From: Candidatus Bathyarchaeia archaeon
Lineage (GTDB): Bacteria; Bacillota; Bacilli; Brevibacillales; Brevibacillaceae
Assembly: GCA_035644815.1 (NCBI GenBank)
Contig: DASQNU010000240.1
Span: 11,422 to 75,421 of the forward strand
Direction: 5' to 3'
DNA: 64,000 nucleotides
Part shown: positions 1 to 64,000 of the stretch, in pieces
Layout: each line of letters begins with the position of its first letter
Numbering within the stretch: position 1 is the first letter of the stretch
Position numbers and translations under genes: made by a program
The notes under the pieces: model-generated
The model's input: the letters and a program-made list of their open reading frames with translations, nothing else
Databases searched by the model: none
What the model was told of the DNA's origin: nothing

Positions 1-461
1 TAGCTTCTAAGAACAGCACTAACGGTTAATATAACTGATGAAATAAAAGAAAATCCGCCTACGATTGTGATGTAGAGCTTGGCTTCACTAAACAATTCAT
101 CGGGTAACCCCATTACTTGAAGAATGTAGTCTCCCCACAAAAAAACACTCCCGCTCAATAACACCCCAAAAAATAGATTTGTAACTATGGAAATGACTGC
201 TACTTCAACTGCTTTTTGTGCTTCCTTTGCGCCAATGTGATTCGCAACTAACACAGAAGTACCTGTTGCGATCACACCGAAAAACAGGAGGATGATATAG
301 ATGATTCTATTGGCTACTCCAACCGAAGCGACGGAATTATCAGAATACTGACTAAGCATTAACGTATCAGCATTGCCCATTAACATATGTAGAAATAATT
401 CGATAAAAATCGGCCATGTTAATGCAAATAAGCTCAAGTTTCCTACATGTTTCCCCGTCAT
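1..461 (-). CDS. MATE family efflux transporter, N-terminal part (runs off window start)
   Basis: Manual translation from ATG at 461: MTGKHVGNLSLFALTWPIFIELFLHMLMGNADTLMLSQYSDNSVASVGVANRI, a typical MATE TM1 region; GAGG RBS upstream. Absent from the ORF track because it is truncated. Confidence 0.85.
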   Translation of the reverse strand, partial: MTGKHVGNLSLFALTWPIFIELFLHMLMGNADTLMLSQYSDNSVASVGVANRIIYIILLFFGVIATGTSVLVANHIGAKEAQKAVEVAVISIVTNLFFGVLLSGSVFLWGDYILQVMGLPDELFSEAKLYITIVGGFSFISSVILTVSAVLRS

Positions 462-608
462 GTTGTTTCCTCACTTTACAGGTTATTTCATCCCTGCTCA
501 TCATGATATGACGGAAATAAATCTAAAAAAATAGAACGTTTTCGAACCGATTGTTCAGTATTTCTGAATAAAAAGAATAAAAATGACACTTTCCCAAGCA
601 AGAAAGTG

Positions 609-1541
609 TCACTCAAAGGATTTTTCAAGTTTTTCCTGTAGTGCTGCAAAGAGCGTTGTTACTGCTTTTCCAAGTGATTTTTCTTTTCGAAGCAATCCAA
701 TCGACAAACTCAAATCGACATCTTGTATTTCTCGATAAACAGTAGCTGCAGGTGGAGTTTGAACAATCGTTACAGGCAACAGGGCTACACCAATTCCACC
801 TTGCACAAATTGAATAATGGTGTCGCTATCGCCAATCTCGATGGCAGGCTTTACCGTTAAACCTAGTTCAGCGAAACGCTGCTCTAGAGTTGCTCGATAT
901 GAGTTCAATGGTTCAGATAAAAGAAGATTGATGTTCCCTAAATCTTGTAATGTGATGCAACTTTTTTTAGCAAGAGGATGCTGTTCAGGGAATAGTAATC
1001 CTACTTTTTCAATGAATAATGGTACCTTTCTTAGACCGGTTGTTTCATTAGGAAGAATCGGACCAATTCCAATATCCAGTTCCTCATGCAAAATACGATC
1101 ACAAATCGTGTCCGTCCTAATGAACTCAATCGATAACGTCACTTTGGGATTCTCCTTCAAAAACTGGATGAGGATCGGAGGCAAGTGTTTTTTTCCCACT
1201 GTTTCAATCACGCCAATTCGTACATGCCCCTGAATGGTTTGCGAAATATCTAAAAGCGTCTTTTCCTTTAACTCCATTGCTTGGTCTAATAAGCGGCTTG
1301 CGTGTTCCCAAAAAACTTGCCCTTCATGAGTTAACACCATTCTTCGACCACTTTTTTCAAAGAGTTTTATTTCCAAATACTCTTCAAGCTGTTGTATGTG
1401 CAGAGAAATCGTAGACTGTGCGTATCCAAGTGTTTCAGCCGCATTTAAGAAGCTTCCTTTTTTTAGAATCATTTGGATGGTAAGTAATTGTTTTATCTCT
1501 ATTGAATTTTCCTCCTTGCTATTTGGATTGAACAGGTTCAA
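609..1541 (-). CDS. LysR family transcriptional regulator (true start uncertain, possibly the ATA at 1502)
   Basis: N-terminal HTH (GSFLNAAETLGYAQSTISLHIQQLEEYL..KLFEK) plus substrate-binding domain. Confidence 0.9.
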   Translation of the reverse strand: MNLFNPNSKEENSIEIKQLLTIQMILKKGSFLNAAETLGYAQSTISLHIQQLEEYLEIKLFEKSGRRMVLTHEGQVFWEHASRLLDQAMELKEKTLLDISQTIQGHVRIGVIETVGKKHLPPILIQFLKENPKVTLSIEFIRTDTICDRILHEELDIGIGPILPNETTGLRKVPLFIEKVGLLFPEQHPLAKKSCITLQDLGNINLLLSEPLNSYRATLEQRFAELGLTVKPAIEIGDSDTIIQFVQGGIGVALLPVTIVQTPPAATVYREIQDVDLSLSIGLLRKEKSLGKAVTTLFAALQEKLEKSFE

Positions 1542-1637
1542 ATGAGGTACTACTTTTGTTAAATCTCAGCTTGCGGTGTTATTACCCCGGTTAGCCTCCT
1601 AGTGTACGCAGAGTATCATAGTCCGGTTAGCTACGCT

Positions 1638-2522
1638 TTATTTTGTTATCCACAACCTCTCCACGATTGTACCTATTTCATGAAGCCCAGGATCAGTTTT
1701 TTTATCCTTCAGATAGCCAAAATGAAGATCAATGTAGAGATCGATACCTTTCCAAATCTGCAGCATGTTTTCCTTAGCAAACCGCATAGCTACTGGTTCA
1801 GCCAGAAGTGAACAACCGATTTCTCCTTGCACCAATTTCCCTATCAAGGATTCGTCATCGACATACATGATTTTTTGAGGAAACATATCCTGCTGCGTGA
1901 AGTAATCGATAGATTGTTTATAGAAAGGGCAACCTTTCGTTGTCCAAATCCACGGCTTATCTGCAAAATACTTCAGGGACAATTCCTTCTCAGGTGGTAC
2001 ATCCCAGCTGTTAGGATAGACAACAACCATCCTGAAGGAATGGAGTTTGATTGAATGTACGGACGGCTGTGAAACATCCCCATAGTAAAAACCAGCGTTT
2101 ATTTTTGAGTTGATCAAATTCTCATTGAAATCCTCGCTTTTTATATCGATAAAATGCAATTCTACCTGAGGCAAGCATTCCGAAATACGTTCGATCAATT
2201 TTTCCAATCGAAGAAGTTGACCGTCTGTATTCAATCCGATCCGAATGGGTTCCAATAAAATTCTCTGTAATTCGCCCGCTTTTTGATAGAAATCATCTAC
2301 GGAGGCGAGTATTTTTTCTGCTTCCAGCAACAGTATCGAACCTTTTTCAGTAATAGTCATCCCTTTGGATGTACGATAAAAGAGAGGAAACCCTACTTCT
2401 TTTTCCAAGGCTTTGATGTGTGCGCTTGCAGCCGGTTGACTCGCGTTCAGATGCGCTGCTGCTTCTGTCAAGTTGCCAGTTTGGGCAATTTCTATAAAGG
2501 TCTTTAATTGATACAGCTCCAA
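1638..2522 (-). CDS. LysR family transcriptional regulator, divergent from LysE
   Basis: MELYQLKTFIEIAQTGNLTEAAAHLNASQPAASAHIKALE HTH. Confidence 0.92.
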   Translation of the reverse strand: MELYQLKTFIEIAQTGNLTEAAAHLNASQPAASAHIKALEKEVGFPLFYRTSKGMTITEKGSILLLEAEKILASVDDFYQKAGELQRILLEPIRIGLNTDGQLLRLEKLIERISECLPQVELHFIDIKSEDFNENLINSKINAGFYYGDVSQPSVHSIKLHSFRMVVVYPNSWDVPPEKELSLKYFADKPWIWTTKGCPFYKQSIDYFTQQDMFPQKIMYVDDESLIGKLVQGEIGCSLLAEPVAMRFAKENMLQIWKGIDLYIDLHFGYLKDKKTDPGLHEIGTIVERLWITK

Positions 2523-2659
2523 CTATCCGCCACCCCTTAGATATAATTGCATGAAACTATTCCGTTTTTCGAATGGATCTGATCAGATATTGAAATTGGA
2601 CGATTTAACATTGATGGTCTATAGTAACCACAGAAAGACTAATAAAGGAGTGTGGATTC

Positions 2660-3241
2660 GTGTCGATTTTCCTTGCAATGTGCCTTTTTTCATTTTCCAT
2701 GTCGATCTCTCCAGGCCCAGTAAATATAACGATTCTTTCTTCAGGGGTCAATTATGGATTTAAGCGCACATTACCTTTCGTATCCGGTTCAACAGTCGGG
2801 TTTACATTCTTGTTGACTGCTGTGGGATTAGGGATATCCAATCTCGTTGCGCAAGCCCCCATGTTCTATGAATGGCTAAAATATCTTGGAACAATCTATA
2901 TGAGTTATATCGGATACAAAATTATGGTTTCGCGCCCTGATATCGAGCTAAAAGAGGAACAACTTCCGCGTTTTCGTCAAGGTTTTCTCATGCAGTGGCT
3001 AAATCCGAAGGCATGGATAGCATGTCTTTCTGGTGTTTCTGCTTTTGGTTTGAACACTTCTTATTCAATGCTATTTATCTTTACGAGTATTTATTTTCTC
3101 ATTTGTTATCTTTCACTTATCGCTTGGGCCATTCTGGGATCCAAATTACAATTTCTTATGAAAGTGAAGAACGGCATTAAGGTTTTTAACTTGGCAATGG
3201 GCGGTTCTTTGATTATTGTAGCAATATTTCTTTTGTTTTGA
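2660..3241 (+). CDS. LysE/RhtB family translocator
   Basis: SPGP motif, GFLMQWLNPKAW motif, hydrophobic helices, AAAGGAG RBS. Confidence 0.9.
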   Translation: MSIFLAMCLFSFSMSISPGPVNITILSSGVNYGFKRTLPFVSGSTVGFTFLLTAVGLGISNLVAQAPMFYEWLKYLGTIYMSYIGYKIMVSRPDIELKEEQLPRFRQGFLMQWLNPKAWIACLSGVSAFGLNTSYSMLFIFTSIYFLICYLSLIAWAILGSKLQFLMKVKNGIKVFNLAMGGSLIIVAIFLLF

Positions 3242-3324
3242 ACTTATGAAAATCATCTAGTAACATACCTGGAGGCATCTTTTCATAAAAAAACCATATA
3301 CATTGGCTTCACTAACTAAATATG

Positions 3325-3354
3325 AAAAACCTGTACCATTCGTACAGGTACAGG
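3325..3354 (-). terminator. Intrinsic terminator ending the cob transcription unit
   Basis: CCTGTACC/GGTACAGG inverted repeat followed by a U run on the minus strand. Confidence 0.7.
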
Positions 3355-3366
3355 CATGTGTTAGGG

Positions 3367-4422
3367 TTACTCCTGTTTTGTGGAAACACCTGCTGAAGCA
3401 AATGTAGCCATTTCCCCTATCATACGGACCGCCGCTTCCAAAATAGGGAAAGCAACCGCGGCGCCGCTCCCTTCTCCTAATCGCAGCTGCAAATCAAGAA
3501 TCGGATCGGCAGACAATTCAGCCAGCACACGGGCATGCCCTACCTCCTGCGAGCGATGACCAAATAACAGATATTCACGTGCGTGAGGTTGAAGATGAAC
3601 GGCAAGCAGCGCCGCTACGGAAGAGATGAAGCCGTCTACGAGAACCGGGATGCGCTGAGCTGCTGCTCCGATCACCGCACCTGTCATCGCTCCGATTTCA
3701 AGTCCCCCTACTTTAGCCAATACATCAATCGGATCAGCAGCGTTGGGGCGACGAATCTCCAGCGCTTTTTTCACAATTTCCTTTTTATGTGAGAGTACAT
3801 CTTCCGTCACCCCGGTTCCTCTGCCAACAATCTCTTCTACATCGGCTCCGGATAGAGCTGCGAGAATCGCGCTGCTGCTTGTCGTGTTTCCGATCCCCAT
3901 CTCTCCGATGATCAGTAACCGCGCTCCTTCCGCGATAATGGCTTCCGCGCATTCGATGCCGACTGCCAGACAGCGCTCTGCCTCCGTTCGCGTCATTGCA
4001 TCCTCGCGCAGCATGTTGCCGGTGCCTGGGCGGACTTTCTTTTTCCAGATATCAGGAGCTTCCGGATTGCTGCTTACGCCTACATCCACCACTCGCAGTA
4101 TTCCGCCAATGTGGCGCGAGAAGACATTGATGGCGGCCCCTCCGCTCGCGAAATTCATGACCATCTGGGCAGTCACTTCCTGAGGAAACGCGGATACGCC
4201 TTCCGCTACCACACCATGATCGCCTGCAAAAACCAAAATACCGGGTGGAAAAATCTGCGGAATCGGCTCACCTGTCATGGCAGCCAGCTGGATAGCAAGC
4301 TCCTCCAATCTCCCTAAACTGCCCGGGGGCTTGGTAAGCTGATCAATGTGGCGGCGGGCTTTCTCAGCTGCTTCCGTATCCATGGCGGGTATCACACGTT
4401 CTACGGTGCCGTGATCACTCAT
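3367..4422 (-). CDS. cobT: Nicotinate-nucleotide--dimethylbenzimidazole phosphoribosyltransferase
   Basis: LTKPPGSLGRLE, FAGDHGV, GEMGIGNTT and LRLGEGSGA motifs. Confidence 0.95.
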   Translation of the reverse strand: MSDHGTVERVIPAMDTEAAEKARRHIDQLTKPPGSLGRLEELAIQLAAMTGEPIPQIFPPGILVFAGDHGVVAEGVSAFPQEVTAQMVMNFASGGAAINVFSRHIGGILRVVDVGVSSNPEAPDIWKKKVRPGTGNMLREDAMTRTEAERCLAVGIECAEAIIAEGARLLIIGEMGIGNTTSSSAILAALSGADVEEIVGRGTGVTEDVLSHKKEIVKKALEIRRPNAADPIDVLAKVGGLEIGAMTGAVIGAAAQRIPVLVDGFISSVAALLAVHLQPHAREYLLFGHRSQEVGHARVLAELSADPILDLQLRLGEGSGAAVAFPILEAAVRMIGEMATFASAGVSTKQE

Positions 4423-4425
4423 CGT

Positions 4426-5949
4426 TTACGCTCCTTCCATTGTATGCTGACGTTGAAAAGCTTCCATTTGCTCTTCGATGACATCCAGCTTCACATGTGT
4501 ACGGACCTGTTCTGCCAGCATATCGAAACCTTGCTCACGCATGCGGATAAAGGAAGGACGATCCGTTAGCGGCGGCAGACCTTTGGCGTCACGTAGCGCA
4601 TTTAGCAGGTGCGTGCGGAAATCATCATTATGGAAGATCCCGTGAAAATACGTGCCGAGCAAGCGGCCATTCTTCGCATACACCCCTTCTGTGCGATCAG
4701 ACAATGTGATGAACGGCGCGACAGATGCTGTGGCGACAGACTCGCCCATATGGATTTCATAGCCCTCCACATCAAACTGGTTGTCCGCATAATGAGCTTG
4801 GCCACGGGAGAGCACCGTCGTCTTGTTTCGCTGCAGGGTCGTACGAACTGGCAAGAGCCCCATACCAGCGATCTCGCGTTGCGGCGATTCCACGCCATGC
4901 GGGTCAGCAATGCTCTCGCCAAGCATCTGGTAGCCGCCGCAAATGCCAATTACGGGTATTTGCTTGTTGCGGTGAAGATGAAGAATCTCACCCTCCAGCC
5001 CAGTCTGACGCAGGAAAAGCAAGTCCTCGATCGTATTCTTGCTGCCGGGGAGAATGATCAGATCAGGAGTACCGAGCTCGTCCTGGCGATTGACAAAACG
5101 AACGCGGCAGTCCTGCTCGACGAGAAAGGGATCGGCATCCGTAAAGTTCGAGATGTAGGGGTAGCGGATGACGACGATGTCTAGTACTGCCTCATCCGGG
5201 ATACGCCCCTTGTATTTGTGCAAGATCAGAGAGTCCTCTGCGTCGATCATGAGCTCCGGCAGAAACGGGATCACACCAAGCACTGGCTTGCCTGTATATT
5301 GCTCGAACCAGTCCAAGCCTGGTTGTAACAATCCAAGATCGCCGCGAAAACGGTTGATGATCACCCCGATGACCCGCTCTCGATCCTCTGGCTCCAAGAG
5401 CTGCAGGGTGCCGACCAGACTGGCAAAGACCCCGCCTCGTTCGATATCCGCCACCAGAATGACAGGAGCGTTCGCCATGCGTGCGACCCTCATGTTGACC
5501 AGTTCCCGATCATTCAGATTGATTTCGGCGGGGCTGCCTGCTCCTTCGATCACAATGCGTTCGTATGCACTGGCTAGTCGCTCGTATGCATCTTGTATCA
5601 CCTGCAAGCCAATGGGAAAGAAGTCAGAACGGTAGGCCGTGGCCTTCATGTTGCTGTAGGGCTCTCCGTGGACTACGATCTGTGACTCCTGTTCACGCGT
5701 CGGCTTAATCAGGATCGGATTCATGTCGGTCGTCGCCGGGATGCGAGCAGCTTCCGCTTGTACGCCCTGCGCACGGCCAATTTCCTTTCCGTCGATGGTC
5801 ACATACGAGTTGAGGGCCATGTTTTGCGACTTGAAAGGGGCCGTCTTGTAGCCCATTTCGGAAAAGATGCGGCAGAAGGCGGTGGCCAGCACACTTTTGC
5901 CCGCGTCCGAGCCCGTTCCTTGTATCATGAGCGGTAACGCCCTACGCAT
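4426..5949 (-). CDS. cobQ: Cobyric acid synthase
   Basis: GTGSDAGKS P-loop, FKSQNMALNS, glutaminase GICGGYQMLG; start moved to the ATG after AAGGAGG. Confidence 0.95.
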   Translation of the reverse strand: MRRALPLMIQGTGSDAGKSVLATAFCRIFSEMGYKTAPFKSQNMALNSYVTIDGKEIGRAQGVQAEAARIPATTDMNPILIKPTREQESQIVVHGEPYSNMKATAYRSDFFPIGLQVIQDAYERLASAYERIVIEGAGSPAEINLNDRELVNMRVARMANAPVILVADIERGGVFASLVGTLQLLEPEDRERVIGVIINRFRGDLGLLQPGLDWFEQYTGKPVLGVIPFLPELMIDAEDSLILHKYKGRIPDEAVLDIVVIRYPYISNFTDADPFLVEQDCRVRFVNRQDELGTPDLIILPGSKNTIEDLLFLRQTGLEGEILHLHRNKQIPVIGICGGYQMLGESIADPHGVESPQREIAGMGLLPVRTTLQRNKTTVLSRGQAHYADNQFDVEGYEIHMGESVATASVAPFITLSDRTEGVYAKNGRLLGTYFHGIFHNDDFRTHLLNALRDAKGLPPLTDRPSFIRMREQGFDMLAEQVRTHVKLDVIEEQMEAFQRQHTMEGA

Positions 5950-7315
5950 GGGATTTGACCTCCTTACAGCGGGCGAGCCAGCGGCGAACGATACCCGGAT
6001 TGGAGGCAAAATGCAGATGGGTATAGCCTGCGACGAGATTGCCTGCGAGATAGCCTTCCGCTTTTAGCCCCCGCAAGCTTTTCGTTTCATAGGCGGGGGT
6101 GAGCTCTTCTCTCGCTTGAAAAGTGGAGTAGTGAAACTCGTGTCCACGGGCCTCTTCTCCCGTATCTAGTAGAAAGCTGCCCTCGTAGCCTCTCACTTCC
6201 CGATAGCCGAGCGCAGCGAGCTTTTTCTGCATGGTGACCGTACCGGGGATGAGCCCGACCATCGGAAACGATTGGCCGTCAGTCGTAACCAATTGCTCAG
6301 TCAGATACATGAAGCCGCCGCATTCGGCCAGCGTAGGAAGACCTGAGCGAATCGCGTGCAGAATAGATGCTTTCACTTGCTCATCTGCTGCCAACTGTGC
6401 TGCGAATTCCTCGGGAAAGCCTCCGCCGATGTAGAGTCCGTCAGCATCAGTCGGGACCGTTTCACCTGCCAGCGGGGAGAAAAAGAGACACTCAGCTCCG
6501 TTCGCTTCGAGCAACTCGATATTTTCGGGGTAGTAGAAATGGAAGGCAGCATCCTTAGCAATGGCAATGCGCATACGCGGATTTCCCTGCTGTGGAGCAA
6601 ACAATTTTTCGTCAACATGAAGCGGATCCGCTTGCGCAAGCTGCAGCAACTGTTCCAAATCCACGTTTTTCGCAATCGCTTCCGCCAGGCGATCAAATAA
6701 AGGTTGCAGTTCACCACGCTCTACGGATGGAACGAGACCCAGATGACGTTCCGGAATCTCGATCCCCTCCTCTCGCTCAAGAAAACCGAGGACTGGAATA
6801 CCGCACTCCTGCTCGACCGCTTCCTTGACGATCCGATAGTGTCCGACGCTCCCCACTTTGTTAGCGAACACTCCTACGATGCGTACAGCAGGGTTGAACA
6901 GTTGAAAACCTTTTACAATCGCGGCTGCGCTGCGGGCCATACTCTGGCAGTTCACTACCAGCAGTACAGGAGACCCGGTGAGGATGCTAATCTCCGCGGT
7001 GCTGCCTTTGTCGTTGGTCGCTTCTTTGCCGTCATAAAAGCCCATGACGCCCTCGATGATGGAGATATCGGCTCCTTGACTGCCCCGTTGATAGATTTCC
7101 TTGACCGTCTCATGGGTTAGCATCCAGCTATCTAGATTACGTGATGCTCTGCCCGTTACCGCAGTATGGTAGGTAGGATCGATATAGTCCGGGCCGCATT
7201 TGAAGCCCTGCACGATAAGACCTCGCTGCTTCAATGCGGCCATCAAGCCGATGGTGACGGTTGTTTTACCAGCACCGCTGCCAGTGCCAGCCACGACGAT
7301 TCTGCGATGGGTCAT
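5942..7315 (-). CDS. cbiA: Cobyrinate a,c-diamide synthase
   Basis: GTGSGAGKTT, FKCGPDYIDP, AECGGFMYL, YTHLHF. Confidence 0.95.
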   Translation of the reverse strand: MTHRRIVVAGTGSGAGKTTVTIGLMAALKQRGLIVQGFKCGPDYIDPTYHTAVTGRASRNLDSWMLTHETVKEIYQRGSQGADISIIEGVMGFYDGKEATNDKGSTAEISILTGSPVLLVVNCQSMARSAAAIVKGFQLFNPAVRIVGVFANKVGSVGHYRIVKEAVEQECGIPVLGFLEREEGIEIPERHLGLVPSVERGELQPLFDRLAEAIAKNVDLEQLLQLAQADPLHVDEKLFAPQQGNPRMRIAIAKDAAFHFYYPENIELLEANGAECLFFSPLAGETVPTDADGLYIGGGFPEEFAAQLAADEQVKASILHAIRSGLPTLAECGGFMYLTEQLVTTDGQSFPMVGLIPGTVTMQKKLAALGYREVRGYEGSFLLDTGEEARGHEFHYSTFQAREELTPAYETKSLRGLKAEGYLAGNLVAGYTHLHFASNPGIVRRWLARCKEVKSHA

Positions 7316-7333
7316 GCCGTCCCCTCCCCTCTC

Positions 7334-8461
7334 TTATGGATGTGTCAAGATGCCGACCGATAGGGTCACATTACCTGCCTTCTTTTTGGTGACAACCAGC
7401 CTGTCAGCTCCTGTGTATAGCTTTACGGCCGGTTCGCTTACTCCGTATGCTCCAGTGAATTTGTATACGGTGTCGGATGGCTCCTCTATATGTACTTGAT
7501 TCAATTCTTCCGGTGTGTAATGAACGAATTCCCAACCATACTTCGCGCAGAGGGAAAGCAGTCCTTCCTCGTCCTTTTTCAATTCAATTGTACAAACAGC
7601 CTTGACGCTGCGCATCGAAAAGCGGCATTCGTCCAGTGTCTCCCGAATCACCGCTTCGATTTCTTCTACGGGCGTGCCACGGTTGCAACCGATACCAAGT
7701 GCGATGACCCTGGGGCGGTACAGCACTCCGTTTTGCAATATCGCTTCCTCTTCCGGAGAGAGAAGACGATGTGTCACAACCAGCGCCGCCTGTGGCTTGT
7801 CTTGGAGGGCTGCGGGAATGTTATCGAACAGACGGATGTTAGGGGGCATGGGAGTATCGTGCATCCACCAGTCCCGCTCACCGGACTCCTGCACTACTGC
7901 CACCCGTTCTTCGTTGACCACCGATGCGCTTACGGGGGTCAGCTTCTCTCCAGACTCCCACTGCCAGCCGAAGCGACGGCCAAATAGGTCGACGGGGATG
8001 GTCTTTTGTACATCGGATGCCGTGGTGATGATCGGATATGCCCCGATCATGGCAGCCACTTCCCGTGTCAGTTCATTCGCCCCGCCAAAATGTCCGGAGA
8101 GAACACTAATGACATGCTCTCCCTTGTCATCGATGACCACAACGCCTGGGTCCGTTTTTTTATCCTGCAAAAACGGTGCAATCATTCGTACCACGGCACC
8201 GAGCGAAATGATCAGGATGATGCCTTTGTACGCTGGCCACAGTGCAGGCAGCAGCAGCCGGACACTGCCGGAAAATAGTTGGATGCCGCGCTCATCCTCG
8301 TCTCCCGCGGCGAATTTAGACATGTAATACAGATCTGCCTGGGGGAATTGACGCTGCATGCGTCTCGCTAATTCCACCCCGTGCTTGGTGATAGCGACCA
8401 AGCAGTAGTTCCCGTGCAGCTGGATCGACGGGATCACGCCTTCCTGCAATGCGATGGTCAT
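7334..8461 (-). CDS. cbiG: Cobalt-precorrin-5A hydrolase
   Basis: DPGVVVID..G..VISVLSGHFGGANEL, IITTASD, GIGCNRG, GVSEPA. Confidence 0.93.
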   Translation of the reverse strand: MTIALQEGVIPSIQLHGNYCLVAITKHGVELARRMQRQFPQADLYYMSKFAAGDEDERGIQLFSGSVRLLLPALWPAYKGIILIISLGAVVRMIAPFLQDKKTDPGVVVIDDKGEHVISVLSGHFGGANELTREVAAMIGAYPIITTASDVQKTIPVDLFGRRFGWQWESGEKLTPVSASVVNEERVAVVQESGERDWWMHDTPMPPNIRLFDNIPAALQDKPQAALVVTHRLLSPEEEAILQNGVLYRPRVIALGIGCNRGTPVEEIEAVIRETLDECRFSMRSVKAVCTIELKKDEEGLLSLCAKYGWEFVHYTPEELNQVHIEEPSDTVYKFTGAYGVSEPAVKLYTGADRLVVTKKKAGNVTLSVGILTHP

Positions 8462-9240
8462 GATGGCGTCACACCTTTTCGATAGCCATGGGTGAAGGTC
8501 TTGTCGTACAGCTTGGAGCGGTACTCACCCTTCTCATGTATATGTGGATCAAGCGCCCAGCCTGCCAGAATCATGGCATGAGAACGGATGCCCAGCTTGC
8601 CCATCTCCTGGTCCAAATGCTCCAGTGTCGTACGTATGATCTGCTGATCTGGCCAGCTTGCCCGCTGCACGACGGCTACTGGCGTGTCTAAGCTCCAACC
8701 GGCTTCGGTAAGCTCACGAACCACCTTTTTGGTCAGCGTCGCACTCAAGAAGAGCGCTAGCGTGCAGTGGTGGGAAGCCAGATCCCGCAGCTTTTCGCGC
8801 TCCGGTACAGGCGTTCTGCCTTCTGCTCGGGTCAAGATCAGGGTTTGGGTCAAGTCTGGGATGGTCAACTCCGCCCCGACCGCTGCCGCTGCTGCAAATA
8901 CAGAGCTCACCCCCGGAATGATCTCGGTATCAATACCTGCTTCTTTGAGCATAACCATTTGCTCCATAATGGCTCCGTATACGGACGGATCACCTGTATG
9001 CAGGCGAACCACTTTTTTCCCTTCAATGATGCGTTCGATCAGAAGGCCAACCATTTCTTCCAAGGCCATCCCGGAGCTCTGCAGGACTTCGGCGTCCGGT
9101 TTGGCACGGGCGACCAGCTCCTCATTTACCAGGGAATCGGTATACAGAATCACGTCCGCCTCCTGCAACAGCTTCAAGCCCTTCACTGTAATCAAGTCAG
9201 GATCACCCGGACCTGCACCGACGATATACAGCTTCTTCAT
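8458..9240 (-). CDS. cbiF: Cobalt-precorrin-4 C11-methyltransferase
   Basis: VGAGPGDPDLIT, RLHTGDPSVYGA, PGVSS; start moved to MKKLYIV. Confidence 0.93.
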   Translation of the reverse strand: MKKLYIVGAGPGDPDLITVKGLKLLQEADVILYTDSLVNEELVARAKPDAEVLQSSGMALEEMVGLLIERIIEGKKVVRLHTGDPSVYGAIMEQMVMLKEAGIDTEIIPGVSSVFAAAAAVGAELTIPDLTQTLILTRAEGRTPVPEREKLRDLASHHCTLALFLSATLTKKVVRELTEAGWSLDTPVAVVQRASWPDQQIIRTTLEHLDQEMGKLGIRSHAMILAGWALDPHIHEKGEYRSKLYDKTFTHGYRKGVTPS

Positions 9241-9947
9241 TTTCTCACCACCATCAGTGTAAGATAGCCAAGCTCGGCCCCTGCTAGCTGACGCACGTCT
9301 GTCCAAACCACTTCCTCTGAGGAAGTCACTTTGGTCGCGACGGATGCCTTGTGGTGCAAATCAAGCTCTTCCAGAAGCTCCAGCACCATGTCCAGCACTT
9401 TCGCCACCTTGAGAAAAATCACGCAATCATGCTGAATCAGTGCATTACGCATCGCTTCTTTGTCTTCAGTCGCCGGAATGATGCCGATCTGCTCGTCGCC
9501 GTCCGCAAGCGGCAGCCCCAACCTCGACGCTGCCCCGAGGAAGGAGGACACACCGGGAACTGACTTGATTGGCACCTCAGGATGGGTCTCCTGCATGATC
9601 CGCATCATGTGGATGAAGGTGCTGTAGAAGAGCGGATCACCCTCCGTGACAAACGCGACGTCTTTGCCCTGTCGCAGCTGCTCCCATACCTGTGCTGTAG
9701 CACGTGCCCACTCCATCTCCAGCACTTCCTGATCCTTGGTCATGGGAAAGACAAGACCGAGCATCTCTTTTTCTGTCGGATTGACATACAGCTCGGCGAT
9801 CTGATGGGCGTAGCTTTTGCTTCCCATCCGTTTTTTCGGGTAGGCAATAACAGGGGATTCCTTCAATAGACGAAAAGCCTTGACCGTGATCAGCTCTGGA
9901 TCGCCCGGTCCCACTCCGATGCCGTATAAAGTGCCGATGTTGCTCAC
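9237..9947 (-). CDS. cbiL: Cobalt-precorrin-2 C20-methyltransferase
   Basis: [29 protein letters not shown]. Confidence 0.93.
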
Positions 9948-11158
9948 TTTGTGTCCTCCTTCTTGTGAAAAGCCGTTATGATGTAAGTCGGGTTTAACCC
10001 TTCAAATCGCGTCATATGTAAAATGGGCTTGCTTCGGGCCAGATGGGCCAGTGTCACTTCTGTGTGCATGCCCAAAGCCGCAAATGCCTGCATGGCATCA
10101 TGCAAGGTCTCAATGGTCGCCGCGTTAACCACCACTCTGCCGTCCGGCTTCAGGCGCTCACAGCAGATCTGCAGCAGTTCCTGAAGCTCGCCACCGCTGC
10201 CACCGATAAAGACCGCGTCCGGATCGGGGAACTGCTCCAAGCCATCCGGTGCCTTACCATGGATGAGATGGAGATCGGTGCGGAACTTTACCGCGTTTTT
10301 CCTACAGTTTTCCAGATCGTCTGCATTCTTCTCAATGGCATATACCGCGCCTTCTCGGGCAATCCGGGCTGCCTCGATAGCAACGGAGCCGGTGCAGGTA
10401 CCGATATCCCAGACGATGCTTTTGGCATGCAGTCGCAACTGCGCGAGACTAAGCAGACGCACTTCTTTTTTGGTGATCAAGCCTTTATCCGGCTTGCGCT
10501 GGGCAAAGGCCTCATCCTCGATGCCAAGCGGCCAAGCTGGTCCTGGCTCCTCCCTGCGCAGGATTACAACATTGAGCTCGGAAAACGTCTCATCCGCCAT
10601 CACGTCCAGCGCATACCAGCCTGTCCTCTCCTCGGCGCTTCCAAGATTCTCACCGACGAAAGCGCGGTACTCCGACATCCCGAATGACAACAGATACCGG
10701 GCGATGGCAGCGGGAGTATTTTCGCTATCCGTCAACAGGGCGATTTTCTCCTTGCCGTCGATGCGTTGGGCCAAGCCCTTCATGCTGCGTCCGTGGACGC
10801 TTGTCACGTATGCATCATGCCAGGACTCGCCCATTTTGGAAAACGCCAGCTGGATGGAGCTCAAATTCGGATAGATCTCCACAACCAGCTTCTTTTTCAA
10901 TACACTGCCAATTCCGTAAAACAACGGGTCACCCGATGCAAGAATGACTGTGGCTCGCGTTTCGCCCTGTAGCCGCTCAAGCAGCGGCGTCAGGCCACCT
11001 TTTATGACGATCTTCTCCCCGGAATATTCGGGAAAAAAGGCCAAGTGACGCTCCCCGCCAACCAATACCTCGCTTTCTTTGATCCATTGAATGTACTGTG
11101 GAAGGAGGCTATTCTGTCCGTCATCCCCGATTCCGATCACTTTCATTGTTCTCGTCAC
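9944..11158 (-). CDS. cbiET: Fused precorrin-6Y C5,15-methyltransferase (decarboxylating) CbiE/CbiT
   Basis: [12 protein letters not shown] (CbiE) followed by [17 protein letters not shown] (CbiT SAM motif). Confidence 0.92.
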
Positions 11159-12251
11159 TCCATGTCGTCCTCCCCAACAACGATCCTTTCAAGGTAATGA
11201 GGATCGTCTCAATTGTCATGCCGCCCTTTACTTCCCGCAGCCCCTCCCGGCAGCAAGCTTCACACAGTTTCTCGAAAAAGATTGGGTGCTCCAACATCAG
11301 ATCACCGACATAGGAGGCGGTCGTGGCTTCCCTAAGCTGGGCGAGCAATTTCTCAGACGCACCTGATTCCTCTGCTACACGGGTCAGAAAACCGAAATCA
11401 ACCGGCGCGCTCTTGGAATGCACCATCATGACCCCTTGTGCCACTTTGGAAAACTTACCCATCATGCCGACGAGCGTTACTTTTTCGATCCCCTTGCGCT
11501 TGCACATCTGCAAGGTGAAACCGACGAAATCACCCATCTCGATGAAAGCCTCCTCCGGTAGGTCCGGGTAGACCTCCATCCCATATTTCTCACTGCGCCC
11601 TCCCGTGGAGAGCACCAGATGACGGCAGCCCGTTTCATACGCGACATTGATCGCATGCACGATGCTTGCCTTCCAGGCGGAGGTGGAGAAAGGCACTACA
11701 ATGCCCCGGGTCCCCAAGATTGAGATGCCGCCAATGATGCCCAGTCGGCTGTTGAGTGTCTTTTTTGCGATCTCTTCGCCGGCTGGGACCGAAATGACTA
11801 CCTTCACCCCTCGCTTTGCACCGTGCTCGGACAGCACCGCTTCCACCGTTTCTGTGATCATCTTACGCGGCACTGGATTGATGGCCGCCTCCCCGATCGG
11901 TACTGGCAGTCCGGGCTTGGTCACGCGACCGACACCGATGCCGCCGTCCAGTACAAAGCCTGGTCCATCCAGCCATGAAACCGTGCTTTGAATTAAGGCG
12001 CCGTGCGTGGCATCCGGATCATCACCGCCGTCCTTGATCACCTCGGCGATAGCCGTCTCCCGGGTGAAGTCGCACTTGACAATCGTAAAGGTCACCTCTT
12101 GGCCAATCGGCAGCATGATGGTCGCCTCTTCCACACGCTCCTGATGGATCAAGGCAAGCAGCGCCGCTTTGGTGGCTGCTGTCGCATTGGCTCCTGTCGT
12201 ATAGCCATATCGCAGCGGTTTCTCTTCCTTGGCTTCCATCTTCGCTTCCAT
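11121..12251 (-). CDS. cbiD: Cobalt-precorrin-5B C1-methyltransferase
   Basis: [33 protein letters not shown]. Confidence 0.95.
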
Positions 12252-12255
12252 AAGC

Positions 12256-12903
12256 TTACAGCCTTTCCGCCATGATAGAGATCGCGTTGACCGCCGCTAC
12301 CGTGACGGGGCTGCCTCCTTTACGCCCAATATTCGTAATGAAGGGAACATCCAGCTTGGCCAGCTCCTCCTTGGATTCGGCCGCCGAGACAAAGCCAACC
12401 GGCATCCCAACGATCAAGCCTGGCTTTGCTTCGCCTTCTTTCACCAGCCGGATCAATTCCAGAAGAGCGGTCGGCGCGTTGCCAATGGCGAAAATGCCAC
12501 CCTCTGCTTCTTTTATCGCCTTGCGGATCGAGATGATGGCACGTGTGGTGTTCAGCCGCTTGGCCTCTTCCATCACATCGGGGTCAGAGATGTACACTTT
12601 GACTTCCCCACCGAATTTTTCAATGCGATTCTTGCTAATGCCCGCTTGTATCATCTGTACATCGGCGACAACCAGCTTACCGCTCCGGATGGCGCGAATT
12701 CCCGCATGAATCGCATCCGGATGGAACTGTAGGCTCCGCCCCAAATCAAAATCGGCCGAAGCATGGATGACACGCTGCACTACTGGGAACTGCTCTGCCG
12801 TGAATGGATGCTCTCCCAGCTCCTCCTTGATGATCTGAAAGCTCAAATCCTCAATTTCCTGTGGTTGGATCGTGAGCGGCTTAAACTCTGTGTGAAACTC
12901 CAT
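12256..12903 (-). CDS. cbiC: Precorrin-8X methylmutase
   Basis: RVIHASADF, IGNAPTAL, PVGFVSAAESKE, GRKGGS. Confidence 0.95.
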   Translation of the reverse strand: MEFHTEFKPLTIQPQEIEDLSFQIIKEELGEHPFTAEQFPVVQRVIHASADFDLGRSLQFHPDAIHAGIRAIRSGKLVVADVQMIQAGISKNRIEKFGGEVKVYISDPDVMEEAKRLNTTRAIISIRKAIKEAEGGIFAIGNAPTALLELIRLVKEGEAKPGLIVGMPVGFVSAAESKEELAKLDVPFITNIGRKGGSPVTVAAVNAISIMAERL

Positions 12904-12917
12904 TTGTCGTGCCTCCT

Positions 12918-13691
12918 CTACTGTTTTTTCATCGACTGCGCAAGCTCATCAAGCACGCCCGCGAAATCGGAAAACATGGTACCGTATGCAATTGGCGGAC
13001 GTGCGATAATGATGGTTTCAATCCCCATCTCCAGCGCGGCTTCCACTTTTTCGTCAAACGCTCCCGCCTTGCCGCTCTCCTTGGTAATCATCAGCGTGAC
13101 GCCATAGTGGATGTAGAGCGCTTTGTTCAGTTCTTTCGAAAAGGGGCCCTGCATGGCGACAATGTTTTTCTGCTCGATCCCTAGCTCCTGACACTTTTCC
13201 ATGTTGTCGATACGGGGCAGCATGCGGGCGACCAGCGTGGTGTCCGGCAATCCGTGCAATCTTTCTGTGAAAATCTGCAGGGTTTTGCTTCCCGTCGTCA
13301 GCATAATGACGCCGCGCCGCTCTGCAGCTAGCTCAGCGGCTTCTTTATAATCCTTGGCAATCGTCACCTTTTCGTGCTGCGGATAGCTGGCTCGCTCCCG
13401 CTCAAAGCGGATATAGGGCACGCCTGCTGCTTTAGCGGCCGCCATTGCGTTTTTGGAGGCTTCCTCTGCAAACGGGTGGCTCGCATCGACCACAGTATGG
13501 ATGCCCAGCGTCTGGATCAACTCAGTCGTTTCTGAGTCTGTGAGTCGTCCCGTACGAACAGGCAACCCGGCTTCCTGCATGCTTTTGGCCGCGCTCTCCG
13601 TCACGACTGAGGTGAGCAGATCATAGCCTTCCTGTTGGATGCGCAGTGCCAAGTCTCTGGCGTCGCTGGTTCCGGCAAAAACCAGAATCAT
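12918..13691 (-). CDS. cbiJ: Precorrin-6A reductase
   Basis: ILVFAGTSDAR, VDASHPFA, ITKESG. Confidence 0.93.
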   Translation of the reverse strand: MILVFAGTSDARDLALRIQQEGYDLLTSVVTESAAKSMQEAGLPVRTGRLTDSETTELIQTLGIHTVVDASHPFAEEASKNAMAAAKAAGVPYIRFERERASYPQHEKVTIAKDYKEAAELAAERRGVIMLTTGSKTLQIFTERLHGLPDTTLVARMLPRIDNMEKCQELGIEQKNIVAMQGPFSKELNKALYIHYGVTLMITKESGKAGAFDEKVEAALEMGIETIIIARPPIAYGTMFSDFAGVLDELAQSMKKQ

Positions 13692-13709
13692 CCGGCATAC
13701 TTCCTTTCT

Positions 13710-14621
13710 TTACTTGCGTGAGATTGTGATTGGTTGGTGATGATGGTCATGCTCGTGATCGTGGTGATGATCGTGATCGTGACTGTGCCCATGTTCATGA
13801 TGATGATGATGATGCCCAATATGTTCCATTGCCGCAAACCGGTACTGGCACGTATCGCAATTCATCCGGACTTGCCCATGGAGGGCTTCCTCGACCCGGT
13901 CCTTGAACACTTCCTTCAAAAGTGGATGGAATCCAAAATATTCTGCCAGCGTAAATTGCTTATCCGGATCCCTCTGCGTCCAAACCACCAAATTTTCAGC
14001 CATCCGCTTCATCAGCACGCCTGTGAACAGAAAGTACGGCAGTACCACGACATGGCGCGCACCCAGCTTCAAACATCGTTCAATCCCTTCATCAAACAGC
14101 GGGAAGGTGACTCCCATGAAACCAGTCTCTACAATCTTCACGCCCGAACGCTCCCAAAACAGTCGTGCCATCTTGTAGAGATCGCTGTTGGCATCAGGAT
14201 CGCTACTGCCCCGGCCGACAATCAGGACAGCCAAATCCTCGGGTTTGCTTTCTGCATTCACTCCTGCTTCTTCCAGACGTGCCTCCAAAATCGAAAGTAC
14301 CTGTTCGTGAACGCTTACCGGGCGGCCGTAAATGAACTCCACCTGCGGATATTTCACACGGATCTCGTCGATGGCAGCAGGAATATGAATCTTGGCGTGC
14401 CCCGCAGAGAAGAGCATGATCGGGATCACGATGACACGGGTAGCCCCTTTTTGCACACATGTTTCAAATCCTTTATGCATGTCTGGCTGCACAAACTCGA
14501 GAAAACATGTCTCCACGAGCGGTACCGCCAACTCCTTCGCGATTCCGGCGACGAACTGCCTAACCTCCTCATTCCCAGCGGGGTCTTTGCTACCATGTCC
14601 GACAAACAGCACTGCATCCAT
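13710..14621 (-). CDS. cbiX: Sirohydrochlorin cobaltochelatase with His-rich C-terminal tail
   Basis: Duplicated chelatase halves (VGHGS, VGRGS), MNCDTC Cys motif, poly-His tail. Confidence 0.92.
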   Translation of the reverse strand: MDAVLFVGHGSKDPAGNEEVRQFVAGIAKELAVPLVETCFLEFVQPDMHKGFETCVQKGATRVIVIPIMLFSAGHAKIHIPAAIDEIRVKYPQVEFIYGRPVSVHEQVLSILEARLEEAGVNAESKPEDLAVLIVGRGSSDPDANSDLYKMARLFWERSGVKIVETGFMGVTFPLFDEGIERCLKLGARHVVVLPYFLFTGVLMKRMAENLVVWTQRDPDKQFTLAEYFGFHPLLKEVFKDRVEEALHGQVRMNCDTCQYRFAAMEHIGHHHHHHEHGHSHDHDHHHDHEHDHHHQPITISRK

Positions 14622-14636
14622 TGTTATAGCCTCCCT

Positions 14637-16412
14637 TTACTCGCCGCACACGGCATTCTCGATGGTCACTGTCGCTACTTCGCGATAGGCAAACCCTTCT
14701 ACAAACCCGACACGTTTGAAAAATTTATGAAACCGCTCATCCGGGAATCCAGCGCTCCGATACTGCTCGATGATGCGAGTCAGCACAGGCAGCAGCTCAT
14801 CCGGCTTAATCCCTTCCGCCACCGGAACGCCTGCATGAGCGCTGCGCCCGACGGTTTTGGCTCCGAGAAACAGATCAAAGCCGCCTTTTCGATATACGAT
14901 CCCGATATCTTCCTTCACCGCTCCGTAGCAAGCCATTCCGCAACCATTGAAGCCGATCTTCAGCTCCTTCGGTATGGATTGACCGCCCAGACGAGCTTGC
15001 AGCTCCTCCGCATACGGAATCGCATCTTTTTTCTCCCCGTTGCAAAAATCACACGCCTTCACTTGCAGCACGTCGCCCACTGGCATCAAAAGCAGTCCAG
15101 CTTCCTGCAAACGGCGTGTAACCGCGCCAGGCTCGGCATTCGGGATACGAAGAATAATCTGGTGATGCGGGGTATATTCGATCTCTCCTTGCTCTCCGGC
15201 TACTTCCGCGATCAGGATCATCTGCTGCGGCGTAAACTTTTTGTTGACGATTCCCGGGCTGACCGCACACTCGAAGATGGTCTCCTGGCGAAACAACGGT
15301 GGTTGAACAGGAACGTTGCCTACGGTGGATAGGGTTGTTTTCACTTCAAAACCGAGTGAGCGCTGCAACGTTGACAAGGCTTCTTGTGCCAATTGGGCTG
15401 GAGTGTAGTCAGCTGCTGTATCCGTTAGAGCCGCTTCGGTTGTCAGGTTCACTGCGACCGCCCTCGCTCCTCCAGCCATTGCTTGCTCCTCAACGGTTCC
15501 CGCATTTCCAACCATTCTTACTTGTTCATCGATTCTCGCTTGACGATCCATGCCCAATCCTTGGCCACCCACTGGATCTGCTCCAGCATGCAGCGCCCAA
15601 GGCTCATTTTCGCTGCGCAGCCGCTCATACGGCTTCAAGGGTTGGATATCAGAGGTCAGTGTGTATTTGCGCTGATAGCCGCGTGGCGTGATGATCTTCC
15701 CGTCATAGACAAATGTAGAAGCATTGCCGATGATCACCGTGGTCAACATGCCGATATCGTGATCCAGCATCCTGTCAAGCGTCGTGATTTCCACGTGTTG
15801 TCGATCACGGTAGGCGCTCTTCACGATGCCAACTGGTGTATCCGGGGAACGGTACTGCAGGATGATCCGCTGCGCCTCTACGATTTGCCGAGTCCGTCGT
15901 CCGCTTTTGGGATTATACAGCGCGATGACAAAGTCGGCCCCCGCTGCTGCATCGATTCGCTTGGCGATCAGCTCCCATGGCGTCAAATGATCGCTTAAGC
16001 TGATGGTGCAGGCATCGTGCATGATGGGTGCACCCAGCAAAGCAGCACTGGAATTGATCGCCGAAATGCCAGGGATTACCTCTACCGCGACGCCGGCCGC
16101 TTCTGTCCAGCTCTTCTCGACCAGCACTTCATAGATAAGCCCGGCCATGCCATACACACCCGCGTCTCCACTGGAGATGACAGCAACCTTCTTGCCCTGC
16201 TCGGCTTGACGTACCGCTTCTCTGGCACGGCTCACTTCTTCCGTCATGCCGGTGCTGACGATCTCCTGATGCGTCAGCAGCCCTTGGATCAGTTCGACAT
16301 AGGTGGTATATCCGATGATGATGTCACTCTCTTCAATGGCATCCCGCGCCCGCTTTGTAATATGCTCAGCGCTGCCGGGACCAAAGCCGATCACAAACAG
16401 CTTGCCTGCCAT
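14637..16412 (-). CDS. cbiH: Cobalt-factor III C17-methyltransferase fused to a nitrite/sulfite-reductase-like Fe-S domain (CbiH60 type)
   Basis: N-terminal GFGPG, SSGDAGVYGMA and SLSDHLTPW motifs; C-terminal CDFC...GCGMAC and DIGI..LFLG. Confidence 0.9.
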   Translation of the reverse strand: MAGKLFVIGFGPGSAEHITKRARDAIEESDIIIGYTTYVELIQGLLTHQEIVSTGMTEEVSRAREAVRQAEQGKKVAVISSGDAGVYGMAGLIYEVLVEKSWTEAAGVAVEVIPGISAINSSAALLGAPIMHDACTISLSDHLTPWELIAKRIDAAAGADFVIALYNPKSGRRTRQIVEAQRIILQYRSPDTPVGIVKSAYRDRQHVEITTLDRMLDHDIGMLTTVIIGNASTFVYDGKIITPRGYQRKYTLTSDIQPLKPYERLRSENEPWALHAGADPVGGQGLGMDRQARIDEQVRMVGNAGTVEEQAMAGGARAVAVNLTTEAALTDTAADYTPAQLAQEALSTLQRSLGFEVKTTLSTVGNVPVQPPLFRQETIFECAVSPGIVNKKFTPQQMILIAEVAGEQGEIEYTPHHQIILRIPNAEPGAVTRRLQEAGLLLMPVGDVLQVKACDFCNGEKKDAIPYAEELQARLGGQSIPKELKIGFNGCGMACYGAVKEDIGIVYRKGGFDLFLGAKTVGRSAHAGVPVAEGIKPDELLPVLTRIIEQYRSAGFPDERFHKFFKRVGFVEGFAYREVATVTIENAVCGE

Positions 16413-16432
16413 GCCGCTCACTCCCTTTCAAG

Positions 16433-17122
16433 TTACATGCTTTGAATGATCATAAAGCCGAGTACCAAGCTGTATCCGCCGGTTACTGTGCCAAGCAGCA
16501 GCTGGACTCTTCTTTTCAATGCCGCTTTCATGAAGCCCCAGGAGGCCGCATACGTGACGAGCACCGTGGCGCAAAGCAATCCAACGGTAAAGAGCAAGAT
16601 CTGTATACTGGCAAAAAAGAAATTGTCCAAGCCCACGCTACTCCCAATCAGCATGACCTGAGTAGGGGTCTCAGCCCCGATGCCATGCAGAATGCCGATG
16701 CAAAACGCGCTCAATATCCCCATTTTTTGTATCTGCGCCCGGTTGGTCTTGATGCGGAACATCCGGGCAACCATCTGAATGATCAGCTCCCAGCGGCTTT
16801 GGTACTCATAGGCTTCTTTCTGCTGAAAAATGCTCCACAAAATGAATCCCCCCAGCACCAAGAGACTCAGTCCGACCAGGAATTCCATCGCATGCAGAAT
16901 CGTACCCGGCAGCTTGGAGCCGATCATAACCGCCAGCATGCCAATCACCAGCACGATAGCACCATGGCCCAGCGCATACATGATCCCCATCTGAAGCTGC
17001 CGCTTACGCTGCTTCTCCGCTCCCACCATATCGGCAATCGCGGCTACATGATCCGAATCCATCCCGTGGCGAAAACCGATCAGAATGGCGAAAAACGTAA
17101 AAGATAAAATCTCGAGTACCAT
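16433..17122 (-). CDS. NiCoT/HoxN-UreH-like nickel/cobalt transporter
   Basis: RHGMDSDHVAAI resembles the NiCoT RHAxDADH signature; also GILHGIGAETPTQ; first gene after riboswitch. Confidence 0.82.
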   Translation of the reverse strand: MVLEILSFTFFAILIGFRHGMDSDHVAAIADMVGAEKQRKRQLQMGIMYALGHGAIVLVIGMLAVMIGSKLPGTILHAMEFLVGLSLLVLGGFILWSIFQQKEAYEYQSRWELIIQMVARMFRIKTNRAQIQKMGILSAFCIGILHGIGAETPTQVMLIGSSVGLDNFFFASIQILLFTVGLLCATVLVTYAASWGFMKAALKRRVQLLLGTVTGGYSLVLGFMIIQSM

Positions 17123-17150
17123 CGAATCCCCTCCAAATACTTCCTGCAAA

Positions 17151-17195
17151 AACAAACAAAGGGCATTCCTACCTCATAAAAGGGTAGAAATGCCC
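17151..17195 (-). terminator. Expression-platform terminator of the internal cobalamin riboswitch
   Basis: GGGCATTTCTACC/GGTAGGAATGCCC stem followed by TTTGTTTGTTTTT. Confidence 0.8.
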
Positions 17196-17262
17196 TATGA
17201 CGGACTGCGCATCCGTGGCACTTCAACACCCCCTATCCGCGTAGGTTGATTGTGTTTCACAA

Positions 17263-17460
17263 AAACAGGCAGGTCTCCTGGCTTAGGGCCTCTCTTTTCG
17301 TGCCTTCCCGGAAAGCTGTTTTCCAGTGACATATGGCGAAAAGATTGCTCATGGTTGATGAGCACCCATCACAGTGGCGGGACCGCGCCGGCTTTTCACC
17401 GGACTTCCCTATTAAGTCGAGCCGCGCTTCCCCTTGGAGAAGCACGCTCCACACCTGTTT
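17263..17460 (-). ncRNA. Cobalamin (AdoCbl) riboswitch, internal copy
   Basis: Minus strand carries AGGGAAGTCCGGTGAAAAGCCGGCGCGGTCCCGCCACTGT, GGGAAGGC and the B12 box AGCCAGGAGACCTGCC; P1 pairs AAACAGGT with GCCTGTTT. Confidence 0.95.
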
Positions 17461-17469
17461 TCTCATGTA

Positions 17470-18018
17470 TCAAATTATCGATGGCTCTATGGTCACAAGT
17501 TCCAGATAGGCTGCATTAGGAAGAATGCCTACATCCTTACCATACGCCTGTCCCAGACATTTGATGATACTGCCGTGGGTGACAAGCAAAATATCTGTCT
17601 GCGGATAAGACACCAGAAGAGATTCTACGGCTTCCGTTACCCGCTGTCGTACTGCCGATAGGGCTTCGACCTCCCACTGCCCGTCCTGGATCTCCTCAAT
17701 ATCTGCGATCCCGTAATGGTCCTGAATTTCCTGCAAGGTCAAGCCCTCCAATCTGCCAAAAGAACGTTCACGCATACAGGTGATCACTTCGATTGGCACC
17801 TGAAAGAACTCGCTAGCGATGAAAGCAGACTGCGCGGCACGAAGCAGCGGGCTGGTGAAAATTCGCACGGGTCGCAGCTCCTCTTGGTCAGCAAGTCGTC
17901 TGCATGCTTGCCTGACCTGCTCCCTGCCATCCGGGAGAAGCGGAATATCCCGCAGCCCCTGAATGCGTCTTTCCCGATTCCACGGGGTCTCGCCATGTCT
18001 CATGACAAATAGTCGCAT
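17470..18018 (-). CDS. Histidine phosphatase family protein (second CobC-like paralog)
   Basis: MRHGET..N catalytic motif, ERSFG..EG, VTHG. Confidence 0.85.
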   Translation of the reverse strand: MRLFVMRHGETPWNRERRIQGLRDIPLLPDGREQVRQACRRLADQEELRPVRIFTSPLLRAAQSAFIASEFFQVPIEVITCMRERSFGRLEGLTLQEIQDHYGIADIEEIQDGQWEVEALSAVRQRVTEAVESLLVSYPQTDILLVTHGSIIKCLGQAYGKDVGILPNAAYLELVTIEPSII

Positions 18019-18029
18019 GCGCTGTCCCC

Positions 18030-18992
18030 CTATTTCCACATATTGCAGAGCAGCACCGCCACGGCAAAGAAAAGGAGGGAGAGAACGCTGACTTTTTTCA
18101 TTACGCCAACCGTTCTTCTAATATCTTCCGGGCTTATCGGACGCGTGGGCTCCCCCATCTTAGCTCGATGCGAGGCGATACCCTGATAGTAGTTCGTACC
18201 TCCCAATTGTATCCCGAGCGCCCCTGCGATACCTGCTTCCGGAATTCCGCTGTTGGGACTGGGATGCAGCGAAGCATCGCGTCGGATCGTACGCCAGCAT
18301 CCACGCCAATCCATGTTGCTCCCCATACTGACTGCCACCAGCAGGAGGCTGGTCAACCGAGCCGGTATGTAATTCAGCACATCGTCAAATCGGGCCGATG
18401 CCCATCCAAGATGCTGGTAGTGTTCATTTTTGTAGCCGACCATGGAATCGAGCGTATTGGCCGCCCGATAGACAAAAGCTAGCGGAGCACCACCAATGGC
18501 TGCGTAAAAGAGTGGGGAGATGATCGCATCCACGATGTTCTCCGCCACCGTTTCTACGGCTCCCCGGGAGATTTCGGTCTTCTCCAGGTACTCCGTATCC
18601 CGCCCGACAACCATGGACAGAGAGCGTCGGGCCTCTACCAGATCTCCGCGCTGCAAGTGGCGGTAAATCTCCATTCCTGCATCCGCGAGTCCCTTTGTGG
18701 CAATCGTGGTGGAAATGAGAACCGCTTCCAGCCCCGCTTCCAGCCAAGGGTGAATCCAAGCGGCTGCAAGCAGGATCAGCCAGACCAGAGCGCCGCTGCC
18801 GCCTGCAATGCAAATGGGAAACAGCAAGCCTGCCACTTTCAACATCCGCTCTCCAGTTGCACCACGTCTCACCATTTTTTCCAGTTGTTTAATGCATGCA
18901 CCCATCATCACCACCGGATGAGGAAGCCAGCGCGGATCACCGATCAGGAGATCCAGCAGGTAGGCAGCGATAAGGATCAGGCTCTGTGTCAT
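18030..18992 (-). CDS. cbiB: Adenosylcobinamide-phosphate synthase
   Basis: IGDPRWLPHPV, ETVAENIVD, NTLDSMVGY, SPNSGIPEA. Confidence 0.95.
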   Translation of the reverse strand: MTQSLILIAAYLLDLLIGDPRWLPHPVVMMGACIKQLEKMVRRGATGERMLKVAGLLFPICIAGGSGALVWLILLAAAWIHPWLEAGLEAVLISTTIATKGLADAGMEIYRHLQRGDLVEARRSLSMVVGRDTEYLEKTEISRGAVETVAENIVDAIISPLFYAAIGGAPLAFVYRAANTLDSMVGYKNEHYQHLGWASARFDDVLNYIPARLTSLLLVAVSMGSNMDWRGCWRTIRRDASLHPSPNSGIPEAGIAGALGIQLGGTNYYQGIASHRAKMGEPTRPISPEDIRRTVGVMKKVSVLSLLFFAVAVLLCNMWK

Positions 18993-18993
18993 C

Positions 18994-19701
18994 TCACACC
19001 TCTCTTTGCGTCCGCACCGCTTCCAGAACGGCTCCATAGGTTAGCCGCCCGATAGCCTGCCCGATAGTAGTCGCGGTGCCGGCGAACTGGTGAACTCCAT
19101 CAAAGTGTGCAGCTTGACTTGCGGCTAGGACAATTGCGTCACTCGTCGTACCAGTGATAATCTCACCGTTTGGGTCCCGGATTTGGGCGTCCTGCAGCGC
19201 CGCGCACTTGGCCTCGGTCGCCGTCATGACGGCATTAATCATCGCAGCAGTCGTAAGTCTTGCATCCAGCATGATCATCACGTTGATCGTGCCTGCCCGG
19301 TAGGAGGAATACGCCTTGCGCCTGCGTCCCGCTCTGGCACCATTGCCTGTCCCCGCCGTGGCGCAGACTAGCAGGCTGAATTGGTCGCCCTTCTCCTCTT
19401 GGACAGAGGCAAGCGTCAGCCTGGCTGCGGTCAAGAGTCCTACCGTCTCGTCCGGATCATATCCCCACTGGGTGATCTGGCTCGCCAATTGACCTGCCGG
19501 ATCGTGACTTTGGTAATCCAGGGGGACCAAGCCGTTGATGTACGTGCGGGCATCCTGCATGCCACCCCGCCACAGCGCGCTGCTTACGGTCTGCATCATC
19601 TCCGGACTTTGGATCATAAGATGGTTCTCCCGCAGCCTTAGTCTCAGATGTGGCCATACCTGCGAGTCAAAATAAGTCATGCTGCGAAACGGTTGTGCCA
19701 T
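18994..19701 (-). CDS. cbiZ: Adenosylcobinamide amidohydrolase
   Basis: ATAGTGN, GTINVM, NAVMTATEAK and TGTTSDA motifs of the CbiZ family. Confidence 0.85.
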   Translation of the reverse strand: MAQPFRSMTYFDSQVWPHLRLRLRENHLMIQSPEMMQTVSSALWRGGMQDARTYINGLVPLDYQSHDPAGQLASQITQWGYDPDETVGLLTAARLTLASVQEEKGDQFSLLVCATAGTGNGARAGRRRKAYSSYRAGTINVMIMLDARLTTAAMINAVMTATEAKCAALQDAQIRDPNGEIITGTTSDAIVLAASQAAHFDGVHQFAGTATTIGQAIGRLTYGAVLEAVRTQREV

Positions 19702-19713
19702 GCTGCGTTCTCC

Positions 19714-20316
19714 TTATAACGACGTACTCTCTTTTACCCAACGGCTCCCATCCCAGCTAGCGAGCAGCGCTTCTCCATGGGAGATTGCCTGCACCTCCCA
19801 GAAACATCCCGAATCACCGTGAATCCATTTACTTTGGAACCAGCGGATGACCCCACCGTGACTAACCAACAAAATGGTATCGTCAGGCCTGCATGCCTCC
19901 TTAATACCTGCCAGCAAGCGATCGACACGCTCTCCGAAAGCGAACAAGGTTTCGCCGTCCGGTGGGGAGACGGTGAAGGGATCGGCATACCACATGACGG
20001 CACGCTCATCATCCTCTTCCATGATCTGCGCATAGGTTTTGCCTTCCCAGAGACCAAACGACAACTCCCGTAAAGCCGAACATGCGACAGGTTCAAGTCC
20101 ACGGCCGTTGGCAATGGCCGCAGCCGTCTGGATGCATCGCTGCAAATCGCTGGTATACACAGCGGTGATCGGCCACTGGGACAGCCGATCGGCCAAATTC
20201 CTTGCTTGCTCTTCACCCTTGCTGTTGAGCGGTGGGTCTGCCTGACCAAGATATTGCCGCAGTCGATTCTGCTCGGTTTCCCCGTGCCGGACCCAGATCC
20301 ATCTCATGGCAGCCAC
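19714..20316 (-). CDS. cobC: Alpha-ribazole-5'-phosphate phosphatase (histidine phosphatase)
   Basis: VRHGETEQN, SDLQRC, LRELSFGLWEG, VSHGG; directly downstream of cobS. Confidence 0.82.
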   Translation of the reverse strand: MAAMRWIWVRHGETEQNRLRQYLGQADPPLNSKGEEQARNLADRLSQWPITAVYTSDLQRCIQTAAAIANGRGLEPVACSALRELSFGLWEGKTYAQIMEEDDERAVMWYADPFTVSPPDGETLFAFGERVDRLLAGIKEACRPDDTILLVSHGGVIRWFQSKWIHGDSGCFWEVQAISHGEALLASWDGSRWVKESTSL

Positions 20317-21047
20317 CTTCCCACTGCAAGCAGTCCCAAGAGACAGAATGCTTCAGTCGATTCGATTAATGCTCCGTATACATCGCCCGTCAAGCCACCC
20401 AATTTGCGGATGACCCTGACAGCAAACACGACCGCAAACAACGCTGCGATTCCGATCGCCAGGAGCATCTGCCAGGCGCCAAGACACCAGCCGATCAAAA
20501 GCATAAAGACACAGCCAAAGATCAAGCTCCACACGTTTAACGTCTCGCGCATCCCGAGGGCGATCCCGTCTCGTGCAAGATAAGGAAAAGCGCGCATCAT
20601 GACCATCACCAGCGTGCGGGCAGCCAATGGAACTGCGATCAGCATGGCCGTCCCCGGCTGGGCCAAGATATCGAAGAGCGCCACGCCTTTCAGCAAGAAG
20701 AGGGAGATGGCCGCGATCACCCCCATCGCTCCGACTCGGCTGTCTTTCATAATGGCCAGCATCTGCTCACGCGACCGATTGCTGCCAAGACCATCGGCCA
20801 GATCCATCCAGCCATCCAAATGTAGCCCTCCCGTGAGGTATACCCAGAACAGCAATGTTATCACTGCGCTCACCTGGGGGGAAAACGTGGTTATTGCCGC
20901 CATATGAACCACCCAAAGCAAGAGACCAATCAAAGCCCCGACTAGCGGGTAGTACCGGACGCTGCGCTGCCAGTCCTCTGCCGAATAATTCAGATTTGGA
21001 ACTGGAATCCGTGTCAAAAACGAAACCGCCTGAAACATCGCCTTCAT
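20304..21047 (-). CDS. cobS: Adenosylcobinamide-GDP ribazoletransferase
   Basis: FLTRIP, TGGLHLDGWMDLADG, MKDSRVGAMG, GGLTGDVYGA; ATGA overlap with cobU. Confidence 0.95.
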   Translation of the reverse strand: MKAMFQAVSFLTRIPVPNLNYSAEDWQRSVRYYPLVGALIGLLLWVVHMAAITTFSPQVSAVITLLFWVYLTGGLHLDGWMDLADGLGSNRSREQMLAIMKDSRVGAMGVIAAISLFLLKGVALFDILAQPGTAMLIAVPLAARTLVMVMMRAFPYLARDGIALGMRETLNVWSLIFGCVFMLLIGWCLGAWQMLLAIGIAALFAVVFAVRVIRKLGGLTGDVYGALIESTEAFCLLGLLAVGRWLP

Positions 21048-21583
21048 CCTTTGATCCTCCATGGAACTCCAGCAAGGACCGCAAAGACTTCATCCGCATG
21101 GCTGGCCACCTTTTGGTTGGCTTCCCCCAGCACATCGGCGAATCGTCTACCGAGTGGTGTCAGGGCAACACCTCCTAGCCCCACTTCATTCGTCACGATG
21201 ATCACGGTTCCACTGTAAGTGCGGCGGAGCTCGATCAACTGCTCGAGCTCGCGGTAAAGCTCGTTGGTTATCACTTCATCCCGCAGCTTCTCTTCCGGAA
21301 GCTCCATCAATCTACGGCTGATCCAGCCGGACAGACAGTCCAGCAGCACCGCCTGATACTCGCCTGCTGACTGCATCACATCCGTAAGAGATTCATTTAA
21401 CTCCAACAATCCCCAATGTGCAGGGCGCCGTTTCCGATGCTGCCGAATTCGCTCGGCTGTCTCATCATCCCAGGCTTGACCGGTCGCGACGTACAAGATC
21501 CGTTCTCCTTCTGCTGCGACTAATTCCTCGGCGAACCGGCTTTTTCCCGATCGCACGCCGCCGGTAACCATGATCAGCTTCAT
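21044..21583 (-). CDS. cobU: Bifunctional adenosylcobinamide kinase/guanylyltransferase
   Basis: VTGGVRSGKS P-loop, LLDCL, VTNEVGLG, GRRFADVLG. Confidence 0.95.
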   Translation of the reverse strand: MKLIMVTGGVRSGKSRFAEELVAAEGERILYVATGQAWDDETAERIRQHRKRRPAHWGLLELNESLTDVMQSAGEYQAVLLDCLSGWISRRLMELPEEKLRDEVITNELYRELEQLIELRRTYSGTVIIVTNEVGLGGVALTPLGRRFADVLGEANQKVASHADEVFAVLAGVPWRIKG

Positions 21584-21656
21584 GGCCTCTCCCCCCTTAC
21601 CGCTTTCAGCCCCTGTATAACCTAGCGTCCACCTCAATCGGCTGAAATCACTTATT

Positions 21657-22784
21657 CTATGTTTTGTTCAGATCGCATCGACCTGAAGAATGGTCCACTG
21701 TGATCACACCGAGCTCATCCACTAGGCGCTGGTTCTCCTCCCGAGTACGCACTGCGATCCGGAAATGATTCACCGTAAGACCTGGATACTGCGAACAATC
21801 GCGGATCAGGATTCCTTTTTTTCCTAATAGCCGCTGCAGCTCCCCTGCGGGCAAGCTGGCTGGACTGCGTACCAGCAAAAAGTTGGCTTCTCCGTCCCAT
21901 ACCTGCCAACCGAGAGAGTTACGGATCCGCTCCTGTAACCAGCCACGCTCTTCAGCCACCCATTGCCGAGTAGAAGCTGCAAATTCCGTTTCCTGCATAC
22001 AGACTTCCCCCGCAAGCAGGGCGAGTTGATTAACACTCCATGTTACCTGCTTGTTTTTCATGCGCTTCACCATCTCAGGATGCGCGATGCTATATCCTAG
22101 ACGTAGTCCGGGAATCGCGAACATCTTGGTCAGCGAGCGAATCAGAATCACCCTGGGAAAACGCCGAAGTTCCGTAAGTAAGGAAAACTGCCTATCCTCC
22201 GGTACAAAATCAAGGAAGGCCTCATCCACCACGAGAATCGTTCCTGTCTCATCCGTCCACTCGGCCATCTGCAGCCATTCCTCCCGCTCATACAACAAGC
22301 CGGTCGGATTGTTAGGAGAGCCGACAAAGATTAGGTCTGACTCAACGAAAAGCCTGTGCATTTGCTCCATCTCTGCCTGGTATCCATGTTCTTCCTTTCC
22401 GTAGATGGCCACCACCTCCGCGCAGAACTGACTGGCCAGCTGCGCATACTCGGAAAAGCAGGGATACACAACGCCAACCTTTGCCGGCTGCAGTGCCAGT
22501 ATCGCGAGCGACATGCATTCCGCCGCCCCATTGCAAGGAAGCAGCCAGTCAGCCCCTAGCTGGAGCTTGGCTGCGAGAGCCTTTCGGAAGCTCCGGTGTG
22601 CTGGATCCGGGTAGTGAACAATCCCGCTCAGCGCTGACTGCAGTGTTTCCAGAAGCCGTACAGGAGGGCCAAGCGGATTGATATTTGCGCTGAAGTCTAT
22701 CATTTCATGTGGTGCACGTTCGAAAAGTTCCGCTGCGGTTACCAGATCTCCGCCATGACCATACCGCTCGATCCCGGTCATCAT
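21657..22784 (-). CDS. cobD: L-threonine-O-3-phosphate decarboxylase
   Basis: HGG..DFSANINPLG, PNNPTG, VDEAFLDF, PLP-lysine motif SLTKMFAIPGLRLGY. Confidence 0.92.
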   Translation of the reverse strand: MMTGIERYGHGGDLVTAAELFERAPHEMIDFSANINPLGPPVRLLETLQSALSGIVHYPDPAHRSFRKALAAKLQLGADWLLPCNGAAECMSLAILALQPAKVGVVYPCFSEYAQLASQFCAEVVAIYGKEEHGYQAEMEQMHRLFVESDLIFVGSPNNPTGLLYEREEWLQMAEWTDETGTILVVDEAFLDFVPEDRQFSLLTELRRFPRVILIRSLTKMFAIPGLRLGYSIAHPEMVKRMKNKQVTWSVNQLALLAGEVCMQETEFAASTRQWVAEERGWLQERIRNSLGWQVWDGEANFLLVRSPASLPAGELQRLLGKKGILIRDCSQYPGLTVNHFRIAVRTREENQRLVDELGVITVDHSSGRCDLNKT

Positions 22785-23332
22785 CAGAACTCGATCCCCA
22801 GTACAGCTGGCACGCCTTCATCGTAATAGTGCTTGGCCGCCTTCATCTCTGTCACCAAGTCCGCTGCGTCAATCACTTCCTGCTTGGCGCTCCTGCCAGT
22901 GATCACCAGATGCATCCCCTGAGGACGGTCGTTAATCAGCTCCAGCACCTCGCCAAGCGGCAGGACATCCTCGATAGGAAAGCGGTCAATTGCAAGGGCG
23001 TTGTTCAGCTCGTCCAGAATCACCACATCGAATCCGCCGTTCATTACTTTCTCTTTCGTGAACTGCCATGCGCGTTGAAGAGCCTGCCTGTGTTCCTCGG
23101 GTGTCTTGGTCCATGTAAAGCCTACGCCTGTTTGATAAATCTCGATCCCCAATTGATCAAAGACGATCTTTTCACCATAGGTTCGCTCGGCGGATTTGAT
23201 ATATTGTATGACCAACACCCGTTTCCCGCGGCCTTTGGCACGTACGGCCAGTCCCAGCGCTGCCGTCGTTTTCCCTTTGCCATCGCCGGTATACACCAGG
23301 ACGAGCCCGCGTTTCTTGTCTGGTTTTTGCAT
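22784..23332 (-). CDS. cobO: Cob(I)yrinic acid a,c-diamide adenosyltransferase (CobO/BtuR)
   Basis: VYTGDGKGKTTAALG, VILDEL, ITGR, ADLVTEM. Confidence 0.95.
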   Translation of the reverse strand: MQKPDKKRGLVLVYTGDGKGKTTAALGLAVRAKGRGKRVLVIQYIKSAERTYGEKIVFDQLGIEIYQTGVGFTWTKTPEEHRQALQRAWQFTKEKVMNGGFDVVILDELNNALAIDRFPIEDVLPLGEVLELINDRPQGMHLVITGRSAKQEVIDAADLVTEMKAAKHYYDEGVPAVLGIEF

Positions 23333-23385
23333 CCTTCCGTTCCCTCTTTCCGCACCCCTACCAGTGAGGTCGATTTATTGCCGCA

Positions 23386-23432
23386 AACAAAAAACGCCTT
23401 ATTTTCCCAATTCCGAGCAGGAAAACAAAGCG
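23386..23432 (-). terminator. Expression-platform terminator of the upstream cobalamin riboswitch
   Basis: CGCTTTGTTTTCC/GGAAAATAAGGCG stem followed by TTTTTTGTTTG. Confidence 0.8.
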
Positions 23433-23491
23433 TGAAAGGCACGACGGTCCTCACCTTTTCCTTTGACCCGAAGGAAAAACAGTGTTACACA

Positions 23492-23681
23492 AAATAGGCA
23501 GGTCTCCAGGCTCGAGGATCTTCGCATACCTTCTCCTTCCCGTCGCATATGAGCGACAGTGGATGGCGGAAAACCGTGAAGGACTACTCCCCTCTTACTG
23601 TGGCGGGACCGCGTTGGATTTGCACCAAACTTCCCTTTTAACCTCACCTGCGGGCATTGCTCGTCAAATGAGGACCTATTT
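23492..23681 (-). ncRNA. Cobalamin riboswitch upstream of cobO
   Basis: AGGGAAGTTTGGTGCAAATCCAACGCGGTCCCGCCACAGT, GGGAAGG and AGCCTGGAGACCTGCC; P1 pairs AAATAGGT with GCCTATTT. Confidence 0.95.
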
Positions 23682-23758
23682 GCGATGTTATGCAATTTTT
23701 GTAAATACTAAATCCATTTCATTGTAACAAGAGATGGAGAATATTCAAGTGAAAATTT

Positions 23759-24814
23759 TTACGAAAACACCTTTACACGATTCCTTCCTTCTTGTTTCGC
23801 CTTATACAGCGCAGTATCAGCTCTACTAATCAATTGTCCGATTGACTCGCAAGAAGTAGAAACCTCAGAAGCAACACCTATACTTAACGTAATTACGCTG
23901 CTCACCTTTGACGTTTTGTGCGGAATCATCAATGCTCTCACCCGCTCTATTACATTCTGGGCAAGTTGTACTGCACTTTCTTTGCTGGTATCAGGAAGGA
24001 CTACTATAAATTCTTCCCCGCCATATCTAGCTACCATTTGTGCTGGATGTGTAAAGAAAGAACGAAGGGTCTGTGCTACTTGTTTCAAACAGTCATCGCC
24101 TTTGATATGACCGTAAGTATCGTTATATTGTTTAAAATAATCCAGGTCCATCATCATGATTGTGAGAGGGGCACCACTTTTCGCAGATTTCTCCCATTGT
24201 ATTTTAAGGAAATCTTCTAGCTCCCTACGATTGTATAGTTCTGTAAGGGCATCTTTGCTGCTTAGAAACCGTAGTTTTTGCAAAGCTTGATCGAGAAGGC
24301 GGTTCTTATAGCGTAATTCTATCTCCGTAACCACCCATTGACTAAACTCTTCAAGTAGATGCGTATTCGTATCATTCCATTCCCTAGGCTGATAATCGAT
24401 CAGGCATAAACTCCCTAGTGTATTACCGGTCTTCGTGCGCAGAGGGACTCCTGCGTAAAAGCGGACACCATAGTCCTGCACAAGCGGGAGATCCTTAAAA
24501 CGGTTGTCTTCCAACGCATTCGTGACAATAAACGGTTCACAATAGGTAACAACGTATTGGCAGAAAGACTCTTCTCGCTTTGTTGATCTAGTATTCTCCA
24601 GACCACCTGGAAGTCCGACACAGGATTTAAACCATTGCCGGTCTTCAGTCACGATCGAAATCAAGCATGTAGGAATGTGAAAAACTTGACTTACAATACT
24701 TGTTATCCGATCAAAGCATGTCTCAGGTAATGTGTCTGCTATATTGAGCTCCCGTAATTCCTGTATTCTTTCCTGTTCAGGACGGAACGAAGAGTCATTC
24801 TTGTTACTAAGCAT
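23759..24814 (-). CDS. GAF-GGDEF diguanylate cyclase
   Basis: GAF domain (FCQYVV, RFYAGVPLRT, GSLCLID) plus D.LT.LYNRR, DLDYFKQYNDTYGH and RYGGEEF. Confidence 0.92.
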   Translation of the reverse strand: MLSNKNDSSFRPEQERIQELRELNIADTLPETCFDRITSIVSQVFHIPTCLISIVTEDRQWFKSCVGLPGGLENTRSTKREESFCQYVVTYCEPFIVTNALEDNRFKDLPLVQDYGVRFYAGVPLRTKTGNTLGSLCLIDYQPREWNDTNTHLLEEFSQWVVTEIELRYKNRLLDQALQKLRFLSSKDALTELYNRRELEDFLKIQWEKSAKSGAPLTIMMMDLDYFKQYNDTYGHIKGDDCLKQVAQTLRSFFTHPAQMVARYGGEEFIVVLPDTSKESAVQLAQNVIERVRALMIPHKTSKVSSVITLSIGVASEVSTSCESIGQLISRADTALYKAKQEGRNRVKVFS

Positions 24815-25071
24815 AAAGGTGTAAAAACCTCCTTGCATTTAGGGATCAAATTTTCAAATTACAATTTATTTCCCCCTAATGAACATGCTGAAACGCTTAA
24901 TCCCAAAATCGTATATTTGATGTATAGGTACAACTAGAGTTCCATATAAAAAGACGCCCGGGCTTTATCCGAGCGCTTTTCAGTATGTTGGCCAATCCAC
25001 AGGGAGATCGGAATTACGTGAACACCCAATAGTAACACTCGAACAGACTCGTCTGCAGATGGATTTTGCCA

Positions 25072-26298
25072 TTACATGATGTTCGTTTTTTTTCCAATGA
25101 TAACGGAACCACGATGACCCGTTGCCAATTTTGCCAATAGTACAGAAAGCACGAGTCCTAGCACTAAAAACCCCGCGATGATGCTTACAACCCCACCCCA
25201 TCCAAACGATGACCAAAACAACCCAGCAGTCGTTCCTCCAATACTGGAGCCCACATAGTAAAAGCATAGATAGAGTGAAGAAGCCTGAGCCTTGTTATGA
25301 GGAGCGCGTCGTCCCACCCAACCGCTAGCAATGGAATGACCCCCGAAGAAGCCAAACGTCATGATCGGCAACCCCAGTATCTTTATCCATAGGTTGCTAT
25401 CCAATGTCAAGCAGGTGCCTGCAAATGTAATCAATAAAGAGAGTGCCATTACTTTATGTTGCCCGTGTTTCCTTGCCATCTTCGCGACCCACACGGAACT
25501 ATACATCCCGACAAGGTAGACGAGGAAAATCCATCCAACAAGTGTCTGACTAAGTGAGTAAGGCGGTGCGGTTAGTACATATCCTATGTAATTAAACAAC
25601 GCAGCATTGCTAGCTAAGAGAAGAAATCCAATACTATACAATAGAAAGAGGATAGGATCCTTCAAATGACTGACCAAGGCGGTAAACAGCATACCGATTT
25701 TCGGCGAACGAGGAATAAAATTTTGGGAATTCGGCAAATAGACAAAAAATATCAGACAAGCAAGTATGCTGATGAAGCTAATCGTACCCAGTGCCACGTG
25801 CCAGTTGAACATGTCCGTTAGCATGCCGGAGAAAATTCGACCTGCTACAGCTCCGAGAGAATTTCCACTAATATAGAGCCCCATCGCTATGCCTAGACTT
25901 TCCGGCTCCATCTCCTCACTCAGATAGGCCATGGCAATAGAAGGAAGTCCGCCCAAAGCAAATCCCTGAATCACTCGGAAAACTAGCATAAATTCATACG
26001 TTGGACTGATTGCAGTCAGAATGGACAAGATCGAGGCTGCAATCATGGACATCATCATTACGCGTTTGCGGCCCCAAATCTCTGATAATGAACCAAACAA
26101 CAGCATGCCAATTGCCAAAGATATGGTAGTCACCGAAAGTGACAGACTTGCCAATGTTGGCGATATGTGAAATTCTTTTGTGAATTCGGGCATCAATGGT
26201 TGTGTACTGTACAATATCGCAAATGTGTTGAACCCTGCCGCAAAGAAGGCGATATTTGATTTTCGAAAAGCGTGTGAACCTTGTGTGATATAACCCAT
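25072..26298 (-). CDS. MFS transporter (YnfM-like)
   Basis: YSTQPLMP, SEIWGRKRVM motif A, about 12 hydrophobic segments. Confidence 0.88.
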   Translation of the reverse strand: MGYITQGSHAFRKSNIAFFAAGFNTFAILYSTQPLMPEFTKEFHISPTLASLSLSVTTISLAIGMLLFGSLSEIWGRKRVMMMSMIAASILSILTAISPTYEFMLVFRVIQGFALGGLPSIAMAYLSEEMEPESLGIAMGLYISGNSLGAVAGRIFSGMLTDMFNWHVALGTISFISILACLIFFVYLPNSQNFIPRSPKIGMLFTALVSHLKDPILFLLYSIGFLLLASNAALFNYIGYVLTAPPYSLSQTLVGWIFLVYLVGMYSSVWVAKMARKHGQHKVMALSLLITFAGTCLTLDSNLWIKILGLPIMTFGFFGGHSIASGWVGRRAPHNKAQASSLYLCFYYVGSSIGGTTAGLFWSSFGWGGVVSIIAGFLVLGLVLSVLLAKLATGHRGSVIIGKKTNIM

Positions 26299-26439
26299 GC
26301 TGAAGGATACCTCCCATACGCTCTGTTCACACTTTTATACTATCACCGGCCATTCATGATGTATAATTGATTATAATTATGCGTTTCATGCACACAGGTA
26401 ATAGATCGTCGCTATTTTCCCATGACGGAGGATTCATAC

Positions 26440-27324
26440 ATGGAGTGGCAACAACTCGAATACTTTCAAACTTTGGCTCGCCTGCAGCACGTTACTCGAG
26501 CGGCAGAATTCTTGTCTATTTCCCAGCCGGCACTGAGTCGTTCCATCGCTCGACTGGAAGAGGAACTGGGTGTCCCTCTATTTACACGTCAAGGCCGTAC
26601 CATCATGCTTAACCGCTATGGCAAGCTTTTCTTGCATCGAGTAGACAGAATTTTGGCGGAATTTCATAATGGCAAACAAGAGCTTCACGATCTGGTACAT
26701 CCCGAACATGGTGAGGTTGCGTTAGGATTTTTGCATACACTCGGGACCAGCATCATTCCTGATTTGATTGGTACTTTTCGTACGCTCTCTCCGTCCATCC
26801 GCTTTCAATTAATTCAAAATCACAGTTATTCATTGTTAGACCACATGAACGAAGGAGAGTTAGATCTTTGTCTGATTGCAGAGCCGACTGAAACAAAAAT
26901 GCATATTCAATGGGTGCCTCTATGGACCGAAGAAATTTTTGCCATACTTCCCCCATGGCATCCTTTGGCGGAATGCAAAAGCATTATGCTGGAAGAAATC
27001 GCGGATGAATCTTTCATTTTTTTAAAGAAGGGATATGCGCTACGTGAGACAACCGATCGTTTATTCCGGCAATTAGGAATTAACCCAAAGGTCACGTTTG
27101 AAGGAGAGGAAGTCGCTACTGTCGCGGGTCTAGTAGGTGCTGGATTGGGTGTTTCCCTCCTCCCCGATGTAGGAATGGACAAGTCGAAAACCGTGCAAAT
27201 TCATGTTCGGCAGCCGAAATGCAATCGTGTCATTGGGATGGCTTTTATTGAGGAACGGTACTTGTCTCCTGCTGCCTTACAATTCAAAGCGTTTGTGATG
27301 GAGCATTTTGGTAAAATAAAATGA
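26440..27324 (+). CDS. LysR family regulator divergent from the MFS gene
   Basis: MEWQQLEYF..HVTRAAEFLSISQPALSRSI HTH; GGAGG RBS. Confidence 0.92.
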   Translation: MEWQQLEYFQTLARLQHVTRAAEFLSISQPALSRSIARLEEELGVPLFTRQGRTIMLNRYGKLFLHRVDRILAEFHNGKQELHDLVHPEHGEVALGFLHTLGTSIIPDLIGTFRTLSPSIRFQLIQNHSYSLLDHMNEGELDLCLIAEPTETKMHIQWVPLWTEEIFAILPPWHPLAECKSIMLEEIADESFIFLKKGYALRETTDRLFRQLGINPKVTFEGEEVATVAGLVGAGLGVSLLPDVGMDKSKTVQIHVRQPKCNRVIGMAFIEERYLSPAALQFKAFVMEHFGKIK

Positions 27325-27360
27325 TCATGTAGTTGAGCTTTTTGAATCGAATGATTACAA

Positions 27361-27408
27361 AAAAATCAGCGGCAGTCTAGGAAGGATAAGGTCCTAGATT
27401 GCCGCTGA
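27361..27408. terminator. Long hairpin between convergent genes (probable terminator)
   Basis: TCAGCGGCAGTCTAGG/CCTAGATTGCCGCTGA inverted repeat. Confidence 0.7.
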
Positions 27409-27425
27409 TATGTTCATAACGTATC

Positions 27426-27800
27426 TTATCGGAAGTTGTGAAGAGCATGAAGGGCTTCCTCTTTATCTGCTAAAAAGAATACATGCTTTCCGTTATTACA
27501 TTCATAAATAAAATCCTTTAGACTCTTACTGTTGTATATATCAAATTTTCCAACAATCGCTAGTTTCACATGATAGTTCACAAATTTTTGTAATATTTCA
27601 CCTGCCAGTTTCGTTCTTAACTCGAAGAACTCCTCCGGTAGGTTCGTTTGGAAAATGATCATTTTATTACATTCATAGTTATAAGAAACCGAAGCTATTA
27701 GATCCAATGCATCTTGAATATCGCGAATCAATAGTTCAGAACTCTCTATAATCGCAACCTTTGAGTCCCCGTTTTGGTCGACTGTTATATTCACTCTCAC
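27426..27800 (-). CDS. DUF4180 domain protein
   Basis: DALDL..LPEEFFELRTKLAGEILQKFVNY..KLAIVG..S.SL.DFIYE pattern. Confidence 0.85.
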   Translation of the reverse strand: MRVNITVDQNGDSKVAIIESSELLIRDIQDALDLIASVSYNYECNKMIIFQTNLPEEFFELRTKLAGEILQKFVNYHVKLAIVGKFDIYNSKSLKDFIYECNNGKHVFFLADKEEALHALHNFR

Positions 27801-27880
27801 TCCACCTTATCGCAAAATTGTATTTTTTGACTCTACTGACATCCCAATATTCATTTTTTACAAGCTCTACGTAACAGGCA

Positions 27881-29032
27881 TTACCCCTCCATTGTGCCCA
27901 TATTTCTCGACAATCTCGATTGAATAAGGACAAAAACCAAAGTGGAGATGGCAACCGACACTGCACAAACTACAAACAACATAGCGTATCCCGTATGCTG
28001 TGAGACCCATCCCAACATTATCGACCCGATTCCGATGCCAAGATCAAACGCGGTCAAGAATGATGCGTTGGCGACTCCCTTTTTGCCTGGAGGAACCAAG
28101 CGCAAATTCAACGCTTGTAGAGCTGGTTGTGCTGAACCAAACCCGATCCCGTAAAGGACAGCGGCGATAATAACAGAGATCAATCCACTCGAAAAGCTCA
28201 GCACTACCAGTGACAAAATCGTAACGATAAGGGACGGAACAATCACAAAGCCCTCCCCCATTCGATCTGAGAGCTTCCCTGCAATCGGTCGCGCGAGCGT
28301 TAATGACAAGGCATAAACCAAGAAAAAGGTTCCAGGATTGATCTGAATGGATACCGCGTATAAAGGCAAAAAGGTCGTGATGCCCCCGTACGCAACCGCC
28401 AGAAAGAAAAGGCAAATCGTGACGGGAAGGACCGATTTATCGAATAATTCAATTCTTCCCGTTGCTGCTTTTGGCTGGTCCGGGATGCGGGTCGCATATA
28501 CCAACAAGAACGCTGCAGCGGATAGGCCTGTCGCCACTAAAAAAATGGCATGGAAGGACCCGTTTTGCAACACCCATACACCCAACATAGGACCTGTTGC
28601 CATGGCGACTGTCATCGCAAGACCAAACCAACCCATACCTTCTCCCCTTCGTGATTCCGGAATCATATCCGTAACGGAAGTAATGACTGCAGTTGTAGAG
28701 AAAGCCCAACTTGCACCATGAAGCACACGCAGTACCAGCAAACTCATCATGCCGCCAACCCAGTCGTACAGATACATCGACAGGATAAATAGGAGAAGTC
28801 CGCCAATCATAAACGGCCTTCTCCCATATCGATCCAACAGTCCCCCTACAAGTGGACGGAAAATCACCGCTGTTAACGTAAAAGCACCTGCCGCCAATCC
28901 CACTTCTGACTCGCTTCCGCCGATTTCTTTTATAAAAAGCGGCATAGTGGGCAGCAACAAATAAAACCCTATAAAAAGGATCAACATTCCTAACGTCATT
29001 TGGATAAAGGGCTTCGTCCATATTCGATCCAT
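27881..29032 (-). CDS. MFS transporter
   Basis: GGLLDRYGRR motif A and repeated GKLSDRMG motif. Confidence 0.9.
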   Translation of the reverse strand: MDRIWTKPFIQMTLGMLILFIGFYLLLPTMPLFIKEIGGSESEVGLAAGAFTLTAVIFRPLVGGLLDRYGRRPFMIGGLLLFILSMYLYDWVGGMMSLLVLRVLHGASWAFSTTAVITSVTDMIPESRRGEGMGWFGLAMTVAMATGPMLGVWVLQNGSFHAIFLVATGLSAAAFLLVYATRIPDQPKAATGRIELFDKSVLPVTICLFFLAVAYGGITTFLPLYAVSIQINPGTFFLVYALSLTLARPIAGKLSDRMGEGFVIVPSLIVTILSLVVLSFSSGLISVIIAAVLYGIGFGSAQPALQALNLRLVPPGKKGVANASFLTAFDLGIGIGSIMLGWVSQHTGYAMLFVVCAVSVAISTLVFVLIQSRLSRNMGTMEG

Positions 29033-29069
29033 GTTATCCTCCTAACCGGCACACCCAATGTGCCCATAC

Positions 29070-29621
29070 TTAGTCTTCCTGTGCCCGTATTCGTTCTATT
29101 TCTTCCTTCACCCACTGGATTTCAACCTCGGCAAGTCGTAAACGATGGTCAAATACCCGTAACAGTTGGACACGTTGCTTTTCAGGTTCCGGCTTGGTGG
29201 ATAAGAGAACATTTTCAAAGTTTGAAACAGCCTCGTGGTTCTCCTCCAGAATCTGCAGATATTGATGAAGGCATTCCAGGCGTATTTCTTTGGGAACGTA
29301 CTGAAAATACACCATTTTAAAGCGAAACGTAAGTTGTGTCTCGATATCCAAGGTTGAATCAAACGGTGATGTCATCAACTCCAGGAATCGATCAGCACCG
29401 GATTTTGTGATTCCGTATATTTTTCTGGTTCGACCTCCTATCGTTTCCTCCTCGAATCGCAAATGGATCCACCCTTCTTCCGTCATACGGGATAACAATG
29501 GATACAATGTTCCCGGGCTAATCTTCCGTCCAAGCCCAACCGAATTTTTTAGAACATCCAGCAGCATATAGCCGTGTTTCTCACCCGTCATCAGCTCACC
29601 CAGGATAAATAATTCGTACAA
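29070..29621 (-). CDS. PadR family transcriptional regulator
   Basis: ILGEL..HGY..ISPGTLYPLLSRM..GW..RKIYGITKSG. Confidence 0.9.
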   Translation of the reverse strand: MYELFILGELMTGEKHGYMLLDVLKNSVGLGRKISPGTLYPLLSRMTEEGWIHLRFEEETIGGRTRKIYGITKSGADRFLELMTSPFDSTLDIETQLTFRFKMVYFQYVPKEIRLECLHQYLQILEENHEAVSNFENVLLSTKPEPEKQRVQLLRVFDHRLRLAEVEIQWVKEEIERIRAQED

Positions 29622-29643
29622 TCCACATTCACCACCTTTCTAC

Positions 29644-29690
29644 ATATGTCGTTCCGATATATATGTATATAATATGTCAACTCGATATAT
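29644..29690. promoter_or_regulatory. Two tandem 19-bp imperfect palindromes upstream of padR (candidate operators)
   Basis: ATATGTCgttcCGATATAT (29644-29662) and ATATGTCaactCGATATAT (29672-29690). Confidence 0.6.
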
Positions 29691-29724
29691 GTGTACATAT
29701 TTTTTTGCTAAAATTTGAGCATCG

Positions 29725-29764
29725 AAAAAAAACAGCCACGAAAATCGTGACTGCTGCTGTTTTT
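29725..29764 (-). terminator. Terminator after arsC
   Basis: GC hairpin flanked by A and T runs. Confidence 0.6.
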
Positions 29765-29785
29765 ACATATGATGCGAATACTCTT

Positions 29786-30211
29786 TTACTTACCTTCCCG
29801 AATGAATGCTTCCATACGGTTTTTAATCGAATCTCGAACGGTACGGAAGCTATTCATGATTTCTTCTTCCGTTCCAGTTGCTTTTGCTGGGTCATCGAAT
29901 CCCCAATGCCATCTTTCCGCCTTATCGTTATTTACAACTGGGCAGTTATCGTTTGCATGACCGCATAAGGTAATAATGTAATCCGCTTTCCTTAATATTT
30001 CAGGGTCAATGACATCGGAAGTGTGATGGCTAATATCTACTCCTGCTTCCCTCATGACTTCAACCGCTCGCGGATTTAACCCATGTGCTTCTAAGCCTGC
30101 GCTTTTCACTTCATACTTGTCGCTACCCCGTGCATGTAAAAATCCGTGAGCCATCTGACTTCTGCAAGAATTCCCTGTGCAAAGAAAATACACTAATTTT
30201 TTGTTGTCCAT
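29786..30211 (-). CDS. arsC: Thioredoxin-dependent arsenate reductase (LMW-PTP fold)
   Basis: CTGNSCRS P-loop, [11 protein letters not shown] redox cysteines, HWGFDDP. Confidence 0.96.
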
Positions 30212-30241
30212 GTTCGATCTCCTTTTCTTCTCAAACGACGA

Positions 30242-31303
30242 TTATTGTTTTGCTAACGGCTTTTGAAAATATTTCTTCTGAAACCAAAGGGCAACGTTGA
30301 CCAAGGCAATCATGACAGGCACTTCTACAAGAGGGCCGATTACTGCTGCAAAGGCAGCCCCCGAATGTATACCAAATACCCCAACTGCTACTGCAATCGC
30401 TAATTCAAAGTTGTTGCTTGCAGCGGTAAAAGCAAGCGTAGATGTTACAGGATAATTGGCGCCTGCCTTTTTCCCTATGAAGAAGGAAACCAAGAACATC
30501 ACTACAAAATAAATGAGCAGTGGAATGGCGATACGAACAACATCTAACGGCAATGCAACGATCATTTCGCCTTTCAGCGAAAACATCACAGCAATGGTAA
30601 ATATTAAGGCAATCAAAGTGATGGGGCTGATTTTCGGTATGAACACCTTTTCATACCACTCACGCCCTTTTCTCTTTACTAACGAATAACGAGTAACCAT
30701 CCCAGCAAGGAACGGAATACCCAAGTAAACAAAAACACTTTTTGCCACTTCAACAATGGTAATGTCAACAACCATTCCCTGAAATCCAAACCAACCGGGC
30801 ATGACGGTAATGAAAAAATACGTGTACACGGAGTAAAACAACACTTGAAAAATTGAGTTAAAGGCAACTAGTCCGGCTGCGTATTCCGTATCACCCTTAC
30901 AAAGATCGTTCCAAACGATTACCATTGCAATACAGCGTGCCAACCCAATCATGATAAGTCCAACCATATACTCCGGATATCCTTGCAAACAGACGATTGC
31001 CAAGACAAACATGAGGACGGGACCAATCACCCAGTTTTGAATCAGAGAAAGTCCCAATACCTTCGTATCTCGGAAGACGCGACCAAGCTCCTCATAACGA
31101 ACTTTGGCCAACGGTGGATACATCATCAGGATCAAACCAATCGCGATCGGGATAGAAGTGGTGCCTACTTGAAAATGATTGAGGACACCTACTAGGTTGG
31201 GGAAAATAAAGCTAGCTCCGATGCCCGCAGCCATCGCTACAAAAATCCACACAGTTAGATAGCGGTCTAAAAAAGACAATTTTTTGCCTGACTTTTCACT
31301 CAC
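30242..31303 (-). CDS. acr3: Acr3 family arsenite efflux pump
   Basis: [42 protein letters not shown]. Confidence 0.96.
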
Positions 31304-31321
31304 TCGAATAGTTCTCCTTTC

Positions 31322-31648
31322 CTAATCGCACGTTACTAATAGCCCTTGCTTCTCTAGTTGTTCGAATTCGGTCGTACAATCAGGCAAATGTTTCAAGGAA
31401 TAACCAATCTCCTCTAACACGGTTCGATTTAAAGAGAAAAATACCCATTGTCCTTTTCGGTTTTCTTCCACAAGGCCAACCGCTTTCAACCGGCTGATGT
31501 GCCTTGAAATCGCTGGTTGTGAAATGCCAAAGATGGGTACAAGTTCACACGTACAGCAATCACGGGTATTTAATAAGGCAATGATTTTCAACCGGGTTGG
31601 GTCGCCAAGTGCTTTGAATACCTCTGCTAATTTCTTTATATCCACCAA
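31322..31648 (-). CDS. arsR: ArsR/SmtB regulator of acr3-arsC
   Basis: FKALGDPTRLKI..CCTCEL..SQPAISRH. Confidence 0.92.
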   Translation of the reverse strand: MVDIKKLAEVFKALGDPTRLKIIALLNTRDCCTCELVPIFGISQPAISRHISRLKAVGLVEENRKGQWVFFSLNRTVLEEIGYSLKHLPDCTTEFEQLEKQGLLVTCD

Positions 31649-31677
31649 GAAATCTCACCCCCCTGGCTTATACTAAT

Positions 31678-31693
31678 ATAACCATATTGTTAT
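31678..31693. promoter_or_regulatory. Candidate ArsR operator upstream of the arsR-acr3-arsC unit
   Basis: ATAAC-N6-GTTAT palindrome about 30 bp upstream of the start codon. Confidence 0.5.
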
Positions 31694-31704
31694 TTCAACA
31701 TGAC

Positions 31705-31970
31705 TCTTTATGAAATCGAACAAGCGGCAATGGAATTTAGCAGGTCGGGATTCGCCGAATACTCTGCAAATAACCCCGAATAAAGTGGCCCTACCGCTGT
31801 CCCAATTGAGACGCATACAAACGCTACCAAAACAGCGAATTTTGGTTTTCTGGACGTAGTTCAGCAAGCGTTGCTAAAGCTGTTCCATGAACTACCAACA
31901 CCTAACCCTTGAACCGCTCAAGATACCAACAACATTCCAACATTTTGGGAGCGTGCAAAAAGAGAGATCC
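31705..31970 (-). pseudogene. Degraded MFS transporter fragment
   Basis: Manual translation SLFARSQNVGMLLVS*AVQGLGVG / GTALATLAELRPENQN / VAFVCVSIGTAVGPLYSGLFAEY across an in-frame stop and frameshifts. Confidence 0.7.
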
Positions 31971-31989
31971 ACGTCCTGTGTTAAACATG

Positions 31990-32026
31990 AAAAAGAACTG
32001 GCGCATAATTTCTGCCAGTTCTTTTT
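31990..32026. terminator. Bidirectional terminator downstream of arsI
   Basis: AAAAAGAACTGGC/GCCAGTTCTTTTT inverted repeat. Confidence 0.75.
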
Positions 32027-32210
32027 CACATTAAACCGCGTTACAACAAGTTTGAGGATTTACGATCAGTACTTGTTTGGGTTGTTTACTCCTATCAATT
32101 CTTGCTGACCACATCCAAAAATGACGGGCTTTGTTTTCTAATCGTTCCTGCTTTTGTCTCATTAGAAATTCTACTACATAGATATTATCAAGCATTATGT
32201 TCACCGTCCC

Positions 32211-32696
32211 TTATGATTTCGAGCAGCAACTGTCGTTTTCTTCCTTCATTTTTGAATCACAGCACTCACCTGTTTCTGTTGGATATTTAGGAACACAACA
32301 AGCGGATTCATTTTCACTCTGAGCTTCTGCGTCCGCTATCGTATAAAAGAACTCCCACTCGTTTCCGTCTGGGTCGTGAATCCAGAATTTATCTTGGAGG
32401 GCATAGCAACATGTTGTGTTCATTTCGTCATATTGGGAAAGGATGCCGTTATCTTCCAGTCTTTTCTTATGAGCAACGACTTCTTCCGTGCTTTCAACCT
32501 GGATACCAAAATGCCCGACTTGATTACCACTTACCTCGTCACGAAGATTAAGCGTGAAGTTTAATCCTGGTGTTTCGAGCAGGAACTTCGCATATTCAGG
32601 CTTCACTTTTACTGGATCTGCCCCAAATAGCTTCCTGTAAAACTCAATGGACTTCTCCAAATTTGAAACATTAAGGCCAATATGCGCGTATTTCAT
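32211..32696 (-). CDS. arsI: ArsI/CadI-family VOC protein (probable C-As lyase)
   Basis: HIGLNV, YAKF.LE.PGLNFTL, HFGIQV, TTCCYALQDKFWIHDPDGNEWEFF. Confidence 0.88.
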   Translation of the reverse strand: MKYAHIGLNVSNLEKSIEFYRKLFGADPVKVKPEYAKFLLETPGLNFTLNLRDEVSGNQVGHFGIQVESTEEVVAHKKRLEDNGILSQYDEMNTTCCYALQDKFWIHDPDGNEWEFFYTIADAEAQSENESACCVPKYPTETGECCDSKMKEENDSCCSKS

Positions 32697-32713
32697 TCCA
32701 ATGACCTCCTAAT

Positions 32714-32751
32714 ATCAATTTATTTTGATGGATATAACAAAAAAATTTGAT
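32714..32751. promoter_or_regulatory. Two ArsR-type operators upstream of arsI
   Basis: ATCAA-N6-TTGAT (32714-32729) and AACAA-N6-TTGAT (32736-32751). Confidence 0.7.
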
Positions 32752-32767
32752 GTAAGGCTTAAAAAAA

Positions 32768-33094
32768 TTAGCAACAGTTGGAGTCCGTTCGAAAGAGACA
32801 GCAAAGTTCTTCTGATAAAAGATGGTTGACCTCTTTGTTGTTCAGTTCGTAGTAGTTCATTGTTGCGTCAGTTTCTTTTAGTAGAAGGTTGGCATCGAGA
32901 AGAATTTTTAGATGGTACGACAGTTTCGATTGTGCCATATTCATAATTTCTGCAAGATCGCAAACGCATGTCTTTCCACGCTTCGTTAGTTCGTACATAA
33001 TTTGCAGTCTTTTCTTATCGGCCAATGCTTTAAACTTTGCTTCATATTTCTCAAACGTGACATCCATATTGTTTACAATCGGTAGTTCTTTCAT
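32768..33094 (-). CDS. arsR: Second ArsR/SmtB regulator with C-terminal CysCys pairs
   Basis: FKALAD.KRLQI..CVCDL..AQSKLSYHLK; ends LCCLFRTDSNCC. Confidence 0.9.
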   Translation of the reverse strand: MKELPIVNNMDVTFEKYEAKFKALADKKRLQIMYELTKRGKTCVCDLAEIMNMAQSKLSYHLKILLDANLLLKETDATMNYYELNNKEVNHLLSEELCCLFRTDSNCC

Positions 33095-33109
33095 CGTGAT
33101 ATCACCTTC

Positions 33110-33184
33110 ATCAAATTTTCTTGATGTATGTAGTGTATCACCAAGGATTTACAAATGCAATGCAGAATATCAATTTTTTTTGAT
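33110..33184. promoter_or_regulatory. Two ArsR-type operators upstream of the second arsR
   Basis: ATCAA-N6-TTGAT at 33110-33125 and 33169-33184. Confidence 0.7.
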
Positions 33185-33222
33185 GAAGAGCGTCAGGAAT
33201 TCACCCAACGCTCTTCAATTAC

Positions 33223-33360
33223 TTATTTACCGCAGCAAGAGCTCCCTTTTTGCGCTTCATTTGCTTCAGCTTCAACCTTCGTTTCTTCTTTTATTTCCAC
33301 AATTTTTACGTCACAGCAAGAGCTTTCTTTCTTTTGGAACAGACCTTTTAAAATACCCAT
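33223..33360 (-). CDS. Unannotated 45-aa peptide with two CysCys pairs
   Basis: AAGGAGG RBS, ATG at 33360, MGILKGLFQKKESSCCDVKIVEIKEETKVEAEANEAQKGSSCCGK*; below the ORF track cutoff. Confidence 0.8.
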   Translation of the reverse strand: MGILKGLFQKKESSCCDVKIVEIKEETKVEAEANEAQKGSSCCGK

Positions 33361-33374
33361 CGATATAAACCTCC

Positions 33375-34241
33375 TTAGATGATGTAAAACAAGAATCCAG
33401 ATATTGTTGACATCGTAAATACAGAGCCAACGAATGCGAAGACGAGTTTCTTTTTAAAGATGCTGTGTAACAATGTGAGTTCAGGTAAGCTTGCGCCTGC
33501 TGAGCTGATCATAAGCGCCATCACCGGACCCAAAGCCATCCCTTTGGCAATCATGATTTGCGTAATAGGGATCATGGTAGAAAGCCGAATGTAAAGTGGA
33601 ATCCCAATGATCGCTGCGACAGGAACGAGCCACCACTTATCACCTCCCAAATAAGTAGTAATCCAATCAGTAGGAACAGCACCGTGGATGAAAGCGCCAA
33701 TCCCTGCTCCAATGAGCAAATACGGATAGACTGTCTTGATTAGTTGAAAGGTTTCGGCAAAAGCTGCTTTCACATCAACCGTTTTACTTGGCTCCTGATA
33801 GCCCGAAACCACAACTTTTTTGATTTGGTCTTCAAAACCAAGCTTCTCCAACGCAAAACCAATGACAACGGAAAGCACCGAAGTGATGATCGTATAAGCG
33901 ACCGCAACCTTGAATCCAAGCACGGCCGTCATTAAGGTAATAATGGTTGGGTCAAGTACGGGTGAGGCGAATAAAAAGATCATGACAATCCCAAAGCGAA
34001 CTTTTTTATTGAGGAGATTGACCACCACAGGGATTGTGGAGCATGAGCAGAACGGCGTGATAAACGCGAATGCCAATGCTACTGCGGCACTGACTAATGG
34101 ATGGCTCTTCTCCATAAGTCGCTCCATTTTATGGTATGGAATCAGACCTTGAAGCAAATTGATGAGGAAAGAAATCCCGATAAATAACAGGGATAGCTCA
34201 AAAGCGATGGATAAAAAGCTTTGAAACACCTCTGACCACAT
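33375..34241 (-). CDS. arsP: ArsP/DUF318 family permease (probable organoarsenical exporter)
   Basis: TPFCSCSTIPV, FLFASPVLDP and GASLPE motifs; located in the ars island. Confidence 0.8.
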   Translation of the reverse strand: MWSEVFQSFLSIAFELSLLFIGISFLINLLQGLIPYHKMERLMEKSHPLVSAAVALAFAFITPFCSCSTIPVVVNLLNKKVRFGIVMIFLFASPVLDPTIITLMTAVLGFKVAVAYTIITSVLSVVIGFALEKLGFEDQIKKVVVSGYQEPSKTVDVKAAFAETFQLIKTVYPYLLIGAGIGAFIHGAVPTDWITTYLGGDKWWLVPVAAIIGIPLYIRLSTMIPITQIMIAKGMALGPVMALMISSAGASLPELTLLHSIFKKKLVFAFVGSVFTMSTISGFLFYII

Positions 34242-34257
34242 GCATAATCTCTCCTTT

Positions 34258-34276
34258 TACTTGCATTATGCAAGTA
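34258..34276. promoter_or_regulatory. Candidate MarR operator upstream of arsP
   Basis: Perfect palindrome TACTTGCAT-T-ATGCAAGTA. Confidence 0.7.
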
Positions 34277-34313
34277 TTAATTTTATAAAAAGAGCAAGGG
34301 TTATATCACTTGC

Positions 34314-34763
34314 TCAGGTTAATGGCTTACAGCAAACGGATGACTTGGACATCGCTTCGTTGAGAAGTCTAATTGATTTAATCACCATTTCTCGTTCAAA
34401 CTCGCTCATGTTAGAGAATACTTCGTTCAAATATTGGTTCATTTGCTCGTCGATCGTGGCTGCAACAAACTTTCCTTGAGTGGTCAGCGTAAGGAGATAG
34501 ACTCGCCTATCTTCGGGAAGCGGTGTTTTCGTGACCAATTCCATCTTTATGAGTGTTTGTATCTGACGACTAAACGTGGTTACATCCATCGCGAGTGTGT
34601 CAGCTATTTGTTGCATGGATGGTTTGTTCTGTCGGCTGATTTCATAAAGGATATGGCTTTGCACTAACGAAATTTCTGTACCACCAATTTGACAGCAATT
34701 TTTATTTAAGAGCCCGAATCGCCTCGTCATGATCTGGAACAGTTCACGAAGGTTTTCCATCAT
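34314..34763 (-). CDS. MarR family regulator with two CysCys pairs
   Basis: MarR wHTH (MQQIADTLAMDVTTFSRQIQTL..EDRRVYLLTLTTQG); NKNCCQ and SVCCKP. Confidence 0.88.
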   Translation of the reverse strand: MMENLRELFQIMTRRFGLLNKNCCQIGGTEISLVQSHILYEISRQNKPSMQQIADTLAMDVTTFSRQIQTLIKMELVTKTPLPEDRRVYLLTLTTQGKFVAATIDEQMNQYLNEVFSNMSEFEREMVIKSIRLLNEAMSKSSVCCKPLT

Positions 34764-34793
34764 TTTCACCTCATGGTTTAGTTATATCATCAT

Positions 34794-34812
34794 TATTTGC
34801 ATATTGCAAGTA
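34794..34812. promoter_or_regulatory. Candidate MarR autoregulatory operator
   Basis: TATTTGCA-TAT-TGCAAGTA, a near copy of the 34258 palindrome. Confidence 0.68.
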
Positions 34813-34886
34813 TATCTTTCGAAAAATAAAGCTAACCCATCACACTTAGAGCCAGCTTTACCTTCTTATCATTATCCACGTTCAAC

Positions 34887-36707
34887 CTATAATTGTTGCC
34901 GCACATCATGAAGCTTATAGGAGTCCAGTTTTTTATATAGCGTGGAAAAGCCGATCTGCAATTTATCCGCGATCATCCGTTTCGCTTCCAGCGTATCGCC
35001 ATAGCGCGTAAGCATGTCGAGAAGAATCCTTCGCTCATACTTACGAAGCTGGTATTTCAATGGTTCATCCGAATGGCTTTCCTTTGCCGTATGATGTGAT
35101 TCGACTTTGCTGATCATTCGCGGCGGAACGCTTTGCAACGTTACATAAGGGGACGTTTCCATATTGATGACATACTCGATGGCGTTTTCCAGCTCGCGAA
35201 TATTTCCCGGCCACGGATATTGTAGGAACAATTCCTTTACCTCAGGTGTAAAATCCAGCAAATCGCATTTGTACAGCTGGCGGTATTTGATAAGGAAATA
35301 ATCCATTAAAACAGGAATATCTTCTAGTCTGTCACGCAGTGGAGGCATATGTATCGGAATTACGTTCAAGCGAAAATAGAGATCCTCACGAAATTCTTTG
35401 TTCTTCACCATTTCTTCCAGGTTCTTATTGGTAGCAGAGATGAGGCGGATATCTACAGGAATCAGTTTATTTCCCCCGACGCGCTCTACCTGTTTGCTTT
35501 GCAGTACATGGAGAAGCTTTACCTGCAGATGAAGCGGTAAGTCCCCGATTTCATCCAAAAAAATCGTTCCTCCGTCAGCCAATTCAAATTTTCCGGCTTT
35601 CCCTTCCTTTTTCGCACCGGTAAAGGCACCGCCTACATAACCAAAAAGCTCGCTTTCCAACAATGTCTCCGGAATGGCACCGCAGTTGACAATGATAAAC
35701 GGTCCATTGCGACGATTGCTCGCGGAATGTATCGCGGCCGCCATCATGCCTTTCCCTGTACCGCTCTCTCCGGTGATCAGGATGTTGGAATAGCCTCGCG
35801 CCACTTGTTCCGCTTGCTTCTTCACGACCATTAGAGCACGGCTCTTCCCCCGGATTTCGGAGAGGTATAAATCTTTTGGCTCACTCGTCAGGGAATAAGC
35901 CAGCCTTCGCATATCGGACATGCGGCGGAAAGATGCGACAACCCCGACAACGCGGTTAAACATTTCGATGGGACGAGCGGTTACGATCATATGCATGATA
36001 TGGCCATTACGTTCGTAATTCTCCTCTTGCTCCATGTACCCCTTCCCGCTGGTCAATACCTCGAGCATGGGCGTATTCGGCCATATCGTTTCCAATGAAG
36101 TGCCAATGAGATCTTCTTTCTTGATTTGAATAAGTTCTTCTGCCGTCTGATTACAGGTGGTGATCCTGCCCTTTTCATCGATCGCCAGGATTCCCTCATG
36201 GATGGATTCGATGAGCACCTCCAGCTGGTGGGTCGTTTTTTTCCAGTTTTCCAAAGCTTCTAATTCCGCGATTTTACTGGATAACAGCTCAGACATTCGT
36301 TGTAAAAAGGTAAGTAAAGAAACCTTATTGGCGATGAGGGAGCGGTGCTGCGTTTCGTTGAATGCGATCAACCCGATCACGCCGATGACATTGCCGTTAT
36401 AATGAATGGGGGTACAGACTTCTCCCCACTCCTCTGTCTGGCCCGTCAAAAAGGAAGGGTCGTACGAAGGGTCCTGGCGGGCATTCTCCACGATATAGGA
36501 ACGATTGTGGCGGATCACTCTGCCGTACAAATACCCAGCTTCAATCTCCCCTCCTTCCTCCTTGGTATTGATTCGCTCCTTGTATTTTCCGGTTCCAGCG
36601 ATGATCGTCATCTCATCATCGACAATCTCTGTTTCAAATTGGATGGCAGCCGAGATCGCTTCAGCTACCTGTTGTGCTGTCTGCTGAATTTTTTTCAAAA
36701 AACTCAC
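34887..36707 (-). CDS. Sigma54-dependent enhancer-binding activator (GAF-like/PAS/AAA+/HTH)
   Basis: GESGTGK, ESELFG..GAFTGA, FLDEIGD, RxDLYFRL, WPGNIRELEN. Confidence 0.94.
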   Translation of the reverse strand: MSFLKKIQQTAQQVAEAISAAIQFETEIVDDEMTIIAGTGKYKERINTKEEGGEIEAGYLYGRVIRHNRSYIVENARQDPSYDPSFLTGQTEEWGEVCTPIHYNGNVIGVIGLIAFNETQHRSLIANKVSLLTFLQRMSELLSSKIAELEALENWKKTTHQLEVLIESIHEGILAIDEKGRITTCNQTAEELIQIKKEDLIGTSLETIWPNTPMLEVLTSGKGYMEQEENYERNGHIMHMIVTARPIEMFNRVVGVVASFRRMSDMRRLAYSLTSEPKDLYLSEIRGKSRALMVVKKQAEQVARGYSNILITGESGTGKGMMAAAIHSASNRRNGPFIIVNCGAIPETLLESELFGYVGGAFTGAKKEGKAGKFELADGGTIFLDEIGDLPLHLQVKLLHVLQSKQVERVGGNKLIPVDIRLISATNKNLEEMVKNKEFREDLYFRLNVIPIHMPPLRDRLEDIPVLMDYFLIKYRQLYKCDLLDFTPEVKELFLQYPWPGNIRELENAIEYVINMETSPYVTLQSVPPRMISKVESHHTAKESHSDEPLKYQLRKYERRILLDMLTRYGDTLEAKRMIADKLQIGFSTLYKKLDSYKLHDVRQQL

Positions 36708-36786
36708 AAGACCACCTCAACATCGTTAAATATACAGAAAATTCTCCCTTTATTGTACAATATGGACGTTACAATAGATATGTAAG

Positions 36787-36819
36787 AAAAAACAGGAGAT
36801 GTCTCCAACACATCTCCTG
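36787..36819 (-). terminator. Terminator after the aldehyde dehydrogenase gene
   Basis: CAGGAGATGT/ACATCTCCTG stem with adjacent A run. Confidence 0.7.
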
Positions 36820-36831
36820 CTATTGATCAAG

Positions 36832-38310
36832 TTAATGACGAAACCATCCGCTTGGCTTCACATTCATATTGATATTGATCTGCTTCACTTCCGTGTAGGC
36901 CTCATAACCGTATGTGCCGAGCTCACGGCCGATCCCGCTTTGTTTATACCCACCCCAGGGAGCTTCATTAAACGTTGGGTGATACGTATTAATCCATGTG
37001 ATGCCCGCCCTAAGCTTACGGATGACTCTTTGCGCCTTTGCCCCATCATTGGTAAATACGCCGCCTGCCAAGCCATATTTTGTCCCATTGGCTAGACGAA
37101 TCGCTTCTGCCTCGGTATGAAATTTTTGCACGACCAGTACAGGACCAAAAATCTCTTCCTGTACGAGACGCAGATCCGAAGAATCCACCTCAAAGATGGT
37201 AGGCTCCACGAAATATCCTTTATCCAGCCCATCCCGCAGCAATCTCTTGCCACCACATAGCAGCCGCCCTCCTTCCTCGATCCCGCCTTGGATATAGGAA
37301 AGTACGCGATTCATATGGGCCTCCGAGATGAGCGGCCCCATTTCTGTATCAGGATGGAAGCCATCACCCACCACGATTTTTTGGGCGCGTTCAACAAGAC
37401 GCTCCAGAAAACGCTCATAGATGCTAGCTTCCAGCAAAAGGCGGGAACCTGCCGAGCATACCTCTCCCTGATTGGCAAAGATGGCATACAAGGCATAATC
37501 TACGGCTGTCTCGAAATCTGCATCGGCAAACACGATGTTCGGCGATTTTCCCCCGAGTTCGAGCGATAGTTTTTTCACGGTATCTGCGGCATTTTTCATG
37601 ATCGCGATGCCTGTTTCCGTTCCCCCGGTAAAGGCGACTTTGTCGACCCATTCATGTCTGGAAATTTCATCGCCTACCACGTTTCCCGGTCCCGTCACGA
37701 GATTAGCAACACCCGCCGGAATGCCAGCCTGCTCTAAGCATTCAAACAGCATGATGGTGGACAAAGGTGTAAGATCGGCAGGCTTTAATACCAATGTGTT
37801 TCCAGCAGCCAAAGCAGGGGCTACTTTCTGCGCATTCATGACAAGCGGGTAATTCCAGCACGTAATCGCCCCCACGACCCCGATCGGCTCCCGTACGACA
37901 AACGCTTGGATTTCTTCCGGCACATCATAGGTCTGGCCCTGCGGTTTTGTGCATAGTCCCGCGTAGTAACGGAATTGGTTGACGGCATCCTGCACATCAT
38001 AAGTGGATTCTCGTAAGGGCTTTCCATTGTTCATCGTATCGACTTCTGCAAATTCGTTCGCCCGTTGTTCGATCAGGTCTGCTACCTTGCTGAGCAGCTC
38101 CGCCCGCTTGCGTGCCGGTGTTTCTGCCCATCCGGATTCATCGAAGGCCCTCCTTGCTGCCGAGATTGCCAATCGGGCGTCTTCTCTCGTCCCTTTTGTC
38201 ACATGGGCAATGGTTTCACCGTTAGCCGGATTGATGACTGCGAATGACTCTCCGGAAATGGATTCCACCCACTGGCCGTCAATATACATCTTTTTTACTT
38301 GTTGGGACAT
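36832..38310 (-). CDS. Aldehyde dehydrogenase (probable 4-aminobutyraldehyde dehydrogenase)
   Basis: WNYP, FTGGTETG, LELGGKSP, GEVCSAG, EEIFGPV; cotranscribed with patA. Confidence 0.9.
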   Translation of the reverse strand: MSQQVKKMYIDGQWVESISGESFAVINPANGETIAHVTKGTREDARLAISAARRAFDESGWAETPARKRAELLSKVADLIEQRANEFAEVDTMNNGKPLRESTYDVQDAVNQFRYYAGLCTKPQGQTYDVPEEIQAFVVREPIGVVGAITCWNYPLVMNAQKVAPALAAGNTLVLKPADLTPLSTIMLFECLEQAGIPAGVANLVTGPGNVVGDEISRHEWVDKVAFTGGTETGIAIMKNAADTVKKLSLELGGKSPNIVFADADFETAVDYALYAIFANQGEVCSAGSRLLLEASIYERFLERLVERAQKIVVGDGFHPDTEMGPLISEAHMNRVLSYIQGGIEEGGRLLCGGKRLLRDGLDKGYFVEPTIFEVDSSDLRLVQEEIFGPVLVVQKFHTEAEAIRLANGTKYGLAGGVFTNDGAKAQRVIRKLRAGITWINTYHPTFNEAPWGGYKQSGIGRELGTYGYEAYTEVKQININMNVKPSGWFRH

Positions 38311-38321
38311 CCTCTTCCCCC

Positions 38322-39695
38322 CTACTTATTTACTTGGAGCTGCTTGGAAAGTTGGCTGATTCCTTCTTCAATGCATGCGAGCACGTAATCAATTTGCTCA
38401 TAGGAAATGATCGCAGGCGGTTCCAGACGGATGACCGTCGCGTTATTCAGCGTGCCCGCCACCAGAATCTTTTTGCTGAAGAGTTGCTTAGCGAGTGTAT
38501 AGCCCAAGCTGTTATTGGCAAATTCCATGGCGATCAACAAGCCCTTCCCCCGTGCGTCGACAAGCACATCGGGATAACGGGCTTGGATTTCCTTCAGATG
38601 CTTGAGAATATAAGCTCCTTTTTCATGTGCTTTCTGCGGGATATTGTCCTCCAGGATGGTATGGATACCGGCAATCGCACCTGCGCAGCAAAGCGGATTA
38701 CCGCCAAATGTTGAGGATCCGAGCAAAAACGGATTTTCCTCCATTTTCGACCACCATTTCTTCTTCGCTACCATGGCTGCAATGGGCATCACACCACCGC
38801 CGAACGCTTTGCCCAGTGTCATAATATCGGGGACAACATCCCAATGGTCCACCCCAAACAACTTGCCTGTGCGTCCCATACCTGTCTGCACCTCGTCAAC
38901 GATCAACAGACATTCGTATTGGTCACAAATTTGGCGAAGACGAGGCAAAAAGTCATCGGGTGGAATATTGACGCCGCCTTCTCCTTGGATCGGCTCTACA
39001 ATCACCCCTGCTACCGTTTCACCCGTCGCGATCAGCATACGAATGGCTTGCTCAACGGCGTCCGCATTGCCATAGGGCACATGCTGAAAGCCCGGGACGA
39101 GAGGGTAATACGGCTCACGGAAGGTCGATTTGCCGGAAGCGGAGAGCGAACCCAGCGTTTTCCCGTGGAAGCCTTTCTCCATCGAAATGAAATACTTCTT
39201 GCCCGTGGCCAAACGCGCGAGCTTGAGCGCCATCTCATTGGCTTCCGTCCCACAATTCACGAGATAGCAATGCTGGAGATCTCCGGGGGTAATATAAGCC
39301 ACCAGCTTCGAGAGATACCCGCGCAACGGATCGACCATTTCCTGGCTGTGCAGAGCGTAGCGCTTGATTTGCGCTTCTACTGCTTTCACAACTTTCGGAT
39401 GGCGATGGCCTAACAAATAAACACCGTAACCGCCAAGGCAATCAATGTACTCATCGCCCATCGTATCGCGAAAGACAGCTGCTTCCCCCTCCCATTCCAC
39501 GACGGAGAAATCGGTAGACACGGATTTTCTGTGCAAAAGGATCGCTTTTGTCACATGATTGGTAAAGTTATCGATTGAATCCGCGACGATTTGCTTTTTC
39601 TGCTCGACAGTGAGCGTTTCACTTTGAATAAAGCCTAGTACCTCCTCTGCCAACTGTAATGCTTCTTCACGTGATTTTCGTTCCATTGTGATCAC
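38322..39695 (-). CDS. patA: Putrescine aminotransferase (class III PLP)
   Basis: DCLGGYG, LHSQEM.DPLRGYL, FHGKTLG, EPIQGEGG, DEVQTGMGRTG, LGKAFGGG; resembles E. coli YgjG by recall. Confidence 0.88.
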   Translation of the reverse strand: MITMERKSREEALQLAEEVLGFIQSETLTVEQKKQIVADSIDNFTNHVTKAILLHRKSVSTDFSVVEWEGEAAVFRDTMGDEYIDCLGGYGVYLLGHRHPKVVKAVEAQIKRYALHSQEMVDPLRGYLSKLVAYITPGDLQHCYLVNCGTEANEMALKLARLATGKKYFISMEKGFHGKTLGSLSASGKSTFREPYYPLVPGFQHVPYGNADAVEQAIRMLIATGETVAGVIVEPIQGEGGVNIPPDDFLPRLRQICDQYECLLIVDEVQTGMGRTGKLFGVDHWDVVPDIMTLGKAFGGGVMPIAAMVAKKKWWSKMEENPFLLGSSTFGGNPLCCAGAIAGIHTILEDNIPQKAHEKGAYILKHLKEIQARYPDVLVDARGKGLLIAMEFANNSLGYTLAKQLFSKKILVAGTLNNATVIRLEPPAIISYEQIDYVLACIEEGISQLSKQLQVNK

Positions 39696-39729
39696 CCTTT
39701 TTACGAATTAGTTTTCGTGGATTACCTAC

Positions 39730-39746
39730 TGCAAGGATGATGCCAA
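39730..39746 (-). promoter_or_regulatory. Sigma54 -24/-12 promoter of patA
   Basis: TTGGCATCATCCTTGCA matches TGGCA-N6-TTGC. Confidence 0.85.
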
Positions 39747-39786
39747 ATGGACTATGCATGTAAAAGCGAGGGTTTTGCGTAAATTG

Positions 39787-39886
39787 TTCTCGATTTTTAG
39801 AAAAAATTTAGCGATACGCGTGTTTTGTTCTCATCTAGTCAGGAAACATCCCTATTTCAGCGGTTTCTCCTTCTCATTAATGAGAA
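39787..39886. promoter_or_regulatory. Candidate upstream activator sites for the patA promoter
   Basis: TTCTC-N6-TAGAA (39787-39802) and the perfect TTCTCATTAATGAGAA (39871-39886). Confidence 0.6.
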
Positions 39887-39979
39887 AAATACGATTTTTG
39901 TAATGTGTATATCCGTTGTCGAATTCCACATGAAAAACAGACTGTATCTTGCATACAGCCTGCCATTTTGACGCCATTT

Positions 39980-41332
39980 TCAGCTGATACTGCCCGATTT
40001 CTCATCCAGTTCAATTAGTGGCGTTTTTCTCAACCGGTAGATTCGGTAAACGAGATAAGCGATACCGATGACTGCCCAACATGCACCAAGCATAAACGAG
40101 CTCGATTCGAGGTTCAGCCATAGTATACCTACGGTAATAGCCCCCGCTAATGGGGACAAAAAGTATTTCAGAAACCCTCTTACTGTTTTGTATTGTTGTT
40201 CCCGGACCACGTAGTGCGCGATGACCGACAAGTTGACAAATGTAAACGCAATGAGCGCACCAAAGTTGAGCAAGGAGACCGCCGTCACCAGATCCAAAAA
40301 GAGGGCTGTCAAGGAAACCAGTCCAACGAAAATCACATTGTAGACAGGTGTACCTCTCTTCGGATGGACGTAACCAAACAGCCGTACTGGCAGCAATTTG
40401 TCTCTACCCATGACGTAAAGCAAGCGTGAAACACTTGCGTGGGAAGTTAATCCGGAAGCAAAATTGGCCATGAACACTGTTGCAACAAATATCGATTGAA
40501 ACAGCGTGCCCCCTACATAAAGGGCAATCTCAGAGCCAGCAGCCTCCACATCCTGAAATCTGGAGACGTCAGGGAAATAGGATTGAATGAAATAAGATAC
40601 GAAGATAAATAATCCTCCGCCAATTAACGCAACCAACAGGATTCCCCGCGGGATATTCTTTTTCGGATCTGGCGTTTCTTCGGACAGGGTCGTGACCGCA
40701 TCAAATCCAAGAAAGGAGAAGCATAATATCGTGGCCCCGGCGATCAACGTACCGAGCGCCATGTCTTCTGAAACGAAGGGCTGCGCTGAAACGATATGAG
40801 CCGTTCCTTCTCCCATCAGTAATCCTCGGACAATGAGCACAATAAAGATGGCGAGAACTAAGAACTGAAACGTGACGAGAAAGGAGTTGAAATTCGCCAT
40901 GATGTTGACGCCCCAGGCATTAATCAAGGTGGAGAGCAATACAACCCCAATAATCAGCACCCAGGAAGGAATATCTGGAAAAATGGAGGTTACGTACATA
41001 CTGATCAAGAGTGCATTTACCATCGGCATAAACAGATAGTCCAGCAATGCTGACCAGCCGACGAGAAAACCGAGATGCGGGTGGATCGTATTCTTCGCGT
41101 ACGTATAAGCAGACCCTGCAGATGGATAGACCCTCACCATATGGCCGTAACTGATCGCCGTAAAAAGCATGCCGACCAAAGCCAAAACATACGCGGTCGG
41201 TACATGCCCAGAGGTCATTTCCGATACGATGCCGAATGTGTCAAAAATAACCATCGGTGTCATGTAGCCGATTCCAATCATGACGACATGCCACAGCTTT
41301 AACGTCCGCTTTAGTTCACCTACAGTTTCCAT
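39980..41332 (-). CDS. APC family permease (PuuP/PlaP-like putrescine importer)
   Basis: GIGYMTPMVIFDTFG, PSAGSAYTY, FSFLGFDAVTTLSEET, SRLLYVMGRD. Confidence 0.85.
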   Translation of the reverse strand: METVGELKRTLKLWHVVMIGIGYMTPMVIFDTFGIVSEMTSGHVPTAYVLALVGMLFTAISYGHMVRVYPSAGSAYTYAKNTIHPHLGFLVGWSALLDYLFMPMVNALLISMYVTSIFPDIPSWVLIIGVVLLSTLINAWGVNIMANFNSFLVTFQFLVLAIFIVLIVRGLLMGEGTAHIVSAQPFVSEDMALGTLIAGATILCFSFLGFDAVTTLSEETPDPKKNIPRGILLVALIGGGLFIFVSYFIQSYFPDVSRFQDVEAAGSEIALYVGGTLFQSIFVATVFMANFASGLTSHASVSRLLYVMGRDKLLPVRLFGYVHPKRGTPVYNVIFVGLVSLTALFLDLVTAVSLLNFGALIAFTFVNLSVIAHYVVREQQYKTVRGFLKYFLSPLAGAITVGILWLNLESSSFMLGACWAVIGIAYLVYRIYRLRKTPLIELDEKSGSIS

Positions 41333-41470
41333 AAGATCCCCCTTTTCGTTACGTTTGTACCTTATACGTTACCAACGAGTAAAATTATGAATAATCAGAT
41401 AATTCCCACCCTCAGATATCTTTCTCTGTGGATCTACCCGCTTTCCTCCTTTCCTTTTGCCAATCTTCTT

Positions 41471-41487
41471 TACAAGTATTGTGCCAA
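41471..41487 (-). promoter_or_regulatory. Sigma54 -24/-12 promoter of the permease gene
   Basis: TTGGCACAATACTTGTA. Confidence 0.75.
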
Positions 41488-41573
41488 CGTTCCCATAAAC
41501 AAAAAATGAATGTTTTTCTCGCCTTTTAAAGACAAATGGTGTATCAACACGGATGTATGCTGGTTGATTAATT

Positions 41574-41609
41574 ATCTAAAAATTGAGAAATTATTCTACA
41601 AAATGAGAA
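41574..41609. promoter_or_regulatory. Candidate activator sites upstream of the permease promoter
   Basis: ATCTA-N6-GAGAA (41574-41589) and TTCTA-N6-GAGAA (41594-41609). Confidence 0.55.
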
Positions 41610-41658
41610 ATTCGCGTTTAGCTGTCTCCTGAATGTGATGCCTTCAGTTTCTTTACAC

Positions 41659-41702
41659 TTGAATCCGTTCAGTTCTATCAGTAAAATGGGAATATACGTT
41701 CG
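41659..41702 (+). promoter_or_regulatory. SigmaA promoter of xerS with an adjacent LexA-like box
   Basis: TTGAAT-17-TAAAAT (41659-41687) followed by GGAATATACGTTCG (41689-41702). Confidence 0.55.
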
Positions 41703-41728
41703 TTTCCACTTGGAATGAATATTTTATT

Positions 41729-42871
41729 TTGGGATCATTGCAGGATGGTGAGATTGCCTTGTCAGTTATAAAAAACAGAGATGCTCTACTATTACTACAA
41801 AGAACACCATTATTCCCCTGGTATGTTGAAAAATATATTGAACATAAAAAGTCCAAGAAAAGCGCCCCATCTACATTGGTGGGATATTTACGTGACTTTG
41901 CGTACTTTTTTCGTTGGATCATGACGGAAGGGTTAACGCAGGCTAAAGAAATAAAGGATATCTCTCTACAAGAGCTAAACGATTTAAAGAAGGAAACGAT
42001 TGAAAGCTATATTGTTTATTTGCAAGAATCTCACTTGGATGAGCGAACGATTTTACTTGATAAACCTACAAAAAGTGCAAAAAAAGAATACAGTGATCAT
42101 ACCATAAACAGGAAGATCTCTAGCTTGAAATCGCTATTCTACTATCTATCCGCTCTTTCAGAGGATGAAAACGGAGAATCGTATTTACATCGCAATGTCA
42201 TGGCGAAAATCGAAACGAATATAGAGACAATCACGCCGTTGGCTCGGGCGCATACGATTCGGGCGAAGATCCTGATCGATGAGCAAATCCATCGATTCGT
42301 CCAATTTGTTTATGAAGGCTATCTTGCCCATTGTGATACGAAAAAGAAACAGCAACACCATCTGCAGAACAGGGACCGGGATACAGCGATCGTAGCGCTC
42401 ATTTTGTCCGGAGGGTTCCGTGTTTCGGAAATCATTAATTTGAACCTTTCCGATATCGCGTTGGAGAAAAATCAATTGAAGATGATCCGAAAAGGCAAGA
42501 AAGAAGATGCACCATTTTTTAGTGACTGGGGCAAAGCCTACTTGATTACATACCTAGAAAACCGTCAGAAGTATAAGCCTGCCGAAGCGGATGATGCCGT
42601 TTTTCTTGCCCTCTCCCCCACAAAGCCTTATGGTCATCGCATCGAGCTTCGGACGGTGCAAAAGTTTGTGAAGAAATACGGCAAAGCATTCGGCATGCCT
42701 GACTTATCGGTCCACAAGCTTAGACATAGTTTTGCCACGCAATTTCTGCGGCTGAATCCAGATCCGCACCAACTGCAAGCACAATTGGGGCATTCCAAGA
42801 TCGATACGACGATGCAGTACGCACATGTACTGGATGACACGCTTAGTAAAGCGATTAACCGTACAACGTGA
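41729..42871 (+). CDS. xerS: Tyrosine recombinase, XerS-like (start possibly the TTG at 41759)
   Basis: Complete catalytic set: GFRVSE, RKGK, HKLRHSFAT, LGH..TMQY. Confidence 0.8.
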   Translation: MGSLQDGEIALSVIKNRDALLLLQRTPLFPWYVEKYIEHKKSKKSAPSTLVGYLRDFAYFFRWIMTEGLTQAKEIKDISLQELNDLKKETIESYIVYLQESHLDERTILLDKPTKSAKKEYSDHTINRKISSLKSLFYYLSALSEDENGESYLHRNVMAKIETNIETITPLARAHTIRAKILIDEQIHRFVQFVYEGYLAHCDTKKKQQHHLQNRDRDTAIVALILSGGFRVSEIINLNLSDIALEKNQLKMIRKGKKEDAPFFSDWGKAYLITYLENRQKYKPAEADDAVFLALSPTKPYGHRIELRTVQKFVKKYGKAFGMPDLSVHKLRHSFATQFLRLNPDPHQLQAQLGHSKIDTTMQYAHVLDDTLSKAINRTT

Positions 42872-42884
42872 CCTAAAAATTTCA

Positions 42885-42938
42885 AAAAGGAGACTCTCTT
42901 TTCCTTCGTATAGAAGTAGTGGAAGGGAGTCTCCTTTT
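42885..42938. terminator. Bidirectional terminator after xerS
   Basis: AAAAGGAGACTC/GAGTCTCCTTTT inverted repeat. Confidence 0.75.
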
Positions 42939-43102
42939 ATATCGAGTATCTATACATTGTCATGATTATCGGTTAAGTGATCGTGCCACACCAATCTTAT
43001 GTATTTTCAGTACACGACTATCAAATCCCCTCTTTTTTACTTCTATTTTCGTTTTAGAAAAAGAAAAAGACCTTAACATGGTCCTTTAACGTTGTGAATA
43101 GG

Positions 43103-43420
43103 CTATTGATGGTTATTCCCCTGTAAGGATAGCATTTGAATGATAGTTTTCATTACAGCATCTTCGTCATTAGAACGGGTAATAAAATTCGCGACATCTT
43201 TTAATTCTTGAACGGCATTTCGGACAGCAAAACTATAGGTAGCACGAGTCATAAGTTCTAAATCATTATAACCATCTCCGAATGCCATTGTTTCTTCAGG
43301 AGTAACATTCAATAATCGTTGCAAGTGTTCAACAATAGTGCCCTTATGAACATTGGCATACGCGATATCGATCCATGCGGCTTCCGAAGCAACGATATAA
43401 GCCGACTCAAAAAACGGATG
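43103..43420 (-). pseudogene. C-terminal fragment of a Cof-type HAD-IIB hydrolase
   Basis: WIDI..NVHKG..L..TMAFGDGYNDLELM..SFAVRNA..KDVANFIT.SNDEDAV; the N-terminal DxD motif is absent. Confidence 0.8.
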
Positions 43421-43516
43421 TAGTTTTCCTTTATTCCCTATTTGTGGTAAGTGATAACAAGACAATATTGTATAATATAGATTAAATTCTTAGTGGGAAG
43501 AGGGTTGAATAAATTT

Positions 43517-44746
43517 ATGCAGAAACTAGGTTTCTCAGTATCACGCCTGCACCGCTTGAGTACAGTCTTGCAAGGTTATGTCGATCGCGGTGAGATTGCA
43601 GGCGTTGTTACCCTGATACACCGGTACGGCGAAGAGGCTTACTTCGATACAATAGGCTGGCAGGACAAAGAGGCACAGACCCCCATAAAGCGGAATACTC
43701 TCTTCCGAATCATGTCAATGACAAAACCTGTAACAGCTGTTGCTGCTTTGATGCTGGTTGAAGAAGGAAAAGTTCGTCTGTTTGATCCCGTAGACACTTG
43801 GCTGCCTGAGTTATCTAACCGGATGGTACTGCGGGATCCGAACGGACCGCTCGACGAAGTCACACCCGCATCACGTTCGATTACGCTTCATGATCTGCTT
43901 ACCTCAACGCTTGGCATTGGTTGGGGGGAACATCAACTGCTGCCTGCCATTTTCAACTTGCTCCCCGCACCTCTTGCGAAAACAATGGGTGCCGATCATG
44001 CCGAACACCTCGATCCTGACGCTTGGATGAAGCGGCTGGGTGAATTACCTTTGGTATATGAACCGGGAAGCCGTTTTCTTTACCATATTGCCTACGAAAT
44101 TCTTGGCGTATTGATTGCCCGGGTTGCAGGAAAACCTTTGGGGGAATTTTTCGAAGAGCGCATCTTCCATCCTCTAGGGATGACGGACACTGGCTTTACG
44201 GTGTCGCCGGAAAAGCGAGATAGGCTGGCTGTCTCCTATGCGCCAGCACCGGATGGAAGTCTCATTGTGCTGGATCGTTCGGAGACTACCGGTTGGTCGG
44301 GAGCTCCGCTCTTCCCTTCAGGAGGAGGTGGTCTCATTTCTACCGCTGACGACTATCAGCGTTTTGGGCGAATGCTCTTGGGCAAAGGAGAACTGAATGG
44401 GGTGCGCATACTCTCCCGTAAGTCTGTGGAGGCAATGACGACGGACTTTTTAACGCCTGAACAGCATGCTCATCCTTTCTTTGATGAAACCGATTATGAT
44501 GGTTCGATGATGTGGACGAACAAAGGGTATGGTTATGGCGTGTCAGTTAGGTCACGACAAATTGGACTTGGGCCGAGCGTTGGTTCCTTCTTCTGGCCGG
44601 GTGCCCTTGGTACGACTTGGATCGCGGACCCAAAAGAGGATCTGATGGCAACTCTCATGGTTCAGCTCCGAGGCGCACAGCTTCCCCAAAATAGCAAACT
44701 CGCATATGACTTTTGGACAATGATGTATCAAGCGATAAATGAATGA
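43517..44746 (+). CDS. Serine hydrolase, beta-lactamase class C/esterase family
   Basis: SMTK (SxxK), LHDLLT, PGSRFLY, LGMTDTGF, SGGGGLIST. Confidence 0.88.
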   Translation: MQKLGFSVSRLHRLSTVLQGYVDRGEIAGVVTLIHRYGEEAYFDTIGWQDKEAQTPIKRNTLFRIMSMTKPVTAVAALMLVEEGKVRLFDPVDTWLPELSNRMVLRDPNGPLDEVTPASRSITLHDLLTSTLGIGWGEHQLLPAIFNLLPAPLAKTMGADHAEHLDPDAWMKRLGELPLVYEPGSRFLYHIAYEILGVLIARVAGKPLGEFFEERIFHPLGMTDTGFTVSPEKRDRLAVSYAPAPDGSLIVLDRSETTGWSGAPLFPSGGGGLISTADDYQRFGRMLLGKGELNGVRILSRKSVEAMTTDFLTPEQHAHPFFDETDYDGSMMWTNKGYGYGVSVRSRQIGLGPSVGSFFWPGALGTTWIADPKEDLMATLMVQLRGAQLPQNSKLAYDFWTMMYQAINE

Positions 44747-44864
44747 TATGCACAGTGGTGCGATAATGCATAGAGCAGTCCTAAGGCTTGACATTAGAAT
44801 CTTAGACTCGCCGCCGTTTTTAAGCTATGGTAGCTCGTTTAATGATGTGTGAGCCAGAATTTAG

Positions 44865-45014
44865 TCAAACCTTTTCCACACCGGGGTGGGCGGCAGCGAG
44901 CTCCACCAGCTTTGCCGCTCCCCGCCCGGACAGCACCGGCGTCCAACCTCGAATCAGCAGTTCCGCCGTCACGAACCGTGCAGCGTGCTCAAAAGTACCG
45001 AACACCGCGATAAC
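44865..45014 (-). pseudogene. GC-rich relic of a Rossmann-fold (saccharopine dehydrogenase-like) N-terminus
   Basis: VIAVFGTFEHAARFVTAELLIRGWTPVLSGRGAAKLVELAAAHPGVEKV*; in-frame stop upstream and no start codon. Confidence 0.55.
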
Positions 45015-45214
45015 CGGCTACACGCCCAATATCCATTACAGGCCATGTAAATATGATACGGAATGCCACCGTAACCGTTCCTTCCATTCATTTGATAGGC
45101 GGCCAGCTTAAAATTGGCGATCTATCAAATAAATCGAAAATAGGGTTTGGGTTAGTTATGTTACTTTTCGGGATTACACGGTTCTCAGTCCTTTCTGAAT
45201 CGTTTTCTAATTGC

Positions 45215-45853
45215 TTATATGCTTTGCTGCAACCTATTTGGCACCACTGGTTTCGTTAGCCAATGCTCATCCGTCTGAACATGATTTTTACGTACGAACT
45301 TCGCTACAGAGCTTTTGAACTCATCGTAATGAAAGGACTCCGCAACCCTAACCACGTAACCTTCTTGCTCGCCTCCAAAAACGGAATGTTGCGTATAACA
45401 GTTTTTTACCTTTTGTTCATTCCACACGCCTCTGTAAAGGACTGGGGCGACTTCTACTCCGAGTAATTTTGCCCAATCCAATGTTTCCTGCCAAGATAGA
45501 CAGTGATTTTCTTCATTCCAGATGGAGAAAATATAGAAGTAGCTAGTCAAATCCTCGTAGTAAATGGAATGCTTGGCAAACACATTTTCACCGCAAATCC
45601 TCCACCCTTCCGGAATATGAAAGGAAATCATTCCATGCAGCATTTTCACCCAATGGCGGGATTCGTGATCTTTGCTATCAAGTGACCTTGCGTGGATGGA
45701 GTCTCGATACATCGTCGTGTTTTCACCATCTAGCTTTTCTGTTACAACCACTTCGCGCCCTTCAAAATGACTGACCGATTTTAGAATTTTATCATCATCC
45801 GTTTTACTTCTCGACCATGGTAGGTGAAAAGTTCTTGGATACTTTGTCCTCAT
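45215..45853 (-). CDS. ATP-dependent RNA ligase family protein (minimal nucleotidyltransferase domain)
   Basis: KYPRT.HLPWS, motif I TEKLDGEN, ARS, ICGEN, FYIFSI, EGYVVR, KFVR. Confidence 0.88.
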   Translation of the reverse strand: MRTKYPRTFHLPWSRSKTDDDKILKSVSHFEGREVVVTEKLDGENTTMYRDSIHARSLDSKDHESRHWVKMLHGMISFHIPEGWRICGENVFAKHSIYYEDLTSYFYIFSIWNEENHCLSWQETLDWAKLLGVEVAPVLYRGVWNEQKVKNCYTQHSVFGGEQEGYVVRVAESFHYDEFKSSVAKFVRKNHVQTDEHWLTKPVVPNRLQQSI

Positions 45854-45863
45854 ACGCTTCACC

Positions 45864-46823
45864 TCATTTCGCATACGCATCTGCTTCTCTAAAGAAGTAC
45901 AGCTTCCAGAGATATTCATCTCCTAGCAAGTGATAAATGTCAGAAATATCTTGCTGTGTTCCATAGTTCATCTTCATATGCATTTGGATCAAATGAACGG
46001 CCTTGAAAATAAACTCTTCTTCAAATTGAAGTTCCTTTAAAAAATGGCAAGCAATTTGTGCAGATACGTATTCGTGTCCATAATACGAGTAATGACCTTT
46101 GGCCGGTTTGTAGGTCTTGCAAAACGGTTTCCCCGTATCATGAAAAAGGGCTACAACCTGCATTAACAACTTATCCTCTTCACTATATAACGCATTGACG
46201 TAATCGAGTACATGATAGGTATGCTTGCAAAGCGTGTGTTGATGGTGAGGATTTTCTTGATGAAAATCTACCATGTCATGAAAAAAAGAGAGTTTGCTCA
46301 AACCATGAAACAATTCTTCATAAGTGGGTTCACCTTGAAGGAGGTCGACAAATGTCTTTTTCGTAATCGCATAAGGCATTTCCTCATGAAGAATGTAAAC
46401 ATGATCGAATCCTTCGTTGAGGATTGGGAAATGAAAATTCTTTCTCATTTTCTCCAAGATGAACCCTGGTACTTTCCTCTTTCTGGATTGGTTTCTTTCC
46501 AAGCAAATGGAATAAGGCACGTTTAGATAGTAGCAATCCTTCTGCACGTTTTTAAATTTGGAGAGTACGTTCATCCGTTTCTCACGATCAAGGTTCGTGG
46601 CATCCAAGATTACATGATTTCCTTTTGCCAGCTCATTTTCGATGCTCGAATATACTTCATAAAAAACTTGAGATGTCTTCTTTTGTTTCCCTTCATCTCC
46701 AAAAAGGGTCTGTCTGATTTCGTCCGTAGAAACAATGGAAGCACGTTCTTTCTTCGCAATTTCTTTGGCCCATTTACTTTTGCCGCTTCCGGGAATTCCA
46801 GCCATCAGTATTAGTTTTTGCAT
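45864..46823 (-). CDS. Polynucleotide kinase (P-loop) fused to a C-terminal HD phosphoesterase
   Basis: GIPGSGKS, STDEIR, DATN, RNQSR lid; HHQHTL..H and LFHDTGK. Confidence 0.85.
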   Translation of the reverse strand: MQKLILMAGIPGSGKSKWAKEIAKKERASIVSTDEIRQTLFGDEGKQKKTSQVFYEVYSSIENELAKGNHVILDATNLDREKRMNVLSKFKNVQKDCYYLNVPYSICLERNQSRKRKVPGFILEKMRKNFHFPILNEGFDHVYILHEEMPYAITKKTFVDLLQGEPTYEELFHGLSKLSFFHDMVDFHQENPHHQHTLCKHTYHVLDYVNALYSEEDKLLMQVVALFHDTGKPFCKTYKPAKGHYSYYGHEYVSAQIACHFLKELQFEEEFIFKAVHLIQMHMKMNYGTQQDISDIYHLLGDEYLWKLYFFREADAYAK

Positions 46824-46884
46824 GTGTTCTCACCTCCTCACCTTGATGAAATTGTTGGGATCGTTTCATTATGTGGGTGACTCC

Positions 46885-46929
46885 TTACATAATTCCCAAT
46901 ATTATCTATGTAATCTGTATTCCTTTCAA
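46885..46929 (-). promoter_or_regulatory. SigmaA promoter of the pnk-HD/rnl pair with an overlapping palindrome
   Basis: TTGAAA-17-GATAAT (46929-46901); TTACATA-N15-TATGTAA (46885-46913). Confidence 0.6.
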
Positions 46930-46981
46930 GCCCCTTTTGACTCAACTAAGGCTTCATCATTTGCCTTTGTGAATGAACAAG

Positions 46982-47012
46982 AAAAAAGGAGCCTTATCGA
47001 ATAAGGCTCCCT
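46982..47012 (-). terminator. Terminator after the small hypothetical gene
   Basis: GGAGCCTTAT/ATAAGGCTCC stem with U run. Confidence 0.75.
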
Positions 47013-47030
47013 TGCAACCGAACACAATCA

Positions 47031-47219
47031 TCAATCTTTCCGTTTCAGATTCACAGTAAGACGATCCGAGCTATTTTCATCGTTATCAAACATGACGAAA
47101 TCATGCACCACAATGCCCTCTACCGTTTGAATCGCCTGAGACATTTTATTCGTTAATTCTTGCATATCGACCTTGTCATTTACATCTACATCTAACACTA
47201 ACACCATTTTTTTCTTCAT
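47031..47219 (-). CDS. Small hypothetical protein (62 aa)
   Basis: GGAGG RBS, MKKKMVLVLDVDVNDKVDMQELTNKMSQAIQ, own terminator. Confidence 0.6.
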   Translation of the reverse strand: MKKKMVLVLDVDVNDKVDMQELTNKMSQAIQTVEGIVVHDFVMFDNDENSSDRLTVNLKRKD

Positions 47220-47501
47220 GCCAAAAAGCCTCCAGGATTCATTAATTAGTATCGTGCTATTCATACAGTTACCTTAAATCTCATTCCTTAATGAAGTCAC
47301 CTAGCATTTTATAAAAAATTGGATTCCCTGGGAAGCAAAAATTTAGAACGAGTAACTATATTGACAATGAGACGCGTACCTATGCTTTTATTGTAAAAAA
47401 GGCTATGTTACTTTTGAATGTTGATTTTCAGTCAAAAATATACCCGTCCTGTAATGGCGGTTTATAAAGCCATCGTAACCCGTTTGTGCAATAAGAATAG
47501 C

Positions 47502-48284
47502 CTAGTTAAGACAAGTTTCTATACAATTGTTCATATATGTAACGAATGCATTCACCTCTGAATCTAGTCCTTCCCAACTTTCATTACTTTCACCTCGATA
47601 GGCTTTTTTTGCTATATCTAGTAAAGTTGCTTGCTCTTTGGGCAAAAGAGGTATAGCCCATTCTGCAGCCATATCTTTTGGAGAAATGTCACCGGTAGTT
47701 ACTGTTTGCCACATTCGAGCCAGGGTTAAGATTACATTACGCTCATCACCTTTGATACCCTCAATCAACTCTGGCAATGAATCCTTAATTGCTCTTCGAA
47801 TATCTGTCATTGGCACGGGGGCAAGTGTATTTGTAGCATCAGGACCAAATAGAGAAATACTATTCTTTCTTACTTGTGCTAAAACAATAGCCAAATCAGG
47901 ATCATAGCTTGGTTTTTGAATTTCTCCATTCTCAAACTCGTTCCTGAGCCACTCGCCATAGATAAATTCTTTTTTGGGGGGATAACGCCAGGGTACAACA
48001 TCGCTTTGGTTGATAACTGTGAGTTCAAGTGGTCTCAAAGAATTTGTATTTCCTATCTTTCCAGATATATGCATTAATTTGTTAGTTAGTTTTTTTCGAG
48101 TTACTTCAGGTAAACTTTGATTCACTAGCATTAGGACATCAACATCACTATTAATGCGTAAACCACCATTTACTGCAGAACCAAACAAATATACACCAAC
48201 TATCATGCTTCCAAACAAATCCTCTACAATTTTTAATGCTTCTATAGCTAGCTTCGGTATTTTTTCATTTCTCAAGTCACTCAT
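47502..48284 (-). CDS. ant(9): Spectinomycin adenylyltransferase ANT(9)
   Basis: GSAVNGGLRINSDVDV, RPLELT, WRYPPKKEFIYGEWLR, GDERNVILTLARMW; closely resembles Tn554 Spc by recall. Confidence 0.9.
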   Translation of the reverse strand: MSDLRNEKIPKLAIEALKIVEDLFGSMIVGVYLFGSAVNGGLRINSDVDVLMLVNQSLPEVTRKKLTNKLMHISGKIGNTNSLRPLELTVINQSDVVPWRYPPKKEFIYGEWLRNEFENGEIQKPSYDPDLAIVLAQVRKNSISLFGPDATNTLAPVPMTDIRRAIKDSLPELIEGIKGDERNVILTLARMWQTVTTGDISPKDMAAEWAIPLLPKEQATLLDIAKKAYRGESNESWEGLDSEVNAFVTYMNNCIETCLN

Positions 48285-48509
48285 AAATTCAAAACTCCTC
48301 TAGACTATGTTCAATTCGAGTACGTTATTTTGATTTTGTTAGTATTAGATGAAATGACTATTAATAGGAACATAAGACAAAGAAGGATACAAATCAACTA
48401 TTATGCCAGTTAGTTCAACAGCAAGCCTCCGTCGAGACTGGTATTCGTATCCTTCACAGAAAACAAGCATGAAGACACCAACATGTTTTTCTTATTCGAT
48501 GCCGTGTTC

Positions 48510-48629
48510 TCATATCACTCGGGTAGGGGCTACTGCACCTTTGGTTTCCGACTGCAAGAAGAGGATAAGCTGCTGCTTATCCCGATTGTCCAAACCCTTA
48601 GCAAGTTCAATCAGTTCTCTCAAATCCAA
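48510..48629 (-). pseudogene. Possible N-terminal transposase remnant
   Basis: MDLRELIELAKGLDNRDKQQLILFLQSETKGAVAPTRVI* begins about 90 bp inside the IR, then stops accumulate; family assignment is inferred from position and recall. Confidence 0.45.
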
Positions 48630-48718
48630 AGGGCTTCAACTCCAACAAATAATTACCATTATTAAAGAACCAAATGTTCGTTAATTTCAAATATCAACAT
48701 TGAAGTTTAACATAGCCT

Positions 48719-48766
48719 AAAAAAAAGTCGTACCCACTTAGAATTTGAATTGGGTACAACGACTTC
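48719..48766 (-). terminator. Terminator of the organosulfur operon
   Basis: GTCGT(..)ACCCA/TGGGTACGAC stem with an A run. Confidence 0.7.
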
Positions 48767-48886
48767 TTCTCGCACATAAAAATCGGGTAATGAACATCCC
48801 TACTATCTCAATTTAATGGCTTGAAGGCAGGTGTGGATTAGGCCGATAGCAAGACCATTCCATTGATCGAATCATTCGTAAATGCT

Positions 48887-49432
48887 TTATGGCTCCAAAT
48901 AGCCGGATGTTGTATCTAACTGTAACCAATAGCTTTTTACATTCGTTTCTCCATTAAAAAAGTCTTTTTCCTGCGCTCGCGTAAACCCCAAACGCTCATA
49001 CAATTTCACGGCTGCAACCATCATGTCAGTGGTGTGGAGATGCACGGTGGCTGCGTCTTTTTCCCTCAAGCGTTTGACACATTCCCGAATCAACCGCTCT
49101 GCAATCCCATTTCCTCTTGCTTTGGGAGATACAGCCAAATATCGGATGATCGGCGTATGGATATTCAGCTCTGGCCGGTTATAAGCCACATCCGATGAAT
49201 CGAACAGTTGTACACTGCCAACAATTTCTTGTCGCCAGCAAGCTACTAGAAACGCCATGGCATGACTTCCTTCGGCTGATTCAAGAATCTCTTGCTTGTA
49301 TTGCTTCCATTTTTCAGCGCTCAGATGCTGTTCATACTGCTCGTATGATTCGATCAAGTGTTTTCTGATTTGCTCTCGGTCCTGTGTCCACGCATCGCGG
49401 ATGGTAATATCGTTTATGTAGAGTACACGCAT
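48887..49432 (-). CDS. GNAT family N-acetyltransferase
   Basis: IRYLAVSPKARGNGIA acetyl-CoA motif, AVKLYERLGF. Confidence 0.9.
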   Translation of the reverse strand: MRVLYINDITIRDAWTQDREQIRKHLIESYEQYEQHLSAEKWKQYKQEILESAEGSHAMAFLVACWRQEIVGSVQLFDSSDVAYNRPELNIHTPIIRYLAVSPKARGNGIAERLIRECVKRLREKDAATVHLHTTDMMVAAVKLYERLGFTRAQEKDFFNGETNVKSYWLQLDTTSGYLEP

Positions 49433-49459
49433 CCTATACCAGTCCTTCTTTTCAGCAAG

Positions 49460-50329
49460 TTAAAAGGCGGGGACGACAGCGACACCATATTTGTCCTCAA
49501 TGAACTTCCTCACCTCTGGTGAATGGAGAGCTTTATCCAGCTTTTTGATGTCTTCGCGGTTTTCATCTCCTTTCCGGACAACGATGACATTGGCGTAAGG
49601 AGAGTTCGCATCTTCTCGAAACAACGCGCTTTTCGGATCGATATTTGCTTCCAAAACGACGTTTGTATTGATGACTGCACCGTCAAGATCAGGCAGCGCT
49701 CTTGGCAATGTAGCGGCCTCTGCTTCCACGAATTCCAGTTTTTTCGGATTTTCTACGATATCCTTCGGGGTCGCTTCGTATGTGGTCAAACCGTCTTTCA
49801 GCTTGATCAGCCCTTGTTCCTGCAGCAGAATCAGGGCGCGGTATTCGTTGGAAGGGTTGTTGGGGATACCGATTTTCGCCCCTTCTTTGATCTCATCCTT
49901 CGTTTTCAGCTTGTCGGAATAAAAACCAATTGGCTCTACATGCACCTTTGTCGTAACGGCGAAGTCGAAGCCTTTTTCATTTTTCACCGAATCCAGATAC
50001 GGCACGTGCTGGAAAAAATTCGCGTCGATCTGGTTGTCCTTCAAGGCAGGATTAAGTTGACCTTCGTCATCCAGCACCACCACTTCCAGGTTCACGCCTT
50101 GCTCCTTCAGCTTCGGCTTGATAAACTCCAAGATCTCTGCATGGGGTACGGGTGCTGCTCCTACCTTTACCGTTTTCGTTGGCTCAGACGCTTGATTCGT
50201 GCTCGCCGCTGCAGTCGTAGCATTTACAGCTGTTCCTGCAGAATTCTGACTGTTTGAACCGCAACCCGCAAGCGCTACACTCATAATGACCAGAGCATAC
50301 CAGATGACACCAAGACTTTTCTTACCCAT
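49460..50329 (-). CDS. metQ: MetQ/NlpA family ABC substrate-binding lipoprotein
   Basis: Lipobox LAGC, PHAEIL, DANFFQH.PYL, IPNNPSN..RAL. Confidence 0.88.
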   Translation of the reverse strand: MGKKSLGVIWYALVIMSVALAGCGSNSQNSAGTAVNATTAAASTNQASEPTKTVKVGAAPVPHAEILEFIKPKLKEQGVNLEVVVLDDEGQLNPALKDNQIDANFFQHVPYLDSVKNEKGFDFAVTTKVHVEPIGFYSDKLKTKDEIKEGAKIGIPNNPSNEYRALILLQEQGLIKLKDGLTTYEATPKDIVENPKKLEFVEAEAATLPRALPDLDGAVINTNVVLEANIDPKSALFREDANSPYANVIVVRKGDENREDIKKLDKALHSPEVRKFIEDKYGVAVVPAF

Positions 50330-50370
50330 AAGTTCCACTCCCTTTTTCAATCCTGTTTATTTGTCTTACG

Positions 50371-51039
50371 CTAATCAAATTTGTAACGCTTCTTGAGTAG
50401 TGATTTGGCGACCGAATCACCGGTCCATTGGATGATTTGGACCAAGAGGATAATAAGAAGGACTGTCGAGATCAGGACGTCTTCGCGAAACCGTTGATAG
50501 CCAAAGCGAATGGCCAGACTCCCCAGACCGCCTGCACCGATGGCACCCGCTACTGCCGTGAATTCGGTGATGCCAATGATACCGATCGTAATACCACGGA
50601 CAAGAGCTGGCAGCGCTTCGGGAATCAGTACGCGGAAAATGATTGTGAACGGAGAAGCCCCTACGGATTTAGCTGCTTCAATTTTGCCTGTACTCACTTC
50701 CTTGAGTGAATTTTCAATGATCCGACTTAAAAAGGGCGCAGCCCCGATGGAAAGAGAGACAATGGCAGCTGTCGGTCCAAGAGTCGTACCAACAATGAAA
50801 CGCGATAAAGGCAAAAGCAGCACAATCAGGATGATAAACGGAAGGGACCGGACGGCATTAATGAGCGTTGCGATTGCTTTATTAAGCTTGGGCGCAGGAA
50901 AAAGGCTGCCTTTCTCTGTTACCACTAACGTAACGCCCAGCATGATCCCCATGGCGAGGGCGAACAAGGATGACCAAAACACCATGTAAAGCGTTTCGAG
51001 GAGTCCCTCCCAAAGCAAGTCAATCAGATCGCTGTTCAT
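50371..51039 (-). CDS. metI: MetI-type ABC permease
   Basis: NAVRSLPFII, EAA motif, GAIGAGGLG. Confidence 0.88.
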   Translation of the reverse strand: MNSDLIDLLWEGLLETLYMVFWSSLFALAMGIMLGVTLVVTEKGSLFPAPKLNKAIATLINAVRSLPFIILIVLLLPLSRFIVGTTLGPTAAIVSLSIGAAPFLSRIIENSLKEVSTGKIEAAKSVGASPFTIIFRVLIPEALPALVRGITIGIIGITEFTAVAGAIGAGGLGSLAIRFGYQRFREDVLISTVLLIILLVQIIQWTGDSVAKSLLKKRYKFD

Positions 51040-51821
51040 ATCCCCGCCCCGGCTCCTTCCATCACATTTCGCTTGTCACGGTAATGGTCGATGATGTGGA
51101 CAAATCGTTTGGCAGTATCACTTTGCGGATTCAGGAAAAATTTGTCCACCGTTCCCGTCTCGACGATCCTGCCCTTTTCTAGCACAGCCATGTTGTTGCA
51201 TACGTGCTGCAGCACATCCAGTTCGTGCGTGATGAGCACGATCGTTAGCTTGAGTTTCTGGTTGATCACCTTTAACAGTTCTAATATGGAGTAAGTCGTC
51301 TGCGGATCGAGTGCGGATGTCGCTTCGTCGCTCAGCAGCAAATCTGGCTGATTAACCAGCGCTCTCGCAATACCGACGCGCTGCTTTTGACCGCCACTTA
51401 ATTGGAAGGGATACGCATTCTCTTTGTCACTTAGCTGCACGAGATGTAAGATTTCCCTGACTTGTTGGTGGATGAACGGTTTCCGGTAACCGGCCACTTC
51501 CAGCGGGAAGGCCACGTTTTGATACACCGTTTTCGCATCGAGGAGGTTGAACTGCTGAAAGATCATTCCGATTTTCTGGCGTGCCTTTCGCAGCTCTTTC
51601 TCCTGCAAATCGGTGATGACCTTGTCTCCGATCTGGATGGTGCCTGAGTCCGGTTCCTCCAGCCGATTGAGGCAGCGAATCAGTGTCGATTTCCCAGCAC
51701 CGGAAAAACCGATAATCCCGAAGACATCCCCTTTTGGAATATACAGATTGATGTCTTGTAAAACAGGAATGGTGCCAGTTGTGGTTTTGTACGATTTATT
51801 GAGGTGCTGTATGTGTATCAT
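51036..51821 (-). CDS. metN: MetN-type ABC ATPase lacking the C-terminal NIL domain
   Basis: GFSGAGKST, LSGGQKQRVGIARAL, DEATSALDP; ends after about 260 aa. Confidence 0.86.
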   Translation of the reverse strand: MIHIQHLNKSYKTTTGTIPVLQDINLYIPKGDVFGIIGFSGAGKSTLIRCLNRLEEPDSGTIQIGDKVITDLQEKELRKARQKIGMIFQQFNLLDAKTVYQNVAFPLEVAGYRKPFIHQQVREILHLVQLSDKENAYPFQLSGGQKQRVGIARALVNQPDLLLSDEATSALDPQTTYSILELLKVINQKLKLTIVLITHELDVLQHVCNNMAVLEKGRIVETGTVDKFFLNPQSDTAKRFVHIIDHYRDKRNVMEGAGAGI

Positions 51822-52984
51822 CCACTCATCCTTCCCGTTAGTGCGCTTTTGGCTAATTCGGAAAAATAGCGCGCACAGATGAAAAGAGCACGTTCATCCA
51901 CCGTAAATCCGGGATGATGCCATTCCTTCGTACCAGAAGTTCCGATGAAAATGAACGAACCGGGTACTTTTTCTTGGTAGTAGGCGAAATCTTCTCCCGC
52001 AAGAGACGGTTCGGGCTCTACCACTTGCAAACCAACTTTGTGGGCAGTTTCAATCGACAGCTCTGTGAGCACAAAATCGTTTTGGACAGAAGGCGGTCCT
52101 TTAAACCACTTCAGGCTGACTTTGGCGTTATAAGCAGCTGCCACCCCTTCAATGATGGTCTGTATCCGTTTCGGTATAAGGGAGCGTACTTCTTCGTGAA
52201 ACGTGCGCACGGTCCCTTCGAGCACCACTTTGTTCGGAATGACATTCCAGGTAGTGCCACCATGGATGGTCGTCACACTGACGACAGCTTGATCCAAGGG
52301 GCTGATGTTTCTACTGACAATGGATTGCAAAGCCGTTACCATTTGTGCGGCAGCAACAATCGGGTCAATGCCTGTATGCGGAATCGCGGCGTGTGTGCCG
52401 AGTCCCTCCACGACGATTTCGAAGCCGTCCACACTCGCCATCATGGCTCCCGATTTTATCCCGATCGTTCCGACTTCCAGATCGGGCTTATTATGCAACC
52501 CGAAGATCGCTTGAACACCCCTGAGTGCTCCTCTATCGATCAGAAGGGATGCCCCCGTTCCTTTTTCTTCTGCTGGCTGAAACAGGAATCGCACCGTTCC
52601 TGGCAGTGTGTCTTCCTGTTGTTTTAATAGAAAAGCGGCTCCAAGAATGACCGCGGCATGAAAATCATGGCCGCATGCATGCATATTTCCGAAGATTCTG
52701 GATGCATACGGAAGACCCGTCTCTTCTTGAATCGGCAATGCGTCGACATCCGCACGTAAGGCTATGATCGGGCCGTCATGTTTGCTCCCCACCTCTGCGA
52801 TTACGCCGGTTGGTAAGGAGAGATCGACAATCCGTATATCCGCCTCTTCCAGCCAACCGCGAATCGACTTGGTTGTTTCGAACTCTTCATTGGCCACTTC
52901 CGGGTATTGATGGAGGTGCCTGCGAATGGTAATCAGCTTTGTCTCCAATTCGATTGCTGCAGTTTCATGTGTTCGAGTCCCCAC
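51818..52984 (-). CDS. M20 amidohydrolase (YxeP/ScmP-like N-acetylcysteine deacetylase)
   Basis: RADVDALP, MHACGHDFH, FQPAEE, GEDF, WHHP. Confidence 0.88.
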   Translation of the reverse strand: MGTRTHETAAIELETKLITIRRHLHQYPEVANEEFETTKSIRGWLEEADIRIVDLSLPTGVIAEVGSKHDGPIIALRADVDALPIQEETGLPYASRIFGNMHACGHDFHAAVILGAAFLLKQQEDTLPGTVRFLFQPAEEKGTGASLLIDRGALRGVQAIFGLHNKPDLEVGTIGIKSGAMMASVDGFEIVVEGLGTHAAIPHTGIDPIVAAAQMVTALQSIVSRNISPLDQAVVSVTTIHGGTTWNVIPNKVVLEGTVRTFHEEVRSLIPKRIQTIIEGVAAAYNAKVSLKWFKGPPSVQNDFVLTELSIETAHKVGLQVVEPEPSLAGEDFAYYQEKVPGSFIFIGTSGTKEWHHPGFTVDERALFICARYFSELAKSALTGRMSG

Positions 52985-53001
52985 TCCTTTCTCTCCTTTC
53001 T

Positions 53002-54354
53002 TCAGAATTTCACTTGGGTCAATGGCCGGCGTTGTTTCACTAAACGATTTTCTGGCTTGCGCAGCCCCAAATGATCACGCAGTGTGTCCCCTTCGTAATC
53101 CAAACGATATAAGCCTCTGTCCTGTAAAATCGGAATCACTTTATCGACGAATGCTTCCAGCCCTTGCGGAAGTATCGGAGCGATGAACATAAATCCGTCC
53201 GCTGCTCCCTCTGTAAACCATTTCTCCAACACATTTGCGATCTGGACCGGTGTGCCGATCGATTCCCGGTTGGCTCCCCCTTCCAACAAAGTGTACAGCT
53301 CGCGCAAGGTGGGGTTCTTCTTTCTGATCAGTTCCGTCATCCATTCAAAGTGACTCTGAATGCCGTTATCTGTGGGAAAGTCGACTTCTGCCGCCGGGGT
53401 GTCCAGGGTGTATTTGCTAAAATCAACTTTGCCCAGATATCCAGACAAAAAGCGCAAGCCTTGCTCGGGCAGCAAAAGATCCTGTAATTGTCGGTGAATG
53501 GCATCGGCTTCTTCCTGCGTATCCGCGATGATTGGGGATATGCCTTGGAGGATGTGGAGTTCATCCGGTGTACGGCCATATGCAAAGAGTCTGCTTTTCA
53601 GACTTTGATAGAACGCTTTTGCTCTGGCGAAATCCTTCACATGTGAAAAGACGACTTCTGCTGTACGTGCAGCCAATCGCTGCCCCGGCTCGGAAGCACC
53701 TGCTTGCACGATTACGGGCTGACCTTGTTTGGAGCGGCCGATGTTAAGCGGGCCCTGGACGGAGTAGTACTTTCCTTTGTAATGCAGCCGATGCATTTTT
53801 GCTGGATCAAAGAAAACACCCGTTTCTTTGTCCTGTACGAATGCATCGTCCTCCCAAGAATCCCATAATCCTTGGACCACATCGATGAACTCTTCAGCGC
53901 GTTCATACCGATGATCGTGCTCCACATGGGCCTCGCGACTGAAATTGCGGCCGGTTTCACCAGTGGCATCACCGGTTGTGACCATATTCCAGCCCGCACG
54001 ACCGCCGCTGATATGGTCGACGGAAGCAAACAGTCGTGCCAAATTGTACGGCTCATGATAGGTGGTCGAAGCCGTAGCGACCAGTCCGATTTTTGACGTA
54101 GCTCCAGCCAATGCGGCAAGCAAAGTCGTCGGTTCAAAGCGATTCAAAATATTCGGATGGGAGTCTTCATTTACGGCCAAGCTATCTGCGATAAAGGCGA
54201 TATCAAACTTTCCGCGTTCTGCCGTCTGTGCCAAGCGTTTGTAGAACTCGAGATCGATACTCGCGTTTTTTGGTGCGGAAGGCAATCGCCACGATGCTAC
54301 ATGTATACCTGTACCCACCAAGTAAGCGGATAAGTGAATCTGCCTCTTTGTCAT
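53002..54354 (-). CDS. NtaA/DmoA family flavin-dependent monooxygenase (YxeK-like)
   Basis: [38 protein letters not shown]. Confidence 0.88.
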   Translation of the reverse strand: MTKRQIHLSAYLVGTGIHVASWRLPSAPKNASIDLEFYKRLAQTAERGKFDIAFIADSLAVNEDSHPNILNRFEPTTLLAALAGATSKIGLVATASTTYHEPYNLARLFASVDHISGGRAGWNMVTTGDATGETGRNFSREAHVEHDHRYERAEEFIDVVQGLWDSWEDDAFVQDKETGVFFDPAKMHRLHYKGKYYSVQGPLNIGRSKQGQPVIVQAGASEPGQRLAARTAEVVFSHVKDFARAKAFYQSLKSRLFAYGRTPDELHILQGISPIIADTQEEADAIHRQLQDLLLPEQGLRFLSGYLGKVDFSKYTLDTPAAEVDFPTDNGIQSHFEWMTELIRKKNPTLRELYTLLEGGANRESIGTPVQIANVLEKWFTEGAADGFMFIAPILPQGLEAFVDKVIPILQDRGLYRLDYEGDTLRDHLGLRKPENRLVKQRRPLTQVKF

Positions 54355-54399
54355 GAGCGTCTCTTCCTTTCCTTCAGCATCATTCAACGGTCAGCACCG

Positions 54400-55236
54400 C
54401 TAGTTTTTGTAGGCATCTTTGAAGTTTTTCAGTTCTTCTACCGAGACTTGGGTCGGAATGTAGTTCCCTTTGTACGTTTCGGTGATAAAGTCCGATACCT
54501 CTTTTGATTGATAGATGGCCACCAGCTTCTTCAGGTCCTCCCGATTCTCATTGTTCTTGGTAGTTGCGATCACATTGATATATGGCTTTGCAGTCTGTTT
54601 CTCATGAAAGATCGCGTCTTTTAAAAGGAAACCAGCTTCCACTGCGATCCCGTTATTGATAATCGAGGCGGCGACATCTTTCATGACACGTGGCGTATTC
54701 GCGCCCTCCACCGGGACAATCTCGAGATTTTTGGGATTTTCCTTGATTTTGTCTTCCCCGCCAAAACCATCGAAATTGTCCACGACCTTGATGAGTCCAG
54801 CTTCCTGCAAAAGAACCAGCGATCGTCCCCAGTTTGAGTCATCATTCGGTACCGCGATCTTCGCATTGTCCGGAATGTCTTCGATTTTTTTGTATTTATC
54901 CGAATAAATACCGAGGGGGGCAATAATGGTCGACCCGACCGGTACGATGTCCGAATTGTTCTTCGTATTAAATTGGTCGAGGAAAGCAACGTGCTGAAAA
55001 GCATTCGCGTCGATGTCTCCTTCGAGCAGGACTGTGTTCGGATTCACATTCGCATTAAACTGCACCACTTCAATGTGCAGACCTTGTTTTTCCGCTTGCG
55101 CCTTCACGAAATCCCACGTACGGCTTTCCGATCCCCGGATACCAATTTTCAGTCTTGATTCTTCCGCTTGCGTAGCGCAACCTGCTGCCACCAGCGAGAT
55201 GATTGCCATGAAGAAGAACATCGCTAATTTTTTCAT
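54400..55236 (-). CDS. metQ: MetQ/NlpA family lipoprotein (second copy)
   Basis: Lipobox AAGC, DANAFQH, PNDDSNWGRSL. Confidence 0.88.
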   Translation of the reverse strand: MKKLAMFFFMAIISLVAAGCATQAEESRLKIGIRGSESRTWDFVKAQAEKQGLHIEVVQFNANVNPNTVLLEGDIDANAFQHVAFLDQFNTKNNSDIVPVGSTIIAPLGIYSDKYKKIEDIPDNAKIAVPNDDSNWGRSLVLLQEAGLIKVVDNFDGFGGEDKIKENPKNLEIVPVEGANTPRVMKDVAASIINNGIAVEAGFLLKDAIFHEKQTAKPYINVIATTKNNENREDLKKLVAIYQSKEVSDFITETYKGNYIPTQVSVEELKNFKDAYKN

Positions 55237-55264
55237 AAATGAATCTCTCCTGTCTTTTCTTGCG

Positions 55265-55915
55265 TTATTTCCGCCGGATCTTTCGTGCCAGGACGTTACC
55301 GAAGGATTGTAAGCTTTGCACCATGATGACCAGAATGACAACGGTCGTGACAATCGTAATGGTGCTAAACCGCTGGTGTCCGTAAGTAATGGCTAGATCA
55401 CCAATACCACCGCCACCGACTGCACCCGCCATTGCTGTTGCACCGATCAAGCCTATCGTAGCGGTCGTAATGCTGAGGACGAGAGAGCCAAGGGTTTCCG
55501 GGATGAGAAAGCGGAAAATGATTTGCAGCGGAGTTGCTCCCATCGCTTCAGCCGCTTCGATGATTCCTGCATTCACTTCCAGCAAGGAGTTTTCTACCAA
55601 ACGGGCGATGTATGGCCCCGTGTAGATGACCAAAGGCACAATCGCTGCTGTCGTACCAATGGAGGTTCCGACGATTAGTCTCGTAAAAGGAATGATCGCC
55701 ACCAGCAAAATGATGAATGGTACAGAGCGAAACACATTGATGATGGGATTCAAGATCGAAAAGACGGCTTGATTCTCTAAAATATGTCCCTTGCGTGTAA
55801 CGACCAATAATATGCCCAGCGGAAGGCCGATCACCGTCGCAAACACCAATGAGACACCCACCATATAGAGCGTTTCGTAGATCGCTTGGATGACTTGAGC
55901 AGAAGTGACTTCCAT
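55265..55915 (-). CDS. metI: MetI-type ABC permease (second copy)
   Basis: NVFRSVPFII, EAAEAMGA, GAVGGGGIG. Confidence 0.88.
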   Translation of the reverse strand: MEVTSAQVIQAIYETLYMVGVSLVFATVIGLPLGILLVVTRKGHILENQAVFSILNPIINVFRSVPFIILLVAIIPFTRLIVGTSIGTTAAIVPLVIYTGPYIARLVENSLLEVNAGIIEAAEAMGATPLQIIFRFLIPETLGSLVLSITTATIGLIGATAMAGAVGGGGIGDLAITYGHQRFSTITIVTTVVILVIMVQSLQSFGNVLARKIRRK

Positions 55916-55917
55916 CG

Positions 55918-57018
55918 TTACAGGATCTCCTTTACAATGGCATTTTGTTGGAGCATAAACTGATACGCACGAGTAATTTCTGGTTCACTGCCTTGCAGTT
56001 CGACGATCAAGTTTCCAAACGGTGTTCCTTGCAGCTCCGTGATGTTTCCGAACAACACATTGGCATCGCAATGGAACCGTTTTGCCACTTGAGAGATCAT
56101 CGGTTGACCCGAGTGTTCGCCGATAAACTGAATCTTGAAGATTCTCGATTGCCCCCGGTTGACTTCCAGAATCCTGAATACGCTGGGGGGAATATCATCC
56201 CGAACAACCGATTTGACAAAATTACGAGCCGTCTCGGTCTGTGGATTCGCGAATACATCGAGTACATTTCCCAGTTCTATCACTTCGCCTTGACTCATGA
56301 CTGCTACTCTGTTGCAAACTTCTTTGATGACATTCATTTCATGGGTGATCATGAGGATGGTAATGTTGTACTCCTTGTTCACTCTTTTTAACAGTTGCAG
56401 GATGGACGCTGTTGTTTCCGGATCCAAAGCCGATGTGGCTTCGTCGCACAAGAGAATCGACGGATTCGTCGCAAGTGCCCTGGCGATTCCCACCCTCTGC
56501 TTTTGCCCGCCGGATAGCTGATCCGGATAATTCTTCGCTTTCTCTGTCAATCCAACAAACGACAATAACTCGATGACACGATCTTGTATCTGTTTTTTCG
56601 GTGTCTGACTGAGGATAAGCGGCATCGCCACATTTTCAAACACTGTCTTCGTCTCCAATAGGTGAAACTGCTGAAAAATCATCCCGATATCCTTCTTGGT
56701 GTTTCGGAGTTCTTTCACGGATAATTTCGTTACATCTTTACCATCGACAATCACTTTGCCCGATGTGGGGCGTTCTAGCAGGTTCACGGTACGAAGCAAG
56801 GTACTTTTCCCCGCACCGCTAAAGCCGATGACGCCGAAGATGTCTCCTTTTTTCACGGTAAAGGTTACGCCTTTTAAGGCCACGGTTGTTTTTTCGTTGC
56901 TTGTAAATACTTTATGAACATCGTGAAATTCGATCATGCTGGTGTTTGTTTCACTATGGATGCCAATAGGTGAATGTGTCGTAATCGTTGTTTCCAGAAC
57001 ACTCGGACCGTTCCCCAT
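55918..57018 (-). CDS. metN: MetN-type ABC ATPase with C-terminal NIL domain
   Basis: Walker A, signature and Walker B motifs plus C-terminal FIGEHSGQPMISQV..NVLFGNI; AGGAGG RBS at 57018. Confidence 0.9.
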   Translation of the reverse strand: MGNGPSVLETTITTHSPIGIHSETNTSMIEFHDVHKVFTSNEKTTVALKGVTFTVKKGDIFGVIGFSGAGKSTLLRTVNLLERPTSGKVIVDGKDVTKLSVKELRNTKKDIGMIFQQFHLLETKTVFENVAMPLILSQTPKKQIQDRVIELLSFVGLTEKAKNYPDQLSGGQKQRVGIARALATNPSILLCDEATSALDPETTASILQLLKRVNKEYNITILMITHEMNVIKEVCNRVAVMSQGEVIELGNVLDVFANPQTETARNFVKSVVRDDIPPSVFRILEVNRGQSRIFKIQFIGEHSGQPMISQVAKRFHCDANVLFGNITELQGTPFGNLIVELQGSEPEITRAYQFMLQQNAIVKEIL

Positions 57019-57043
57019 CCCTTTTCCTCCTAACCATTTGACT

Positions 57044-57307
57044 TTACTTGATGGATAATAGCGACTCGAGGCGATCCAGCTCTGTATAACGCAAAGCCTC
57101 ATATTTGCCGTTTCCGCCGATTTCAACGACCGGAATGTAACGAGTGCCATATTTGATTTCCAGCACATCACGGAGAACGTCTTTTCCTTCCACATCAATC
57201 CATTCGTACGGGTGATTTTGTGCTTCCAAAACCGCCTTGACATCGGAGCAATACGAGCTACCGTTTTTTCCCCATAAGATCACTTTTTGTTTTGTTGACA
57301 TGTACAT
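57044..57307 (-). CDS. Glutaredoxin-like protein (YtnI/CmoI-like)
   Basis: WGKNGSSYCSDVK..IDV..RDVLEIKYG.RYIPVVEIG. Confidence 0.8.
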   Translation of the reverse strand: MYMSTKQKVILWGKNGSSYCSDVKAVLEAQNHPYEWIDVEGKDVLRDVLEIKYGTRYIPVVEIGGNGKYEALRYTELDRLESLLSIK

Positions 57308-57337
57308 TTCCTCCCTCTCCCTGATTACTGACCATCG

Positions 57338-57396
57338 AAAACAAAAAAAGACTCCCTGCCTTGGATTGGCAGGAAGTCTCCAGTTGACTGGTCGAC
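57338..57396 (-). promoter_or_regulatory. Leader attenuator 1: conserved hairpin overlapping an intrinsic terminator
   Basis: GTCGACCAGTCAACTGGAGAC (57396-57376) overlaps the GACTTCCTGCC/GGCAGGGAGTC-U7 terminator. Confidence 0.75.
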
Positions 57397-57404
57397 TAAC
57401 AAAT

Positions 57405-57456
57405 TAATTCATATCGGATTACTTGGGATATTACCATCCTCCATCTTTTCCGTCAA
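57405..57456 (-). promoter_or_regulatory. SigmaA promoter of the leftward operon with a CymR-like box
   Basis: TTGACG-17-TAATAT; TATCCCAAGTAATCCGATATGAATTA overlaps -10/+1. Confidence 0.65.
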
Positions 57457-57504
57457 CCATATTTTCCTTGAGAATGATGAGCAATCCGAACGATCAAGTA
57501 GCCA

Positions 57505-57555
57505 TTGACAACATGGTGATTTACCGATAAAATCCAAGCAAATAACTAGGAAAAC
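57505..57555 (+). promoter_or_regulatory. SigmaA promoter of the rightward monooxygenase with a CymR-like box
   Basis: TTGACA-17-TAAAAT; AAATCCAAGCAAATAACTAGGAAAA overlaps -10/+1. Confidence 0.65.
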
Positions 57556-57568
57556 AAAATCAAGTGCT

Positions 57569-57631
57569 GCCGACTGGACAATCAGAGGCCCCTTTTAGAA
57601 GAGTTTCGACTTCGAAGGGGGCTCTTTTTTT
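57569..57631 (+). promoter_or_regulatory. Leader attenuator 2: conserved hairpin overlapping an intrinsic terminator
   Basis: GCCGACTGGACAATCAGAGGC (57569-57589) overlaps the AGAGGCCCCTT../..AAGGGGGCTCT-U terminator. Confidence 0.75.
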
Positions 57632-57655
57632 ATTCATCATTAGGAGGGAAGAAAA

Positions 57656-58672
57656 ATGACGCTGAAGCTAAGTATTTTGGATCAAAGTCCCATTCAAGAA
57701 GGAGAAACAGCGACATTGGCTTTTCAACATACGATCACTTTAGCAAAGAAAGCAGAAGAACTCGGGTATCACCGTTTCTGGGTATCTGAGCACCACGACC
57801 TGGATCATGTAGTCGGATCTTCCCCAGAAGTGCTCATCAGTCATTTACTGGCAAAGACTGAGCGAATCCGTATCGGTTCAGGAGGTGTCATGCTACAGCA
57901 TTATAGCCCGTATAAAGTCGCTGAGAATTTTCATGTGCTTGCTTCTTTGGCCCCCGGCCGTGTCGATCTGGGCATTGGCAGAGCACCGGGCGGACTTCCT
58001 CTCTCGACAAAGGCCCTGCAACCGGATGAAGTGACATATCGCAGAACACTTGCTGAAAAACTTGTGGAGCTGGAGCAATTCCTTCATGATGAGTGGAAAC
58101 CAGATCAACCGTTCTATGGTTTGAAAGTCACTCCCACTCCTCCCGAACCGGCAGATTTGTTCCTATTGGGGACCAGTATCGCCAGCGCGGAATTGGCTGC
58201 GGAGCGTGGGATTCCCTATGTCTTCGCTTTGTTTATTAACCATGAGGAGGCCGATTGCCTTGCCGCGATTGAGACGTATCGTCGGCAATTTCGTACAGGG
58301 AAAAAGGTCAAACCTGAAGTCATCCTCGCCCTTTCCGTCATTGTCGCCGATACGGAAGAAGAAGCTGCGTATTTAGCGGCCGATGCCAAAATCGTAAAGA
58401 TCCATTTGAAAAGCGGGAAAACATTAACTCTCACCAGCTTGAAAAAGGCCGAAGAGTTTGGACGACAATCGGCTGAGCCGTACAAAATAGAAGTAAAGGA
58501 AGCCAATGTCGTTCACGGAACCAAAGAAAGTGTACGGGACAAACTGATTTCCTTACAGCGTAGATATCAAGTCGGAGAAGTGATCATTACAACACCGATC
58601 AAGGACTTTCATAAACGCCTTTTATCGTATGAGCGATTACGGGAAGCATTTTCGGAGCTTACTGTACCTTGA
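57656..58672 (+). CDS. Luciferase-like monooxygenase (YtmO/CmoO-like)
   Basis: LSILDQSP, GYHRFWVSEHH, IGSGGVML.HYSPYKVAE.F, GRVDLGIGRAPGG. Confidence 0.88.
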   Translation: MTLKLSILDQSPIQEGETATLAFQHTITLAKKAEELGYHRFWVSEHHDLDHVVGSSPEVLISHLLAKTERIRIGSGGVMLQHYSPYKVAENFHVLASLAPGRVDLGIGRAPGGLPLSTKALQPDEVTYRRTLAEKLVELEQFLHDEWKPDQPFYGLKVTPTPPEPADLFLLGTSIASAELAAERGIPYVFALFINHEEADCLAAIETYRRQFRTGKKVKPEVILALSVIVADTEEEAAYLAADAKIVKIHLKSGKTLTLTSLKKAEEFGRQSAEPYKIEVKEANVVHGTKESVRDKLISLQRRYQVGEVIITTPIKDFHKRLLSYERLREAFSELTVP

Positions 58673-58690
58673 GTAACGGATGATGCGAAT

Positions 58691-58739
58691 GAAAAAAGAC
58701 TGGCTCAGTGCATCAAGACGCATCGAGTCAGTCTTTTTT
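58691..58739. terminator. Bidirectional terminator between convergent monooxygenases
   Basis: AAAAAAGACTGGCTC/GAGTCAGTCTTTTTT. Confidence 0.75.
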
Positions 58740-58746
58740 ATGTGAT

Positions 58747-60099
58747 TTAATAAGGAGTATTCGTTATTGGCTGGTTGGCGGCTTTTTCTCTTGTGTATCG
58801 GTTTTCAGGGATGGAGAGTCCCAAATTTCCGCGCAGCGTGTCCGCTTCATACTCTGAACGGTAAATTCCTCGCTCCTGCAAGATTGGTACGACGAAATCA
58901 ACAAAGTCGTCTAATCCTCCGGGGACACTGGAATGAATGATAAATCCATCGGCTCCTTTCTCTTCAAACCACTGCTGAATTAGATTTGCTACCTTTTCGG
59001 GTGTCCCCATAAACTCACTTCTAGGTGTTGCAGTTTGCAGCGCAACTTGCCGAAGTGTCCACTGTTTCTCCTTGGCCGTTTGCTTGATTTTGTCAGTCGT
59101 GCTCCGAAAGCTATTGCTCCCAATGTCACCTAGTTCAGGAAATGGTTCATCCAAAGGGTATTGCGAAAAATCGTGGTGATCAAAAAATCTACCCAGGTAG
59201 TTCAGGGCATGCTCAATACTGACCAGATTCATAATCTCATCATGCTTTCTCTCTGCTTCCTCTTTTGTCGTGCCGATAATGGGACGAATGCCGGGGAAAA
59301 TGAGAATTTCATCTGGGGACCGTCCATATTCCAACGCTCTCGTTTTTACATCCTGGTAAAAGCGTTTCGCATCCTCCAATGTTTCGGCTCCCGTAAAAAC
59401 AGCATCGGCTGATTTCGCTGCCAATGTTTTTCCGCTTTCGGATGAGCCTGCCTGGAAAATGACCGGATGGCCTTGCTTCGAGCGGGCAATGTTCAAAGGA
59501 CCTTGCACGGAAAAATACTCGCCCTGATGGTTCAACCGATGCATTTTTTGCGGATCGAAAAATACGCCCGTTTCCTTATCCCGTACAAAGGCGTCATCTT
59601 CCCACGAATCCCATAAGCCTCTCGTCACGTGCAAATGCTCCTCAGCGATCCGGTAACGGTGATCATGGGCGGGATGCTCTTTTTTCCCGTAATTGAATGC
59701 AGAACCTTCCAAGGGAGATGTCACGACATTCCACCCAGCTCTCCCCCCACTGATATGGTCCAGCGAGGCAAACTGCCTGGCTACGGTAAACGGTTCACTG
59801 TATGTAGTCGAAACCGTTCCGACCAGACCGATCTTTGAAGTCACGGCCGCTAATGCGGATAAAATGGTAAGCGGCTCAAACCGATTCAAAAAATGCGGCA
59901 GCGATTTTTCGTTGATATACAGGCCATCTGCAATAAAGACCAGATCTAATTTACCGGCTTCCGCTTTTTGAACCTGCTGTACATAGAACCCGAAGTTAAC
60001 ACTAGCATCCGTCAAAGCGTTCGGGTGTCTCCAAGCACCCATGTTCCCTCCTACTCCATGAATCATGGCGCCAAGTTTTAACTTTCTTACGCTGCCCAT
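58747..60099 (-). CDS. NtaA/DmoA family monooxygenase (YtnJ/CmoJ-like)
   Basis: [43 protein letters not shown]. Confidence 0.9.
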
Positions 60100-60159
60100 G
60101 TTTTTGCCCTCCTTTTTTTTGCGATGTCCCGACAAAACAGAGGCTCTTTTTTACAAATG

Positions 60160-60206
60160 CAAAAAAGCCCCCATTTTACATAGGAGCCTTTGGTTGACCA
60201 ATCAGC
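60160..60206 (-). promoter_or_regulatory. Leader attenuator 3: conserved hairpin overlapping an intrinsic terminator
   Basis: GCTGATTGGTCAACCAAAGGC (60206-60186) overlaps the AAAGGCTCC/GGGGCTTTTTT terminator; TTGACA-16-TATTCT promoter at 60300-60273. Confidence 0.7.
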
Positions 60207-60444
60207 TTTTTGCTCTTATTTGGTTGTTTGTGTAGTGACAACAACACAAATCATGGCAGAATCTTACATCCAAGAATATGGGGATTATTCCCAGTTGTCA
60301 AGTTTGAATTTATCCGTGCTGTTATTCAATGCTTTGTCAACCCTTTACACTACCCGACGTCATTCCCCCAATACTCCTTTCTCCGCTGGTAAGCCTGCTC
60401 ACAATGCAGCAGATCTTCACAAAATGACTCTTTCTTGTCGTCTA

Positions 60445-61032
60445 CTATTTCTTGATTCCTTCTAAAAACAAAGCTATTACCTTCATCGTGTCTTCCAATG
60501 CAGCTGGACGCAACGAAGATTCATGGGCGAGCCACAGCGAGGTCTCATTCAAAGCTCCTGAAATAAAATGGGTCATGGCATCGAGGGGAACGTCTTGGAA
60601 GTTTCCCTGTTTTTGCATGATTTCTAGCTGCCCCCGCAACAATCGCATGGAGTGGTTCGCATCAATCGCCCGCCATGCATCCCAGCCCAAGATTGCCGGA
60701 CCGTCAATCAACATAATTCGCTTGTTTTGCGGCTCCACTGCCGCTAATACGAAAGCGCGGCAACCAAGATAGAGCTGTTGCCAGACGTCTTCACTGAGGG
60801 AAGCCTCCTGTTCCACCCGTTCGGCAACTTCTTGTTGGACAGATTCAAGCACACTCCTGAATAATTCCTTCTTGCTGCGGAAATGGTGGTAGACCGCTCC
60901 TCTCGTAATATTCGCCTCTTGTACGATGGATTCCAACGCAGTATTCGTATAACCATATTCAGTAAAATGCGCTCTCGCGATGTGAATGAGTTTGCGTATC
61001 GTTTCGTCCGTCTCAGCTTTACTTCTTCTCAT
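60445..61032 (-). CDS. TetR/AcrR family regulator
   Basis: FTEYGY..T.LESIV..ANITRGAVYHHF.SK.ELF. Confidence 0.92.
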   Translation of the reverse strand: MRRSKAETDETIRKLIHIARAHFTEYGYTNTALESIVQEANITRGAVYHHFRSKKELFRSVLESVQQEVAERVEQEASLSEDVWQQLYLGCRAFVLAAVEPQNKRIMLIDGPAILGWDAWRAIDANHSMRLLRGQLEIMQKQGNFQDVPLDAMTHFISGALNETSLWLAHESSLRPAALEDTMKVIALFLEGIKK

Positions 61033-61284
61033 ACTGTCCTCCACCCCCGTATGAACGCTGGTGCATTCCTAAGTATCGCAGCGATGGCCAAGGCAGCCTA
61101 ATCTCCGAATTTCACTCTCGACCCTATTGCATGCCGGATCATTCGAGGGTCTTGTTTCCATTCTGCGAACAATTGATTGTCAATCATTCAAGCGTAATGG
61201 ATTTGTATTCCTTCGTCAAATCGTTACCTGATTCGCAGCGGACTTTGTATTGGAGCAGAAGAATCATGGTCCAATGCCACTCGA

Positions 61285-61740
61285 TCACTCATTGCTCGCG
61301 GTAGAACGATTGTTTAGATTGTCCGCGATATATTGCCCGCTGAACGCTTCCGTTGGAGGAATAACCTTTATGATATCGATCAATACTCCGTTTGGATCGG
61401 AAGTGATAAAATGCCGTTGGCCGAAATCTTCATCTCGAATATCCAATTCCAAAGGCAGCTTTCTCTTCTGAATCAGCCGCTCATACTCCGCGTCTACATC
61501 TTCGACTTCAAAATTCAGGATCAACCCTTTCACCTGAGTCCGATAAGCCGCAGGAATCGTTGGATGGGTGGCATCAAGTACTGCCAATTCGTATGCTGTG
61601 CTTGAACCGGACATTTTCAGGCTGACATACCAATCGGCTTCAAAAACCTTCTGAAATCCGAAATGTTCAATGTAAAACGCAGATGTAGCAGCGACCTGAT
61701 TCGTTAAGATGACAGGATAAAAGCTCATTGTCCTCATCAT
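61285..61740 (-). CDS. VOC/glyoxalase family protein
   Basis: [35 protein letters not shown]. Confidence 0.88.
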
Positions 61741-61782
61741 TGAAAACTCCCTTCGAGTATAAGTTCTTCCGATAACAATTTA

Positions 61783-61803
61783 ACATACATACAGTATGTA
61801 TGT
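61783..61803. promoter_or_regulatory. Candidate TetR operator upstream of the VOC gene
   Basis: Perfect palindrome ACATACATAC-A-GTATGTATGT. Confidence 0.7.
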
Positions 61804-61831
61804 AAACAGGTATTACCATGCTGATAAACAT

Positions 61832-61865
61832 AAAAGGCGCCCCTCAATATTTTGGGGCGCCTTTT
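61832..61865 (-). terminator. Terminator after the aminopeptidase gene
   Basis: AAAAGGCGCCCC/GGGGCGCCTTTT. Confidence 0.75.
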
Positions 61866-61880
61866 CCCTATCCACGAAGA

Positions 61881-63119
61881 TTATTGTTCAAAAGCCCAAT
61901 TTCCTTTTCGAAAAATGGGTTCGAGCGTTCCATCTGGCAGTTCGCCATCAATATCGAGCTCAGCTGAACCGATCATAAAGTCAACATGCGTGAGACTGAC
62001 ATTGGCGCCCCGTTCCAGCAGCTCCTGCTTGCTTAACGAACGTCCCCCCTCCATGTTGACGGGATATGCGCTGCCCAAAGCGACGTGGCAGGATGCGTTT
62101 TCATCGATACCTGTATTGTAGAAGATACGATTCATCTGTGAAATCGGTGACGAATACGGGACAAGTGCGACCTCGCCCAAGTAACGTGCACCTTCATCCA
62201 TGTTAAGCAAGGCTTCCAGATGCTCCGATCCGGTCTCGGCCGTGTAATCAACCACTCTCCCGTCTTTGAACGTCAGTGAGAAGTTGTCTACGATGTTTCC
62301 GTTCAGATTAAGTGGCATCGTACTGCGAACCGTACCGTTTACCCCTGTCCGCTTCGGCATGGAGTAAACCTCGTCGGTCGGCATGTTGGCTACGAAATAC
62401 ACACCATCCTCGTTCAAATCACCGCCGCCAAGCCAGAGATGACCATCAGCTAGCTCCAGCGACAGGTCGGTTCCTGGAGCTTTATAGATCAATCGGCGGT
62501 AGCGCTTTTCATTAAGACGGTTCTGGAGCAGTTTGAGTTGTTCGATATGCTTGCGCCAGGCTGCTACCGGATCCTCTTGATCGACACGATTCATGCGGAA
62601 AATCGCTTCCCACATCGCTGGAATTCGTTCTTCCTCAGCAAGTTCCGGAAAGACCTTATCCGCCCATGCTTTGGTGGGAGCTTTCATCAAGCACCAGCTA
62701 AACTTGTTGTTTCGCACGTAAGACTGTGCCTTCTGACGCGCTTCGGCCATTGCTTTGTTCGCTCGTGCTACTTTAGCTGGATCGATTCCTTTATACAGCT
62801 CCGGATCAGGTACTTTAATATGTAAAAGGGCGCCGCCGTTTTCAGCCAGCAACTCCATCGTACGGGCTTTCCACTCTGGATAATAGGAAAATGACTCATC
62901 ATCGGCAGATTCAAAGCGGATGCGGGTGGATGCCTCATCGATCCAGTGAATGTCTACGAAACGGGCTCCGTTCTCATACGCTTTTCGCACGATCCTGCGA
63001 GCCAGGTCAGCCGTCTCGATCGGGGCTTCCAGTAATAGCACCTGCCCTTTCTGCAGATTCACGCCTACTTTTATGACAAGTTCGGCGTACTTCTCCAATT
63101 GCGTTTCAAACGATGGCAT
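61881..63119 (-). CDS. Aminopeptidase, M29 family (AmpS/AmpT-like)
   Basis: YAEL..KVGVNLQKGQ, ANMPTDEV, LGEVALV, DENASCH.ALG.AY, HVDFMIG. Confidence 0.92.
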   Translation of the reverse strand: MPSFETQLEKYAELVIKVGVNLQKGQVLLLEAPIETADLARRIVRKAYENGARFVDIHWIDEASTRIRFESADDESFSYYPEWKARTMELLAENGGALLHIKVPDPELYKGIDPAKVARANKAMAEARQKAQSYVRNNKFSWCLMKAPTKAWADKVFPELAEEERIPAMWEAIFRMNRVDQEDPVAAWRKHIEQLKLLQNRLNEKRYRRLIYKAPGTDLSLELADGHLWLGGGDLNEDGVYFVANMPTDEVYSMPKRTGVNGTVRSTMPLNLNGNIVDNFSLTFKDGRVVDYTAETGSEHLEALLNMDEGARYLGEVALVPYSSPISQMNRIFYNTGIDENASCHVALGSAYPVNMEGGRSLSKQELLERGANVSLTHVDFMIGSAELDIDGELPDGTLEPIFRKGNWAFEQ

Positions 63120-63287
63120 AACAATTTCTCTCCTTTTGTGGATTACCAATGCATGGAATACTATCATTATAACAGGTTAACCGGGACCGATGTCCTTTGC
63201 TTTGACAATGTTGCGTTGGGTAACGGGTTGCCAGACAGGTATAATAGAAATCGTATGGTTGAAAGATCTGTAGAGGATGCTGAGAAC

Positions 63288-64000
63288 ATGAAAACGTTTA
63301 TTGTAGTGGGAGCGGGAATACTAGGGGCAGCGACGGCCTATCAATTGGCAAAAGCAGGAGCAGACGTCATCATTGTTGACCGCACGGATAAAGGACAAGC
63401 TACGGACGCTGCGGCCGGGATTATCTGCCCATGGTTGTCACAGAGACGGAATCAAGCTTGGTACCAGCTCGCAAAGGGAGGGGCTCGCTTCTATCCCGCG
63501 CTCATTGAAGCGCTTGAGCAAGAAGGAGAATCGCAAACCGGTTATCGCCGTGTCGGCGCGCTCAGTATACATAAGGATCTGCAAAAACTTGAGGATATGG
63601 TCAAACGAGCAGAAAAACGTAAGGAGGATGCACCTGAAGTTGGTGTGATTACACAGCTATCTCCCAGTGAAGCGAAGTCTCTTTTTCCTCCGCTCTCTGA
63701 GGAGTATGGTGCGGTACACATTAGCGGCGCAGCGCGAGTGGACGGACGAGCGCTGCGGGATGCCCTGCTGCGGGCTGCGCAACGTCATGGCGCAACGTAT
63801 CTCAAGGGAAATGCTGTACTTCTACAGGAGGAGACTCGTGTCACTGGAGTGCATGTCGGAGATGACCGTATACAGGCCGATACTGTGATCGTTTGTGCTG
63901 GAGCTTGGGCCGATCAGCTTCTTGCACCATTGGGAGTGCACTTCAAAGTGACCTACCAGAAAGCACAGATCATTCACTTGGAGCTGCCTGGCGCGGACAC
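63288..64000 (+). CDS. FAD-dependent oxidoreductase, DadA family (partial, runs off window end)
   Basis: MKTFIVVGAGILGAATAYQLA (GxGxxG), ATDAAAGIICPW, VIVCAGAWA. Confidence 0.88.
   Translation, partial: MKTFIVVGAGILGAATAYQLAKAGADVIIVDRTDKGQATDAAAGIICPWLSQRRNQAWYQLAKGGARFYPALIEALEQEGESQTGYRRVGALSIHKDLQKLEDMVKRAEKRKEDAPEVGVITQLSPSEAKSLFPPLSEEYGAVHISGAARVDGRALRDALLRAAQRHGATYLKGNAVLLQEETRVTGVHVGDDRIQADTVIVCAGAWADQLLAPLGVHFKVTYQKAQIIHLELPGAD

Follow-up and report, generated by a model that had tools for sequence, protein, structure and literature searches.

Two adjacent genes on a Bacillales contig, one coding for a putative polynucleotide kinase fused to an HD domain (Pnk-HD) and the other for an unusually small putative RNA ligase, raise the question of whether such a pair could repair broken RNA on its own, and from which parts it was assembled. 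Heal-and-seal RNA repair is well established, with T4 Pnkp/Rnl1, Pnkp/Hen1, RtcB, and HD-Pnk plus its ligase as known examples. The pair was analyzed within a window of 64,000 nt, the whole stretch of DNA under study, which covers positions 11,422 to 75,421 (forward strand) of contig DASQNU010000240.1 (GCA_035644815.1; Brevibacillaceae in GTDB).

Organization of the locus

A prior sequence-only reading of the window had proposed a two-gene module at positions 45215-46823, and both ORFs were found there on the minus strand. The Pnk-HD gene (45864-46823, stop codon included; 319 aa) was defined by its ORF, by Pfam matches to AAA_33 and HD, and by an AF2 model; the RNA ligase gene (45215-45853; 212 aa) was defined by a match to PF09414, its motifs, an AF2 model, and phrog matches. 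As that reading had noted, the Pnk-HD stop codon overlaps the ligase ribosome-binding site (RBS): read directly from the minus strand, the feature occupies 45859-45866, with the TGA (45866-45864) running into the RBS GAGGTGA (45865-45859). Five nt separate the RBS from the ligase ATG, which is itself 10 nt past the Pnk-HD stop, and the gap between the two genes is approximately 10-30 nt in all orthologous loci. The overlap of stop codon and RBS suggests that the two genes are translationally coupled. The longest ligase ORF would encode 234 aa (45215-45919), whereas the 212-aa form starts at the ATG at 45853-45851; the latter start is considered real because the 212-aa form, when aligned by tblastn to 14 orthologous loci, matches from residues 1-4 onward, in agreement with the lengths of ligase homologues (206-220 aa, mostly 209-215).

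Upstream of Pnk-HD, a consensus scan identified a candidate promoter-like site on the minus strand (TTGAAA-17-GATAAT, 46901-46929, 10 of 12 matches), suggesting that Pnk-HD and the ligase may form their own transcription unit. The 5′ boundary of the module is set by an intrinsic terminator with a 13-bp stem, located by sequence scan at 46985-47013 on the same strand and belonging to an upstream 77-aa ORF, for which neither a Pfam match nor a copy in the 14 related loci compared was found. Orthologous loci also have an upstream terminator followed by a sigma-A-like -10 element and a strong RBS, and no conserved LexA-type box or riboswitch-like leader was apparent upstream when 30 loci were inspected by eye. 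In the Brevibacillaceae window, the pair sits in an island of low GC content that also contains an integrase. No phage structural genes surround it there or in the B. wiedmannii and Paenibacillus loci.

Kinase and HD domains of Pnk-HD

The sequence strings by which Pnk-HD had been recognized (GIPGSGKS, STDEIR, LDATN, RNQSR, HHQHTL..H, and LFHDTGK) are all present, and the Pnk, HD, and RNA ligase identities proposed for the module were borne out by Pfam matches to AAA_33, HD, and PF09414 with E-values far beyond chance. AAA_33 covers Pnk-HD residues 4-133 (E 6.7e-26). The closest solved relatives by sequence are the kinase domain of Clostridium thermocellum Pnkp (CthPnkp; 4gp7, E 1.2e-12), with which the Pnk-HD kinase domain is collinear residue for residue, and T4 Pnk (1ly1, E 8.5e-8). 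TIGR04075 matches residues 10-158 only, with an E-value of 1.4e-17 and a score of 63 bits against a cutoff of 750. The AF2 model of the protein (pLDDT 93, pTM 0.91) returned 4gp6 (TMt 0.75, rmsd 2.4) and T4 Pnk (rmsd 2.4) as the top Foldseek matches to the kinase, with 4xrp and mammalian PNKP also among the matches. Homologues of Pnk-HD at E ≤ 0.001 numbered 182 among the candidates scored; the best 120 of these 182 are mostly about 313-335 aa long.

The kinase domain was delimited to residues 1-150 (46374-46823, minus strand) from the CthPnkp alignment, the Foldseek matches, and conservation in 24 homologues. In these homologues, the Walker A P-loop (G9-I-P-G-S-G-K15-S16) has G9, S13, G14, and K15 invariant, and the general base Asp34 is likewise invariant, with Arg37 at least 90% conserved. 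Both residues align with the SSDFCR segment of CthPnkp; the Asp/Arg pair that binds the 5′-OH nucleoside is Asp35/Arg38 in the T4 enzyme and Asp38/Arg41 in CthPnkp. Asp74-x-Thr76-Asn77 is invariant or nearly so in the 24 homologues, and the lid (ERNQSRKRK) aligns with ERNKNR of CthPnkp, R114 being invariant and R110 and R116 at least 90% conserved. By sequence, the N-terminal half of Pnk-HD is predicted to be a 5′-OH polynucleotide kinase of the T4/Cth type.

The HD phosphohydrolase domain spans residues 190-319 (45867-46256, minus strand). Pfam HD matches residues 201-293 (E 5.9e-7; 30.2 bits vs. a cutoff of 22), the CCA-enzyme HD region TIGR02692 gives an E-value of 2.2e-13, and the N-terminal HD domain of RM378 PNK is 27% identical (E 1e-8). 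The HD residues are His194, His201, His228-Asp229, Lys232, His250-Glu251, His282, and Asp315, and the metal-ligand set among them (H201, H228-D229, H250, H282, and D315) is invariant in the 24 homologues. Domain searches of Pnk-HD found no HAD domain. The HD domain appears closest to the HD domains of CCA/A-adding enzymes, and a role as 2′,3′-cyclic phosphodiesterase and 2′(3′)-phosphatase is predicted from its resemblance to these and to the HD domain of RM378 PNK.

A minimal putative RNA ligase

PF09414 (RNA_ligase) matches the 212-aa protein with an E-value of 9.2e-34 (117.5 bits vs. a cutoff of 27), and phrog_34045 and phrog_24030 match it at about 1e-79. The motifs originally read from the sequence (KLDGEN, CGEN, FYIF, EGYVVR, and KFVR) are present and conserved: invariant across 26 ligase sequences are Lys40 of motif I (KLDGE), Arg56 of motif Ia, Glu89 of motif III, Phe109 of motif IIIa, Glu164-Gly165 of motif IV, and Lys185 and Arg188 of motif V.

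The description of this ligase as minimal also held. Its AF2 model (pLDDT 91.4) has the strand and helix pattern of one compact domain, and motif I starts at residue 40 while motif V ends at residue 188, leaving no room in 212 aa for a separate accessory domain; neither the C-terminal domain of Rnl2 nor the N-terminal domain of Rnl5 was found. The top PDB folds are NgrRnl (Rnl5; 6vt4, E 1.3e-6) and T4 Rnl2 (2hvq, 1s68), and 29 of the 36 PDB fold matches at E ≤ 0.001 are RNA or tRNA ligases, the remaining 7 being DNA-ligase entries. The matches to Rnl2 and Rnl5 cover only their nucleotidyltransferase (NTase) domains, at TMq 0.53, TMt 0.35, and 17-21% identity, and there was no significant sequence match to any solved ligase. 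The protein is best described as a predicted RNA-sealing enzyme of the Rnl2/Rnl5-like PF09414 family that consists of the NTase domain only, and in its modeled fold it resembles the nick-sealing ligases Rnl2 and Rnl5, not the tRNA-loop ligase Rnl1. A profile search of the genome, run without a positive control, gave no PF09511 match. The clade to which the minimal ligase belongs comprises 5,474 clusters at 90% identity; no solved structure was found within it and no assay of a member was found in the literature. Full nick sealing requires the accessory domains of the larger enzymes (C-terminal in T4 Rnl2, N-terminal in the Rnl5 ligase DraRnl), and the isolated NTase domain of T4 Rnl2 fails at step 2 of the reaction.

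Linkage, distribution, and phage relatives

Linkage of the two genes in other genomes had been set beforehand as a refuting test of the module, which the pair passed. The ligase gene lies directly downstream of Pnk-HD in 14 of 14 genome loci and in 16 of 16 genomes of a Bacilli class sample that carry Pnk-HD at ≥48% identity, for a total of 30 of 30 orthologous loci. A full-length ligase occurs in exactly the same 16 of 401 Bacilli genomes as Pnk-HD at that identity and in none of 400 other Bacillota genomes sampled at the phylum level, and pairwise identities of the two proteins correlate with r = 0.93 over 25 distinct loci. Pnk-HD and the ligase are one inherited unit.

The surroundings of this unit change from species to species. 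No neighbor from the window recurs in 14 Brevibacillus and Aneurinibacillus loci searched for a conserved third gene (toxin, Hen1, RtcB, or RlaP), the neighbors in B. wiedmannii and Paenibacillus are unrelated to those in the window, no ribotoxin gene is consistently adjacent, and no Tpt1 or MTase-HIT genes are near the pair. The statement that neither Hen1 nor RtcB is nearby was upheld: RtcB is encoded in the same genome on another contig, and a profile search found no Hen1_L match in the genome, a weak negative because the search had no positive control and the control genomes gave no match either. PADLOC returned weak Cas3-HD and generic kinase matches only, with no hit to the ligase; the pair does not figure among the catalogued defense systems.

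The carriers are aerobic spore-forming Bacillales, among which the pair is patchy, being absent from both other genomes of the same genus and present in 8 of 19 genomes of the neighboring genus. Across at least four Bacillales families, and down to 45-48% identity, the ORFs remain intact and the catalytic residues do not vary. Decaying copies also occur, with Pnk-HD frameshifted or truncated in loci L009/L020 and L014 and ligase relics in two genomes (G249 and G295).

Pairs of kinase-HD and RNA ligase genes are common in phages, where they are already annotated as polynucleotide kinase and RNA ligase. Pnk-HD of Tsamsa-like Bacillus phages has the same architecture, is collinear over its full length with the Bacillales protein at 34-36% identity, and forms the sister group of the Bacillales chromosomal clade. 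In these phages, it abuts an Rnl1-type ligase of 385 aa encoded upstream, and a Pnk-HD homologue of approximately 35% identity in one Bacilli genome locus (L032) also abuts an Rnl1-type ligase. Across 70 viral Pnk-HD loci, an Rnl1-type ligase lies within 4 kb of Pnk-HD in 20; the count of 47 loci without a ligase is too high because the Rnl1 profile was made from three sequences. Rnl1, Pnk-HD, a radical-SAM gene, an Rnl2-like ligase, and a CCA enzyme follow one another on one phage contig. The small ligase nests in its tree among stand-alone viral ligases: it occurs as a stand-alone gene in about 50 of 80 viral loci, and a 204-aa BFVD protein matches its model (TMq 0.77, TMt 0.80), while about one-third of its phage relatives have an N-terminal extension of 130-170 aa. 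Within 4 kb of the ligase, an HD domain was present in none of the 80 viral loci, and none of the 70 viral Pnk-HD loci contains a close copy of the minimal ligase. Since the sister group of Pnk-HD consists of phage enzymes with an Rnl1-type partner and the ligase nests among phage ligases, the module joins two phage-type parts, with one ligase partner exchanged for another. This is a clear case of ligase-partner displacement, with Rnl1 in the sister phage lineage and the minimal ligase in Bacillales.

Proposed function and alternative explanations

The pair is probably a two-gene module that heals and seals broken RNA on its own, assembled from phage-type parts and most likely countering ribotoxin cleavage. 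In the proposed mechanism, the N-terminal P-loop domain of Pnk-HD would move a phosphate from an NTP to the 5′-OH end, the CCA-type HD domain would open the 2′,3′-cyclic phosphate and remove the remaining 2′- or 3′-phosphate to leave 2′-OH and 3′-OH, and the ligase would adenylylate itself on Lys40, activate the new 5′-phosphate, and join it to the 3′-OH. Because it has no accessory RNA-binding domain, the ligase probably acts on RNA nicks in a structured or duplex context, and its action may depend on Pnk-HD as a partner. Within aerobic spore-forming Bacillales, the pair is an accessory element that moves horizontally, and the ribotoxins it most likely counters would be interbacterial RNase toxins, toxin-antitoxin RNases, or abortive-infection nucleases. 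The prior sequence-only reading was supported overall; its least secure part is tRNA cut by anticodon nucleases as the target, the ligase resembling Rnl2/Rnl5 rather than Rnl1. Counted for heal-and-seal were the domains and folds, the strict linkage, the separate association with Rnl1, the homology to RM378 PNK, and the pair's own promoter-like site and strong RBS; counted against it were the missing accessory domains that Rnl2 and Rnl5 need, the behavior of the Runella ligase-like partner, which sealed nothing tested (PMC6097658), the lack of a consistently adjacent ribotoxin gene, the presence of RtcB in the genome, and the decay of some copies.

That the ligase-like protein could instead be an NTase that adenylylates itself for some other output, such as RNA 5′-adenylylation or end modification, so that the pair processes ends and rejoins none, is judged improbable. 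Its reduction to the NTase domain would fit such a role, as would the failure of the T4 Rnl2 NTase domain alone at step 2 of nick sealing and the Runella partner, which forms enzyme-AMP and ligated no tested substrate (PMC6097658). However, all of the ligase motifs are invariant, IIIa, IV, and V included, and Rnl1-type ligases proper hold this position in related phage modules; moreover, the same minimal form stands alone in many phages, as the viral loci and the 204-aa BFVD match indicate, which argues for a working enzyme by itself. Little probability is also given to mending of nicks in DNA or RNA:DNA hybrids, that is, of DNA breaks with 5′-OH and 3′-phosphate ends or breaks at embedded ribonucleotides, for which dormant spores and oxidative damage would be example settings. 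The ligase belongs to an RNA-ligase family and to no DNA-ligase family, its best folds are RNA ligases, phage Pnk-HD homologues adjoin Rnl1 tRNA-type ligases and CCA-adding enzymes, and no LexA-type box was seen upstream in the 30 loci inspected by eye. These points stand against a kinase fold that also matches mammalian PNKP, the spore-forming habit of the carriers, the title of Munir and Shuman (2017; cited in PMC6097658), which describes the Runella HD-Pnk as a DNA/RNA end-healing enzyme, and the Deinococcus PNKP, which phosphorylated a DNA oligonucleotide and was discussed in connection with DNA repair (PMC1997131).

It is very unlikely that the pair is a leftover of phage counter-defense genes drifting between Bacillales chromosomes with no host function. 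The phage affinities of both proteins (the Tsamsa-like sister group of one and the viral relatives of the other), the patchy distribution, the low-GC island with its integrase, and the decayed copies would all be expected of such drift, but intact frames with invariant catalytic residues are maintained across at least four families, phage structural genes are missing around the pair in the window and in the B. wiedmannii and Paenibacillus loci, a consensus-matching promoter-like site and a strong RBS precede it, and no viral locus sampled showed the exact pairing. The preferred heal-and-seal reading has a bolder extension, tentative and rather doubtful, according to which no working ATP-dependent RNA ligase would be smaller than the 212-aa protein, which would act only in an obligate complex with Pnk-HD that provides in trans the RNA binding for which Rnl2 and Rnl5 have extra domains, and the pair would confer toxin-agnostic chromosomal immunity. 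If true, aerobic spore-formers would gain broad immunity, undoing the RNA cuts made by interbacterial or abortive-infection RNases, a host-side use of an otherwise phage counter-defense tool.

Comparison with known RNA-repair systems

HD-Pnk enzymes from Runella slithyformis, Rhodothermus phage RM378, and Deinococcus (DR_B0098) contain the same two types of catalytic domain as the Bacillales Pnk-HD, a T4-type 5′-OH polynucleotide kinase and an HD phosphoesterase. RM378 PNK, in which both domains are homologous to those of Pnk-HD at 25-27% identity, has reported kinase and HD 3′-phosphatase activities (Blondal 2005, as cited in PMC1997131). It was rejected as a characterized example of the same architecture: its HD domain (residues 17-123) precedes its kinase domain (residues 190-317), whereas in the Bacillales protein the kinase comes first. 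The expectation that the characterized HD-Pnk enzymes, those of RM378 and Runella, have the reverse domain order was thereby confirmed for RM378 PNK. By architecture, Pnk-HD falls outside the HD-Pnk family, though both domains are homologous, and in the literature beyond the catalogue of Burroughs and Aravind (2016, NAR 44:8525) no assayed or solved enzyme with the kinase-then-HD order was found. The Runella HD-Pnk gene is likewise coupled to a gene for a small ATP-dependent ligase-type protein, with ORFs overlapping or nearly so; in Runella, however, the ligase gene lies upstream, and its product adenylylates itself (PMC6097658).

The gene pairs of Tsamsa-like phages, annotated as polynucleotide kinase and tRNA ligase (PMC9703825), share with the Bacillales pair the direct abutment of Pnk-HD and RNA ligase genes, but their upstream Rnl1-type ligase is unrelated to the minimal PF09414 ligase encoded downstream in Bacillales. 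Rnl5 (Naegleria NgrRnl, Deinococcus DraRnl) and T4 Rnl2 have the same nucleotidyltransferase motifs as the Bacillales ligase, from which the N-terminal domain of the former and the C-terminal domain of the latter are missing. In phage T4, Pnkp and Rnl1 repair tRNA-Lys cleaved by PrrC. The logic is common to both systems, namely, one polypeptide that combines a kinase with a 3′-end phosphoesterase, and an ATP-dependent RNA ligase as a second protein. In contrast, the T4 Pnkp phosphoesterase is a DxDxT (HAD) phosphatase rather than an HD domain, the T4 ligase is Rnl1 rather than a 212-aa Rnl2/Rnl5-like NTase matching PF09414 and not PF09511, and the T4 system is phage-borne whereas the Bacillales module is chromosomal. 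Bacterial Pnkp/Hen1 and Pnkp1-Rnl-Hen1 have a homologous kinase domain and the heal-and-seal function in common with the proposed module; unlike them, Pnk-HD lacks the metallophosphoesterase domain of Pnkp/Hen1, the ligase is not fused, and Hen1 was undetected in a search without a positive control.

The Bacillales pair is thus a known RNA-repair kit of phages and bacteria in a rearranged, chromosomal form; it does not represent a novel type of system and opens no new category of biology. As a compact two-protein system in relatives of genetically tractable model species, it could show what a minimal RNA ligase needs for sealing, how HD domains heal 2′,3′-cyclic phosphate ends, and which RNA damage free-living soil bacteria repair. 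Three features set it apart from the established heal-and-seal systems: the swapped kinase-then-HD architecture, a ligase stripped to the bare nucleotidyltransferase domain, and the displacement of one ligase partner by another.

Domain Architecture of Pnk-HD and the Minimal RNA Ligase

The first of two tandem ORFs on the minus strand (window 45864-46823) encodes a 319-aa protein, Pnk-HD, with Pfam AAA_33 at residues 4-133 (E 6.7e-26) and Pfam HD at residues 201-293 (E 5.9e-7). Among NCBIfam models, TIGR04075 (bacterial Pnkp; E 1.4e-17) matches the N-terminal half through its kinase region, and TIGR02692 (CCA-adding enzyme; E 2.2e-13) matches residues 191-290 through its HD region; the protein's top solved sequence relatives are the kinase domain of C. 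thermocellum Pnkp (CthPnkp; 4gp7, E 1.2e-12) and T4 polynucleotide kinase (1ly1, E 8.5e-8). Across an alignment of 24 homologues (lowest identity 32%), the P-loop residues G9, S13, G14, and K15, the presumptive general base Asp34, Arg37, Asp74-x-Thr76-Asn77, the lid arginines R110, R114, and R116, and the whole HD metal-ligand set (H201, H228-D229, H250, H282, and D315) are invariant or nearly so, and the kinase residues of CthPnkp align one-to-one with their Pnk-HD counterparts. The kinase half of the AlphaFold2 model (pLDDT 93, pTM 0.91) superposes on CthPnkp (TMt 0.75, rmsd 2.4) and also on T4 Pnk, while a structure search with this model found the kinase and HD domains together in no solved structure.

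The second tandem ORF, on the same strand, is listed as 234 aa. Comparison with its homologues places the true start at ATG 45853, giving a predicted ligase of 212 aa (45215-45853): tblastn alignments at 14 orthologous loci start at residues 1-4 of this form, and homologue lengths are 206-220 aa, mostly 209-215. This agrees with the length proposed in the sequence-only reading, whose quoted motifs for both proteins were all found in the ORFs. The ligase matches Pfam RNA_ligase PF09414 (E 9.2e-34), and motif I (K40-x-D-G-E), motif Ia R56, motif III E89, motif IIIa F109, motif IV E164-G165, and motif V K185/R188 are invariant among 26 homologues. No solved ligase was detectable from it by sequence, profile search included. 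Its AlphaFold2 model (pLDDT 91.4) has the secondary structure of a single compact domain, with Naegleria RNA ligase (Rnl5; 6vt4, E 1.3e-6) and T4 Rnl2 as the closest PDB folds; these matches are restricted to their nucleotidyltransferase domains (TMq ~0.53, TMt ~0.35).

Linkage and Genomic Setting

The Pnk-HD stop codon TGA (45866-45864) overlaps the ligase ribosome-binding site GAGGTGA (45865-45859), and a promoter-like site (46929-46901, minus strand), preceded by a strong terminator (47013-46985, minus strand), putatively serves the pair separately from the upstream gene. Gene linkage, which the sequence-only reading had named as one test of its proposal, holds in other genomes: the ligase lies directly downstream of Pnk-HD in 14/14 loci of a species-representative genome collection and adjoins it in all 16 genomes of an even sample of 401 Bacilli that encode full-length Pnk-HD at ≥48% identity. 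Full-length ligases occurred in exactly these 16 genomes, with short relics in two others, and the full-length ligase was found in none of 400 further Bacillota genomes sampled at the phylum level. Pairwise identities of Pnk-HD and ligase across 25 distinct loci are correlated (r = 0.93), indicating co-inheritance and not statistical proof, because relatives are not independent.

The pair is patchily distributed (0/2 other genomes of the same genus, 8/19 in a neighbouring genus). Sequences upstream of it fall into several unrelated contexts across loci, none of its neighbours in the window recur beside it in other species, and its neighbours in Bacillus wiedmannii and Paenibacillus are unrelated housekeeping-type genes. 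Directly 3′ of the ligase in two B. wiedmannii loci (L073:7870-8736 and L074:5975-6856) is a metallo-beta-lactamase-fold gene with a weak match to Anti-Pycsar Apyc1, which could be a second phage-derived gene of the counter-defence type or merely a generic MBL hydrolase.

The GC content of the pair is ~39-43%, versus ~50% in nearby core genes. It lies in a low-GC stretch (41200-49000; GC 0.36-0.44 versus ~0.50 outside) containing a tyrosine integrase (41729-42871), the C-terminal fragment of a truncated Cof-type HAD hydrolase (43103-43465, covering only profile positions 168-255 of 255), an orphan 77-aa ORF (47031-47264), and an ant(9) cassette (47502-48284); the stretch as a whole looks like a mosaic accessory island.

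Phage Relatives and Origin of the Cassette

The kinase-then-HD family comprises 191 clusters (50% identity, E ≤ 1e-30), nearly all colinear and 300-345 aa long, with the Bacillales chromosomal clade accounting for only ~4. Full-length homologues (34-36% identity), annotated as polynucleotide kinases, are found in Tsamsa-like Bacillus phages, where they adjoin an upstream Rnl1-type "tRNA ligase", a pair interpreted by analogy to T4 in a genomics paper on these phages (PMC9703825). One Bacilli genome (locus L032) likewise pairs Rnl1 with Pnk-HD, the stop of one gene overlapping the start of the other. Among 70 viral Pnk-HD loci, an Rnl1-type ligase lies within 4 kb in 20 and a 313-aa Rnl2-like ligase is present in seven; close copies of the minimal ligase are absent from all 70. 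A FastTree phylogeny of 62 viral and 25 Bacillales proteins recovered the Bacillales Pnk-HDs as a single clade (support 1.0), sister to a group containing the Tsamsa-like phages. A 167-kb phage-like metagenome contig (L075:4857-10344) carries a dense row of RNA-repair genes: an Rnl1-type ligase, Pnk-HD, a weak radical-SAM protein (295 aa) wedged amid them, a 313-aa PF09414 ligase, a 73-aa ORF, and a CCA-adding enzyme, with an NMN transporter and a YAcAr gene nearby.

The minimal-ligase family is far larger (5,474 clusters at 90% identity) and includes 337 relatives on viral contigs, at up to 64% identity. Of 80 viral relatives examined, ~50 have the minimal size, ~28 carry an N-terminal extension of 130-170 aa without a Pfam match, and no HD domain lies within 4 kb of any of them. 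In BFVD, the top structural match is a 204-aa phage ligase (TMq 0.77, TMt 0.80), and an IQ-TREE phylogeny groups all but one of the 25 Bacillales ligases in a single supported clade (99/93) nested among viral sequences. Two jumbo-phage homologues of 359 aa (Caulobacter CcrBL9 and Acinetobacter ME3; L046:3045-4124 and L047:3045-4124) have N-terminal extensions of ~150-180 aa that match nothing in Pfam or by PDB sequence and might be an Rnl5-like N-domain. On another viral contig (L107:106-8617), the minimal-ligase domain occupies residues ~1299-1510 of an uninterrupted ~2,800-aa frame, whose product may belong with the polyvalent phage proteins reported in PMC5512222.

In the simplest history, a Pnk-HD of phage lineage parted with Rnl1 and acquired a downstream minimal ligase of phage type; the resulting cassette then spread horizontally among Brevibacillaceae, Paenibacillaceae, and Bacillaceae-type genomes.

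Proposed Function and Comparison with Characterised Enzymes

With these domains, active sites, coupling, and linkage, the pair is probably a heal-and-seal module for RNA. The kinase domain would phosphorylate 5′ ends, the HD domain would open 2′,3′-cyclic phosphates and remove the remaining phosphate, as in the analogous HD domain of the E. coli CCA enzyme, and the ligase would be adenylylated and then seal. That Pnk-HD feeds a ligase has good guilt-by-association support, since this healing enzyme is also found with RNA ligases of another, unrelated family. The window ligase is like the nick-sealing enzymes Rnl2 and Rnl5 rather than Rnl1, and lacks the accessory domains that those enzymes need for full activity, so nicks in structured RNA may be its substrate and it may depend on Pnk-HD. 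The heal-and-seal interpretation of the sequence-only reading describes a real finding and is supported as far as sequence analysis allows, while its proposed target, tRNA cut by anticodon nucleases, is tempered by these features of the ligase and by the lack of a nuclease or toxin gene that accompanies the pair from locus to locus. RtcB is encoded in the same genome on another contig; searches for Hen1_L and Rnl1, both run without a positive control, found no match in the genome.

Repair of nicks in DNA or hybrids by the pair is unlikely: DNA-ligase entries (3qwu, 6imj/6imn) account for seven of the 36 PDB matches to the ligase model at E ≤ 0.001, and RNA or tRNA ligases for the other 29. An equally doubtful alternative is that the ligase is a non-sealing adenylyltransferase: in its favour, the small ligase encoded alongside Runella HD-Pnk self-adenylylates and sealed none of the substrates tested (PMC6097658); against it, the invariant motifs of the window family extend through motif V. 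Very improbable is a phage remnant adrift in the chromosome. Decaying Pnk-HD copies occur in Brevibacillus sp. SYSU BS000544 (L009/L020) and B. fluminis (L014), with a frameshift near residue 277 in one genome and only residues 88-319 left in another, and ligase relics of 60-78 aa stand alone in two genomes of the Bacilli sample (G249:C1:1884648-1884869 and G295:C78:83339-83446). Loss of the cassette therefore occurs alongside its gain; both genomes with damaged Pnk-HD retain an intact ligase. Against the remnant reading, catalytic residues are conserved across homologues of both proteins.

No assayed or solved enzyme of kinase-then-HD architecture was found, and kinase and HD combinations may reportedly already be listed by Burroughs and Aravind (2016). 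Published work recognises a subfamily of polynucleotide kinases that carry an HD phosphohydrolase domain, and 3′-phosphatase activity has been shown for the PNK of the Rhodothermus phage RM378 (PMC1997131). In this 361-aa protein, HD (17-123) precedes the kinase (190-317), each domain being 25-27% identical to its Pnk-HD counterpart; the window protein is thus related to the assayed HD-Pnk enzymes but has its domains swapped, in agreement with the reverse order that the sequence-only reading gave for them. A few jumbo phages pair polynucleotide kinases and ATP-grasp RNA ligases with HD-like phosphatases (Iyer et al. 2021; PMC7824862). In Tsamsa-like phages the partner is an Rnl1-type ligase upstream, whereas in the window it is a minimal PF09414 ligase downstream. 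The pair is no new category of system; what sets it apart is its swapped domain order, minimal ligase, chromosomal cassette, and displaced ligase partner.

Follow-up and report, generated by a model that had tools for sequence, protein, structure and literature searches.

We observed that positions 47401-48717 of the window (the whole 64,000-nucleotide stretch of DNA analysed here) are very probably a decayed transporter IS (tIS) of the IS1595 family, from an ISBwe1-like clade with GGCTnTG ends. The unit holds a single intact ORF, the aminoglycoside nucleotidyltransferase gene ant(9), together with stop-containing remnants of a transposase at 48406-48629. We infer the following order of events. 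An ancestor carrying ant(9) in its passenger slot would have inserted by DDE transposition into a Brevibacillaceae chromosome, at the distal end of an operon terminator's T-tract, with duplication of TAAAAAA(A). An internal deletion of about 820 bp would later have removed transposase residues about 41-314, and the product would be a relic resembling a mobile insertion cassette, with both ends and the ANT(9) gene intact and no transposase. Cargo-carrying IS1595 elements are already known, and this is a further example. In this environmental Brevibacillaceae genome, the vehicle of an aminoglycoside-resistance-type gene is an element of the IS1595 family.

Limits of the element and the target duplication

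Direct reading and a repeat search both delimited a unit of 1317 bp with 28-bp imperfect terminal inverted repeats (23/28 identical, or 24/29 if the flanking A/T pair is included) and TAAAAAA at both sides, exactly as the original prediction, made from the sequence alone, had described. The terminal pair was the longest inverted pair of the region in the repeat search (29 nt, 83%), the right end being the imperfect complement of the left (Table 1). Across the borders, the order is TTATTG TAAAAAA, GGCTATGTTACTTTTGAATGTTGATTTTC ... GAAATATCAACATTGAAGTTTAACATAGCC, then TAAAAAAAA GTCGTACCC. The TAAAAAA copies directly adjoin the two element ends; the left flank consists of T and six A, and the right flank of T and eight A. 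Seven bases match exactly in the direct repeat, which would be the 8-mer TAAAAAAA if the left homopolymer lost one A; relatives have exact 8-bp duplications.

The strongest statistical support for the element came from its ends. A profile HMM was built from the 3' ends of 14 related elements, the window copy being left out, and it matched the window at 47402-47488 (E 1.6e-11) and at 48681-48718 (E 5.1e-7), which is more than chance. The element has terminal inverted repeats typical of its family and clade (GGCnnTG...), and both ends keep the clade-conserved terminal blocks (GGCTATGTTA and AATGTTGAT). The conserved subterminal backbone next to the IRR holds a weak terminator-like hairpin (CCGCC...GGACGG, then a T-run) and the boundary motif AACGGGTTACGATGGC.

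Table 1. Coordinates of the element, its parts and its insertion site in the window
Feature	Position	Strand	Basis
Left target-site duplication, TAAAAAA	47394-47400	.	Identical to 48718-48724; touches the element end
IRR, transposase-distal terminal inverted repeat (GGCTATGTTA...AATGTTGATTTT); left end, GGCTATGTTACTTTTGAATGTTGATTTT	47401-47428	-	Inverted pair; end profile; also found in relatives L013-L017, L020 and L068
Conserved subterminal 3' backbone	47429-47488	-	3'-end alignment of 7, then 14 elements; fold
ant(9), intact 260-aa aminoglycoside 9-nucleotidyltransferase	47502-48284	-	NF012212; Pfam
Spacer from transposase stop to ant(9), with RBS GAGGAG	48285-48405	-	Alignment to other ant(9) loci
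Transposase 3'-end remnant (aa 315-341 and stop-codon region)	48406-48515	-	tblastn with G050 transposase (20/27 identical, E 5e-10)
Transposase 5'-end remnant (aa 1 to about 40)	48516-48629	-	tblastn with G050 transposase (E 1e-10)
Weakened transposase promoter, TTGAAA-N18-TTTAAT	48661-48690	-	Alignment of 9 IRL regions
IRL, transposase-side terminal inverted repeat	48690-48717	-	Inverted pair; end profile
Right target-site duplication, TAAAAAA	48718-48724	.	Sequence; A-run extends to 48726
Operon terminator hairpin	48727-48760	-	Inverted repeat pair; RNA fold; U-tract 48726-48719

Transposase remnants

A short ORF relic riddled with stops had been noticed beside ant(9), and it turned out to be what is left of a transposase gene after the loss of about 820 bp from its interior. 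The remnants correspond to residues 1-40 and 315-341 of a 348-aa IS1595-family transposase that is intact in a related genome (G050). The tblastn match of residues 315-341 covers window positions 48514-48434, and the DNA of this 3' remnant is 76-85% identical to that of relatives L020, L014 and L013. Residues about 41-314, which comprise the zinc finger and all of the DDNK catalytic region, are absent, with the deletion junction lying between 48514 and 48538 relative to L014. The residues C53, C56, C83, C86, D162, D242, N279 and K286, invariant in ten intact members of the clade, all fall within the deleted part. The window element encodes no DDE-type (DDNK) zinc-finger transposase, and the remnants contain stops. 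Judged from its sequence, it is a derivative of an IS1595 family member and not a functional member.

The promoter region has also changed. Relatives have a conserved TTGAAA-N17-TATAAT at the place where the window carries its weakened form, which a consensus promoter scan did not call.

Related elements and the passenger slot

When 40 related genomes were searched at the DNA level for pieces of the window element, both ends and the segment 48412-48515 recurred in several genomes belonging to its own family and class. The intact members of the clade share a layout of IRL, promoter, 348-aa transposase, one passenger gene, a short conserved motif, a terminator-like hairpin and IRR. The transposase has an N-terminal CxxC...CxxC zinc finger followed by the DDNK catalytic core. 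In all complete relatives, which are 1.5-2.2 kb long, the passenger occupies the same slot and is oriented as the transposase, and the passengers are unrelated genes (Table 2).

Table 2. Passengers and exact 8-bp AT-rich target duplications of clade members
Element	Passenger	Duplication
Window element	ANT(9)
G050	GNAT	AAATAAAT
G036	alpha/beta-hydrolase	TTTTCAAA
G024	Zn-dependent quinone oxidoreductase
G008	ICMT-type methyltransferase
G065	VOC/glyoxalase
Metagenome contig OEPS010010466.1 (L068)	RibD_C	AAAATTAA
Pontibacillus plasmid (insertion splits a glutamine synthetase gene)	DUF6176	ATTCGAAA
G187		AAAAATAA
G322		TTTAAATA
More distant members	Small proteins without family match

The G050 element (1796 bp, with the same ends) carries the uninterrupted 348-aa transposase, which scored 205.6 bits against the IS1595 family transposase model NF033547 (cut-off 75) and contains the IS1/IS1595 zinc-binding domain (NF050000). 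This cognate transposase upholds the assignment of the window element as IS1595-like, and the remnants and the end profile agree with it. The Pfam model DDE_Tnp_IS1595 (PF12762) matched the transposase copies of G036 and G024; the G036 element has 2.24 kb between the same ends, with a frameshifted IS1595-type transposase and the hydrolase gene. The nearest named IS that we found was ISBwe1 of Bacillus mycoides pBWB401, with only about 57% protein identity to the cognate transposase, so that a member of this clade would be a new IS name.

One relative also lacks a transposase. The metagenome element L068 (OEPS010010466.1, 1009-1866) is an 858-bp transposase-free cassette holding one RibD_C (dihydrofolate-reductase-like) gene between ends that are 81-84% identical to those of the window element. 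It shows that transposase-less derivatives form repeatedly, not that such derivatives move.

On an Enterococcus faecalis plasmid (L069; LR961983.1, 1-1700), an IS1595-family transposase 57% identical to that of G050 has the trimethoprim-resistance gene dfrD directly behind it. Next come a motif GGGTGCTTTAGTTGAATAA and a hairpin resembling those at the clade's 3' slot boundary, and there is no IRR behind the hairpin. We take an IR-like end at 3071 to open another IS1595-type element, lying in inverted orientation.

The differing passengers sit in backbones that are 76-85% identical in DNA, and elements so alike with wholly different single passengers make a data set on cargo acquisition by transporter IS. 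It is conceivable, and in our estimate unlikely, that the ISBwe1-like clade serves as a single-gene cassette platform, a fixed slot being reloaded by a dedicated capture mechanism, its cargo often a gene for an enzyme that modifies small molecules or is of resistance type. The limits of such a slot would, as an equally doubtful proposal, run from the transposase stop to a conserved AACGGGTGCGTTAGTTTAATAA-like boundary motif, after which come the hairpin and the IRR. The passengers that point to this reading are ANT(9), GNAT, VOC/glyoxalase, RibD_C, alpha/beta-hydrolase and quinone reductase, together with the dfrD behind the related E. faecalis transposase. If the platform exists, it might bring ant(9)-type genes from the chromosomes of soil Bacillales into the mobile pool.

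A hexamer resembling AACGGG was seen at both borders of the passenger slot, at 47479-47484 and 48406-48411 of the window and at the same positions in L020, L014 and L017. The repeat could be chance: it occurs in four elements with different passengers against a chance expectation of about 0.1, and their backbones are not independent. The wider clade has the longer conserved AACGGGTGCGTTAGTTTAATAA-like motif at the 3' border, before the hairpin.

The ant(9) passenger

The reading of ant(9) as the sole intact gene and as a passenger was borne out by its product and by its position in the slot that sister elements use. The protein scored 383.9 bits against NF012212 (ANT_9; NCBIfam cut-off 340), covering model positions 1-249 of 249, and it contains the Pfam domains NTP_transf_2 and AadA_C. 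Its GS...DVD nucleotidyltransferase motif aligned to solved AadA/ANT structures. If expressed, the gene would adenylylate spectinomycin at the 9-OH; its expression and a resistance phenotype are presumed. A consensus scan of 48285-48405 called no sigma-70-like promoter for ant(9).

The score against the ANT(9)-Ic equivalog was 247 bits, below its cut-off of 505. The gene is about 83% identical in nucleotides to ant(9)-Ia of Tn554, and the proteins are 78-80% identical. The closest proteins (78-81% identical) were those of Pseudogracilibacillus and the ANT(9)-Ia types of Pediococcus, S. aureus and E. faecium. By these scores and identities, the window ANT(9) is classed as a distinct variant, neither of the Ia nor of the Ic allele. 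A maximum-likelihood tree of 63 sequences grouped it, with moderate support (ultrafast bootstrap 81, SH-aLRT 87), as the sister of the two clinical proteins from S. aureus and E. faecium, within a well-supported clade of 11 (100/97). A sister relationship to clinical ANT(9)-Ia is weakly supported, and our trees put the window protein among the closest relatives of that clade.

The predicted relationship to the spc gene of Tn554 stood, at 78-81% identity to ANT(9)-Ia; the further suggestion of an environmental reservoir proved generic, as hundreds of Bacillales have ANT(9) genes at 70-80% identity, and the regions flanking spc in Tn554 are without the IS backbone. Because a short stretch behind spc (GGTGCTT...) looked similar, the profile was run against these spc flanks. 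The best hit had E 0.28 and lay on the wrong strand, and descent of Tn554 spc from such an element was rejected.

We also compared the surroundings of the gene with those of other ant(9) loci. The likeness was confined to 47478-48341, that is, the gene with about 25 nt downstream and 30-57 nt upstream, the downstream similarity ending at 47478-47483. A similarity limited to the gene and some 25-60 nt is as expected of a captured gene, and the ant(9)-like region fits inside the passenger slot. Neither these ends nor an IS1595 transposase occurred at the 12 genomic and 3 metagenomic loci with the closest ant(9) relatives. No other genome among the sequences examined showed ant(9) inside such an IS. 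Identical ANT(9) proteins turned up in two assemblies only, on a JGI contig and on a Logan contig, and the genes around ant(9) are the same on both.

Insertion site and neighbourhood

The right copy of the duplication had been predicted to be the poly-U tract of an operon terminator, and folding confirmed this. The hairpin (10 pairs, dG -20.7 kcal/mol, z -2.64) lies behind the GNAT gene at 48887-49432, the last gene of a minus-strand operon, and the duplication copy is the minus-strand U-tract that follows it. The hairpin is bulged; a simple consensus terminator scan missed it, and it was recognised by RNA folding. The insertion is at the distal end of the T-tract, and the hairpin with all eight U is kept upstream of it. 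The operon encodes a MetQ-type lipoprotein, a permease, an ATPase, an M20 peptidase, a luciferase-type monooxygenase and the GNAT protein.

An empty site with a single TAAAAAA, which had been put forward as a check on the insertion, was found neither in the same-genus genome G001 nor, as joined flanks, among metagenome contigs scanned for the exact pattern. In G001, window 42873-48913 corresponds to 120 nt that contain a single bidirectional terminator. Since this whole 6-kb stretch is absent there, G001 is uninformative on the site before insertion, and the ant(9) element is the right-hand tip of a variable stretch of about 6 kb. A second match in G001 is the body of a 77-aa ORF only. As no empty site was found, the claim of insertion rests on the duplication and the family anatomy.

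The variable stretch contains genes for a beta-lactamase-fold protein (43493-44746), an RNA ligase (45215-45919) and a Pnk-like kinase/HD protein (45864-46823), the 77-aa ORF and the ant(9) element. It adjoins a conserved tyrosine-recombinase gene, and its GC content falls to 38-40% from about 45050 onward. Elsewhere in the window there are two minus-strand cobalamin riboswitches, at 17251-17473 and 23480-23694 (Rfam RF00174, 97.9 and 109.9 bits), unrelated to the ant(9) element.

Copy number, mobility and alternative explanations

The original prediction was of a cassette that could be moved in trans. The part that stood is that IS ends of the clade type, intact, surround a cargo gene in the place of a functional transposase, as in a mobile insertion cassette. 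Movement in trans was not supported: there is a single copy, in one genomic context, and no second copy or stray end, full or partial, was present in the assembly, contig ends included. An intact cognate transposase elsewhere in the genome had been suggested as a check, and none was found; apart from the remnants, neither the Pfam model nor tblastn with the G050 transposase detected an IS1595 transposase in the assembly. Of the two other species of the genus, G001 gave no match and G002 has a 47-48%-identical IS1595 element with different ends, the only one found in the genus. This G002 element (L024; G002:C26, 1103-2753) is apparently intact (about 1.65 kb, with a 341-aa ORF and 30-nt IRs containing GGATCTTTTC). 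These observations weigh against a still active non-autonomous element moved by a resident transposase that the draft assembly missed, which we consider improbable even though the source is a MAG in 303 contigs (95.7% complete), IS copies often fail to assemble, the clade-conserved blocks are kept at both ends and a transposase-less relative with a perfect duplication (L068) exists. Because these terminal blocks are intact, movement by a cognate transposase supplied in trans is plausible as a possibility. This copy, decayed and single, gives no sign of current mobility, and its practical weight for resistance surveillance is small.

We also weighed whether ant(9) is simply an intrinsic chromosomal gene, with the repeats and A-runs being coincidental or coming from an IS that landed alongside. 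ANT(9) genes are common on Bacillales chromosomes (516 proteins at E<=1e-60), and A/T-rich flanks make short direct repeats easy to obtain by chance. However, ant(9) is enclosed by the element: the transposase remnants separate it from one end, and the other end is found on its far side. It occupies the slot that sister elements use for passengers, no ant(9) is found at this locus in same-genus genomes, and the GC content of the element (37%) is 11 points under that of the genome (48.4%). The tblastn matches of the remnants, the slot alignment and the end profile all contradict an intrinsic gene, and we regard this explanation as having almost no chance of being correct. A decayed transporter IS with ant(9) as its passenger is the reading that we carry forward.

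Comparison with known systems

The GGCnnTG ends and the DDNK spacing (N279-x6-K286) agree with what we take to be the features of the ISPna2 subgroup. Like tIS of the ISPna2 type, the window element has GGCnnTG ends and a passenger downstream of the transposase inside the IRs; the zinc-finger and DDNK transposase is found in its intact relatives. The AT-rich duplication of such tIS is about 8 bp, and that of the window element is an exact 7 bp, or 8 bp if one A was lost. Unlike an intact tIS, the window copy is without the transposase core. In PMC12888890 and PMC5704250, the definition of such passenger-carrying IS1595 elements as transporter IS is credited to Siguier, Gagnevin and Chandler (2009, Res Microbiol 160:232).

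Two described elements come close to it in cargo. According to PMC5704250, tISCpe8 of Clostridium perfringens, with lnu(P), and MTnSag1 of Streptococcus agalactiae, with lnu(C), are IS1595-family elements with IRs of about 25 bp, 8-bp direct repeats and a nucleotidyltransferase resistance gene (Lyras 2009; Achard and Leclercq 2007); they encode their own transposase and are mobilisable by conjugation. The window element resembles them as an IS1595-type DDE element with a single antibiotic nucleotidyltransferase passenger, and differs in that its transposase is deleted and its cargo is an aminoglycoside ANT(9) and not a lincosamide Lnu. IS1595-lnu(C) has been described as widespread (bioRxiv 10.64898/2026.03.26.714560). 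Our literature search yielded no paper in which an IS1595 element was connected with ant(9) or with resistance to spectinomycin.

In mobile insertion cassettes (MICs), such as the IS231-derived MIC231 of Bacillus cereus, IS ends flank a gene other than a transposase, and movement in trans is presumed. The window element likewise has IS ends around a non-transposase gene and no transposase. Unlike a clean MIC, it keeps a transposase remnant, which makes it a recent deletion derivative and not a clean cassette. The clean MIC of the same IS clade is the 858-bp RibD_C cassette of OEPS010010466.1, flanked by AAAATTAA.

The passenger itself belongs to the same enzyme family as ANT(9)-Ia (spc) of Tn554, at the identities given above. 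The vehicles differ: spc is carried by a transposon of the site-specific recombinase type, and the window ant(9) by a derivative of an IS1595-type DDE element.

Follow-up and report, generated by a model that had tools for sequence, protein, structure and literature searches.

Three leaders in the window share a hairpin that overlaps a terminator

The window, that is, the whole 64-kb stretch of DNA analysed here, includes three transcription units in which a 21-nt hairpin leads into an intrinsic terminator ahead of the first gene. The corresponding features are listed below, with hairpin scores from covariance model (CM) R1.

48887..57307, (-) strand: unit 1 operon (Pfam and NCBIfam matches)
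57337..57381, (-) strand: intrinsic terminator 1, 14-bp stem GGAGACUUCCUGCC..GGCAGGGAGUCUUU plus U-tract (terminator scan; MFE -27.4 kcal/mol)
57376..57396, (-) strand: hairpin copy 1, GUCGA-CCAG-UCAA-CUGG-AGAC (32.8 bits)
57428..57456, (-) strand: promoter-like site of unit 1, TTGACG-17-TAATAT (consensus match only)
57505..57533, (+) strand: promoter-like site of unit 2, TTGACA-17-TAAAAT (11/12 consensus matches)
57569..57589, (+) strand: hairpin copy 2, GCCGA-CUGG-ACAA-UCAG-AGGC (31.9 bits)
57584..57631, (+) strand: intrinsic terminator 2, AGAGGCCCCUUUU...AAGGGGGCUCU plus U-tract (MFE fold)
57656..58672, (+) strand: unit 2 gene, MsnO8-family LLM-class flavin oxidoreductase (TIGR03558, E = 8e-111)
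58747..60135, (-) strand: unit 3 gene, NtaA/DmoA-family FMN-dependent monooxygenase (TIGR03860, E = 2.5e-171)
60157..60191, (-) strand: intrinsic terminator 3, AAAGGCUCCUAUG..AUGGGGGCUUUU plus U-tract (terminator scan and fold)
60186..60206, (-) strand: hairpin copy 3, GCUGA-UUGG-UCAA-CCAA-AGGC (35.4 bits)
60273..60301, (-) strand: promoter-like site of unit 3, TTGACA-17-TATTCT (consensus match)

Unit 1 opens with genes for a glutaredoxin-like protein, a MetN/MetI/MetQ-like ABC transporter and an NtaA/DmoA FMN monooxygenase, and continues with an M20 amidohydrolase, a second MetNIQ-like ABC transporter and a GNAT acetyltransferase; judging from these annotations, it is probably an operon of the organosulfur or S-alkylcysteine salvage type. 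The monooxygenase of unit 3 likely starts at an ATG near 60101. Hairpin 1, which corresponds to positions 68797-68817 of contig C240, lies ~24 nt from the start site predicted by the unit 1 promoter-like site. CymR-like boxes are visible by eye in the promoters and may add a layer of transcriptional repression.

An earlier note on this DNA had pointed to three alignable 21-mers, and both their positions and their letters proved correct. The pattern GYYGA-N4-WCAA-N4-AGRC matches exactly three times in the window, at hairpin copies 1-3, against a mean of 0.05 matches expected by chance from shuffled windows, with none of 100 shuffles reaching three. Folded alone, each copy gives the common structure (((..((((....)))).))) at -4.7 to -6.4 kcal/mol, although the minimum of copy 2 (-5.8 kcal/mol) opens the loop-adjacent G.U pair, the model structure standing at -5.4. 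Read across copies 1/2/3, the inner stem is C-G/C-G/U-A at pair 6-17, C-G/U-A/U-A at 7-16, A-U/G-C/G-C at 8-15 and G-C/G.U/G-C at 9-14, so that the compensatory changes listed in the note are borne out at pairs 6-17, 7-16 and 8-15. The hairpin 3' end was also said to form the 5' arm of a terminator before the first gene, and this is the case in all three leaders: in the terminator scan and MFE folds, each terminator stem, followed by a U-tract, opens with the final 4-5 nt of its hairpin. The 5' arms of terminators 1 and 3 start within their hairpins, and that of terminator 2, which was missed by a simple scan because its loop exceeds 8 nt, starts at A57584 within hairpin 2.

The hairpin is conserved and covaries across Bacilli

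The motif extends well beyond the window. In relatives it takes the form GCYGA, 4 bp, a 4-5 nt loop, 4 bp, A and GGC, 21-22 nt in all. Of 151 Bacilli genomes in the sample, 43 carry it, with a maximum of 13 copies per genome, always in sense orientation ahead of sulfur-acquisition genes. The exact consensus was found at 62 loci, distributed across Brevibacillus, Bacillus (pumilus and licheniformis groups), Priestia, Alkalihalobacillus, Aneurinibacillus, Thermoactinomyces, Paenibacillus and others, and 56 of these loci have a T-run at the expected terminator position followed by sulfur genes; the genes located 3' include ssuB, sbp, ssuE, LLM monooxygenase, tauE and cymR-like genes. The GA/A internal loop and the outer GCC/GGC stem are near-invariant among relatives. 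Loop bases are fixed inside the window, as the note had reported, but vary outside it (ACAA, UCAA, ACCA, ACGA, UCGA, ACAG, AUAA, AAAA and pentaloops ANAAA).

Further copies and covariation in relatives, which the note had named as a check, were both recovered, with pairing above shuffled controls in two alignments. In alignment A1, 98% of cells are paired, double changes occur at 4 pairs, and 0/500 shuffles equalled the observed value. Rows of alignment A5 were chosen by context only (3' of yezD, plus unpaired anchor letters), and three spurious rows were deliberately kept; even so, 93% of cells are paired, double changes occur in 6 of 7 pairs, and 0/500 shuffles match, while slid controls gave 21-48% pairing. 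The outer stem and its terminator change jointly, as seen in UCC/GGA, ACC/GGU and UUC/GAA variants, and U.G is found at pair 3-19 in 6/16 and 7/21 rows. Flanks of the element are A-rich and unconserved, and no conserved second hairpin or pseudoknot partner was found in them among relatives.

The Brevibacillus genome of the window carries a fourth copy on contig C112, preceding the sulfate ABC transporter genes sbp-cysTWA. Another copy, on contig C122, has one mismatch and no terminator overlap and is probably not functional. In B. subtilis-group genomes the hairpin occurs in ssuB and fbpB-like leaders, with yezD unlinked. CM matches of 40 nt in B. subtilis-like genomes were discarded as false positives within coding regions.

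The hairpin is genomically linked to yezD

Members of PF10055 (YezD/DUF2292, the OscA family) were detected in 41 of the 43 hairpin-positive genomes among the 151 Bacilli. In one of the two exceptions (G117), the hairpin overlaps the stop codon of a divergent YezD-like ORF, and genome G126 carries a good hairpin and terminator in a prophage-like context without YezD. At the level of individual loci, a hairpin lies within ~100 nt 3' of 36 out of 55 yezD genes, its start usually 3-60 nt past the yezD stop codon (full range 3-94 nt), and on contig C112 of the window's own genome the order is rrf2 (CymR-like), yezD, hairpin/terminator, sbp-cysTWA. The sulfate-binding protein gene sbp, used as a specificity control, was present in 30/43 hairpin-positive vs. 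22/108 hairpin-negative genomes; 11 genomes have both hairpin and YezD in the absence of Sbp, and within one genus, two YezD-less genomes (G011 and G022) are also without the hairpin yet retain sbp. Conversely, 15 YezD-positive genomes, mostly from one large-genome family, have no strong hairpin. No conserved neighbour of the hairpin other than YezD was seen.

The lack of linkage between yezD and the ssuB-leader hairpin in a B. subtilis-like genome fits action in trans. The earlier note had suggested a trans-acting antiterminator not obviously encoded in the window; an encoding gene is indeed absent from the window, and yezD on contig C112 provides a strong candidate, while the protein nature of the factor stays conjectural.

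The YezD of this genome scores 64.1 bits against Pfam PF10055 (cut-off 22), and its homologues carry the NCBI name 'YezD family protein'. Its score of 41.7 bits against the OscA model NCBIfam NF033785, below the equivalog cut-off of 85, indicates membership of the same superfamily rather than an OscA equivalog. YezD is ~65 aa long, and its AF2 model (pLDDT 76) consists of a helix and a beta-hairpin, with no Foldseek match in the PDB at E<1; no sequence relative was found in the PDB either. With only these elements predicted and no significant PDB neighbour, nothing marks YezD as RNA-binding, although the structural comparison speaks neither for nor against such a role.

Two further ideas about yezD were set aside. 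The frequent position of its stop codon 3-15 nt from the hairpin, or overlapping it, had raised the possibility of leader-peptide attenuation via yezD translation; as a general mechanism this was rejected, as YezD is devoid of Cys/Met runs, spacing ranges over 3-94 nt, and no ORF precedes the majority of hairpins, the three of the window among them. A strict pairing of YezD subtype and loop size (QDG with pentaloops, HDS with tetraloops) has exceptions (G148, G002) and holds as a tendency, one genome (G093) having both pairs.

Comparison with known systems and prior descriptions

The closest parallels are found among protein-dependent antiterminators. RAT elements, recognized by BglG/SacY/LicT/GlcT, are ~29 nt long with two asymmetric internal loops, and the CAT-domain proteins that bind them contain PRDs and are under PTS control. 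As the note had proposed, the element here follows the same logic: hairpins 1-3 are weak and overlap the 5' arm of the leader terminator, and it is because hairpin and basal leader-terminator pairs are mutually exclusive that the element is RAT-like, although the RAT hairpin is protein-stabilised and a protein partner is here a candidate only. By inspection against the RAT consensus, the element differs in its length of 21-22 nt, its single 2x1 internal loop and its own consensus. In B. subtilis, the hut operon is controlled by HutP, a hexameric protein that recognizes UAG repeats, requires histidine and blocks a terminator by binding the RNA. The layout on contig C112, with candidate regulator gene yezD, then hairpin/terminator, then sbp and the other structural genes, matches hutP-hutHUIG, in which the regulator gene comes first and the target terminator next; however, what would be recognized here is a single small bulged hairpin without UAG repeats, and YezD is unrelated to HutP in sequence and only a putative RNA binder. 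ANTAR target RNAs consist of two tandem short hairpins with hexaloops carrying A at position 1 and G at position 4, whereas the element has just one hairpin, capped by a tetra- or pentaloop, and a conserved second hairpin upstream was not seen. The mismatch to RAT, ANTAR, T-box and S-box that the note had recorded therefore stands, by inspection against the consensus for RAT and ANTAR and by Rfam search for T-box and S-box.

On the protein side, OscA of Pseudomonas corrugata (Viti et al. 2009, as cited in PMC2996968) is a small DUF2292 protein encoded among sulfate ABC genes, and either sulfur starvation or chromate induces it. In the one Pseudomonas genome examined, oscA-sbp is present and the canonical GA/A hairpin was not found.

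Termination control of such a leader has a precedent: work by van der Ploeg and colleagues in 2001, in Mol Microbiol, is said to have shown that the sulfur-regulated ssuBACD operon of B. subtilis is controlled at both initiation and termination, and to our knowledge it defined neither an antiterminator element nor a factor for the ssu leader. In a B. subtilis-like genome, the hairpin lies in the ssuB leader just ahead of the ssu leader terminator. No Rfam 15 family, SAM/S-box, T-box and PyrR site among them, matches the element: a gathering search of the window yielded only two cobalamin riboswitches elsewhere, and an E<=10 search of 57250-60350 turned up nothing but spurious miRNA- or ctRNA-like matches on terminators. 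A PyrR site, raised by '(SAM)-(PyrR)' leaders listed in a B. methanolicus paper, was dropped for lack of an Rfam PyrR match here.

An unnamed 'ssuB-ABC-leader' attenuator was nonetheless reported in bacilli by Naville & Gautheret 2010 (Genome Biol 11:R97, PMC2965389). Their supplementary alignments contain GCTGATTGGAGAAACCAAAGGC plus a terminator ahead of ssuB and BA3074 in the B. cereus group, the pentaloop variant with which we seeded covariance model R2, and their candidate list includes a B. licheniformis ssuB leader with GCTGATCGGTCAACCGAAGGC, which contains the exact consensus 21-mer. By sequence, this is the same element as that of the window. In that study it appears only as a shared premature-terminator element, with a consensus structure that marks the terminator and not the hairpin, and covariation, a wider regulon, a factor or a mechanism were not proposed. 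It was the only relevant report that a literature search on the ssuB leader, sulfur termination control and YezD returned. The claim of a new system therefore holds with respect to Rfam, but the element had already been aligned and ssu termination control has reportedly been known since 2001. What is new here is the linkage of the hairpin to YezD/DUF2292.

A proposed factor-dependent antiterminator and its alternatives

We propose that the element is a regulated, factor-dependent RNA antiterminator, a reading to which we assign a probability of about 0.7. The antiterminator hairpin of this sulfur-starvation regulon (3-bp outer stem, GA/A internal loop, 4-bp inner stem, 4-5 nt loop) would be transcribed 25-70 nt past the start site, and its 3' strand (A-G-G-C) doubles as the base of the terminator 5' arm. 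Alone, the hairpin (about -5 to -6.5 kcal/mol) is predicted to be weak relative to the terminator, and termination would for this reason be the default outcome. A trans-acting factor clamping the hairpin would block the 3-5 terminator pairs beside the U-tract, and RNA polymerase would then read through into the sulfur-acquisition genes. When the hairpin was enforced in folds of copies 1-3, the terminator pairs beside the U-tract were lost. We infer that a factor binds the hairpin and that sulfur limitation is the signal; for the factor, genomic linkage makes YezD the leading candidate, at close to even odds. The broader proposal that YezD/OscA (DUF2292) forms a new class of very small RNA-binding antiterminator, clamping regulon leaders across Bacilli under sulfur limitation, has perhaps slightly less than an even chance. 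The regulon under a YezD clamp would comprise sulfate ABC, ssu, ssuE, LLM monooxygenase, cysH and tauE genes.

The antiterminator could also depend on another factor, be it a different RNA-binding protein, a CymR/CysK-type complex or a trans RNA, with YezD merely a co-regulated sulfur-starvation protein such as a sulfate-uptake accessory. Co-occurrence could reflect shared function, not binding, because YezD itself belongs to the regulon, often within sulfate-uptake operons; moreover, its fold is unlike known RNA-binding proteins, genome G126 has the hairpin without it, and the P. corrugata oscA insertion phenotype (PMC2996968) could be polar on sbp. We regard another factor as unlikely: the hairpin is associated more tightly with YezD (41/43) than with sbp (30/43), this association is kept in the 11 sbp-less genomes and in a genome with unlinked yezD, a highly divergent YezD-like ORF still has the hairpin at its stop codon, and no other conserved neighbour was seen.

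A miniature riboswitch, in which a sulfur-status metabolite such as O-acetylserine binds the GA/A internal loop or the loop and stabilises the antiterminator, would share the position and logic of an expression platform and account for the strongly conserved unpaired nucleotides, and any binding protein, YezD included, is a candidate only. However, an element of 21-22 nt whose only unpaired parts are a 2x1 internal loop and a variable loop leaves little room for a specific pocket, the A-rich, unconserved flanks offer no conserved second hairpin or pseudoknot partner, and the element would be smaller than every riboswitch aptamer known to us; we consider this improbable. Slightly more improbable still is a constitutive RNA feature without a switch (a 5'-end stabiliser, terminator folding aid or processing site), regulation being left to promoter repression, for which the CymR-like boxes seen by eye would be available. 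The inner stem is clear of the terminator and both can coexist, yet the 5' outer strand (GCY), needed only for the terminator-excluding structure, is nearly invariant, covarying with both the 3' strand and the terminator, and the GA/A loop, being conserved across families, implies that something recognizes it. As every hairpin is also an inverted repeat, and some variants (TCGGTCAACCGA) are near-palindromic, the motif could in principle be a DNA operator bound by a dimeric repressor acting as a roadblock, but we judge this very improbable. The two half-sites change in concert and are not conserved, the motif lacks symmetry (GA vs. A, with a loop that is not symmetric) and is always sense and fused to a terminator, and the common G.U pairs would read as A.C mismatches on the opposite strand; these features place its action at the RNA level and uphold the note's preference for RNA structure over an operator.

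Implications for sulfur regulation in Bacilli

Sulfur-starvation control in Bacilli is currently ascribed to the CymR repressor, S-box riboswitches and T-boxes. A factor-dependent antiterminator would, if confirmed, add a second, widespread layer at the level of termination with its own RNA motif, i.e. a missing regulator class, and definition of the motif would improve the annotation of sulfur regulons. A role for YezD, if true, would give a function to the orphan DUF2292/YezD/OscA family, and a YezD clamp would explain the termination control described in 2001 for the B. subtilis ssu leader. Since the B. subtilis group has both the hairpin and an unlinked yezD, the hypothesis is directly testable there, and the 21-nt hairpin with its partner could serve as a compact orthogonal switch.

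Three leader hairpins ahead of organosulfur genes

Three leaders in the window carry a short RNA hairpin, with a 3-bp outer stem, a GA/A internal loop and a 4-bp inner stem, and the genes behind them make the earlier note's label of organosulfur salvage a fair one.

57376-57396, minus strand: hairpin copy 1 (pattern match), leader of unit 1
57569-57589, plus strand: hairpin copy 2 (pattern match), leader of unit 2
60186-60206, minus strand: hairpin copy 3 (pattern match), leader of unit 3
57307 down to ~48887, minus strand: unit 1, with a glutaredoxin-like protein, two MetNIQ-like ABC transporters, an NtaA/DmoA FMN monooxygenase, an M20 amidohydrolase and a GNAT acetyltransferase
Unit 2: MsnO8-type LLM oxidoreductase
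Unit 3: second NtaA/DmoA monooxygenase

We take this gene set to resemble the ytmI and yxe operons of B. subtilis. Next to the unit 3 promoter region, on its upstream side, lies a TetR-family regulator (TetR_N + TetR_C_41; 60445-61044, minus strand) with no evident link to the hairpin. Directly past the end of the unit 1 operon is an ant(9)-like aminoglycoside nucleotidyltransferase (AadA_C + NTP_transf_2; 47502-48284, minus strand), which the first reading took for a mobile cassette.

The three hairpins are the only matches to GYYGA-N4-WCAA-N4-AGRC in the 64-kb window, where dinucleotide-preserving shuffles yielded 0.05 matches on average and at least three in 0 of 100, and re-reading of the sequence bore out both the hairpin sequences and the compensatory changes first described. 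Folded alone, each adopts the structure (((..((((....)))).))) at -4.7 to -6.4 kcal/mol; copy 2 has its own minimum at -5.8 kcal/mol, with the loop-adjacent G.U pair open. The proposed overlap with a terminator was found in all three leaders: the final 4-5 nt of every hairpin also begin a long terminator stem, with a U-tract behind it (a terminator scan found the first and third terminators, folding the second). Enforcing the hairpin in the fold removes 3-5 terminator pairs beside the U-tract, and pairs at this position are generally required for intrinsic termination.

Distribution and earlier descriptions of the hairpin

A pairing-aware scan of the window's own genome revealed a fourth perfect hairpin, GCUGAUCGGACAACCGAAGGC, on contig C112, where it is terminator-fused and precedes the sulfate ABC genes sbp-cysTWA. 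A fifth, degenerate copy with one A.C mismatch, GCCGAUCAAUCAACUGAAGGC, occurs on contig C122 (9701-9721, plus strand; locus L040); neither an overlapping terminator nor a nearby downstream ORF was found there, and this copy probably represents a relic or chance match. Across 41 related genomes, a loose pattern gave many matches: among those retrieved, all with a paired inner stem were terminator-bearing leaders ahead of sulfur genes, and the unpaired ones fell within coding sequence.

The exact sequence GCYGATCGGWCAACCGAAGGC occurs at 62 loci in the named genome collection, spread over Brevibacillus (the window's genus), the Bacillus pumilus and licheniformis groups, Priestia megaterium, Alkalihalobacillus, Aneurinibacillus, Thermoactinomyces, Paenibacillus, Oceanobacillus and others. 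Apart from a handful of coding-region chance matches (Pseudomonas, Burkholderiales and Acidobacteriota MAGs), these share a common layout of promoter, A-rich spacer, hairpin, terminator and sulfur genes. The promoters often include a GGAAT-type box, which we take to resemble the CymR operator and regard as putative; the terminators begin AGGCUCC or AGGCCCC, and the genes that follow include ssuB, sbp, ssuE-like FMN reductase, LLM monooxygenase, tauE, arylsulfotransferase-like and cymR-like genes. A covariance model (R1) built from 16 hairpin variants was run on 151 sampled Bacilli genomes and matched 81 of them at E<=1 and 36 at E<=1e-3; single genomes had as many as 13 copies, and a pentaloop model (R2) added seven further genomes.

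A hairpin and terminator also precede a gene for a small, very basic protein just upstream of ssuB in genomes that are B. subtilis-like or belong to the B. pumilus group (L222, at G173:C1:979899-979919; L053, L054, L060, L066, L078, L080, L082). This protein gave a sub-threshold match to 'Fur-regulated basic protein FbpB' (NF033227); that a sulfur hairpin should be connected with a protein of the iron-sparing type was not expected.

The novelty claimed for the element holds only in part. No Rfam 15 family matched the hairpin in a search of the window, whose only gathering-level matches are two cobalamin riboswitches (RF00174; 17251-17473 and 23480-23694, both minus strand; 97.9 and 109.9 bits). 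The hairpin is, however, not completely new: the 2010 'ssuB-ABC-leader' alignment of the B. cereus group contains GCTGATTGGAGAAACCAAAGGC fused to a terminator, and in the accompanying candidate table the consensus 21-mer appears unaltered in the ssuB leader of B. licheniformis (Naville & Gautheret 2010, PMC2965389). There, the terminator alone is marked as structure, and no mechanism is proposed (PMC2965389). A B. subtilis-like genome (G173) likewise has GCUGAUCGGACCGCCGAAGGC and a terminator in its ssuB leader, and another hairpin ahead of an fbpB-like gene. The B. subtilis ssu operon was reportedly found in 2001 to be controlled at both initiation and termination.

Association with YezD

A YezD-family ORF of 65 aa (PF10055/DUF2292) precedes the C112 hairpin, which begins 14 nt past its stop codon. 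Gene order at this locus (~4588-5300, minus strand, outside the window) is rrf2 (CymR-like), yezD, hairpin/terminator, sbp-cysT-cysW-cysA; Alkalihalobacillus loci L045, L058, L086 and L096 have the same rrf2-yezD-sbp order, but with the hairpin ahead of rrf2.

PF10055 was detected in 56 of the 151 sampled genomes. With hairpin-positive genomes defined by R1 E<=1e-3 or R2 E<=1e-5, YezD was present in 41/43 positive and 15/108 negative genomes, counts that are descriptive rather than a statistical test because the genomes are related; several of the 15 have weaker or variant hairpins beside yezD. A hairpin lies within ~100 nt downstream, often 3-15 nt, of 36 of 55 yezD genes. The sulfate-binding protein Sbp (TIGR00971), used as a control, occurred in 30/43 positive and 22/108 negative genomes, and eleven genomes have hairpin and YezD without Sbp. 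Within one genus of the window's family, two YezD-less genomes have sbp and no hairpin, and two YezD-bearing ones have 1 and 7 hairpin copies.

Two hairpin-positive genomes are exceptions. One (G117; L224, C88) encodes a divergent 51-aa YezD-like ORF (PF10055 E ~2) whose TAG stop overlaps the hairpin's first G. In the other (G126; L189, C37:10341-10361, minus strand), where YezD was not detected, a well-formed hairpin, UCCGACCGGACAACCGGAGGA, and terminator stand ahead of a gene for an XRE-family HTH protein, in a region with sigma-like and primase-like ORFs that resembles a prophage; this is either a chance match or a mobile element with a borrowed switch. In G173, the gene for YezD is not linked to the hairpins, consistent with a trans-acting factor.

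At L224 and L143 (G123:C102), the yezD stop (TAG or TGA) overlaps the hairpin's first nucleotides (GCUGA), so that a terminating ribosome would occlude the hairpin 5' strand, suggesting possible translational coupling at yezD-linked copies.

A PDB sequence search found no solved structural relative of YezD, and a Foldseek search of the PDB with its AlphaFold model (N-terminal helix, beta-hairpin and basic tail; pLDDT 76) gave no significant neighbour; the protein probably oligomerises. Among named proteins its nearest relative is OscA of Pseudomonas corrugata, described as a sulfur-starvation or chromate-response protein in an oscA-sbp unit (PMC2996968). The canonical hairpin was not found in the single Pseudomonas genome examined, despite oscA-sbp, and within this analysis the canonical GA/A form is thus confirmed for Bacilli and two unclassified MAG contigs only.

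The YezD paralogues of some genomes, 2-4 in number, fall into two sequence types (..VVQDGKVIQLEKNEKVRLK, and ..VHDSQITQIERxEKHRF with a basic tail), each paralogue beside its own hairpin variant (L138 and L150 in G093; L139, L169 and L173 in G110). The 'QDG' type tends to accompany pentaloops and cysH, and the 'HDS' type tetraloops and sbp or ssuE, with both pairs in G093; this correlation between subtype and loop size is suggestive and has exceptions.

A probable regulated RNA antiterminator

Relatives vary in the inner stem (UCGG/CCGA, CCGG/CCGG, CCAG/CUGG, CUGG/CCAG, UUGG/CCAA, CUAG/CUAG, CCGU/ACGG, CCAU/AUGG) and in the outer stem (GCC/GGC, GCU/GGC, GUC/GAC, UCC/GGA, ACC/GGU, UUC/GAA), and the terminator changes in step. 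The seed alignment, with 98% of cells paired and double changes at 4 pairs, was pre-filtered for pairing, and an unbiased alignment was therefore built: yezD genes were located by protein homology alone, and all downstream matches to the anchor letters (unpaired or outer) were taken without requiring pairing, three obviously spurious ones included. Here, 93% of cells were paired, with both-side changes at 6 of 7 pairs; no shuffle reached the observed value, and slid controls gave 21-48% pairing. Four features make a DNA operator very improbable: G.U pairs occur often, with U.G at pair 3-19 in about one row in three; GA faces A, which makes the motif asymmetric; and both sense orientation and terminator fusion are without exception. 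The same features uphold the original preference for RNA structure.

We consider the hairpin to be a regulated RNA antiterminator requiring a stabilising factor (probability about 0.7-0.85). That this factor is YezD has close to an even chance, and a different factor is a distinctly weaker prospect; direct binding of a small ligand, as in a riboswitch, appears improbable, and a constitutive RNA feature marginally more so. In hutP-hutHUIG and pyrR-pyrP, a small regulator gene is followed by a hairpin/terminator and structural genes, an order matched in both cases by yezD, hairpin/terminator and structural genes. The content of the regulon points to sulfur limitation as the probable signal.
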